Shown here one piece after another: positions 1-37,207 of a DNA stretch of 37,207 bases. This stretch comes from a virus (Duplodnaviria; Caudoviricetes). The first letter of the stretch is position 1; every line of letters starts with the position of its first letter. The stretch is from positions 1-37,207 of the IMG/VR virus record IMGVR_UViG_3300037484_000770; one strand, 5' to 3'. The notes beneath the pieces were generated by a model, which ran no database searches, had not been told where the DNA came from, and saw only the letters and a list, made by a program, of their open reading frames with translations. Made by a program: the position numbers and the translations under genes.

Positions 1-1
1 T

Positions 2-74
2 TGGGGGATCGTCTAACGGCAGGACGCCAGACTCTGGATCTGGCTAATCCTAGGGTTCTGCGGAAATCCCCCAG
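2..74 (+). pseudogene. tRNA-Gln(CTG)-like sequence with degenerate T-arm; probable attachment-site junction
   Basis: Acceptor stem TGGGGGA(2-8)/TCCCCCA(67-73), D-arm 11-25, anticodon stem CCAGA/TCTGG with loop CTCTGGA (CTG at 34-36). The T-arm region 49-66 cannot form a canonical TTCGAAT stem-loop and there is no CCA. Confidence 0.75.
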
Positions 75-94
75 TAACGTCGCGGCTGTAGATT

Positions 95-622
95 CTACTG
101 TGCCACGGTTGCTACGGCCACTCGCTGGGAAACCCGGTCCAAATAGTCCGCGGCATTCCTGAGCAACGCAGCCGAATCACTGAACAACCCGATCCCTTTG
201 TTGCACGGGCCGCAGAGCAGCCCCCGCACGAGGTTCCTCTCGTGGCAGTGGTCCACCTCAAGCGTCCGGCGCTTGCCGAAGAGGGCGATCGATCCGCAGA
301 TGGCGCACTTCCCGTCCTGTTCCGCGAGAAGCTCGTCGTAGGCCTCGGCGGTGATCCTGTAGCGATGCGCCAGGTTCTTGGCGCGGCGCCCCAATGACAC
401 GGGTACCGGTGCGAGCGGCGCGCGCCCGAGTCGGCTGACGAAATGCACCGGGTCCTTCTCGAAGCGCTCGTACTCCGCGTTTGCGGCCTCCAGCGTCACG
501 CAGCCCGTGGAGAGGCGCACCTGCTCCCCGTGAATCGTGCGGCGGATGTAGAACACGCCACCGACGCCGCGCTGGTAACCGACCGACTTGCGACCGTATT
601 TCCATGGAACCGTTGTGGGCAT
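95..622 (-). CDS. Endonuclease VII-domain protein with integrase-arm-like N-terminus
   Basis: C-terminus has YxITxxxYxxLLxxQxGxCAICG...VDHCH...VRGLLCxxCNxGIG (EndoVII). N-terminus VFYIRRTIHGEQVRLSTG...A resembles tyrosine-integrase arm-binding beta sheets. Confidence 0.8.
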   Translation of the reverse strand: MPTTVPWKYGRKSVGYQRGVGGVFYIRRTIHGEQVRLSTGCVTLEAANAEYERFEKDPVHFVSRLGRAPLAPVPVSLGRRAKNLAHRYRITAEAYDELLAEQDGKCAICGSIALFGKRRTLEVDHCHERNLVRGLLCGPCNKGIGLFSDSAALLRNAADYLDRVSQRVAVATVAQ

Positions 623-900
623 GGCGGCACATTATCAGCACACCCTGACAGCCACCTCACCCCTCCCCTCCCGCCGATCGCCTCTCTACGGGCCGCCCAG
701 GAGGCGGCGCAGTTTTGCGTTGCCGGTCCTGGCGCCGCAGAACATGCGCGAGCAAACCTGTCCGCATATCGCTAGGTTCCGTGCTCAGCACCCCGAATGG
801 GTCACGCCGGGCCCGCAGAACGTGCGCACGGCACGAAGGGGCTAGCCGGGCGACCCTAGCAATCTCACTCCCTTAGCCGTGCCGCCTCACGGGCGGCTGG

Positions 901-916
901 TGGCACGGGGGTAGCA
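901..916 (+). promoter_or_regulatory. Putative sigma54 (-24/-12) promoter of the early gene cluster
   Basis: TGGCACG-GGGG-TAGCA versus consensus TGGCACG-N4-TTGCW, with exact GG-N10-GC spacing. ATG at 929 is near the predicted +1. Confidence 0.65.
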
Positions 917-928
917 GTGAGTAGGGAC

Positions 929-1168
929 ATGACCACGACGAGCCTCACGAGCCTGATAGAGCGGCGGATGACGGGGCGGCAGGTGACGGACACGCAGCTC
1001 CGCCGCGTCGCCGCGTACGAGTGGGATCATTTCGCCGCGCCGCTCACGCCGGCAGGCGAGGTGACTTTCCACGAGTTGTCTCGCCGCTTCCGCGGTCTCC
1101 CTCCCGCGCCGGCGCGCCGGTTGGCGCGCGCGAACATGGACGATTTCAATCGCGGGTGGGGAGCATAG
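929..1168 (+). CDS. Hypothetical early protein
   Basis: First ORF after the sigma54-like promoter; MTTT start like its neighbours. Confidence 0.65.
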   Translation: MTTTSLTSLIERRMTGRQVTDTQLRRVAAYEWDHFAAPLTPAGEVTFHELSRRFRGLPPAPARRLARANMDDFNRGWGA

Positions 1169-1218
1169 CCTCACCCAGAGACCGCCGGCTCGCTCCGGCG
1201 GAAAAAAAGGAGAGCACC

Positions 1219-1407
1219 ATGACCGCAGAGACCCGCAGCACGTATCGCGTCGTCGCCACCCGCCCCACCGCAGGCCCCGGATCCTCGATGGATTCACGCG
1301 AGGTTGGGCCGTTCGAGTCGCGCCGCCTCGCCGAGGAGGCCGCGAGCCGCATGGTGGACGACCCCCGCCGCTGGGGTCGGATCGAGGTTGAGGAGGTGGC
1401 GCCGTGA
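1219..1407 (+). CDS. Hypothetical early protein (62 aa)
   Basis: AAGGAGAG RBS before ATG 1219; GTGA overlap with the next gene. Confidence 0.75.
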   Translation: MTAETRSTYRVVATRPTAGPGSSMDSREVGPFESRRLAEEAASRMVDDPRRWGRIEVEEVAP

Positions 1408-1667
1408 CGACTCGACTGACGTACTACGAGGTACCGACCGAGACGGGGCGATATGTCCCGGATCGTATCCTTCCGGACACGCGGTCAGGACGCCGTGAGG
1501 CTGCGCGCCTCTTGGGGCGCCGCGCACTGCGCTGGCATCCATATAGCGACTCCACCGGAGAGGACGGGTGGCGCGCCGTCGCCGTCGTCCGCCCAAATGG
1601 CACGGACTACGAATCCTCGGACGATGGGTCCATGCCCTCGGTCTACCGCGAGGTGCGCGACTCATAA
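1404..1667 (+). CDS. Hypothetical early protein
   Basis: GAGGAGG RBS, translationally coupled GTG start, protein-like composition. Confidence 0.75.
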   Translation: MTTRLTYYEVPTETGRYVPDRILPDTRSGRREAARLLGRRALRWHPYSDSTGEDGWRAVAVVRPNGTDYESSDDGSMPSVYREVRDS

Positions 1668-1672
1668 GCACC

Positions 1673-1733
1673 GGCGAAACCGCCCTCCGGGGCGGTCGCG
1701 CGGACCGGGCTCCCGCGCCTGACGAGCCAGCCC
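1673..1733 (+). ncRNA. Type II hammerhead ribozyme (copy 1) with loop I pseudoknot
   Basis: GGC-GAAA-[CCGCCC tccg GGGCGG]-TC-[GCGCGG accgggctc CCGCGC]-CTGACGA-GCC: full catalytic core and GUC cleavage triplet (cut after 1697). Loop GGGCT pairs with 3' AGCCC. Confidence 0.9.
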
Positions 1734-1748
1734 ACAAGGAGAGACCAC

Positions 1749-1925
1749 ATGACGACCACGACGAAGACCCCCGAAGCGGACGAGACCTACGAGCAGAGGC
1801 AGGATCGCGAGGACGCAGCCCGACACGAGGCCGAGGAGGCGCTCGCGCAGGATCCCTCCGTGATCGCGGCGGCCATCGCGGATCACAACGCCGACCTGGC
1901 CGAGCAGGAGGGGATCGACGAGTAG
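1749..1925 (+). CDS. Small acidic protein (58 aa, not in the ORF track)
   Basis: AAGGAG RBS; MTTTTKTPEADETYEQRQDREDAARHEAEEALAQDPSVIAAAIADHNADLAEQEGIDE; 17 D/E versus 4 K/R. Confidence 0.8.
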   Translation: MTTTTKTPEADETYEQRQDREDAARHEAEEALAQDPSVIAAAIADHNADLAEQEGIDE

Positions 1926-1981
1926 TCCCACGCTGTACCCACCCCGCGCGCCCGGGACCACGGCGCAAAAGGAGAAAAATC

Positions 1982-2407
1982 ATGACCACCACCGAGCAGA
2001 AGAGCCTGACGATCACCCTCACTGACCGCCCGCCGGTGCGGATCACCAAGACCGACTGGCCCATCATCGCCACCGCCCGCGGTGACTCGTACGGCTCCGG
2101 GGACCTCGCGTGCCACGATCAGGCGGTCGCGCGTGGCGAGTGCGATCAGTACCGACTCACGGTTCGGCAGCACGCCGCCGGCCGCGCGATCGTGTACGGC
2201 GTGTTGGACGCCGCGACCGCGTGGACCGGCAGTGAGGACTACCGGGGCGGCGAGTTGCTCCCCTCCGTCGCGGGCGGACGGCGTGAGGGCGACATGGCAC
2301 ATCGCAGCGACATCGCGGCAGCGATCCGGCGGGTCGGTGAGTCCTGCCACCTCCCCGACTCGATCACCCGCGAGTGCATCGCCGATCTGCCAGCAGTCGA
2401 GATCTGA
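1982..2407 (+). CDS. Hypothetical early protein (141 aa)
   Basis: AAGGAG RBS before ATG 1982; 3' part of track ORF 1568..2407. Confidence 0.8.
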   Translation: MTTTEQKSLTITLTDRPPVRITKTDWPIIATARGDSYGSGDLACHDQAVARGECDQYRLTVRQHAAGRAIVYGVLDAATAWTGSEDYRGGELLPSVAGGRREGDMAHRSDIAAAIRRVGESCHLPDSITRECIADLPAVEI

Positions 2408-2468
2408 GGCGAAACCGCGCTTCGGCGCGGTCTGCCGGACCGGGCTCCCGGCACCGACGAGCCAGCCC
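2408..2468 (+). ncRNA. Type II hammerhead ribozyme (copy 2, U4C core variant)
   Basis: GGC-GAAA-[CCGCGC ttcg GCGCGG]-TC-[TGCCGG accgggctc CCGGCA]-CCGACGA-GCC-AGCCC; compensatory stem changes relative to copy 1. Confidence 0.8.
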
Positions 2469-2482
2469 ACAAAGGAGAGACC

Positions 2483-2680
2483 ATGCCGGCATACCGCGCA
2501 GCCTACTGGATCAGCGACGACGAGCAGGCGGAGATCGTTCTCACCGCGGCGGAGGAGGCGCACCTCTCGGACGCCGATCTGCTGGAGCACGCCCACGTCG
2601 AGGCGGCGAGGGGCGACGTCGATCTCTCCACGGGCGAGATCAGGATCGGCACGTGGCGCGAGAGCGCGACGGACGAGTGA
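2483..2680 (+). CDS. Small acidic protein (65 aa)
   Basis: AAGGAG RBS; 16 D/E versus 4 R. Confidence 0.8.
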   Translation: MPAYRAAYWISDDEQAEIVLTAAEEAHLSDADLLEHAHVEAARGDVDLSTGEIRIGTWRESATDE

Positions 2681-2691
2681 GGAGATAGACC

Positions 2692-3063
2692 ATGACCGCC
2701 CGCGCCACACACTACGACGATCCGAGAGCTACCGCGCTAGTAGATCGCGCCTGTCGGTTGGGGCGACACGCGGTGACCCCCGCGGATTTCCAGGCGCTCG
2801 CTGAAGCGGAGCGCGACGTGGCACAGCACGTGGTCGCGTCGCCCTATGAGCCTCGGCCGGGCGATCCACACTGGCTCACGGGGCCAGTGCTGTACTGGAG
2901 AGCCATGCCCACCGCCCACTGCCCCCAGTGCCGCCACCGCGACCCACGCACCGGCCGCTGCCGGGAGCTCCCCGAGACATACGCGAGCCAGGCCCCGATC
3001 CGCTGCACCGCCTATGACGGGCCGCCACTGCCGGACCAGACCGAGGACGAGGAGGAGACCTGA
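2692..3063 (+). CDS. Hypothetical protein with C-terminal Cys cluster (CxxCxH...C...C)
   Basis: GAGGAG RBS; probable Zn-binding motif. Confidence 0.7.
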   Translation: MTARATHYDDPRATALVDRACRLGRHAVTPADFQALAEAERDVAQHVVASPYEPRPGDPHWLTGPVLYWRAMPTAHCPQCRHRDPRTGRCRELPETYASQAPIRCTAYDGPPLPDQTEDEEET

Positions 3064-3629
3064 TGCCCCGCCCCCTCCACCACGTCACCCTCTCGACCGG
3101 CGACGACCGCGAGTCGCCGCGCGCCAGGGTGGGCAGCGACGTGATCCAGATCCTCGCCCCGCTCCTCGCTGCTATCGCACGCGGCGAGGAGGTAGAGGTC
3201 CCGCGCGTCGAGCCGGCCTGCACGATGACCGGCGCGGCCGGCGGCGACTGCCTGATCCTCACCGTGTGGGGGCCGCCCGACGGTGAGCAACCCATCCCGC
3301 TCGCGACCGTGGGGATCGCGCGTGGGCCCGCGGAATCCGATCGGCTGTGGATCCTGCTCCACGAGACGGCCGTCGGAATCGCCGCCGTCACGCCCGCCGA
3401 CCAGGCCCCGCCGCTGCCATGGTGCGGAGCGCGGCTCGAGGTCGGGATCACCCTCTACCTTGAGGCGGCACACTGGCTCGGTGACTTCGAGCGCTGTCTC
3501 GCGTGGACTTGGATCGAGCGCGGCACCACCTCGCCCCCCGCGATCCGTCCGCCGCCTCCCTCTGCCCGTCCCACCCGATCCCGAGCACCGGCGGCGCCAC
3601 ACCGAGGGCCGCGCAGGAGACGACGATGA
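3063..3629 (+). CDS. Hypothetical protein
   Basis: TGATG coupling and GGAGGAG RBS; low-complexity Pro/Arg tail. Confidence 0.7.
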   Translation: MPRPLHHVTLSTGDDRESPRARVGSDVIQILAPLLAAIARGEEVEVPRVEPACTMTGAAGGDCLILTVWGPPDGEQPIPLATVGIARGPAESDRLWILLHETAVGIAAVTPADQAPPLPWCGARLEVGITLYLEAAHWLGDFERCLAWTWIERGTTSPPAIRPPPPSARPTRSRAPAAPHRGPRRRRR

Positions 3630-3877
3630 CCACCCGTACCCGCCCCGCCCGCGAACGCGGCGCCGACCTCAAGCGCGGCCTCTACGCGATCCGCCTGCTC
3701 CGCGAAACCCCGCGGATCCGCGGCGAGCTGGCGCGCCGCCTCGGCTGCTCGCTCGACACGGTAGATCGCACCCTCGACGTCCTCCGCCGCGCCGGGCTCC
3801 AGCTCACGCGCACGGAGGACGGCCGCGAGGTCTACTACTCCTTGCCGCCGGAGACGTACGCGAGGGTGATGCCGTGA
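3626..3877 (+). CDS. Winged helix-turn-helix DNA-binding protein
   Basis: AGGAG RBS; ELARRLGCSLDTVDRTLDVL HTH followed by a wing (EDGREVYYSL). Confidence 0.8.
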   Translation: MTTRTRPARERGADLKRGLYAIRLLRETPRIRGELARRLGCSLDTVDRTLDVLRRAGLQLTRTEDGREVYYSLPPETYARVMP

Positions 3878-3913
3878 TGCCCCTCGTCCGGTGACCCCAC
3901 CCGGCCCGGGCCA

Positions 3914-5029
3914 TCACAGGATTCCCACCCAGGCCCCAGCACTTCGGACATACAACCGCTGGTTAGCTACACCGGGAGTGTCTGTCCGGAAATACGCGTC
4001 GCCATCGGTGCCGTTGGCGTCACTCGGCACGCCGGGTCCCTGGAACAACCTGCCTGCCTGCGAAACTCCGCCGTCGGTCGCGAGGCTCAGCGACCCCAAT
4101 CCCGTGATCTGGACGCCCTTTGCGGCCTGGATGCGCAATCCCGATGTGCTGCCTACTATTTGATATAGATCGCCCAGTGTTCCGGACATCTCTATCGTCT
4201 GTACTTCTTCGCCCGATTCCAGCTTGATGTTTCCGTTCACGTCGTTGCTCCGGATGAATAGCCGTACGTCGGCGCCGGGCCATCCGAGCATTAGTGTGCC
4301 GTCTTCTGTTTTGCTGTACAGTTTGATCTCATTGACCCCGTCGGTCCACCGTATCCCCTTTGCCGTAGCAAGATCATACGAACCATGATCGGCTACTTCG
4401 AGATCGTCGGTGACGAACTCAGGCGGCGCGACGGCGATCCATTCATAGCTCCCATCAGCCGCCTGGCGGCAGTAGTGCATTTCACCATCGGTCCCGGCGT
4501 CCCGCACCGAGATGAGGCGTCGGTGCCACGTCGCGTCCGCGGTCGGCCGCGTCGCGGTTGTGAATGCCTGCGCCCGCACCGTCGGCGCCGCCGCCGTTCC
4601 CCCGAAATCATTGGTGAGCTGCACGACACCCGGTACCGTCGCCGTCGCGAGGCGGAACCCGACCGCAGTACCGGCGACCTGATCGATCCGCTCGAGCGCC
4701 CCGATGTCGATCGGGTCCGGAGTCGACGGCACGTACGCCTTGAACACCGTGTCCCGAACGGACCCCCTCGCGTCTTTCGCGCGGATCGTGAACCTGTAGT
4801 AGAGGCCGGTGACGTCGAGCGCGTCCGTGGGCGTGAGCTGGAACGTCGAGGGGATCCCTCCGTCCGCGTCGAGCGTGCAGTACACGCGGTCCGTAACGAT
4901 CTCGGACTCTGCTCCGTCGAGGGTCGCCGCGGCTTGCGATAGCTTCGCTTCGATCGTGGAACCCGCCCCCGGAGCGGAGCCGTCAGGGAGCAGGACCATT
5001 CCGCTGATCGTTGTCAGGGGGATCGCCAC
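3914..5029 (-). CDS. Tail fibre / receptor-binding protein
   Basis: ATATVPGVVQL fibre repeat; C-terminal GxPSxxxGxDGDxYFRTD...LYVRSAGAW motif typical of phage fibre/tail proteins. Confidence 0.7.
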   Translation of the reverse strand: MAIPLTTISGMVLLPDGSAPGAGSTIEAKLSQAAATLDGAESEIVTDRVYCTLDADGGIPSTFQLTPTDALDVTGLYYRFTIRAKDARGSVRDTVFKAYVPSTPDPIDIGALERIDQVAGTAVGFRLATATVPGVVQLTNDFGGTAAAPTVRAQAFTTATRPTADATWHRRLISVRDAGTDGEMHYCRQAADGSYEWIAVAPPEFVTDDLEVADHGSYDLATAKGIRWTDGVNEIKLYSKTEDGTLMLGWPGADVRLFIRSNDVNGNIKLESGEEVQTIEMSGTLGDLYQIVGSTSGLRIQAAKGVQITGLGSLSLATDGGVSQAGRLFQGPGVPSDANGTDGDAYFRTDTPGVANQRLYVRSAGAWVGIL

Positions 5030-5038
5030 AGTCGCCTC

Positions 5039-5248
5039 TCAGTTCACGAGGAGCTTCATGACCGCGCTCACGATCGCCCCGCCCGCGAGCGCGCCGACGG
5101 CCGCCCACATGGCGACCTGCACCTTGAGCGCGGCGATGGACTCGCCGTGTATCTGCACTCGACGGTCGAGGTCGCGTACCCAGCTCTCCAGACGGTCGTG
5201 GCGTTCCTTGCACTCGTCCCAGCGATCGCAGATCAGGGGCATCGTCAT
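5039..5248 (-). CDS. XhlA/holin-like small membrane protein
   Basis: Coiled coil followed by one C-terminal TM helix; within the lysis cluster. Confidence 0.6.
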   Translation of the reverse strand: MTMPLICDRWDECKERHDRLESWVRDLDRRVQIHGESIAALKVQVAMWAAVGALAGGAIVSAVMKLLVN

Positions 5249-5406
5249 CTCCAAAGGAACGCGGCCATGAGGGCGAAGAAGAACCCCGCGCCCGCACCGA
5301 GCGCCGCGACGACGGTGCCGCCCACCGCGGCGCCGAGCCAGGCACCGGATAGGGTGAGCACGACGAACAGCCACCCGATCGCAACGGTGCGCCAGGGCTC
5401 GGTCAC
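5245..5406 (-). CDS. Small 2-TM protein (holin candidate)
   Basis: GTG start overlapping the upstream stop; two hydrophobic segments; 3' end of track ORF 5245..5811. Confidence 0.55.
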   Translation of the reverse strand: MTEPWRTVAIGWLFVVLTLSGAWLGAAVGGTVVAALGAGAGFFFALMAAFLWR

Positions 5407-5843
5407 GATCGCTTCTCCGGTATCCACCTTGAGCGCTGTGGAAAGCAGGTCCAGGCGAGCAGGGCCCCGACGATCGCGGCGACCGGTGGATAGCGCACCC
5501 ACTGCTCGGCGAGCGACCACGCGGCCCGGTCGCGACGCAACAGATCGAGGACGAGGTACGCCGCGCCCGTGCCCCACCAGATCGCGCCGAGGATGCTCGC
5601 GATCTGGCCTTCCCACGTCGGGCGTCGCCACGTCATGTACAGGTGCGCGGCGAGTCCGGCCGAGAAGTACGCGAGCGCGGCGAGGGGGCCATCGAACGCG
5701 AGCCGCCGCCCTTCCTGCGAGATCAGCCGTACGTCGAGCCCGCGCCAGCGCAGGACGAGGAGCACGATCTCCCAGAGGAGCCACAATACGAGCGGGCCGA
5801 GGACGACCCACTTCGTGATCCGGTTGACGCTCGAGGCGGTCAT
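5403..5843 (-). CDS. Multi-TM membrane protein (holin/lysis-associated candidate)
   Basis: About four hydrophobic segments; coupled start/stop with neighbours. Confidence 0.65.
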   Translation of the reverse strand: MTASSVNRITKWVVLGPLVLWLLWEIVLLVLRWRGLDVRLISQEGRRLAFDGPLAALAYFSAGLAAHLYMTWRRPTWEGQIASILGAIWWGTGAAYLVLDLLRRDRAAWSLAEQWVRYPPVAAIVGALLAWTCFPQRSRWIPEKRS

Positions 5844-6166
5844 CGCGCCACCCACGCCGCCACGGCGCCCGCGACTACGACGCCAGCGGCGAACCCGACC
5901 ATGGCGCCGGTCCAGCCGTGCGACTCCGCGACCTGCTCACCGGCGGCGATCCGAGCCTCATAGTAGCGACGGAGCTCGACGCTGTACGTCCACGCTGCCG
6001 GCTCCAGGCAGAACCCGCCCTCGGCCGGCGCCGTCCACGTCTCGCGCGGAGCGAGGACCGCGAACGAGGCGCGACGAGGGGGCGACGGCGGTCCGTCCGC
6101 CCGGGCCACCCCGACGCCCACCAAGACCGCCGCCGTCACCAAGGCCGTGAGCCTGCGCGTCAGCAT
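5840..6166 (-). CDS. Signal-peptide plus C-terminal TM protein (spanin-like candidate)
   Basis: MLTRRLTALVTAAVLVGVGVARA signal and C-terminal GFAAGVVVAGAVAAWV anchor; lysis module. Confidence 0.55.
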   Translation of the reverse strand: MLTRRLTALVTAAVLVGVGVARADGPPSPPRRASFAVLAPRETWTAPAEGGFCLEPAAWTYSVELRRYYEARIAAGEQVAESHGWTGAMVGFAAGVVVAGAVAAWVAR

Positions 6167-6786
6167 TGGACGAGCTCCCCGTGATGGAGGAAGCCGTGGA
6201 ATCCCGGCGTAGCGATCGAGCCGCCGCCGGCAGCGCAGGTGTCGCCGTTCTTGTCGACATGGAACACGCCGGGGGCCTCCTCGTGGATCACCCAGCAACG
6301 ATGCTCCCGGTCGTCGGGGCGCGTGCAATTCGAGGCACGCCCGGTCATGTGCCAGTGATTGCCGTTCGGGAGCACGCACACGAGGTGCCGCGTGACCCCG
6401 TCGAACATGAAGTTCTCCGGGTACCAGTGCGCCTCGAAGATCGAGCCCGGCTCCGGCTTGCCCGACGGCGTGTCGTAGAGGCGGTCGCGATGGACCTGGC
6501 GCGTGAGCCCGCCGTTCGTGCCGTCCTTGCCGTACCTGCGCTCGGGCGCGTCGCCTTGGACGGGAGCGCCGCAATGGTCGCACTTCGCCGGCCAACGCTC
6601 GTCGGGGTAGTCCTCGGGCTTCCCGCCGAAGTCCCAGGCCCCGACCGCCTCGGTGCGGCCGAGCGGGATCTCGGCGTTGTGGTAGCCGGCGCTCCCGCCG
6701 CCCAGGCAATTCGGGCACTCCTTGTCGCCCCAGTAGACCCGGAGCGATGCACGCGTCCCGATCTCCTTGATCAGACGCGCGCGCAT
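6160..6786 (-). CDS. Cys/His-rich hypothetical protein
   Basis: ATG 6786 coupled to the upstream stop; CxxC pairs; C-terminal GSI...HGFLxxG. Confidence 0.7.
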   Translation of the reverse strand: MRARLIKEIGTRASLRVYWGDKECPNCLGGGSAGYHNAEIPLGRTEAVGAWDFGGKPEDYPDERWPAKCDHCGAPVQGDAPERRYGKDGTNGGLTRQVHRDRLYDTPSGKPEPGSIFEAHWYPENFMFDGVTRHLVCVLPNGNHWHMTGRASNCTRPDDREHRCWVIHEEAPGVFHVDKNGDTCAAGGGSIATPGFHGFLHHGELVQC

Positions 6787-7430
6787 CACGGCACCGGCGG
6801 CTTGCTCAGGATGTCCGCCGCCTGCTCCGCGGTCGGCCCGGGCCGCATCGTCTTGTAGAGCTCGGTCGTCTTCGCCGCGATCTCCTGCTTCGCGGTCGCG
6901 CCCGAGAGAACGTCGAACACCTTCGCCAGCGGCGCACCGACCCTCGGGATCCGCGCGACGAGCGGCGAGACGAGCCGCAGAAGCCGGCGCGCCATCGTCC
7001 AGCCGCCGCCCGCGACGACCGCTGCCGAGAGCGCCTTGCCCACGAGCGCGAGCGTCACGGGCACGCCGCCGACGTACGCCGCGCCCACGTACGCGACCAC
7101 CGCGGCGAAGAGCGCGAAGACGGTCCCGCCCTCGCTCGTGGCGAGGAACGAGCCCACGCCCCACGGGATCTTCGTCCCGAACTTTCGGAGCAGCCAGACC
7201 CCGGCGACGAGGCCGAGGACGACCTTGCCGATCACGGGGGCATCGAGGAAGGCGCGCAGGAACGCCCCGAACTCATCGGGACTGGCGCCGGCCGTCTGCC
7301 CGAGCGCGAGCGCAGGCAGGACGAAGACGGCGACAACGACGATCAGCGCGAGGAGGCCGAACAGCCACGTGCTGGTCCAGAGGGAGCTGCGGGGGGGCAT
7401 CGAGACTCGCATCATGGGGGTCTCCTTCAT
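6786..7430 (-). CDS. Multi-TM holin-like protein
   Basis: Three to four TM segments, directly downstream of the endolysin; alternative starts (MKETPMM). Confidence 0.65.
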   Translation of the reverse strand: MKETPMMRVSMPPRSSLWTSTWLFGLLALIVVVAVFVLPALALGQTAGASPDEFGAFLRAFLDAPVIGKVVLGLVAGVWLLRKFGTKIPWGVGSFLATSEGGTVFALFAAVVAYVGAAYVGGVPVTLALVGKALSAAVVAGGGWTMARRLLRLVSPLVARIPRVGAPLAKVFDVLSGATAKQEIAAKTTELYKTMRPGPTAEQAADILSKPPVP

Positions 7431-7921
7431 GCGACGCCGCGGAAGCGCGGGTCGGCTGCGTTGAACGGCTCGTAGTGGCCGGAGGTGTAGATGGCGAGGC
7501 GCTGGCCGCGCGGCTCGTGGCCGTGGAGCGCGGCGCCCAAGTGCAGCCAACGGCCAAATTCCAGGATCGCCTGGTCAAAGGCGATCCCGCTCTCCACGAT
7601 CCGCACGTACGCGTCGCGCAGATCCATCTCGACGGGCACGATGTCTGCGGCCAGGCCCTGCATGTGGGCGCTGGTCTTCGAACCGCCAATCGCGACGTTG
7701 AGTGCGGGTGCCCTGTAGCCGCTCGTCACCCGGAGCGGCCCGACCAGCGCGCGAGCCGGCTCAAGCAAGTCGTACGCGAGGCGGACGAGATTCGCCCGCA
7801 CCTGCCACGGCGGATCAGCCTGGAGGTCGAGGAAGTCCCGGTGCTCCGTCGTCGTCAACTCGGCGAAGCTGAAATGCGGACTGACCCGAGTGCCGGGCAC
7901 TATGGAGCCGTGAGCGTTCAT
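7427..7921 (-). CDS. Endolysin, peptidase M15A (D-Ala-D-Ala carboxypeptidase-like)
   Basis: HFSFAE...SGYRxxxLNxxIGGSxxSxHMxGxAAD...WLH motifs. Confidence 0.9.
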   Translation of the reverse strand: MNAHGSIVPGTRVSPHFSFAELTTTEHRDFLDLQADPPWQVRANLVRLAYDLLEPARALVGPLRVTSGYRAPALNVAIGGSKTSAHMQGLAADIVPVEMDLRDAYVRIVESGIAFDQAILEFGRWLHLGAALHGHEPRGQRLAIYTSGHYEPFNAADPRFRGVA

Positions 7922-8175
7922 GCTCCCGCCTCCATCCGGCTCGCCAAGATCGCCGCGACGCGGAGTTGCGCGGCCTCCGCGTGCTTCGCTCGCGTGTACT
8001 CGATGAGCGCCCCGTCCTCCCAGGAGAGCCGAGGCCGGACCGCTCCCGCGTCCGTCAGGGTCGTCCGGACGAGGAACGCGAGATTCGCCGCAAGCGCTTC
8101 GTCTTGCGCGCGGTCACCGCATCGGCCCAGCTCTGCGGCGATTGAGTAGAGGGCGGCGCGAGGGTCTTGACTCAC
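7918..8175 (-). CDS. Hypothetical protein, first gene of the lysis transcript
   Basis: GTG start just after the late promoter motif; ATGA overlap with the endolysin. Confidence 0.65.
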   Translation of the reverse strand: MSQDPRAALYSIAAELGRCGDRAQDEALAANLAFLVRTTLTDAGAVRPRLSWEDGALIEYTRAKHAEAAQLRVAAILASRMEAGA

Positions 8176-8180
8176 ACCAT

Positions 8181-8210
8181 TCGCATCACCCGCTGGGCGG
8201 CTCCGGTCAA
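8181..8210 (-). promoter_or_regulatory. Putative late promoter copy A (TTGAC-N18-GATGCG)
   Basis: cacTTGAC-N17-tGATGCGa-5 nt-GTG(8175). Confidence 0.7.
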
Positions 8211-8219
8211 GTGGGGGAT

Positions 8220-8561
8220 CTACGCGCCGGCGGGGGTGAGCCGCAACACCTTGACCCCGACCGACGTGACGTCCGAGTACGTGATCTGGACCATGCCATT
8301 GGCGTCCGAGTAGGCGTGCCGCAAGAACGGGCCGATCACCTTCCCCACGCCGTTCGAGACCGCGACCGTTCGATCTGCCACCGCCAACCCGTCGACCGTC
8401 TCCGCCGTCGCGAGTGTCACGGTGATCGGAGCACCACCCGCGTTCGCTACGAGCAGGAACTCCGCCCCCGTGTTGGCGAACTGATCGCCACCGGCTGCCG
8501 CGGCGACGCCGGCGATGTCAACCCCCGAACGGCTGATGTCTGTGACAGTGAGAGTAGCCAT
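8220..8561 (-). CDS. Small beta-rich virion structural protein (decoration-like)
   Basis: Ala/Thr/Val-rich, GDxFxNxG...IGPF...Y pattern seen in phage structural proteins; own late promoter motif. Confidence 0.7.
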   Translation of the reverse strand: MATLTVTDISRSGVDIAGVAAAAGGDQFANTGAEFLLVANAGGAPITVTLATAETVDGLAVADRTVAVSNGVGKVIGPFLRHAYSDANGMVQITYSDVTSVGVKVLRLTPAGA

Positions 8562-8565
8562 GCCT

Positions 8566-8595
8566 CCGCATCTCAGGGTTCACCCGCGACGTCAA
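8566..8595 (-). promoter_or_regulatory. Putative late promoter copy B
   Basis: TTGAC-N17-aGATGCGg-4 nt-ATG(8561). Confidence 0.7.
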
Positions 8596-8612
8596 CGTGC
8601 TAGGGTTGGACC

Positions 8613-9059
8613 ATGCGTCCTACGGTGCTCGTAGCGCCCCTCTTCTTGGTCGGATGCGTGATGGTGGCGCCACGGCCAACGCTCACGCCCGCCGAACAAG
8701 CAGAGCTGGCGACCGTCATGCAGACCCCGAACAAGCTCGAGATGTCCACGGAGGAGAGCACGGCCGCGTGGGCTCGGGTTCAGTCGTGGATCCAGCAGAA
8801 CAGCATGATGAAGATCCAAACCGTCTCGGACTTCATCGTCGAGACCTATAATCTGAACTGCGAACGCACGGTCGGGACCCGGTACACGGCGCAGAGACTC
8901 CCACTCGGCAAGGATGTCGTCACGATCCAGGTCAACGCCTATTCGTGCTGGGTAGGCCAGGAACAAACGGACATCAACCAGCACGTTTTTGCTTACTTCG
9001 TGAAGACCGGGAAGCTTGCCTGTGACCGCGGCGGGGTCAGCGTCTGCCTCAGCCAGTGA
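8613..9059 (+). CDS. Lipoprotein (moron)
   Basis: MRPTVLVAPLFLVG-C lipobox; opposite strand to the tail operon. Confidence 0.75.
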   Translation: MRPTVLVAPLFLVGCVMVAPRPTLTPAEQAELATVMQTPNKLEMSTEESTAAWARVQSWIQQNSMMKIQTVSDFIVETYNLNCERTVGTRYTAQRLPLGKDVVTIQVNAYSCWVGQEQTDINQHVFAYFVKTGKLACDRGGVSVCLSQ

Positions 9060-9130
9060 GATCCCCTACTGCGCCCGACCCCGATGCCCCAACCATGGCA
9101 GCCCGGCGGGCGAACGTTCAAGGAGGAACC

Positions 9131-9361
9131 ATGAACCGTGCTGCTGGCCGCCTTCTGGCGCTTGTCGTGACTCTTCTCGGCGCCGCTGGTTGCGACGTGT
9201 GCAGCCCCGGCGACATGCGCTGTGATGGGTCGAGCGCCCAAATGTGCGATGAAAACAACACCTGGGAGACGTATCAGGACTGCGGGTCGATCGGTGAGCA
9301 ATGCTCGACCGCTCCGTCTGCATGTAGTGGATACACGGGGCTGGCGTGCTGCTACTACTGA
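9131..9361 (+). CDS. Small Cys-rich lipoprotein (moron, 76 aa)
   Basis: AGGAGG RBS; LLGAAG-C lipobox; eight further Cys. Confidence 0.8.
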   Translation: MNRAAGRLLALVVTLLGAAGCDVCSPGDMRCDGSSAQMCDENNTWETYQDCGSIGEQCSTAPSACSGYTGLACCYY

Positions 9362-9849
9362 CGCAGACGTGTCGCGGTTGGGTGCTCGCGGTCGCGGTCC
9401 TCATCGGAACCGGGTGTGCGTCCTACCCGCTCACCGTATCCGTCCATGGCGTAAGCAGGGAGCGCTTTCGCCCCTCCGAGCGCGAGGCGGTTTGGGGCCG
9501 CGCCCTCGCGGCCTTTCAGGACCGGGGCGCGCTTATCGTTCTCGCCGACGATCGCTCCGGCGTTCTACGGAGTGAGGCGCAGCCATCGCGCGCGCCCTGC
9601 TCGGGTGACTTTTCTTACGAGTCAGAGCCCGTGCGCGATCGTGGCGGGATACCGCAGTGCAATGTATCCCTGGTCCACCAATTCACGTTGAGCGCTGATG
9701 GGCTCGCGATTCTGCGTATCAATCGAGCGGTCAGCGGCTCCGTGAAGTTCTTTGGAATGAGCCTAGTAGCGGACAGTGACATCCGGGCGCTACAGTCAGA
9801 GCAGGACGCCATGCTGGCGGGCATTGTCGGAGAAGCCAAGGCCAAGTAG
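9346..9849 (+). CDS. Lipoprotein (moron), start uncertain
   Basis: VLAVAVLIGTG-C lipobox-like signal. Confidence 0.7.
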   Translation: MLLLLTQTCRGWVLAVAVLIGTGCASYPLTVSVHGVSRERFRPSEREAVWGRALAAFQDRGALIVLADDRSGVLRSEAQPSRAPCSGDFSYESEPVRDRGGIPQCNVSLVHQFTLSADGLAILRINRAVSGSVKFFGMSLVADSDIRALQSEQDAMLAGIVGEAKAK

Positions 9850-9857
9850 TTGGCGCC

Positions 9858-12800
9858 CTACACTGGGGTCGATAGCTGCCCAGTCCCGTTGTCGTCCACG
9901 CCGCAGAATCGCGTCCCCGTCCAGCAGATCGCCAGCGGAGAACTCTCCGCGCTGTACCGCAGCGTCAATGTCTCGCCGTCCGTCGTCGTCCAAAGCTTCT
10001 CATTCGATCCGGACATGATCGCGAACAGGAACCCATCGTGGGCGACCGCCGTCAGCGACGAGGACCCCGGGGCAGCCGTTTGCAGCGCCCATGTTTGCCC
10101 GTCGCGGCTGCCCGTCGCGATCGCGCCCGAACCCCCGGCCGCCAGGAACAGCCCCGTTTCTCCCCCGACGAGTCCGAACGCCGCTCCGGCCCACGCGCCC
10201 GTCGCCATCGTGCGAGCCGTCCAACTCGTGCCGTTCGTGGTACTCGACGCACATAGGTCGGTCCCGATCGCAACCACGACTCCATCGGTGGTGTTGCATG
10301 CCGCCGCTACGTAGGTCCCCGCGGGGATAGCCGCCGTCCGATCCGTCCAACTCGTGGCGTTCGTCGACGTCGCCGCGCACGACGCGCCCACGGCCACGAG
10401 GGTCGTGTCCGTCACCGTGATCGCCTTGAAGTCGCCACTGGTGATCGTCTGCGTCGTCCACGTGACGCCTGTCGGGGACGTCTTGCAAATGGTCCCATCC
10501 CCGACGGCGACAAAGAGACTCAACCAATCAGCCCACACCACGGCGCGCCATACGCCAGTACCTATCGTCTGGCTCGCCCACGTTCGCCCGTCATCCGTGG
10601 AGATGGTGCAAACGTTCGTGCCCACCGCCACGATTGTCCCCGCCCCATCACTGGCGACCGCGGCGAGCCCATTATCGAGCCCCGTGACCTGCCCCCATGT
10701 GGCGGTCGCTAGTTCATGGAGGCGGGTCTCTAGGGGCAAGCGCACCCAATTCCCGCTCGGCCCGTCGCTTGACTGCGTCGTGTGAGCCACCACGGACCCG
10801 ACACCGAACGGCCAATCCTCGGCCGTGATGGTGAGGGCGCCGGATTCCGGGTCTTCCTCGATGCGCCGGATGCGCACGGGCGCCGCGTCCAGCCCGAACA
10901 ATGGCTCAGTGAGCGACACAAAGTCGAGCGGCTCTAGCCGACAGAAAGGCCAGCCGACGGTAAATGTGTATGTATTGCGCGCCAGCACGCTGCGTTGCGC
11001 ACGAATCCGGGAAATCTTGAGCGCCACGTCACGCACGCAAATTCCGTGCAGCGCAAGAACCGGCGCCTTGCGCGGGCCGCGGACCTCCACGTCTACCGGC
11101 TCGGGGTCGTCCACGGTCGCCGGGCTGTATCTATGCGACGGATCTATGGCCGCGGCAGCGGGATCGCGATCAAGAAACTCCACGGGGCAGCTATTGAATA
11201 TGTCGTCGGCCGGCGGCCGTTCGACCCCGATCGCGTCGTCGTCCCCCTCTGCCATGAGGTTGTCAGTTGTCAATGCGTACTGGATCGTGTTGTACGGCGT
11301 GTACGTAACGCCGCCGCCCGTTACGCTCGCGTCGCCCAGCGGGATGATCTTGAACTTCCCTTCGCTCCAGAGCAGTTCCGAGTTGGTTGAGTCGAGGATT
11401 TCGCGAAGCCAATCGAGTGCAGGGCGCTGCTCCGTGAGCGCCGGGGAGATGCACAGTTTCTCCGCGGTTGCGTAGCGGCGGAACGACGAGGCGGCCGTTC
11501 CATCCTGCCCCGTGTCGGTCACGACGTCCGCGCTGTCCTGCCCCGCTCCGTAGTCCGAGCTCGTGAGCACGTCCACGATCACGTCGGCCGCATGGGCGTC
11601 TCCACCTGCGCCCCCCGTGTTCCATTCCAGCCCCTTCACCTCGAAGCTATAGGTTTCCGGGACATCGGTGGGCTCCCACGACGGCAAGATCAAGGACTGG
11701 AAGGCGTATGCGACGCCCGGGTATCCAAACGCATAGGCGCTCCTGAGGGTCGTTAGGGCCGTCTGTGTTGGCCGCGTCCCGGTGGCGATCGCGAGACTGT
11801 ATCCGTCGGGGGTCTCCCTGCTCTCCTGCGCCTCCCAGACACGCGCACAGCCCGTGATGGGCCCCTCGGACAACGCAAGCACGCGCTCCACGTAGGGGGA
11901 CGCGGTGCCGTTAAGCGTGACGTCTGCGTAGACGAGGCGTCCATCTATACGCGTTTGGCCATAGACGACCGGGAGTACCGCCTCCAGTGCTGGCCGCTCC
12001 CGCTGCACATATCTCGGGCGGCCGAAGACCTCCCTGCGCTCCGCAGTGGACGCGACGTCAAACGGAGCGCGGTGGACTTCGACCCAGTCTTGGCTGGGTA
12101 TGAACGGAAAACCCCGGTACCGCGCCGTGTTGTCCGCAGCGAACTTGTTGATGCAGTCGTCAAGGTTCCGGCGGCACCCGGGGTGCACGGTGAATGTATC
12201 GTCCACCGCGGGGGCGGCGGGCAGTGCGCGATCGGGCACAAACGTCCCGCCCGTGTTGTCATACGAGCGGACCGCCCGGCTGATCCCGTCATTCGCCCCG
12301 CTCGTGAACGTCAGCACGCCCAACGTGAAGTAGTCGTCCGCTTCCGTCCGGTTCGTAGGCACCGATAGCGTCGTGGCGCCGGACGTGACCGTCGCCGTAA
12401 CCGTGTAGGTCGCCTTTACTAGCCCGCACTGTGTGTCATAGAGGATGTTCGCGCACCCCTGCTGGAGCGGCAGCTTGGGCACTGGTATGTTCAACGCCAC
12501 TAGCCCGCTTTCGATCTGGAGAACAACCTGCGCCGAGGAGGGCTCCGCTTCGGCGACCCGCCCCTTGAATAGGTGCATCACGTAGTCGTCGATCGTGACG
12601 TCCGTGCGATAGACGCGTTGCACGAGCACGGTCGCACCGTCGAATGCGCCGTTCGCCGCGGACAGGGGCAGCCGCATGCCATTGAACTGAGCGGCTTCGC
12701 CGCACTTCAGGACGATCTCGAGGGCGCCGATCTCTGTCCCGGCTACTTCCTCGCGCCGCCCCATCTCGATCAATGGAACCGTTCCGGTTCCCGCGGCCGT

Positions 12801-12953
12801 GAACGTGTGACCGCCGTAGGTGAGATCGGACACGTGATCGGTCCAGTACGCAACGCTCCCGGTCTGAGGTGTGATCGTCACTAGATGCGGGAACGGCCCG
12901 GCCGCAGTCGTCGTGTCGAGCCAGGCGGACAGCGCGGCGGACGCGGCACGCAT
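9858..12953 (-). CDS. Tail tip/hub-central fibre fusion (DUF2163/gpL-like + gpJ-like + beta-repeat C-terminus)
   Basis: CxxxLYDxxCG and GC...C...F..N...GFP Cys motif; PVVYGQTRIxG gpJ-type start; C-terminal TSxDGxTWT (BNR-like) repeats. Confidence 0.85.
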   Translation of the reverse strand: MRAASAALSAWLDTTTAAGPFPHLVTITPQTGSVAYWTDHVSDLTYGGHTFTAAGTGTVPLIEMGRREEVAGTEIGALEIVLKCGEAAQFNGMRLPLSAANGAFDGATVLVQRVYRTDVTIDDYVMHLFKGRVAEAEPSSAQVVLQIESGLVALNIPVPKLPLQQGCANILYDTQCGLVKATYTVTATVTSGATTLSVPTNRTEADDYFTLGVLTFTSGANDGISRAVRSYDNTGGTFVPDRALPAAPAVDDTFTVHPGCRRNLDDCINKFAADNTARYRGFPFIPSQDWVEVHRAPFDVASTAERREVFGRPRYVQRERPALEAVLPVVYGQTRIDGRLVYADVTLNGTASPYVERVLALSEGPITGCARVWEAQESRETPDGYSLAIATGTRPTQTALTTLRSAYAFGYPGVAYAFQSLILPSWEPTDVPETYSFEVKGLEWNTGGAGGDAHAADVIVDVLTSSDYGAGQDSADVVTDTGQDGTAASSFRRYATAEKLCISPALTEQRPALDWLREILDSTNSELLWSEGKFKIIPLGDASVTGGGVTYTPYNTIQYALTTDNLMAEGDDDAIGVERPPADDIFNSCPVEFLDRDPAAAAIDPSHRYSPATVDDPEPVDVEVRGPRKAPVLALHGICVRDVALKISRIRAQRSVLARNTYTFTVGWPFCRLEPLDFVSLTEPLFGLDAAPVRIRRIEEDPESGALTITAEDWPFGVGSVVAHTTQSSDGPSGNWVRLPLETRLHELATATWGQVTGLDNGLAAVASDGAGTIVAVGTNVCTISTDDGRTWASQTIGTGVWRAVVWADWLSLFVAVGDGTICKTSPTGVTWTTQTITSGDFKAITVTDTTLVAVGASCAATSTNATSWTDRTAAIPAGTYVAAACNTTDGVVVAIGTDLCASSTTNGTSWTARTMATGAWAGAAFGLVGGETGLFLAAGGSGAIATGSRDGQTWALQTAAPGSSSLTAVAHDGFLFAIMSGSNEKLWTTTDGETLTLRYSAESSPLAICWTGTRFCGVDDNGTGQLSTPV

Positions 12954-13312
12954 TACAGCACGCTCACGAGCTCGAGGCCGTCGAGCGCCCAGACGCTACC
13001 GTTGAGTCGCTCCAAGTCGAATTCGTCCGCGTCGAACCGGCAGCGGCGCGTTGCGCCATCGTAGGGATCGGCAAACAGGAAGGTGTCATATCTTCCGGCC
13101 ATCTCGTTGACGAACCCGATCAGGCTCGCCGCCTCCACATACGAGCCTCCCTGCCGCACCGATACGTTGAGTGTGTACCGATAGCGCGGCGCAGAGTGGT
13201 GGCGGATGCGTAGTTCCTTGCCGTTGCGCGCTTCCTGGACGCTGGTGCTGTGAACGAGTGCGCGGCTAACCGTCACACACGCGGGCAGGGTCGGGAACGT
13301 GATGTCGGACAC
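12953..13312 (-). CDS. Distal tail protein (DUF2460-like)
   Basis: GTG start; GxExR...PRYRY...GRYDTFLFxDP...RF; follows the tape measure gene. Confidence 0.8.
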   Translation of the reverse strand: MSDITFPTLPACVTVSRALVHSTSVQEARNGKELRIRHHSAPRYRYTLNVSVRQGGSYVEAASLIGFVNEMAGRYDTFLFADPYDGATRRCRFDADEFDLERLNGSVWALDGLELVSVL

Positions 13313-13313
13313 G

Positions 13314-14765
13314 CTATGCCCTCCCTCGGCGATCCCACCGGCGGCGGATCTTCGCGATGGGCCCCTGGTTGGACGCGAAGACACGCTCGACGCTGCGCCC
13401 ATCCATTGGGCCGACGATATTGACCGTCCAGCCACGCGACCCGCCCGATCGAATCGCATTGGCAAGCGGCTCGTCCGCTATCAGCTCCCTGGGATGCACC
13501 ATTGCTAGGCCGGTGTAGTTCCCGGTGTCCCACCAGCCGCCGGCGGCAGAGGGGACATTCGAGAGTTGCGCCATAACTAGCGCGCTCATCGCGCTCATCG
13601 CCGCCACCGCGAGCGCGGGCCCGACAACGGGGATGCCGGCTTGACTCTTCGCGGCCTCCGTCCCGGTCACCGCGGCGTTCGCCGTGATCTGGGCAATGGC
13701 CGACTTGATGATCGACTGAAGCACCGTCTTCGCGACCTGGGCCATCGCCTCGCCGATCGTGATCTGCCTGGTAGCGAGGTCGCCAAGCGCGCTCCCGATG
13801 GCGTCTCCCCATTCCTGCGCAAGCGCGATCGAGGCCTCTACCTGCTCGTTGTAGAGCTCCTGCCGCTCAGTCGCGAAGTCGAGTTGCTTCCCGAGTTTGA
13901 GCTGATCGTCACGGCCAACAACCTCGGTGCTCATGTCGACGCGGCGCCATGGTGCTACGTCGCCCACCTTGGCTTTCGTCTGTCGGATCTCTACGTCTGC
14001 CTGGCCCTGTGCGGCTCTCCGAGCCGCCTCCGCAGCATCAGCGTTCTGCACTTCCAGCCGCACGGTCTCGGCCAGTATTTCGGCGCGGCGCTCGAGTTGA
14101 TAGTTTTGCTCCTTCGCCTGGCGGATCCGCTGCTCGTTCTCGCCCAACTCCCTCGGTGTATATTCGAGGTACTTGATCTGATCACGGATCAGTGCGTTTC
14201 GCTTCTCAAGCCCCGCGATCAATGCATTGTTGCCTTCCATTTGCATGCGCACTACATCGAGGCTTTCCTTATCGACTTCGGCCGGGCTCATGCGCGCCCG
14301 ACGTACCGACTCGAGCCGGCCCTGTAGGGCGTCGATGGCCCGCGCATTGCCCTCTGCTGCCTTCTTGGCCGCCTCCGCTTCCTCTCGCCATGCCGCAGTG
14401 AGGAGCCGCACCGCTCCCACCGCGGCGGCCAGGCCGATGCCTACAATGCCACCCCCGAGAAGGGCGCCGCCGAGCTGCGTTAGGGCGCCCTTCGCCTCCC
14501 CGCTTACGGGGACGATCTCCGCGATCTCGCGAACGAAGAAGCCCGCAGTGCGCGCTTGCGATCGCTCCTCCGACACGAACTTCTTGATCGATTCCGTCAG
14601 CCCACCGATCTCGGTCCCGGCCGACCGCACTGCCGGACCGATCGCCGAGAACGAGCCCCGCATCTTGACGCCGGCTTCGTTGACCGCAGCTGTGACAGCC
14701 CGGAGGGCCTCCGTCGCCTGATCACTGGCGACTTCGATCTGAAATCTCAAAGTGGAACTAGACAC
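13314..14765 (-). CDS. Tape measure protein (short, 483 aa)
   Basis: Ala-rich helical/coiled-coil protein; C-terminal SAAGG.W...AMVHPRE motif; position after the chaperones. Confidence 0.85.
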   Translation of the reverse strand: MSSSTLRFQIEVASDQATEALRAVTAAVNEAGVKMRGSFSAIGPAVRSAGTEIGGLTESIKKFVSEERSQARTAGFFVREIAEIVPVSGEAKGALTQLGGALLGGGIVGIGLAAAVGAVRLLTAAWREEAEAAKKAAEGNARAIDALQGRLESVRRARMSPAEVDKESLDVVRMQMEGNNALIAGLEKRNALIRDQIKYLEYTPRELGENEQRIRQAKEQNYQLERRAEILAETVRLEVQNADAAEAARRAAQGQADVEIRQTKAKVGDVAPWRRVDMSTEVVGRDDQLKLGKQLDFATERQELYNEQVEASIALAQEWGDAIGSALGDLATRQITIGEAMAQVAKTVLQSIIKSAIAQITANAAVTGTEAAKSQAGIPVVGPALAVAAMSAMSALVMAQLSNVPSAAGGWWDTGNYTGLAMVHPRELIADEPLANAIRSGGSRGWTVNIVGPMDGRSVERVFASNQGPIAKIRRRWDRRGRA

Positions 14766-15036
14766 ATCGGCCCCCGGGCATCACCTTGCCGCCGAACCGC
14801 GCCGCTAGTTGCCCCATGGAGGCCGGTTTGCGGCTCCGCTTCTCAGCATTGAATCCGAGTGCGCCGGCCACGAGGAGGTGAACGGGCGGGTGCTCGCTCC
14901 AGTAGTCAACGAGAAGCTCGGCCCCGTCCATCCACATCGCCTCGATCTCATTCGGTGAGATGCCCAGCCCCGTCGCCAGGAGCCCGTAGAATTCCCGCCG
15001 CCAAGCGGCTACACCTACGGGCTCACCTCTTCCCCC
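14758..15036 (-). CDS. Tail assembly chaperone frameshift extension (gpGT-like)
   Basis: The -1 frame after the slippery site GGGGGAA reads ...YWSEHPPVHLLVA..., ending at the tape measure start. Confidence 0.7.
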   Translation of the reverse strand, partial: GGRGEPVGVAAWRREFYGLLATGLGISPNEIEAMWMDGAELLVDYWSEHPPVHLLVAGALGFNAEKRSRKPASMGQLAARFGGKVMPGGRCV

Positions 15037-15326
15037 GGTGCGGCCTTCTTCTTCCCCGTCGCAGCCAGAACCCCCGTCAGCGCCGTATCGAGGTCGTCCA
15101 CGTAGACGAGATCCTTGATCTCGCCGACCGTCAGATCGGGATGGTTCTCCTTGAGGAGTTCTACGATTGCGCCGCAGATGAAGTTGAGCCGCATGCGACC
15201 GTCCGGATCGTCGCCCTGCTGGAGCTTGTCCGCGCGCTCCACCGCCTCCATGGCGCGGTCGTACGCTCCGACACGGAGTCGCGGGACATCGAAGTCGCGC
15301 CCGCCGATCTTGATTGGGGTCCCCAT
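15015..15326 (-). CDS. Tail assembly chaperone (gpG-like)
   Basis: Lies between tail tube and tape measure; ends PGEE over the slippery sequence. Confidence 0.8.
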   Translation of the reverse strand: MGTPIKIGGRDFDVPRLRVGAYDRAMEAVERADKLQQGDDPDGRMRLNFICGAIVELLKENHPDLTVGEIKDLVYVDDLDTALTGVLAATGKKKAAPGEEVSP

Positions 15327-15328
15327 GG

Positions 15329-16063
15329 CTACTCATTCCCGTACGTGTAGAAGAGGTTGCCCGTTGCGTCCTCGAAGGCAGTGAAGTCGAGGGACGTTTC
15401 GGTCCAGTCATCGATCTTCATCCCGAGGGAGAGGTTGGAGAACTTCACCGACGGGAGATAGATCCCGTTCTCGCGTGTGCCGCCCGGAGGATCGGAAAGA
15501 CGGAGCGCGTAGCCCGAGGTCGCCCCGCTCGTCTGGTTGGTCGAGGTGAGCGTGGTACCCGTGGCCGCCGTGTACGTGTAGGCGATTGCCACGGAGTCGG
15601 CGGCGTCGGCGGTGTTGAAGGTGTACACGCCGGCCGCCGCGGCGTAGACGCCCGTCCCCGTCGCGGTCGCGGCGCGGGTCATCACCGTGCCGTTCGTCAG
15701 GTTCACGACGCCGAGGTCGGTGACCCAAGTGGCCGAGTTCGTGACCGTGACCTCGAAGGGCGTCCCGGGAATCGTCGCCGAGTGCGTCGCCGCCTTCGTC
15801 TGCCCCGTCGCCGTCGTGGTGCCCGGGATGACGAGACCGACAAGCCGCGCGTCGAAGTCCGAGGTCTGAACCTTCCCGGTGATGCTGATGTCGGTGGTCG
15901 CGCTATCCACCGGCGCCAGCTTGTTCCCCTTGAGCACCTTTTCCGTGCTCTTAAATTCCACTGTCGCGCCGCGAATGATCGCGATGTTGATCGGGGTGGG
16001 ATAGGTCCCCGAGCCAATCGCCGTCACGTACCCGACTCCGAAAAACGACCTGTGATAGCCCAC
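15329..16063 (-). CDS. Major tail tube protein
   Basis: AAAGGAG RBS; Thr/Gly-rich beta protein; FFGxG start; synteny. Confidence 0.8.
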   Translation of the reverse strand: MGYHRSFFGVGYVTAIGSGTYPTPINIAIIRGATVEFKSTEKVLKGNKLAPVDSATTDISITGKVQTSDFDARLVGLVIPGTTTATGQTKAATHSATIPGTPFEVTVTNSATWVTDLGVVNLTNGTVMTRAATATGTGVYAAAAGVYTFNTADAADSVAIAYTYTAATGTTLTSTNQTSGATSGYALRLSDPPGGTRENGIYLPSVKFSNLSLGMKIDDWTETSLDFTAFEDATGNLFYTYGNE

Positions 16064-16075
16064 GACATTCTCCTT

Positions 16076-16564
16076 TCAGGCCGTCTCGGGCCCGACTTCG
16101 ATTGAGATCTCCATCGTCGCCATTGCTTGCCCTGCGCCCGATCCCTCGCCCTTGTCGACTCGACCAACAGAGAGGGAGCGAATCCGGCCGCCGAGGTTGG
16201 TCCAGTGCTGGAGGTGCCCGCGGCCGGGGTAGACAGCGCCAGTCGCGTCCGTATCGGCGGTCGCCGACCATTCCAGGGCCTCCCGAACCTCGTGAACCGC
16301 GTCGTTTAGCGGCGTCGTCGGCGACGTGTCCGTGTCCTCTGTCCCCGTGCGAGCGAAGATCGCGATCTGGCCCGTGAGCTTCCAGCCCGGAGGAAGGCCG
16401 TTGTGCTCGTCGACCGGCTCCTCGTCGCCGTCGTGCAGCTCGAGCGCAGGCTGCTGTTCGGGTACCCATTGCGTCTTGCGGCGTGCGTAGCCCCTGAACG
16501 TAGTGGTCTGGGCCGCGAGCCGATCGAAGAGGGCCACCCAGATTGTCTCGGAGTTGGTCGCCAT
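16076..16564 (-). CDS. Tail terminator/completion protein
   Basis: Synteny and size. Confidence 0.65.
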   Translation of the reverse strand: MATNSETIWVALFDRLAAQTTTFRGYARRKTQWVPEQQPALELHDGDEEPVDEHNGLPPGWKLTGQIAIFARTGTEDTDTSPTTPLNDAVHEVREALEWSATADTDATGAVYPGRGHLQHWTNLGGRIRSLSVGRVDKGEGSGAGQAMATMEISIEVGPETA

Positions 16565-17122
16565 CTACGCGCCCCCCTGATCGTACTTGGCGATTGCCTC
16601 GTCGAGCACCCTTTGCAGCGACGCTAAGGCGCCTTCGCCGCCGCCGATGCCCTGCACTGCGGGTTCGAAGAACGGGCGGGGGGCAATGCGGAGGTGATAG
16701 GGCTTGATCGGCTTTCGTCCCCAGTCCACGCCCTCAGCCACTAGGGTCCGGCGGGCGCGCCGGCCACGACCCCGCACGTCGTAGACGTTCAATTCCCTTC
16801 GGCGCCGTCCGCGCGTCACCGTGGCATTGACGCCGCGTTCCATGAGGTGCGCGACACGGCCACCCGGCCAGACGGTGAGGCGCAGTGCGTCGGGATCCTC
16901 CCGGAACGTGCGCTGCTTCCCGCGCTCGCGCCCAAATGCGTATTGAATCTTGCGGGCCAATATCCCGCTCGCCCTGGGCGCGCGCGCCCGGGCATCCTCT
17001 ACGATGTATGTGCCAATCTCCTCTAGCCCTTCGCGGATCGCGTCGCGCACATACGGATCCGCCTCTGCGAACTTCTGGGCGATCTCCTTGTCGCCGATGA
17101 CGGTGGTCTTTACCTCGATCAT
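16565..17122 (-). CDS. HK97 gp10-like neck/tail-completion protein
   Basis: ARARAPRxSGxL...AHLMExG...RPFFxPA motifs. Confidence 0.8.
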   Translation of the reverse strand: MIEVKTTVIGDKEIAQKFAEADPYVRDAIREGLEEIGTYIVEDARARAPRASGILARKIQYAFGRERGKQRTFREDPDALRLTVWPGGRVAHLMERGVNATVTRGRRRRELNVYDVRGRGRRARRTLVAEGVDWGRKPIKPYHLRIAPRPFFEPAVQGIGGGEGALASLQRVLDEAIAKYDQGGA

Positions 17123-17988
17123 AGGCGCACCCGCTGGTACTTGGCGACAATACCGTTGATGAATGCGAGACTTCCTGGGTTCGCGAGGTAGGTAACCGCC
17201 TCGCCCCCTCCCGCCGACATCGCGATCCCCATGTGCCCGCGGTCCCGGAACCGGAGCGCGACGTGCTCGATCACCGCTTGCTCGAGATCGGTCGGGATGA
17301 CCGCGCCATTCGTGAACGAGTGCGCCGTGATTGCGACGTGGGACCCGGACGCGCTGATCCCGCTACCGCTCGCGTTCGCGCGCAGGGGCGTGACCGTCGC
17401 GACCGCGCCGGATGATGTCGCCGCGTAGACGTCGGAGATGGCGGCGGTCGCGCTGCCAGTGATAGCCGCGGCGAGGTTCACCGCCGACGCCGTCAGCGTC
17501 GCGCCGACGTTCCACTGGTTACCGGTGGCGCCAGCGGCTACGGCGGCAAACACCGTTCCGTCGATCGTTACCGATTCGGCCGCCGCGAGGCCCGTGGAGA
17601 GGGTGATTACCGCGCCGCCGTACCCGGCGACGTAGGAGACGGAGACATTGCGCAGGCCGTAGGTGTAGGAGTAGCCGAGCAGCTCGACTCGATCCCCGGC
17701 CAGCTCCCACCCGTCGTCGTCGTAGTCCGCGCGCTCCGCGATTGCGTCGTCGCCGATCGTGACGCCCGAGACGTAGAGCACTGGATAGCTGGCGAGGCTG
17801 AGGCCGGCCCTACCGTTACCGTTGACAGTATCCGTGTACTCCTTGGCGAGCAGATCGCGGCCCGTCTCCGAGCGGATCCAGTCCGACGAAGACGTGATCA
17901 GCTCGGCGAGAACCGTGTCCGCGCCGATCTCTGACAGCACTAGATAGCGCTTTACTTTCTCGATCGTCGTGAGGTCGCCAGCCGCCAA
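17119..17988 (-). CDS. Head-tail connector (gp6-like) with inserted domain
   Basis: DLTTxxxVKxYL...YPV...YxAGY and PxDLEQAVIE motifs, split by an insert of about 105 aa. Confidence 0.8.
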   Translation of the reverse strand: MAAGDLTTIEKVKRYLVLSEIGADTVLAELITSSSDWIRSETGRDLLAKEYTDTVNGNGRAGLSLASYPVLYVSGVTIGDDAIAERADYDDDGWELAGDRVELLGYSYTYGLRNVSVSYVAGYGGAVITLSTGLAAAESVTIDGTVFAAVAAGATGNQWNVGATLTASAVNLAAAITGSATAAISDVYAATSSGAVATVTPLRANASGSGISASGSHVAITAHSFTNGAVIPTDLEQAVIEHVALRFRDRGHMGIAMSAGGGEAVTYLANPGSLAFINGIVAKYQRVRL

Positions 17989-18045
17989 GGTTCCTCCGAG
18001 AGTGAAGCCGGGGAGGCGTCTACCTCCCCGGCTCCGGGGTTTCCG

Positions 18046-18498
18046 TTAGCTCACGTGCGTCCGATCGAGCACGAGGGCAGTGCAGCCAGCGAGGATCGAC
18101 GTGGTGCCGGCCCCGTTCGAGGTGAGCCCGAGCGAGTAGTACTTGGTGAGATCGCTCACCGCGGAGAGGTCGATCTCGGTCGTGTAGGCCGTGTCGCCCG
18201 CCGGCGTCGCCCACTCCGTCACGGTGCTGGCGATCTCGGCGCCGCTCGTGCCGTTCGCATCCGTGGCGGATCCGAACAGAGCCACCTTGAGCGCCGTGGG
18301 CGTGCCGGTGAGCCCGGCCGTTTCCACGATGACGAGAAGCTTGCGCCCCTCGGGCAGCGAAGAGCCCAGCACCCAATCGCCGGTGCCGGCATTGACGGCG
18401 GTGCCGTAGACGCCGGCCCCGTCGTCGATCGCCTGGGGAGCGACATTGAACTGCGTCGCCGAGACGAGCGGCAGGTCGTTCTTGTACGTGAAAGCCAT
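18046..18498 (-). CDS. Head decoration/cement-like protein
   Basis: AAGGA RBS; immediately after the capsid gene; beta-rich. Confidence 0.6.
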   Translation of the reverse strand: MAFTYKNDLPLVSATQFNVAPQAIDDGAGVYGTAVNAGTGDWVLGSSLPEGRKLLVIVETAGLTGTPTALKVALFGSATDANGTSGAEIASTVTEWATPAGDTAYTTEIDLSAVSDLTKYYSLGLTSNGAGTTSILAGCTALVLDRTHVS

Positions 18499-18528
18499 TT
18501 GTCAGTTCCTTTCCGTCACGGGGGCCGA

Positions 18529-19875
18529 TTACGACCTGGCCGCGAGCACGCAGAGGTTGGAGGTGTAGTTGGTGGCATCAGCGCGGAGGACCGTGCCGGC
18601 CAGCGTCGGCGCGCCGCCCATACGCAGCGTCGCGCGGAAGCAGGTCAGGTCCTGGTCGAATCCGAATTCCAGGGAGACCGCCTGCTGAACGCCGCCCGCC
18701 TCGAAGGCGAGCACATAGCCCTCAGGGGACGCGCGGATGATGTCACCCGCGGTGTTGTAGGGCTTCGCGGCCTCGGAGACGAACAGCGGCTCACCGAGGA
18801 GAGCGCCCGTCGGCGACTGCCGAGCGTCCATCACGTACAGCGGATAGCCCGCCGTAGCGTCGCTCTTGAGGCTCCAGAGCTGGGCCCGAACGAGCGGATG
18901 CGTGATCCAGAACGAACCCGAGCCGATGCCGGACGCGGCGAGGACGAACAGGTCCTCTGCGCCAAGAACCGTGGTGCTCGAGCTGATGTCGGACGACACG
19001 GAGAGAAGGCCGGGGGCATTGAGAATGCCGAGCGGCTCATCCATGCCGGTGCCGTTGACAACGTAGTTCTCGACCTTCCAACGGATCTTCTGAGCCATCT
19101 TCCGCTGGACGTAGGACGACAAGAAGGGGATGTCCCGAAGGCTCTCGTTCGAGACCGGGACCATCGACTTCACGTTGTGCATCACGATGTTGATCTTCTT
19201 GACGGCCGGTTTGCTCGCCGTGATCGCGCTGCCCTCGGCGGTCTTCGTTGCCGTGACACCCGAGCTGCTCCAGTACGGGTCCTCGTCGGCCGGAACCGTG
19301 ATCAGGTTCGAGTTGGTCACGACCGGATTGAGTGCCCGGATGAACGAATCGGGCGGCATCACAAGCTCCATGATGCCCTGGGTGAACTGGGGCGGAACGA
19401 GATAGCCCCCATCACCGCCGACGGATTCCCCACCGAAGGTGGAGATCGTGTTGACCCGCAGGCGCGGATCGACGCGGCCCGAGGTCTTCGCCTCGCGGAC
19501 CTTGAGCAAATACTCGCCGAACCCCATCTTGAAGCCGTGGTGCGGCTGGACGTTGGGGACCTGCGTTCCGCCCGAGACGGCCGCTCCGTAAGGCACGGGG
19601 AACGGCGTGGACGACTGCGCTGCCGCCGTCTGCGGAAGCTCCACCACTCCCGCAACCCTCGGCTGCGGCTGGGCGAGTTCAGCCTCGATCCCTTCGACAT
19701 ACTCGAAGTTCGCGATGCTCTGCCCGAGCGTCTTGTATTCATCGCGCAGGGCCTGGAACTTCGTGTTTTCCTCGTCGCTCATGGCGCGGTCTTCGGCCTG
19801 CACTGCCGCCGTCGTGGAGGCCATCTCATTGGCCACCTGCGCGCGCCTCTGGCGCAGAGATTCGATCGGAGTCAT
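18529..19875 (-). CDS. Major capsid protein (HK97 fold)
   Basis: N-terminal coiled-coil delta domain; DGGYLVP, SNESLRD, GTGxxEPLGIL, FxQDxxxFR motifs. Confidence 0.95.
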   Translation of the reverse strand: MTPIESLRQRRAQVANEMASTTAAVQAEDRAMSDEENTKFQALRDEYKTLGQSIANFEYVEGIEAELAQPQPRVAGVVELPQTAAAQSSTPFPVPYGAAVSGGTQVPNVQPHHGFKMGFGEYLLKVREAKTSGRVDPRLRVNTISTFGGESVGGDGGYLVPPQFTQGIMELVMPPDSFIRALNPVVTNSNLITVPADEDPYWSSSGVTATKTAEGSAITASKPAVKKINIVMHNVKSMVPVSNESLRDIPFLSSYVQRKMAQKIRWKVENYVVNGTGMDEPLGILNAPGLLSVSSDISSSTTVLGAEDLFVLAASGIGSGSFWITHPLVRAQLWSLKSDATAGYPLYVMDARQSPTGALLGEPLFVSEAAKPYNTAGDIIRASPEGYVLAFEAGGVQQAVSLEFGFDQDLTCFRATLRMGGAPTLAGTVLRADATNYTSNLCVLAARS

Positions 19876-20723
19876 TTCGCTTGCTCCTGCCGGGTATCCG
19901 GCTTTGCTGCGTTGCTCTTTCCCGGCTCGCCGGGCTTGCTGGCGGGGCTCGCCCCGCCGAATCGTTGATGGATGTCCGCGTACTCCGCTAACGCCCGAGC
20001 CACGAGTTCATCGGGCGTCAGGGCGCGCGCTGCGCGATCGTCCATCTTCTTTTTCTTCTTCTCGGGCTCCATGTCCGGATCCATTTCGTCGGGATCCATC
20101 GTGGCGATCTCGTCCGTGAAGCCGCGCGCCTTCGCCTCTGCTGCGGTCATCCACGTTTCGGCCGCCATCCACGCCGAGAGGTCCGAGATTGATTGCCCCG
20201 TCTCCGTTACGTATACGTCGAGGAGCGTCTCGCGGATCTTGCGGAGCGAGGCAACCATCTTGCGTGCGTCATCCTCGATCTCGTCCGCGTCACCGAACGA
20301 GAAGACCCCGCCCATCGGTTCGTGAATCATCCACATTGACCCCTCGCCCGTGATGACTCGATCGCCCGCGAGTGCAATTACCGAAGCGATTGATGCGGCA
20401 ATGCCGTCCACGTAGACGGTCTTCTTGCCGTCGAAGGCGCGAATCGCGTTGAAGATCGCGATGCCGTCAAAGACGAAGCCGCCTGGCGATGAGATGTGCA
20501 CTTCTAGTTCATCCGCGCCCTTCGCCTCCGCTATGGCCTTGACGACGTCCATCGGATCGATGCCGGTTCCGCTCCACGGATCCTTACCGATGGCGTCGAA
20601 GAGGTAGAGGAGGGCCTTCTTGTCTTTCGTGGCTGCGGCGAAGGGCTTGCCCACGGGAGACGGAGCGCGGGCCGCAATCTCTTTCGCCTTCGCAAACCAG
20701 GGCGGCGGGGTAGGCCTGATCAT
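19872..20723 (-). CDS. ClpP-family head maturation protease
   Basis: HISSPGG, DGIAASIASVIA, MIHEP, ETWMTAxEAxxxGFxD motifs; GGAGG RBS before ATG 20723. Confidence 0.92.
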   Translation of the reverse strand: MIRPTPPPWFAKAKEIAARAPSPVGKPFAAATKDKKALLYLFDAIGKDPWSGTGIDPMDVVKAIAEAKGADELEVHISSPGGFVFDGIAIFNAIRAFDGKKTVYVDGIAASIASVIALAGDRVITGEGSMWMIHEPMGGVFSFGDADEIEDDARKMVASLRKIRETLLDVYVTETGQSISDLSAWMAAETWMTAAEAKARGFTDEIATMDPDEMDPDMEPEKKKKKMDDRAARALTPDELVARALAEYADIHQRFGGASPASKPGEPGKSNAAKPDTRQEQAK

Positions 20724-20725
20724 GG

Positions 20726-21640
20726 CTACACCTCCCGCCAATCGACGGACACGACGCCTTGCCAGGTCCCCGTAGCTGGCACCGTCGCGCGAATGACGAA
20801 GCCCTCGTTGGCCGCCAGCACGATCGGATCCTCGTGGTGCCGGTCCGGGTCCCAGAGCACGCCGTCCGCCGTCGAGAGGTGAACGGTGTTCGTCGCCGCG
20901 GAGACGGCGAATTGAGCCGCCCCGAACGCCTGATCGTCGAGCGTGCGCGTGCCTGCCGTGAGCGTCGCCGTGGTGGAGAGCAGCGCCAAGGACAGGAGCG
21001 TGGTGTCCGTGCCCGTCCTGCGCTTGGCGTTGTTCGTCGTGAGGACGAGGCCGCCGGTCGGCGGCGACACGCCCGGGGCAACGTTGCCGTCGGGCGTCGC
21101 GCCCGTATCGACGAAGGTGGACGCTGCGTCGTCGTAGTAGAGATTCTGCTCGCCCGTCGCCGTCCCGCGGTAGACCCGATAGCCCGTAGCGCCCGACACG
21201 GCGCCGTACGTGACCGTTACGGATCCGGTGGCCCCGACGATCGTGGCCGCGCTCGACTCGGCGGACGCCACCGACTCGCCCCAGGGACCGATCGCCGAGA
21301 CCTTGTAGTAGTAGTCCCCCGCCGTCAGGGTCCCGCCCGTCTCCGCCGCCACCGCCGACGTCATGGCCGGAGCCGAAACGCCGCCGTAGTCCGTGGCGGT
21401 GTAGGACCGCGCCATGACGGCATCGATGTATCCGACGCCCGCGGTGAACCCCGTTCCAAGGGAGGCGACCGAGGCGGTGATCCGGTCGATCAGCGCCAGC
21501 GCGCCAACGGTCGCGGTTGCCCAGCGGAACGAGAAGATCGGCGCCGCAGCGGCGAGGGCGGCCGCCATCGTCCCTGTCTTGCCCACGATCGAGTAGGCGC
21601 CGCGCTCCTTGTGCTGACTCATGATCGTCCCGATGCTCAT
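20726..21640 (-). CDS. Putative structural protein with FN3/Ig-like insertion
   Basis: Internal GGTLxAGxYYYKVSA...GES...VTVTYxAVxGATGYxVYRGT module; coupled to the portal stop. Confidence 0.75.
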   Translation of the reverse strand: MSIGTIMSQHKERGAYSIVGKTGTMAAALAAAAPIFSFRWATATVGALALIDRITASVASLGTGFTAGVGYIDAVMARSYTATDYGGVSAPAMTSAVAAETGGTLTAGDYYYKVSAIGPWGESVASAESSAATIVGATGSVTVTYGAVSGATGYRVYRGTATGEQNLYYDDAASTFVDTGATPDGNVAPGVSPPTGGLVLTTNNAKRRTGTDTTLLSLALLSTTATLTAGTRTLDDQAFGAAQFAVSAATNTVHLSTADGVLWDPDRHHEDPIVLAANEGFVIRATVPATGTWQGVVSVDWREV

Positions 21641-23271
21641 GCCACGTCCCTCGCGTGTCCGATGAAGCGTTCCGCCGCCTTGTCTGGCGGCTCGCCTGCC
21701 TCGATTGCGTCAGAGAAGGGCCCGAGCTCCATACTCCCCGCATCTCCAACCCCGGCCCGTTTTGCAAGTGCCAGCACCGACGCGCAATCCTCGGTGAGCC
21801 GGGCGCGAAGCGAAGCCCGGTCGTCGTCGGTGACCACGCCGCGATGCTTTGCCCGGTGGTTCGCTATGCGGCGCTCGTGACGAGCGAAGGCATCCGAGAG
21901 TGTCGCTACGATGACGTCGCGCGCCGTGACCAGGGCGGCGTTCGTCGCCTTGCGCTCGGGCGCATCCTCTTCGTCGTCCTCTCGAGGTTCGCGCGGCGGC
22001 GGCAATGCAGGCGGAGGCGGTTCCGGTGGCCCCTCGATCGCGCGCTCCACCGTCTGCATGGTGGACTCAACGAGGTAGACGTCGCCCTCCGGGCCCACCG
22101 TGTTCCAGCCTTTGATCTCGCGGATCTCGTTCTGCGAGAGAACGCCCGCCTTCTTGTAGATCGTGAGGGCGTCGGCCTGAGTCTTGGCGTCCCCTTCCTT
22201 GTGCCGCGAGAGGTCGATCTTGGTCTCGCGCGTAGCGGGCCGCGGGGGCAGTAGCTTCCAGTCTGCTTCCTGCTCGCAACGCTCGGCCCAGGGGTGGAGG
22301 GCGTCGTTGATGAAGGACACACCCAGTTGCTCAATATTGGTCCCGTACCCCTGGGAGCCCTGCGGATCCATGAGCTTGTGGAGCGGGACGCCGAACCAGC
22401 GCGCAATATCGGGGATCGAGAACTGGCGCGTCTCGATCAGCTGCGCTTTCTCCGGCTCGACCCCCACGGGCGTCCACTTCATGCCGGGAGGAAGGACCGG
22501 GGACTTGAAGGCGTTTGCGGGCGAACTGTGCTTGTCCTTCCAGTCCTTCTCGAAGGCCTCCTTGACTGCCGGAGGGAGCATCTTCTCTTGCGTCCAGTAC
22601 CCCGACATGATCGTGCCGTTGCCGAAGTAGGCCGCCGCGAACTGCTGGGCCGCTGCCGCCGCGCCAATGGAACGAGAGGCGCGGGCTAGAACGTTGTCCC
22701 CGACGTAGCCGGACAGCGATGGGCCGCGAAGGTGATAGATGCGCCACGGCTCGGCCCAGACCGTTCCGCCCGTGATCTGCTGAATCTTGTAGGCCAGCTC
22801 CCCTGTCTGCGGATTGATCTCCGGACCGACGCGCTGCGGATCGAGATTCCAGAGCCACGCCACGCGCCCGGCGCGGTCGTACTGGATCTCCGCGTAGCCG
22901 TTGCCGTAGCCAAGCGCCGACCAAAGGAGCCCTTCACGAAACGCGATCGCCGTCGTCCACGGGTTCGCGCGAGTGTTGAGGATGTACGCCAGCGGATCGG
23001 TGCGCCGAAGCGTGCGCGTATCCTGAGCCCCGTCGACGTCATAGACGAGCCATGGACACGGCGCCATTGCGCGCACGATCGTGTCCATCGCGCACCACAC
23101 CGCCGACACCTTCAGGGCCTCGTCGGTCGTGAGGTACATCCCCGCTTCCATGGCGACGAGCCAGGGCGGGGCAAGCGACGTGTACGGATTGACGACCTGG
23201 ATCGTTCCAGCGTTACGGGGGCGACGTGGGGAACGGGTCCGCTTGGCCGCGGGGCGCTTGCGCCGGCTCAC
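21637..23271 (-). CDS. Portal protein (HK97 family)
   Basis: ALKVSAVWC, GNGYAEI, YFGNG, IARWFGVP, NEIR motifs. Confidence 0.95.
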   Translation of the reverse strand: MSRRKRPAAKRTRSPRRPRNAGTIQVVNPYTSLAPPWLVAMEAGMYLTTDEALKVSAVWCAMDTIVRAMAPCPWLVYDVDGAQDTRTLRRTDPLAYILNTRANPWTTAIAFREGLLWSALGYGNGYAEIQYDRAGRVAWLWNLDPQRVGPEINPQTGELAYKIQQITGGTVWAEPWRIYHLRGPSLSGYVGDNVLARASRSIGAAAAAQQFAAAYFGNGTIMSGYWTQEKMLPPAVKEAFEKDWKDKHSSPANAFKSPVLPPGMKWTPVGVEPEKAQLIETRQFSIPDIARWFGVPLHKLMDPQGSQGYGTNIEQLGVSFINDALHPWAERCEQEADWKLLPPRPATRETKIDLSRHKEGDAKTQADALTIYKKAGVLSQNEIREIKGWNTVGPEGDVYLVESTMQTVERAIEGPPEPPPPALPPPREPREDDEEDAPERKATNAALVTARDVIVATLSDAFARHERRIANHRAKHRGVVTDDDRASLRARLTEDCASVLALAKRAGVGDAGSMELGPFSDAIEAGEPPDKAAERFIGHARDVA

Positions 23272-23275
23272 ACGA

Positions 23276-23305
23276 TCGCATCATATTTTTGGACCCGGCC
23301 GTCAA
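23276..23305 (-). promoter_or_regulatory. Putative late promoter copy C
   Basis: cacTTGAC-N17-tGATGCGa-4 nt-GTG(23271). Confidence 0.7.
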
Positions 23306-23309
23306 GTGC

Positions 23310-25082
23310 TTAGACCCAGGCGATCTCGGTGACGTTGGACCAGGCGTCGGAACCCACCACGAGGGCCCGGCCGATCGCGTTCAGGATCGCCGACACCCCG
23401 TCGATATAGTTGGGCGACCCCTTGCCGCCCGCCTTGAGCGGGAAGACGTTTTCGTTAGCGTCTTCCTTCGCCTCGACGTTGCCAACGTTCCACAGGAGCA
23501 CCGGGTTTCCGTTGTGATGCGCGCGCCCCTCAAGGATCGCGTTGTTCAATTCCTTCATCGCGGGCGATAGAAACTGGGTCTTTTGTGGATATTCGGTAAA
23601 GGGGGCGCCGGGCGCCTCGTCCCCTACGAGCGTCAAGAGTTGCGTGATTAGATGGGGGTCGCACGGAATCTCGATCACGTTGAAGGCAGAGAGGTCGGCC
23701 AAGATTTCGTTCTTTGCCGGCGTGAAATCGGTCACCTCTTGGCCGGCGATCTCGACCCAACCGTCGGCTACCCATGAGGCGTAGGCGTCGGTCGGCGCCG
23801 CGTCGATAGCCCGCTTGTTTAGCCAGTAGCTCGGGAAGATGTAGTAATGCCGCTGAGTCTCTCCGTTCGCCGCTAACTCCGGGTCCTGATGCAGCAACTC
23901 CTTGACGAAGACGCGAGCCTTAGCCGTGAAGGCGCTTGTGCCCGCGAGATCGAGGCCATCGAAACACGGTACCCCCGCGAAGTCTTCGAGTTTGAGCGAC
24001 GGATCGGCGAGCGCCGCGAACCGGGTTGCGTCGAAGTATGCGATGGCCGCAGTGACCCATATATTCAGATGCTTCACGAGGTAGGCCGCCCGATGCGTCG
24101 CAAAGCGCTTCGCCTTCTCGGCGGCGGCGCGGAGGATCTCGGGCCGAACCGAGAGACCGAACATCGGATTCGCGGCGCGCTGCGCCTCCTCGCTATAGGG
24201 ATCGGCTCCCTCGGGGCATTCGTAGATGAGCGCGAATGTCAGATCGGCGGCGAAACCAGTCACCTCGCCCGTGAGCACCTGGCGGCAGAAGCGGTACATC
24301 TCGCGGCCGAATGAGGCGGAGTCCATGCCGGCCGTCGAGATGGACACAAGGATCGAGTTGGCGCGCTTGCCGAGCGCGGTCTTGATCACTTCATAGAGCG
24401 GGCGCTCGACCTCGTGGAGCTCGTCCATCGTGGCCCATGAAACATTGAGACCGTCAAGGCTCGTATCCTTGGAGGCGAGCCGGCGAAAGCTGGAGTTGGT
24501 CCCGGGCTGCACGAGGGCTGTCTTGTAGATCTCGATCCCGAGGCGTTCTTTCACTGCCGGACGAGCGCGAAGCATCGACGCCGCGTCGCCCCAGCAGATC
24601 CCTGCCTGCTCCTTCGTGGTCGCGAGAGAGAAAACGTCGGCCTGCCCGCCCTCGCCGAAGGCGGCATAGAGGGAGGCCATGGAGAGGATCGTTGACTTGT
24701 CGTTGCCGCGCGGCACCCAAGCGAGCGCCTCGCGGAACCGGCGAGCGCCGGTTCCTTTCACCCGCCAGCCGAAGACGGAAGCGACGAAGAAGCAGCCCCA
24801 CTCGTGCATCTCGTGATCTTGGCCCGCAAGGTCGCCCTTCACGTGCGGGAGCAGGTGACAGAACCGGAGCGCCTTGCTTGCCTCGCCCTCGTTGAACTCG
24901 TAGGCGAATGCCGGGTCGTCCTGGCGATCGAGATCGGCAAGGTGCCGACGCGCGGCGAGGCGGGTGATCTCGGCAACGTGGATCCGCCCCTCGGCGAGAT
25001 CGCGGATATAACGATTCGTCCGGGCTAGATGATTGTCGCGCTTGCGCGCAGTCCGAACCTCGGATTCGGCCCTCACTGGCAA
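23310..25082 (-). CDS. terL: Terminase large subunit
   Basis: RRFR...VPRGNDKS (Walker A variant), MDELH, ISTAG, GLDLA, IDGVSA motifs. Confidence 0.95.
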   Translation of the reverse strand: MPVRAESEVRTARKRDNHLARTNRYIRDLAEGRIHVAEITRLAARRHLADLDRQDDPAFAYEFNEGEASKALRFCHLLPHVKGDLAGQDHEMHEWGCFFVASVFGWRVKGTGARRFREALAWVPRGNDKSTILSMASLYAAFGEGGQADVFSLATTKEQAGICWGDAASMLRARPAVKERLGIEIYKTALVQPGTNSSFRRLASKDTSLDGLNVSWATMDELHEVERPLYEVIKTALGKRANSILVSISTAGMDSASFGREMYRFCRQVLTGEVTGFAADLTFALIYECPEGADPYSEEAQRAANPMFGLSVRPEILRAAAEKAKRFATHRAAYLVKHLNIWVTAAIAYFDATRFAALADPSLKLEDFAGVPCFDGLDLAGTSAFTAKARVFVKELLHQDPELAANGETQRHYYIFPSYWLNKRAIDAAPTDAYASWVADGWVEIAGQEVTDFTPAKNEILADLSAFNVIEIPCDPHLITQLLTLVGDEAPGAPFTEYPQKTQFLSPAMKELNNAILEGRAHHNGNPVLLWNVGNVEAKEDANENVFPLKAGGKGSPNYIDGVSAILNAIGRALVVGSDAWSNVTEIAWV

Positions 25083-25582
25083 AACTCCGCCAAGGGATCC
25101 TCTTCGGTTGCCGGTGCCGCCAGTTGCGAGGCTCGCGACTTGTCTGCCGGCGTGAGGCCGAAGCGCGTCAGCCAGTAGGCCAGAAGCTTATCGTACTGGG
25201 CAATGATCCGCAGTTCGGCGCGCGGCTGGTACGATGTACCGGACTTGGTAGTGACCTCGTCGACAAGCCTGGGGTGTCCATCAATCGCGTCGTCGTAGAG
25301 CGCGCGATATGCCTCGATGATGACCGCGTGCACCTGGACGAGCTGCTCGAGCGCCGGGAGATCCGCTTCCGTGACCACCCGCCGCGGGTCAAGAACCTTC
25401 GCCCATGCGGCCCAGATCCGCTTGCCCGGCGCGGGTAGATGTTCCGGCGGCGCCGGGATCTGCACCGGGGGCGAGGATGGCTCATCGGCATTGCTGCGGT
25501 CGGCCCGAAAGGTGCCGGCAAGCTTCTTCGCCTGAGTGGGCTTGCGTGGTCGGCCCGCGTTGGCGGCGGATAGGACGCTCAT
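25073..25582 (-). CDS. terS: Terminase small subunit (P27 family)
   Basis: GRPRKPT...GT, PPxHL...W, FGLTPADxxR motifs. Confidence 0.92.
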   Translation of the reverse strand: MSVLSAANAGRPRKPTQAKKLAGTFRADRSNADEPSSPPVQIPAPPEHLPAPGKRIWAAWAKVLDPRRVVTEADLPALEQLVQVHAVIIEAYRALYDDAIDGHPRLVDEVTTKSGTSYQPRAELRIIAQYDKLLAYWLTRFGLTPADKSRASQLAAPATEEDPLAEFCQ

Positions 25583-25805
25583 GGCTGGCTTTCTTACCGA
25601 TTACCCCACGCGCAGATTTTGCCGGCGCGATTTCCGACCTTACGCCCGGGTTTCAGGCACTCCGTTGATATGATTGAACTTTTCCATTTCGCAACGCTAA
25701 GTACGCGTAATCACTAGCTGGAGTTCTTACAGTGTTGCGCCCTTCGGGGTAGCCCGTCTGTGGCCACGTGTCCAATAGTACACGCCCCGACTGCGCCACG
25801 GCGGG

Positions 25806-26174
25806 TCATATTCCACCGGCCCTGTGACCCGGCCCCTCACGGGACGTCTTCCTCCCGTGGTGCGAGCGGCAGAGTGATTGGAGGTTGCTGGGAGCGAGCC
25901 GCAGAGCGTCATCGCCACGATGTGGCGTGACGTGATCCACTATCTCGGCGGGCGCGTACCTACCCCGTGCTAGGCACTGCACGCACCAAGGGTGAGCGGC
26001 TGCGTGTGCTCGGCGCAGGGTCCGCCACCTCGCGTCGTTGCCGCGCTGGTGGCTGGTGCCCCGGTACTGCGCGTCCTCGTGCTGCGCCTGCGCCTCGTGC
26101 TTAGGGCATCGGCCTTTGCGTACGAGCGCCCCACAACCAACGTGACTACAGGGCCTCAATGGTCGTAGCGCCAT
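25806..26174 (-). CDS. Terminase-associated HNH endonuclease
   Basis: PCxxxGC...CxxH, HPWCxxC...VDHxxPHRGD...NLQSLCxxHHxxKT; AGGAG RBS; upstream of terS. Confidence 0.9.
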   Translation of the reverse strand: MALRPLRPCSHVGCGALVRKGRCPKHEAQAQHEDAQYRGTSHQRGNDARWRTLRRAHAAAHPWCVQCLARGRYAPAEIVDHVTPHRGDDALRLAPSNLQSLCRSHHGRKTSREGPGHRAGGI

Positions 26175-26181
26175 GGTGCTC

Positions 26182-26979
26182 CTATGCCACCCGGAGAATA
26201 CGAGCACGCTCAACGCCCGCGAGCCACTCACCCACCCGGAGAATCTGATCCGCCGTTGCGTTGCTTTTGATCTGATTCGCTAGATCAGAGACGATCACCA
26301 CGTTTCCCGGTACATACCCAAGCGCGGGGATTACCCGATCAAGGGATGGCGAATCGGGCCGCTTCCCGTGCCCGCCCTTGTAGCCCCACTGCAACGGGAC
26401 GCCGAGAGCGGGGCAGGTCTCCGTCACGAGTTCCCTTAGGTCTTGCATCGTGAGGCTAAAGGGGACGCCGGCCGCTTCGGCGCGGCGCTTCGCGCCGCCC
26501 AGCATGTTGCTCAGCCTCGCGCTCCTTAGGTGCCGCTTCTTTTCGAGCGCCTTGGTGTAATGAGTTTCGCACTGGCCACCCCGGTAGGCCGGGGCGCCAC
26601 AGTAGATGCAACGCCCCTCAGATCGGTACAGGTCGCGGCGCCGACTTAGGTTGAGGCGCTGCCTCTCAAGGCAACTCGCGCACTTGGTATGGCCCGCTTC
26701 TGTCTGCCGCGCCCCACACGACGTACACAGGCCCTGCGCCCTGGCCCCCGCACGTGTGCGCGCGTGCCTGTTGTTGTTCTCCTTTTTGTGTTTGGCGCAA
26801 TAGACGCCACCAGCGGACGCTGAGCCACAAACGATACAGAGCCCAGCCGCCTTGCGCGCCTCGCGGGCGGCCCTTGCTTGGGTGCGGCACGAGATACACG
26901 TGGCCGACTCGGACTCTCCTCCGCACCTGACGCAGCGGTGAAGCGTCCGGAGACGTCTGTATCTTTCCGGCCCCGGCAT
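26182..26979 (-). CDS. Tandem Zn-finger plus HNH-like endonuclease
   Basis: Four CxxCG...CxxC/H units; C-terminal CPxLG...SLDRxxPxxGYxxGNVxxxSxxAN. Confidence 0.8.
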   Translation of the reverse strand: MPGPERYRRLRTLHRCVRCGGESESATCISCRTQARAAREARKAAGLCIVCGSASAGGVYCAKHKKENNNRHARTRAGARAQGLCTSCGARQTEAGHTKCASCLERQRLNLSRRRDLYRSEGRCIYCGAPAYRGGQCETHYTKALEKKRHLRSARLSNMLGGAKRRAEAAGVPFSLTMQDLRELVTETCPALGVPLQWGYKGGHGKRPDSPSLDRVIPALGYVPGNVVIVSDLANQIKSNATADQILRVGEWLAGVERARILRVA

Positions 26980-26983
26980 ACCT

Positions 26984-27013
26984 CCGCATCACCTGCCTAC
27001 GGTGCAGGGTCAA
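26984..27013 (-). promoter_or_regulatory. Putative late promoter copy D
   Basis: TTGAC-N17-tGATGCGg-4 nt-ATG(26979). Confidence 0.7.
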
Positions 27014-27144
27014 GGGCTCCACGCTTGCGGGTGCCAATCCCTTCCCAGGCGGCTCACGAGGATCGGGATCGTAGTCGGGCCACCAGACGCCGTTGCGCTT
27101 CCAGTAGACGACCACGCGATCGGCGACGTGGGTGGTACGGCGGG

Positions 27145-27393
27145 TCACGGGGGGCCAAAGTCGGTCGCGCACCCGTCGTCGCGGCGTTCGAGGCCGCACC
27201 CCCTGCATTCGTCCACGCGCACCGTTGGCTCGCCGAGGGCGTGCGGCCACTCGACGCGAAGCCGACGCCAAATATGCCACCCGAGGCGGCAGAGGAAGGG
27301 ACGGTGCTGCTCAAGCAGGAACGCCACGCGCGGGCCGAACGTCTCCACATTGTGACGGTAGCGAACCGCTGCGTTCGTTGTGCATGCCATCAC
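27145..27393 (-). CDS. Hypothetical small Zn-binding protein
   Basis: LCxxGWHxW...CxxCG motif. Confidence 0.5.
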   Translation of the reverse strand: MMACTTNAAVRYRHNVETFGPRVAFLLEQHRPFLCRLGWHIWRRLRVEWPHALGEPTVRVDECRGCGLERRDDGCATDFGPP

Positions 27394-28131
27394 TCACCCC
27401 CTCAAAAACGCATCGAGCCGACAGCCCTGGACGTGCTCCTGTGTACCGATACCCCGCGGTTTGCCGCAGCACGGGCACGAGTGAACGCTCGGGTGCTTGA
27501 ATTCGCCCCCGACCGGACCATGTGATTCGATCTCGCGCAGCAGCGCGACCAGTTCCCCTCGTTCGGCCCCCGCTCTTGCGTAGAGTGCCGCTGGTGACTC
27601 TCGCCCTGCCCCAAGGTCGCCCATTGCCTCGCGCGCGCCCTCGGCCCGATCCGCTTGCTTCTGAATTGCAGCGGCGTCGAATCCGGCTTCTGGCCGCACG
27701 AATCCGGCAAGGCTCTCAGCCTCATCGGCCACGACCCACGCCGCGTCGCGTACGCGTTCCAGGTATGCGTTGTGTTCCTCGAGATCCTCCCGTTCAGCTA
27801 TTAGGTGGGGCTCGGAAACCCTCCGAAGAGTCAACGTCTCGCCCTCGCGCTTCTCGATGCGGATCCACTCGCCGGGCGGCAGGATGCCGAGGTGCGCGAA
27901 CAGGTCAATCGAGTAGCGCACGCCATGAATCGTGACTTCGTTCCGTGTCGGGTCGAAGCGTTCCGCGTGAAGGGCGGTGATCAGGGCCTCTCGTTCTTCC
28001 CGTTCGGCGAGGAGGGCGATGACCGCATGGCTTAGGCCTGGGTCACGTTCGGCGCCCGCCCTGAGCGACGACGCGAGAGAGGCCATGGCCTCCGTTCTCC
28101 ATTGCTTGAGCTTCTCTTTCGGGATCGGCAT
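27394..28131 (-). CDS. Hypothetical protein
   Basis: GGAGG RBS before ATG 28131; C-terminal CPCC...H..GC. Confidence 0.65.
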   Translation of the reverse strand: MPIPKEKLKQWRTEAMASLASSLRAGAERDPGLSHAVIALLAEREEREALITALHAERFDPTRNEVTIHGVRYSIDLFAHLGILPPGEWIRIEKREGETLTLRRVSEPHLIAEREDLEEHNAYLERVRDAAWVVADEAESLAGFVRPEAGFDAAAIQKQADRAEGAREAMGDLGAGRESPAALYARAGAERGELVALLREIESHGPVGGEFKHPSVHSCPCCGKPRGIGTQEHVQGCRLDAFLRG

Positions 28132-28133
28132 CG

Positions 28134-28352
28134 CTAGTCCTCCTTCTTCCGTCGGCGATAGGCGCGCACCGTCGTGATGCCGTCGCTGGTACTGGACGGG
28201 AGCACCGTGCCGCAGAGCACGCAGCGGCAAATAACGACATCATCCACGACCGACCGAGGCTCCTCCCGGTACAAGTAGCTTAGTGTTATCCGTCTGGAGT
28301 GCCCTCGCCGGAAACATTGGGCACGGGTCGCTAACTTCCTAAGAAACCGCAT
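28134..28352 (-). CDS. Hypothetical small Zn-binding protein
   Basis: CxxxGH...CxxCG motif; tight packing. Confidence 0.55.
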   Translation of the reverse strand: MRFLRKLATRAQCFRRGHSRRITLSYLYREEPRSVVDDVVICRCVLCGTVLPSSTSDGITTVRAYRRRKKED

Positions 28353-28376
28353 CGCCTAGTCCCCCCGTTGGTCGCA

Positions 28377-28694
28377 TCACCCCTCCTTCCCGCGTATCTC
28401 GCTGGGGCGGGAGCCGTGGACCTCCAGCGTCTCCACCCTCCGTTGCCGACCGGATGAGGGCTGAGCGAGAGCCGGCGCGCGCGCCTGGGCGTGCTCGCCA
28501 CACCAGTCGGTAGGCCAATGAACCCCGTAGACCGGCCAGCGCTGGCACCGCACGACCGTCCGGATCTGCTCCCAGTCCTCGTCCTCGATTTGCTTCGGGA
28601 CGAAGCGTCCTAGCTCGCCTCCGAACGTCCTGATCCCCGGGTTGCCGTACTGGCACGTCCTGCATGTCGCCTCGGTCTTCGTCTCGTCGGGCAT
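28377..28694 (-). CDS. Hypothetical protein (CxxC...C...DWCGEH)
   Basis: Cys motif common in phage small proteins; GGAG RBS. Confidence 0.65.
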   Translation of the reverse strand: MPDETKTEATCRTCQYGNPGIRTFGGELGRFVPKQIEDEDWEQIRTVVRCQRWPVYGVHWPTDWCGEHAQARAPALAQPSSGRQRRVETLEVHGSRPSEIRGKEG

Positions 28695-28696
28695 CG

Positions 28697-28924
28697 TCAC
28701 TCCCCGTTGATCGTCTCGTGCAGCGTGAGTATCACCCGCTGAACTCCCCACTCGTCGCCTCGCCCCAAGTCCACCGTGTAGATTTTCTCAAGCAGCGTTC
28801 GGCCGCTCTCGATCTCGTCGGCCAGACACCGGAGAGCCTCCGCTGTCCGCTTGGGGTCGAGCCCAAACGGAAACGGTCCACAGCCGCCGCCGATCGCTGC
28901 GCAGTCCCTTGCCTGCATCGTCAC
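28697..28924 (-). CDS. Hypothetical protein
   Basis: AAGGAG RBS; coupled to neighbours. Confidence 0.6.
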   Translation of the reverse strand: MTMQARDCAAIGGGCGPFPFGLDPKRTAEALRCLADEIESGRTLLEKIYTVDLGRGDEWGVQRVILTLHETINGE

Positions 28925-29256
28925 TCCTTCCGCGTTTCTCTCGCCGCCAACGCGGCCACAGGTCGCTTATCCGGGGGAAGGCTCTGATCCCCGATGGCCC
29001 GCGATCGACGCCGCAACTCCCAGCAGGCCAGGATGTGCCCGGCTGCCAAGCGGGCGACGACGCCCGGATCCTCCCCTTTGTAGTTAAAGGGGATCGAGCA
29101 CCCGGGGCACAACGCCCGCCTAATCCGCCGAAGCGAATCGTTGCTTTCGGTCCGCAGCGCCCGGAACACGGCCATCATATCGGCCTCGGTGTGTTCGGTC
29201 GCCAACTGCTCCAGCGTCATCTCCGGCGCGTTTGCCTGCTGGTCTGTCGTCTCCAT
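28921..29256 (-). CDS. Hypothetical protein
   Basis: Operonic packing; protein-like composition. Confidence 0.6.
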   Translation of the reverse strand: METTDQQANAPEMTLEQLATEHTEADMMAVFRALRTESNDSLRRIRRALCPGCSIPFNYKGEDPGVVARLAAGHILACWELRRRSRAIGDQSLPPDKRPVAALAARETRKE

Positions 29257-29259
29257 GGT

Positions 29260-29829
29260 CTACCCCTTCCCTGCCGTCGGTGGTTCATCCAGCGACGGAA
29301 CAGCGACTTCGGTGAGGGCTTGCCTTCGTTGTGCCGCTCGTTGCCGGGCGCAGGATGCTGCGTCGTAGCTTCGGAACGGCGCCGGCACGTAGCCCCGCAT
29401 CCGCTCGCGGTACCCCGCACCGACTGCGCATCTTCGGCACTCGGGATACGCCCAGCCACCCGATTCGGGATTCGCGTACCGGGCACGGCCGCTTGCAATA
29501 CGGGCCTCTTGGCGATCCGCGCAATGCGCTGCGGCGAGGGTCGCGCCGAGAGGACATTGTATGTAGTCCCATTCGCGCAGTGGGCCCGTCGCTGGAGCTC
29601 GGAGCCTGAGCCGTAGGCCGCGACGGAAGGTGAATATGCCCGCCGCCCGCTTCGAGGGGTTGGCGCGTCGCTCGATGTGATAGATCGCCTCCAGGAATTT
29701 GCCGGCCAACCCCCGTGGGCGGTCGGCCTCCGCGACACGCCAGAGCAACTCCGCCACGTCGCGCGCCGAATACCTTGGCTTTGCGTCGATGTGGCGCCGG
29801 ATGCTCTGGGTGCCCGGGAGTAGCTTCAC
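29260..29829 (-). CDS. Hypothetical basic protein with Cys cluster
   Basis: GGAG RBS just after array 2; C...C...CxxC. Confidence 0.6.
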   Translation of the reverse strand: MKLLPGTQSIRRHIDAKPRYSARDVAELLWRVAEADRPRGLAGKFLEAIYHIERRANPSKRAAGIFTFRRGLRLRLRAPATGPLREWDYIQCPLGATLAAAHCADRQEARIASGRARYANPESGGWAYPECRRCAVGAGYRERMRGYVPAPFRSYDAASCARQRAAQRRQALTEVAVPSLDEPPTAGKG

Positions 29830-29850
29830 GCAGCGTTAGTCTCCATTGTA

Positions 29851-29913
29851 CTATCTACCGCCCATGCCTCGCCATGCCGCGCCTCGCCACGCCCTGCCCA
29901 GCCGCGCCACGCC
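29851..29913 (-). repeat. (GGC-NN)x10 array 2 with conserved 3' tail
   Basis: Minus strand NN = GT,GC,TG,AG,GT,GA,GC,AT,GA,AT, then GGGCGGTAGATAG. Confidence 0.9.
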
Positions 29914-29921
29914 GTAGCAGA

Positions 29922-30404
29922 TTACTTCGCCACTGCCATCCGCGGCAGTTGCTTCGGTGGCGCCAGCGACGCCGCGATCTCCTTCTGCGTCCCGCGCAGC
30001 GAGTCATAGGCCGCGGTAGCCAGGCGGCGCGCGTGATCGTTTACCTGCCGCTCCACTTGGTCGAGCTTCGTTGTGTCGACGGCCGCGAGATCCCCGACGG
30101 ACCGACGCACCCCCCGCGCGCCCTTCGTGAAGGTCTTGATGCCCTCCCGTGTCCGCTCCGCCTCCGTGAGGCGCTGAAGACCGATGCCCGCCACGGTGCG
30201 GAACTTGATGTTCGCCTCGCGGAGCATTGTGCTCCTGTATGCCCCCAGCACGGTGCGTATCCGGTTGCTTCGCGCGTCGAGTCGCGCGATCTCCGCCACC
30301 GCCGCGTAGCTGATCGTGTCCCCCGGCTTCACGTCGGGGAATGCCTCGCGGATCGCCTTCACATCCGGTTCCGTCGGAACGCCGCCAAGAAACACTTTCG
30401 CCAT
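29922..30404 (-). CDS. Unknown 160-aa protein flanked by GGC-NN arrays
   Basis: AGGAG RBS before ATG 30404. The longer track ORF merely reads through array 1. Possible wHTH-like N-terminal half plus helical C-terminus. Confidence 0.8.
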   Translation of the reverse strand: MAKVFLGGVPTEPDVKAIREAFPDVKPGDTISYAAVAEIARLDARSNRIRTVLGAYRSTMLREANIKFRTVAGIGLQRLTEAERTREGIKTFTKGARGVRRSVGDLAAVDTTKLDQVERQVNDHARRLATAAYDSLRGTQKEIAASLAPPKQLPRMAVAK

Positions 30405-30429
30405 TGGTCTATCTCCTGTGAGTACGGTG

Positions 30430-30492
30430 CTATCTACCGCCCATGCCTCGCCGTGCCATGCCTTGCCCTGCCGCGCCCGGCCATGCCCGGCC
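30430..30492 (-). repeat. (GGC-NN)x10 array 1 with conserved 3' tail
   Basis: Minus strand NN = CG,AT,CG,GC,AG,AA,AT,AC,GA,AT, then GGGCGGTAGATAG. Confidence 0.9.
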
Positions 30493-30585
30493 AAATCTTT
30501 TCGGCGATCCCTACGCCGGCAGCTCCGCCCGTCCGCCAGGGAGAGGGGCGAGTGACCGACAGGACGCAGTCCTTTGCCTGGTCAA

Positions 30586-30831
30586 TCACCTCACTGGAGC
30601 AGGAGTCCCAAATCCGCTCGCCCTGGAGTTGTCGAGCACCACGCGCCTTTGTCCCTTGATGACGTCCACGCGCTGCTCATCCAACCACACGCCGTCGACC
30701 TGGGTGCCGTCCTTCTTGACCGGAGGCTGCACGCAGACCTGACTGCACCCCGAGATGTAAATGCAGTAGCCCGTGACGATACCCGTGATACCCGTGATCT
30801 TGTCCTTCACCGCACGTCCCATTAGTTCCAT
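30586..30831 (-). CDS. Small conserved-looking phage protein (SH3-like)
   Basis: GxxVKDxITGxxGIVTG...GC...VQP...WxDE pattern; GGGAG RBS. Confidence 0.75.
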   Translation of the reverse strand: MELMGRAVKDKITGITGIVTGYCIYISGCSQVCVQPPVKKDGTQVDGVWLDEQRVDVIKGQRRVVLDNSRASGFGTPAPVR

Positions 30832-30868
30832 GGTTCTCCCTTGTGGTATTCGCTTCGGAAACTACACC

Positions 30869-31393
30869 TTACGCTGGCACCTCCTCGTCCTTTCCCGCCC
30901 GCCGCGGCGGTGGCCCAAGCGACGCCTCCATTGCCGCGTCTACCCCGCCCCCGCGCTCGCCGCAGTGACAGCCCTCGCGGCAGGGGGCGGGCGCTGGCAG
31001 CCGCATCGCCCCCGTGCTTGCGGGCCAGATCGTCACCTCGACGCGGGGATGCTTGCGATCGATCTCGCGCTCCACGAGGTAACGCCGCACCTGGCGATCG
31101 TTGGCGAGGAAGCCGGCCCCGGGTCTGCGCAACTTCGGGCGCGACACTTCGAGTGAATCGATAATCGCCTTCACGGGCGCATCCGTGTCCGAGCGCTCGT
31201 CCGCGAAGTAGACGCGGATCGAGACCTCGACCGGATCGGTTGTCGTCTCCCAGTGCGCGAGGCGGCGAGCCCGAAGCCCGTGAGCCGCAAGCGTGGCCGC
31301 GAATGCCCGCGCCTCCGGCTTCTTGGCCCAGGCGCCGCCATTCCAGCCGTTGCGGTTCTGGCCGCAGGGCTTGCCGGGGACGACATAGCTCAC
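30869..31393 (-). CDS. RusA-like Holliday junction resolvase
   Basis: VPGKP...N; VEVSIRVYF...DxDxxxKxxxDxL...NDxQV acidic motifs. Confidence 0.8.
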   Translation of the reverse strand: MSYVVPGKPCGQNRNGWNGGAWAKKPEARAFAATLAAHGLRARRLAHWETTTDPVEVSIRVYFADERSDTDAPVKAIIDSLEVSRPKLRRPGAGFLANDRQVRRYLVEREIDRKHPRVEVTIWPASTGAMRLPAPAPCREGCHCGERGGGVDAAMEASLGPPPRRAGKDEEVPA

Positions 31394-31401
31394 GGCGCGC
31401 C

Positions 31402-31635
31402 TCACGTGGTGGGCTCCGTCTTGAGGGAGCGGATGCGCTCGACCACCGCCGCGTAGTAGGGGTTCGGACCTACGGCCTGCGCCGCCCTCTCTAGCGCCGC
31501 GTTCTCTGCTGCGCGGATGGCGGAGGCGATGGGATTCCAAAGGGGCTCCATGCACTCACTGCACCCGCATATGTCGCCGAACTCGGCAAAGCGGAGATCG
31601 TCCACCAATGCCTTCGCGCGATCTTCCGGTGTCAT
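31402..31635 (-). CDS. Hypothetical protein
   Basis: AALERAA...IRSLK motif typical of small phage proteins. Confidence 0.6.
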   Translation of the reverse strand: MTPEDRAKALVDDLRFAEFGDICGCSECMEPLWNPIASAIRAAENAALERAAQAVGPNPYYAAVVERIRSLKTEPTT

Positions 31636-31844
31636 GGCTTCGAGCCTCCGTCGTCAAGGCGCTTCCCGGCGAGACGCCCGGCCCTGTCGTCGGCACGGAG
31701 CCCGCGCCGTATGTTCCACCGCACATCAAGATCCGAAAGCGTCTGCTCCAAGCCGCAGCGGCACGGTAGAACACCATCGCGCAGTTGACTATCGACGTCC
31801 CGCAGGACGGCACGCAGGCAGCGTATGCGATCCCTGAGCGTCAT
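31632..31844 (-). CDS. Hypothetical protein
   Basis: ATGA coupling at both ends. Confidence 0.5.
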   Translation of the reverse strand: MTLRDRIRCLRAVLRDVDSQLRDGVLPCRCGLEQTLSDLDVRWNIRRGLRADDRAGRLAGKRLDDGGSKP

Positions 31845-32197
31845 AGGCCGCCGCCTCCGTCGTTGTCAGTGGAGGGGAGACGGCCGAGGGAGCGGAGCAC
31901 TTCGATCCACCGACAGTTCAGGCACTCCCGGTCGTACTCTAGACACTGCTCACTCAGGAAGGGCCGCGCCTTCATGAGTATGTCCAACGCCTCCCCGAGC
32001 TTCCCCGCCTCAAGGGCCTCCGTACTGATTCCCGCGACCGCGTTGACCGCAGCGACGATGCGGTGGGCGTTGGCTCTAGAGGCTCCAGCCACAACGACCG
32101 GCGCATCGGGACTCTGCTCTGCTCCCACGCCGACGTCCCACACGTCGCCGGCATACGGCCACGTGTGCCACGGTTCCGGCGAATACCTCTCGCTCAT
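31841..32197 (-). CDS. Hypothetical phage protein
   Basis: SPEPW...ANAxRIVAAVNA motif; GAGGA RBS. Confidence 0.7.
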   Translation of the reverse strand: MSERYSPEPWHTWPYAGDVWDVGVGAEQSPDAPVVVAGASRANAHRIVAAVNAVAGISTEALEAGKLGEALDILMKARPFLSEQCLEYDRECLNCRWIEVLRSLGRLPSTDNDGGGGL

Positions 32198-32724
32198 TGG
32201 ATCCTCTTCCATGTCTTGTGGGTGACGATTCGCTGGATCGTTTTGCGGCTGACGCCGTACTGAGTCGCCAGTTCCAGCGACGAGATTCCGCGGCCGCAAG
32301 CATCGCGGATGCTCCGGACTCCTCCAGCCGTCACGCGCGAGGAATGGTGCCGCTCGCCCGCATACGTCCGCCCATGGCGCTCTTTGTCGGCGGCGTTCTC
32401 GGCCCTCGTTCCCCAGGCCAAATTCTCCACGGCGCAATGGGTGGGGGCGCCATCCAGGTGCCGGACCTCGTGCTTCGGAGATGGCAACGGAGGGAGGAAC
32501 GCAACAGCGACAAGACGGTGCACTCGGAGCTGCGCTCGTTTGCCGTCTGGTCCGACCAGCCGGACCCGCGGATAGCCACCCTTGTCGGGGAATGTCGCTA
32601 GCCTCCGAAGGAATGTGCCGCGCCATGCGTTGATCGACCAGACGCTCCCGTCGCGCGTGACGTAATAGCCTGGGAAACCATCCACTGGCACCGCTCCAGC
32701 CGGTAGCGAATGCGTCTCACTCAC
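32194..32724 (-). CDS. NUMOD4-HNH homing endonuclease with C-terminal HTH
   Basis: GFPGYxVxxDGxVWS, VHRLVAxAF, VRHLDG...NLxWGTxxEN, LAxxYGVS motifs. Confidence 0.9.
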   Translation of the reverse strand: MSETHSLPAGAVPVDGFPGYYVTRDGSVWSINAWRGTFLRRLATFPDKGGYPRVRLVGPDGKRAQLRVHRLVAVAFLPPLPSPKHEVRHLDGAPTHCAVENLAWGTRAENAADKERHGRTYAGERHHSSRVTAGGVRSIRDACGRGISSLELATQYGVSRKTIQRIVTHKTWKRIQ

Positions 32725-33022
32725 GGTGTGTCCCTCCTCCGTCGGCCAGCGCGCTCAGGTCGGGCGACTCAATCCTCCCGCCGGCAGCAGAGAAGGCCAG
32801 CAACGCGAAGCCGAGCAGCAGCATGGCGTCGTCGCTGCGCTCGACCCAGACACGAAACGCCGCCGCGTTGAGCTTCTCTTGTGCCTCTCTGACGGGATCG
32901 TGATCTCCCGCGTCGGCACAGGCTCGCCAGTTGTCGCAACAGGGATTCCGCCGGTGAGGCGTGCGCCCCGTGTTCGGAGAATTACAGACACCAACGGGAT
33001 CGCCATCAGTAGAGTTGCTCAC
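32717..33022 (-). CDS. Hypothetical protein
   Basis: Operonic packing. Confidence 0.5.
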   Translation of the reverse strand: MSNSTDGDPVGVCNSPNTGRTPHRRNPCCDNWRACADAGDHDPVREAQEKLNAAAFRVWVERSDDAMLLLGFALLAFSAAGGRIESPDLSALADGGGTHRE

Positions 33023-33158
33023 GGTGAATCCCTCCTCTCCCCCATCTTCAGCGCCTGAACTATTCTCGCGCCCGCGATTTCATGGTGTTTCGTGCGCTTC
33101 CGTGGCGGCAGTGCGGCGAGGTAGCCGATTACTACGCCGACCGCTAGAGCGAGAACAA

Positions 33159-33740
33159 TCACGGAGACGTCGAGATCGGGGGCCATAGAGCTTCCGTGGT
33201 TGACTTGGGGTAACCGTCGTGCTCGATCGTCTTCTTGAACGACACCCCATTTGCTGTGTGAAAGATCACGACACCCTCGGGCTTCATGAAGCCGGGGGCG
33301 GCGGCGCTGCCGTCGCGCTGGAGGGCGCCGAGGGCGAGGAGAATCGACACCGTGTCGAATGGCCCTCGCCACAGCACTGGCACCATGTGGCAGCACGCGG
33401 GCCTGCTCGCCTCGTCCGTGCCGCCCTCGCCCCACCGGGAGACGTTGAACAGGGAGAATCGTTTCACGGCGAGTCCGTAGCCGCGCTGGATCCCTTTACC
33501 CCACCACTCGCCGTGGTGCGAGCCGGGACCGAGTTTGAGTAGCTCGTTCTTGTTTGCCTCGACCCACGCCGCGAAACCGTGGTTGTCCTGCTGTGGGGTG
33601 ATCCACCGCGTGCGAGAACCGGCGAGGACTTCTCCGCCCTCGGTGATGTGCACCTGACCATTGGTGCCGTCTATTTTCTCGGTCACGATCACGTCGCGAG
33701 AGAGACGGGCGATCCTGGGGAATCCGACGAACGGAATCAT
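33159..33740 (-). CDS. ATP-dependent RNA ligase (Rnl2-like adenylyltransferase domain)
   Basis: TEKIDGTN (motif I), GEWxGxGIQ (III), FxLFN (IIIa), PEGVV (IV), FKK (V); GGAGG RBS. Confidence 0.88.
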   Translation of the reverse strand: MIPFVGFPRIARLSRDVIVTEKIDGTNGQVHITEGGEVLAGSRTRWITPQQDNHGFAAWVEANKNELLKLGPGSHHGEWWGKGIQRGYGLAVKRFSLFNVSRWGEGGTDEASRPACCHMVPVLWRGPFDTVSILLALGALQRDGSAAAPGFMKPEGVVIFHTANGVSFKKTIEHDGYPKSTTEALWPPISTSP

Positions 33741-33955
33741 GCCTCCACCTCCGCCATGATGCACTCAGGGTGATTGCAGTAACCGACCACCGGGTCTGCG
33801 TCCTTGCGGTAGCGGCGATGCGCCGTGGCGAGCGCCGTGTGTCCACAGGAGAGCCGGACCCGCGTCTGGTAGTGACCGTGGGTCGCGTCGTCGCGTACGC
33901 GCTCGCGGGCGAGGACCTCGACGACGATGCGGCGCTTGCCTCGGTGAGCCATCAC
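33737..33955 (-). CDS. Hypothetical Zn-ribbon protein
   Basis: LSCGH...CxxxxC motif; GAGGAGG RBS. Confidence 0.6.
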   Translation of the reverse strand: MMAHRGKRRIVVEVLARERVRDDATHGHYQTRVRLSCGHTALATAHRRYRKDADPVVGYCNHPECIMAEVEA

Positions 33956-33970
33956 CCCTCCTCGCGCAGT

Positions 33971-34945
33971 TCACTCATCGTCGCTCCCTGGTTCCCGCTC
34001 TTGCCAGTGCTGCGGCACGGACCCAATCGCGCTGTGGCGCTCGACGACCCGCGAGATCCCGCCCTGCGCCTCAAACTGCATGACGAGCGGCTCGCGGCCC
34101 TTACGGTTCTTGAGCACGAAGCCGTCAATCACGTTTGGTGCCTCGCTCTCCTCGGGCTGGGGGCGCTTTTGCACGACCATGACGAGGTCTGCGTCGTACT
34201 CGAGGTTCCCGGAGCCGCGGAGGTGCGAGAGCTTCGGGTGATCGTCCTCGTCGCGCTTACGTGAGAGCGGCGTGGTCACGCACACGAATGGTGTATAGCT
34301 ATCGACAACGCCACCGCGAGCGAGCCGGCGAAGCGCGTCCGCGGCTCGCGGGATAGCGTCGAGCTCGCTCCCGCGCCCACGGTCAATCATGCCGAGGTGG
34401 TCCACGAATACGGCGTCGAACCGGGCCCTCGTGGCGCTGCGCAGCACGGCGTCGAGGGTGTGGCCGTTGCGCTCGGCCCCGTGAATGCGCAGGTGCATTT
34501 CGAGGCCCGCTAGTTTCACTGTCGCGTCCTCGACGCGCTCCCGCTCCGCGTCCGCGAGAACCAGCTGCTCGCGACCGTACGCAAGGTCGAGCCGCTCGAC
34601 GCTTACGCCGCTATACCGGGCGAGGGATTGCACGCCGATCTCCCCGATCGTCTGCTCGAGCGTCACGAACAGCACCCGCTGGTGCAGGCTCGCCATGTCG
34701 AGCGCCAGGTTCAGCGCGAGCTGGGTTTTGAAGTTCCCCGGCGCTCCGCCGACGAGCCAGATCCTCGCGGACCTGGGCGGGCAAAGCCGCTGCAAGCGAG
34801 GCCATGCCGTCCTCAGGCGGATCGAGCGGCTCACTTCCGAGAGCCCCTCTGTCGCCGACTTCGCCATCGACGTGAGGCTCGGGATTGGCGGCGTCTCGTT
34901 CTGCGTCCGCGAGGGCGGCGAGGATTGCGGGGTCGGCGTTGCCAT
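33971..34945 (-). CDS. DnaB-like (SF4) replicative helicase, C-terminal domain only
   Basis: Walker A GAPGNFKT, LFVTLEQ, FVDHL, LRGSGxLEYDAD, KNRxG motifs. Confidence 0.92.
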   Translation of the reverse strand: MATPTPQSSPPSRTQNETPPIPSLTSMAKSATEGLSEVSRSIRLRTAWPRLQRLCPPRSARIWLVGGAPGNFKTQLALNLALDMASLHQRVLFVTLEQTIGEIGVQSLARYSGVSVERLDLAYGREQLVLADAERERVEDATVKLAGLEMHLRIHGAERNGHTLDAVLRSATRARFDAVFVDHLGMIDRGRGSELDAIPRAADALRRLARGGVVDSYTPFVCVTTPLSRKRDEDDHPKLSHLRGSGNLEYDADLVMVVQKRPQPEESEAPNVIDGFVLKNRKGREPLVMQFEAQGGISRVVERHSAIGSVPQHWQEREPGSDDE

Positions 34946-35660
34946 TTACTCTCCGTGGGGCAGGGTTCTTGTCCTGTTTGCGTGCGAGGTTCCGCGAGAG
35001 GAACGCGGCAGCGCCTTTGAACGTTTTTCGTCTGGTGGGGTTGTCGCGAGACCATTGGACGAGGGCTTTGACCTCCCGGACGACATCGACGCCCGGATAG
35101 GCGTCCTGCCACTCCGCGACCTTCGCGGCCGTTACCTGGTACTCCCTCGGTCCCTTACCGACGACCGGTAGAACGGCAACGACAGGAGAGGGGTTCTCCG
35201 GGGAGGCTGGCGCGGAGGACTCCACCGGAGTCTCCGCGCACGCGGCGCTAGCTGCCTCCTCTCCTCTCCTCTCCTCTCCAGCAGGTAATTCGACGTTAGG
35301 GTTACGGTAATGTTCCCTCAACCCCCTGGGCGGCTCTGGAAGCGTTGATTCTGTTGGATGATTTGGTTTCTGGTGACGCTTTTGGGTGGGGATCCACCCG
35401 TAGACGCGTCCGCCGGCCTCGTATCGGAAGATCCGACCAAGCTTTTCGAGGTGCCGGAGTTGCTTCTCGATGCCCTCCGGACCACCCCATTTCGCGTCGT
35501 ACGGGTCGAGGTCGGCGCGGATGAGTCGAGCGTCCCAATGAAATCGACCGGAGTCATCCGCGCAGCCGGCGAGCCCCAGGTAAAAGAGCGCGGTTTCACA
35601 ACTGGTGAGCCCCGTGATCTCGTCGCGCCAGAACTCAGGCTTCACGCTCCGGATGCGCAT
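34611..35660 (-). CDS. Phage replication initiator / replisome organiser
   Basis: RIRSVKPEFW...ADDxGRF N-terminus; C-terminal WxxAYPGVDV...W...NP..RK domain; upstream of the helicase. Confidence 0.85.
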   Translation of the reverse strand: MRIRSVKPEFWRDEITGLTSCETALFYLGLAGCADDSGRFHWDARLIRADLDPYDAKWGGPEGIEKQLRHLEKLGRIFRYEAGGRVYGWIPTQKRHQKPNHPTESTLPEPPRGLREHYRNPNVELPAGEERRGEEAASAACAETPVESSAPASPENPSPVVAVLPVVGKGPREYQVTAAKVAEWQDAYPGVDVVREVKALVQWSRDNPTRRKTFKGAAAFLSRNLARKQDKNPAPRRVNGNADPAILAALADAERDAANPEPHVDGEVGDRGALGSEPLDPPEDGMASLAAALPAQVREDLARRRSAGELQNPARAEPGARHGEPAPAGAVRDARADDRGDRRAIPRPV

Positions 35661-35974
35661 CAGAGAATCCCCTCCCATGGATCAAGGTTCAGGCGTTGGT
35701 TTCGCCTCACCTTCGCCGCTAGCCGCACATAGTCCCGCCTCATTTGCGCCGGCGTCAGCTCGGGATTGAGCCTCACGAGCTCAAACCAGACATCGTCCAC
35801 CGTGAGTGGGGACGTCCCTTTGCCCCTCGGTCCCGTGCGCCACGCGAACGCCAAGAAAGCGTTGGGCTCCAGGGGGGCGAGACGCCTTGACCGCGCCAGG
35901 CGAGAGACCGCGACCCGCGCCATTGCCCTCGGGAGAACGGCGCTGATGTGCTCGGGATTGCGCATGGGGCTCAA
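35660..35974 (-). CDS. Hypothetical protein
   Basis: TGATG coupling to the initiator. Confidence 0.55.
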   Translation of the reverse strand: MSPMRNPEHISAVLPRAMARVAVSRLARSRRLAPLEPNAFLAFAWRTGPRGKGTSPLTVDDVWFELVRLNPELTPAQMRRDYVRLAAKVRRNQRLNLDPWEGIL

Positions 35975-36025
35975 CTTACCAGCGGGGCCTGACCGGATTC
36001 ATTGTCGGCGTCTCTATGGAGCGCA

Positions 36026-36619
36026 TCACTCCCCCTCTCCCGAGACCGCTCGGGGCTCGGCGGGGCGTGTGGATGGTGAACACCGTTGACAGCGCAGACG
36101 CGGCCTCCCTGTCGCTGGCTGAGTCAGTGCCTCGCCGCAGCTAACGCAAGTCGTCGCGTGCTCAGGCTCGAGCCAGCGGCGCCGCCCATTGCATGTAGCG
36201 CAACACTTTTGGGGCCGCCCGGGGCGGTCGTGATACCACCATGAATGATTGGGACACGGTCGGCCGTAGCCGACGCATTCGATCCGGAGCGCAACGCCAC
36301 GATGGCTCATCTGCGGTCGTCTCCCACAAACCCGAGCCGGCCTACCAGTTTTCGTACATGCGCCCGCCTCGCCTTGCCCCCCCCTCTCCGCCGGCCCCTT
36401 CCGTTGGTCGCGCTCGATCTCCCTGAACTGGCGGGCCCTCATCTGGCGCAACAGGCACCCGCAGGAACGGATTGCCCCAGCAGCAACATGGCCGGGACGC
36501 GCCCCGAACTCACGGCCACACCGGCAGCGATAGACCGCGTAAATGCGATCGCCGACCTTGTAGCGTCGCAGTTCCGCTGGCTTGGATCGCCTCACGGTCG
36601 CCCCATCCATTGGCGCCAA
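36026..36619 (-). CDS. Zn-ribbon-rich hypothetical protein (possibly two domains or genes)
   Basis: CxCG...SCGC motif as in HNH/AP2 N-termini; CxxCG...TGRPxxxC. Confidence 0.55.
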   Translation of the reverse strand: MAPMDGATVRRSKPAELRRYKVGDRIYAVYRCRCGREFGARPGHVAAGAIRSCGCLLRQMRARQFREIERDQRKGPAERGGQGEAGACTKTGRPARVCGRRPQMSHRGVALRIECVGYGRPCPNHSWWYHDRPGRPQKCCATCNGRRRWLEPEHATTCVSCGEALTQPATGRPRLRCQRCSPSTRPAEPRAVSGEGE

Positions 36620-37207
36620 TACCGATCACGTTCCCCGCAGCGGCGGCATACCCGTTCGAGCTGATCGGCGCCCTCATCCACGATCCAGTCCCAGTCCTCG
36701 TCAATCTTCACCGGCGGGCCCCAGCGGTGCTCCTCGGGCGTACGGCACCGGGTACGCCGCAGCTTGTTCGCCTCGTGCGGCGGATCGAGTATCGGAATTC
36801 CGTTGCGGTTGCGCCTCACGGTCGCCCCGCCCTTCCCGCGACCCGAGGCTCACTCCCTAGCGACACAGTCACGCAGCGACACGCCACGTGCCCGCGCTCC
36901 ACCCGCAGCGAATGGACCCCGAGGGGACAGGCGGGGAGGCATTCGGACGCGAGGGAGAGACGGTCCCCGAGCGCATCTAGGCGAGCGTCTAGGGCGTCGA
37001 GGGAGCGAAGAATGGGGGTCTCGCACCCCCCCGGCGTGTTCCGTTTTGTCGGGCCCTGTCGGACGGAACCGCTAAGCAACCGACTAGCCGAAGAGTCCAT
37101 TGACTGCGGGTTAAGAAGGTTGCCGCCCTGCTGCACCGGGGCGGCGTCGGTTGCCGGGAGGCCGGGTCCGGCAGCCCCGCCCACAGACCTTCGGGGGATG
37201 GGCGGAG

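What the first reader, a model, noticed from the sequence alone, without database searches (positions are those of the whole stretch)
1673..2468. Tandem type II hammerhead ribozymes punctuating the early operon
Seen: two intergenic elements have the permuted hammerhead order stem II-GAAA-stem III-GUC-stem I-C(U/C)GACGA-stem II. Stems covary between copies (III: CCGCCC/GGGCGG versus CCGCGC/GCGCGG; I: GCGCGG/CCGCGC versus TGCCGG/CCGGCA). The loop ACCGGGCTC and the 3' AGCCC, its pseudoknot partner, are invariant. Each starts 0-5 nt after a stop codon and ends 2-3 nt before an AAGGAG RBS. Established: hammerhead cleavage leaves 5'-OH and 2',3'-cyclic phosphate ends. Inference: self-processing of the polycistronic mRNA (cuts after 1697 and 2432) yields stabilised 5'-OH messages and a 735-nt two-gene fragment that could be circularised.
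Basis: partly seen in the sequence, partly recalled or inferred. Interest (0 to 1): 0.85.

Follow-up and report, generated by a model that had tools for sequence, protein, structure and literature searches.

The report
Tandem hammerhead ribozymes between phage genes
Two self-cutting RNA motifs of a known kind (type II hammerheads) sit between small genes of an uncultured bacterial virus and likely cut its message into gene-sized pieces, a layout published for phages in 2011; the second copy is likely weakened, and an uncatalogued small RNA knot lies between them.

Summary
Elements 1673-1733 and 2408-2468 match Rfam Hammerhead_II above its cut-off (43.2 and 47.1 bits, cut-off 37). Stems, pseudoknot, stop-codon and RBS spacings are as described, with predicted cuts after C1697 and C2432.

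The layout is known. Perreault 2011 described tandem pseudoknotted type II hammerheads flanking one or two prophage genes, showed cleavage, and looked for circles without finding any. It is also common: 40 of 65 viral contigs listed carry two or more. This scan has noted it on other DNA too.

Likely function is mRNA processing. Three claims are unsupported here: 'early' operon, 'stabilised' messages and a circle.

Additions:
(1) Copy 2 is likely attenuated. It has a U4C core (4 of 204 relatives) and a 13-of-14 bp rival helix with the next gene's first codons.
(2) The enclosed 141-aa gene family is ribozyme-associated (8 of 93 loci, plus twisters).
(3) An uncatalogued 25-nt H-type pseudoknot at 1943-1967 sits before the internal RBS and covaries in held-out loci.

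No cleavage or RNA data exist. Verdict: new member of a known kind.

The parts
1673..1733 (+). Type II hammerhead, copy 1: full consensus core, 3-bp stem II, 5-bp loop I / 3' tail pseudoknot; predicted cut after C1697, leaving a 51-nt leader before ATG 1749
   Evidence: Rfam RF02276 43.2 bits; sequence
2408..2468 (+). Type II hammerhead, copy 2, with a U4C core variant (CCGACGA); predicted cut after C2432, leaving a 50-nt leader before ATG 2483
   Evidence: Rfam RF02276 47.1 bits; U4C in 4 of 204 relatives; a related contig in run X1 has U4 and a compensated stem I
1404..1667 (+). Upstream small ORF (87 aa, no family); stop codon 5 nt before copy 1
1736..1741 (+). Shine-Dalgarno-like AAGGAG after copy 1
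   Evidence: sequence
1749..1925 (+). Acidic 58-aa ORF, first gene of the 735-nt piece; no family
1943..1967 (+). Compact H-type pseudoknot (helix 1: 1943-1946 with 1953-1956; helix 2: 1948-1952 with 1962-1966) ending 2 nt before the RBS AAGGAG 1969-1974; no Rfam match
   Evidence: Rfam blank at E<=10
1982..2407 (+). 141-aa ORF of a large family of unknown function (P0001), second gene of the 735-nt piece; relatives often have a hammerhead or twister beside them
   Evidence: 455 homologues; confident model without a clear fold match
2472..2477 (+). Shine-Dalgarno-like AAGGAG after copy 2
   Evidence: sequence
2486..2499 (+). Codons 2-6 of the next ORF; complementary at 13 of 14 positions to the cut-site strand 2425-2438 of copy 2 (possible anti-ribozyme helix)
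2483..2680 (+). 65-aa ORF downstream of copy 2; one relative seen (L238, 64% identity)

Best explanation
These are two type II hammerhead motifs, each wedged between a stop codon and the next ribosome-binding site of a small-gene cluster in a lambda-like phage, and they likely cut the shared mRNA after 1697 and, probably more slowly, after 2432. The cuts would give gene-block-sized linear messages. Each downstream piece would start with a 5'-OH, the stem I hairpin and pseudoknot, and a standard leader of about 50 nt, so its decay and translation would be set independently of the genes upstream. Shown: sequence, fold signature, Rfam scores, covariation, gene layout. Established for the family: chemistry of the ends; cleavage of comparable tandem arrays in vitro and in E. 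coli. Inferred: transcription as one message, cleavage of these two copies, weaker activity of copy 2, and any effect on stability.
For: Both copies score above the Rfam RF02276 cut-off. Compensatory changes occur between the copies. A related contig in run X1 spanning 2362-2504 keeps stem I through changes on both strands and has the canonical U4, so the fold is being maintained. The pseudoknot is supported in relatives at a position the search did not fix: 35 of 51 dereplicated sequences pair Watson-Crick against a shuffled mean of 18.6, with 0 of 10,000 shuffles as high. The cassette layout is general: 146 of 204 relatives have an SD-like site and start codon 14-56 nt after stem II, with median ORF length 60 aa (no control run); here the distances are 20 and 19 nt. 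The ribozyme class is interchangeable beside the 141-aa family: type I or II hammerheads lie within 263 nt, same strand, in 8 of 93 loci (80 kb), against 1 in the 284 kb farther away. Twister-P5 lies 8 nt after the gene in L145 and about 1.6 kb upstream in L248. This fits a need for a cut rather than for one RNA shape. Perreault 2011 saw the expected cleavage products from three tandem arrays in vitro and from one in E. coli.
Against: No cleavage or expression data exist for this phage. Without pseudoknot energy the active fold is not the predicted minimum. It lies 1.3 kcal/mol above it for copy 1, equal to the median of 204 relatives. For copy 2 it lies 4.3 above (22% of relatives are as high), rising to 9.7 once 2486-2499 is transcribed. 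U4C considerably lowers activity in vitro, though it supports viroid infectivity (PMC3088659). 4 of 18 consensus hammerheads in that paper were inactive. Most loci of the 141-aa family (85 of 93) have no hammerhead nearby, so the cut is optional for that gene. No promoter was found, so the extent of the transcript is unknown.
Confidence: 0.72

Rival explanations
1. Only copy 1 works. Copy 2 is a decaying or nearly silent ribozyme kept mainly as a structured leader and RBS cassette, so the 735-nt piece is rarely made.
For: U4C is rare (4 of 204) and looks derived, since the related X1 contig has U4. The rival folds are 4.3-9.7 kcal/mol below the active fold without pseudoknot energy.
Against: All three stems and the pseudoknot of copy 2 are intact, and its stem I differs from copy 1 and from the X1 relative only by compensated changes. 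U4C is a known viable natural variant. The 5-bp pseudoknot helix (about -7 kcal/mol as an isolated duplex) is left out of the folding comparison.
Confidence: 0.3
2. Copy 2 is a translation-coupled switch. The first codons of the next gene pair across the cut site and block the ribozyme; a ribosome loading at the 2472 RBS would break that helix and permit the cut.
For: The helix has 13 of 14 complementary bases across the cut site. It is the strongest such duplex of 203 tested (-28.3 kcal/mol; 1 of 6000 cross-paired controls as strong) and is part of the predicted minimum fold. The N-terminus here (MPA) differs from that of relative L238 (MTTT), and the differing codons supply part of the helix.
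Against: It is not a family feature: own-downstream duplexes average -13.1, the same as cross-paired ones. Synonymous recoding of the same amino acids reaches the same strength in 9.6% of trials. The other half of the helix lies in codons (YRA) conserved in L238, which has no hammerhead before that gene. It was noticed after the fact in very GC-rich DNA. Copy 1 lacks it (-16.5).
Confidence: 0.12
3. The pair releases a 735-nt two-gene RNA that is circularised, by back-ligation or by a host RtcB-type ligase, into a stable circular mRNA.
For: The ends would be 5'-OH and 2',3'-cyclic phosphate. Both copies share the GGC/GCC stem II, so the joined ends would rebuild a complete consensus hammerhead.
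Against: Circular or spliced products were sought and not detected for tandem phage hammerheads. Only 3 bp join the ends in a type II fold. The rebuilt junction has a canonical core and would re-cut. It needs the weaker copy 2 to cut efficiently. Relatives of the enclosed gene usually have a ribozyme on one side only or none.
Confidence: 0.08
4. The cuts serve to silence rather than stabilise: the 5'-OH pieces, or the upstream pieces left with unprotected 3' ends, are degraded quickly, which limits the dose of these small proteins.
For: glmS cleavage leaves a 5'-OH that RNase J1 degrades rapidly (PMC3328962). After the cut the upstream piece ends in stem III with only 2 free bases, so its protection is uncertain (sequence).
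Against: The cut leaves a hairpin or pseudoknot at the very 5' end and a strong RBS downstream. In E. coli a ribozyme-made 5'-OH slows end-dependent decay.
Confidence: 0.2

Closest known systems
Type II hammerhead ribozymes with loop I / 3'-tail pseudoknot (Rfam RF02276; Perreault et al. 2011, PMC3088659)
   Same: Permutation (stems I and III closed, stem II open), short stem II, pseudoknot of 4 or more pairs, AGCC tail, GUC site; both copies score above the gathering score.
   Different: Copy 2 has U4C, which that paper cites from a viroid rather than from phages and which its strict core filter would reject. Stem II has 3 pairs rather than the model's 2.
Clustered prophage hammerheads flanking single genes or short gene blocks (Clostridium scindens, Azorhizobium caulinodans, Agrobacterium tumefaciens ardA array; PMC3088659)
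   Same: Tandem copies on the coding strand bracket one or two small genes, and the flanked genes are not constant.
   Different: The genes here are of unknown function (no ardA), and a separate pseudoknot leader sits between the two enclosed genes.
Ribozyme-associated gene neighbourhoods shared by hammerhead and twister ribozymes (reviewed in PMC6765202)
   Same: The enclosed 141-aa family is found beside hammerhead I, hammerhead II and twister-P5 in different loci.
   Different: The family has no Pfam or PHROG profile. I could not check whether it is in the published list of associated genes (PMC4509812 is not held).
Retrozymes and viroid-like circular RNAs (PMC7229834, PMC7761336; search listings and abstract starts only)
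   Same: Two ribozymes in tandem bound a unit with ends that could be ligated.
   Different: This is a protein-coding stretch of a dsDNA phage with type II ribozymes and unrelated flanks, with no evidence of a circle.

Membership tests
Type II hammerhead ribozyme (RF02276) | Covariance-model score above the gathering threshold | tested here: met
   43.2 and 47.1 bits against 37, full model length
Type II hammerhead ribozyme (RF02276) | Stems I and III closed by loops, stem II open; pairs next to the core intact (1.1-2.1, 10.1-11.1, A15.1-U16.1) | tested here: met
   Stems of 6, 3 and 6 pairs in both copies
Type II hammerhead ribozyme (RF02276) | Core C3 U4 G5 A6 N7 G8 A9, G12 A13 A14 A15, U16 H17: copy 1 | tested here: met
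   CTGACGA, GAAA, GTC
Type II hammerhead ribozyme (RF02276) | Same strict core: copy 2 | tested here: not met
   U4C (CCGACGA). Copy 2 is therefore filed as a natural core variant that works like the family, not as a strict-consensus member. The variant occurs in 4 of 204 relatives and is known from a viroid.
Type II hammerhead ribozyme (RF02276) | Pseudoknot between loop I and the tail 3' of stem II | tested here: met
   GGGCU/AGCCC in both copies; the unselected fifth pair covaries in relatives, 35 of 51 against 18.6 shuffled
Type II hammerhead ribozyme (RF02276) | Mg2+-dependent self-cleavage 3' of H17 | not testable with these tools
   Needs a transcription and cleavage assay
Clustered prophage hammerheads processing polycistronic RNA | Two or more copies on the coding strand flanking one gene or a short block in a phage | tested here: met
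   Two genes enclosed; terminase, portal, capsid, tail and endolysin genes in the window
Clustered prophage hammerheads processing polycistronic RNA | One transcript spans both ribozymes | not testable with these tools
   No RNA run listed; no promoter match
Retrozyme / viroid-like circular RNA | Ribozyme-bounded unit accumulates as a covalently closed circle | not testable with these tools
   No RNA data; not detected for comparable phage arrays
Retrozyme / viroid-like circular RNA | Non-coding repeated unit or RNA replicon (definition recalled, with abstract listings) | tested here: not met
   The unit is single-copy and holds two ORFs with RBSs inside a dsDNA phage

The most novel reading that the evidence does not exclude
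The cluster is tuned by three RNA devices in 800 nt: a constitutive hammerhead, an uncatalogued 25-nt pseudoknot leader that fills the same pre-RBS slot as ribozymes around this gene family, and a second hammerhead turned into a translation-gated cutter. In that copy the U4C core and a 13-bp helix with the next gene's first codons would keep it off until a ribosome loads. That would be a natural bacterial hammerhead regulated by translation of its own downstream gene.
Probability: 0.12. Interest if true: 0.7.

Novelty: new member of a known kind. Interest (0 to 1): 0.27.

Why it matters
The motif and layout are known, so this example is ordinary on its own. The open question is what bacterial and phage self-cleaving ribozymes are for, which a 2019 review calls largely elusive (PMC6765202). 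This locus is a compact test case: a consensus copy and a probably weakened copy of one cassette, 735 nt apart, with identical loop and tail, so the effect of cut strength on downstream expression can be compared directly. Two side results could be of more use than the finding itself: an unnamed protein family with at least 455 members that attracts three ribozyme types (a hunting ground for new classes), and a small covarying pseudoknot leader with no Rfam match.

Tried and rejected
Searches that returned nothing useful:
- An exact-loop pattern in viral contigs found 0 loci; a looser pattern was needed.
- A single-sequence search for the 141-aa gene in viral contigs found none, and tblastn against 50,697 named phages found no match.
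- Fold searches of its model (pLDDT 91) were inconclusive: no Foldseek hit at E<=0.001 in PDB or BFVD, best VIA Z 5.6, weak WGR-like rows. The ESM Atlas gave only unnamed viral clusters.
- The 65-aa downstream protein found only itself in the large protein search.
- No RNA holder was listed among sequencing runs; the single DNA run holds short pieces of relatives only.

Ideas tested and not supported:
- An anti-defence role for ribozyme-led genes: of 53 cluster representatives most had no or unknown-function hits, with one GemA, one superinfection-immunity protein and no ArdA.
- Plain folding z-scores do not support either hammerhead (z -0.56 and -0.70). This is expected for a pseudoknotted junction and was not used.
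- The anti-ribozyme helix as a family feature was rejected.
- The pseudoknot leader as a general companion of type II hammerheads: 1 weak hit (E 0.57) in 65 hammerhead loci.
- An independent viral scan for one subtype of that pseudoknot gave chance matches only: 1 of 24 distinct matches had three stem pairs, against 1.1 expected. The exact window motif gave 0. Its breadth beyond this gene neighbourhood is therefore not shown.
- Rfam scans of 59 of the 104 loci of the 141-aa family gave 2 twisters and 1 hammerhead; (20 loci) was blank.

Left open:
- Host not identified.
- Literature: 8 searches. None listed a paper on the pseudoknot leader or on circles from phage hammerhead pairs. The library lacks most subscription papers, Weinberg 2015 is not held, and no supplements were opened; the RAGATH motif descriptions and Perreault's Dataset S1 could bear on novelty.

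Full report
Context. The window is the whole of G000, one 37,207-nt contig. PHROG scans give terminase, portal, protease, capsid, tail, endolysin, RusA, DnaB-like helicase and replication initiator, all on the - strand: a lambda-like tailed phage. A cluster of nine short + strand ORFs (929-3877) converges on the late genes. Left of it lie an endonuclease VII gene (95-622) and a tRNA-like end at 2-74 with a broken T arm (29.2 bits; ARAGORN finds no tRNA), which looks like an attachment-site remnant (inference). No sigma-70-like promoter or terminator was found in 500-4200, so 'early operon' is not established. The host is unknown.

Observation. Rfam RF02276 Hammerhead_II matches 1672-1736 at 43.2 bits and 2407-2471 at 47.1 bits against a cut-off of 37. 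My descriptor for types I, II and III finds only these two in the window. The predicted cuts follow C1697 and C2432, 735 nt apart, leaving leaders of 51 and 50 nt.

Relatives. A degenerate pattern found 145 loci in viral contigs, of which 79 were listed. By hand count these are 65 contigs, 40 with two or more matches; many are related phages. A descriptor over 144 fetched loci gave 204 distinct type II elements: U4 in 200, C4 in 4. Stem pairing in this set is selected by the descriptor and proves nothing, but the pseudoknot partner was not selected. 119 of 120 elements with an AGCC tail have GG(C/U) in the stem I loop region, against 65% after shuffling. The next pair outward is Watson-Crick in 35 of 51 dereplicated sequences, against 18.6 by shuffle. 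146 of 204 have an SD-like site and a start codon 14-56 nt after stem II (uncontrolled), so stop-ribozyme-RBS-start is the standard cassette. In DNA run X1 a 143-nt contig aligns over 2362-2504. It changes both strands of stem I compatibly, has U4, and turns one stem II pair into G-U (five of its 14 differences were not listed). Copy 2's U4C and stem I therefore look derived.

Copy 2 is likely weaker. U4C considerably lowers activity in vitro but permits viroid infectivity (PMC3088659). Without pseudoknot energy the active fold lies 1.3 kcal/mol above the minimum for copy 1 (family median 1.3). For copy 2 it lies 4.3 above, rising to 9.7 when 2486-2499 is included. The cause is a helix between 2425-2438 and codons 2-6 of the next gene, 13 of 14 complementary. 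It is the strongest of 203 such duplexes, but there is no family-wide excess (means -13.1 and -13.1), and synonymous recoding reaches it in 9.6% of trials. I rate it a lead, not a result.

Enclosed genes. The 58-aa ORF has no family. The 141-aa ORF has 455 homologues among 544 candidates, with no Pfam domain on the 120 listed. Its model is confident but has no clear fold match. Among 93 distinct loci encoding relatives, 8 have a type I or II hammerhead within 263 nt on the same strand (80 kb scanned), against 1 in the remaining 284 kb and 2 in 1.2 Mb shuffled. Rfam scans of 59 of 104 such loci added two twister-P5 ribozymes. This is the pattern of ribozyme-associated genes reviewed in PMC6765202 (passages): the class is interchangeable, and the cut is what matters.

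Third element. Between the two enclosed genes, 1943-1967 is shared with leaders in related loci. A descriptor found it before 33 of 951 SD-led starts, against 0.34% in shuffles, with 27 of 28 distinct hits on the gene's strand. In 26 aligned sequences 7 of 9 pairs show changes on both sides (partly selected). A model holding only helix 2 found 35 matches, all on the gene's strand, in 71 loci not used to build it; a few are near copies of training rows. In the top 20 distinct matches the three helix 1 pairs, which were not modelled, pair in 16, 20 and 18 cases against 11.1, 16.4 and 10.0 shuffled. It is therefore a real H-type pseudoknot just before the RBS, with no Rfam match. Against breadth: it gave 1 weak hit in 65 hammerhead loci, and an independent pattern scan was at chance. 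Its function is untested; end protection or setting of ribosome access is my guess.

Mechanism. The likeliest job is co-transcriptional cutting of a multi-gene message into blocks, each with a standard structured leader. Whether the 5'-OH stabilises (E. coli; 10.1101/2020.07.22.216051, passage) or destabilises (glmS and RNase J1; PMC3328962, passage) depends on the host. A circle is chemically possible, and its junction would rebuild a consensus hammerhead. But only 3 bp hold the ends, the junction would re-cut, and such products were sought and not seen for comparable arrays.

Comparison. Perreault et al. 2011 (PMC3088659; parts 1-5 of 8 read, covering results, discussion and methods, no supplements) reported type II hammerheads, the loop I / tail pseudoknot, clusters flanking single genes or short blocks in prophages, cleavage of three tandem arrays, and the mRNA-processing hypothesis. 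Copy 1 meets every testable family feature. Copy 2 fails the strict core at position 4 and is filed as a known natural variant. Other papers: PMC13725137 and PMC5737381 (passages) and PMC4033574 (passages) added nothing decisive; the retrozyme papers were seen as listings only. Earlier notes of this scan report the same layout on other genomes; I read them after my tests and they are not counted as evidence. The numbering of core residues, the RtcB suggestion and the tRNA-Gln label are recalled or read by eye.

Verdict. The feature is real and is a new member of a known kind; interest 0.27. The translation-gated reading has probability about 0.12 and would deserve about 0.7 if true.

Noticed in passing
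window 1943-1967: Uncatalogued compact H-type pseudoknot 2 nt before the RBS of the 141-aa gene. It covaries in both helices in held-out loci and in some loci (L223, L234) follows a hammerhead directly.
   Followed up: yes
window 2425-2438 with 2486-2499: 13-of-14 complementarity between the cut-site strand of hammerhead 2 and codons 2-6 of the next gene; not a family-wide feature.
   Followed up: yes
window 2-74: tRNA-like end (CTG anticodon by eye, Gln) with intact D and anticodon arms and a broken T arm, 29.2 bits; probably an attachment-site remnant.
   Followed up: partly
window 95-622 (-): Endonuclease VII domain (residues 83-162) behind an N-terminal part that by eye resembles an integrase arm domain (recalled, untested), next to the tRNA-like end. 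No integrase was found among the 35 ORFs scanned.
   Followed up: no
window 1182-1205: 7-bp GC hairpin followed by an A-run and RBS before ORF 1219 (fold z -2.06); on the - strand it reads as hairpin next to a T-run, not called a terminator by the scan.
   Followed up: no
window 640-928: About 290-nt non-coding stretch with a 15-nt direct repeat (735-749, 813-827) and several hairpins; candidate promoter or operator region. A related contig in X1 covers 768-918.
   Followed up: no
window 3626-3877: Small helix-turn-helix gene closes the + strand cluster (HTH_20, E 2e-6); possible regulator of the cluster.
   Followed up: no
L145:4440-4497 and L248:1304-1370: Twister-P5 ribozymes near relatives of the 141-aa gene.
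   Followed up: partly
L192, L198, L202, L215, L216 upstream of the 141-aa relatives: Hammerhead-like or degenerate cores seen by eye that the descriptors did not score, so the 8-of-93 count may be low.
   Followed up: no
L238:2700-3020: Relative in which the 65-aa gene sits upstream of the 141-aa gene and is led by the pseudoknot instead of a hammerhead: gene order and leaders are shuffled as cassettes.
   Followed up: partly
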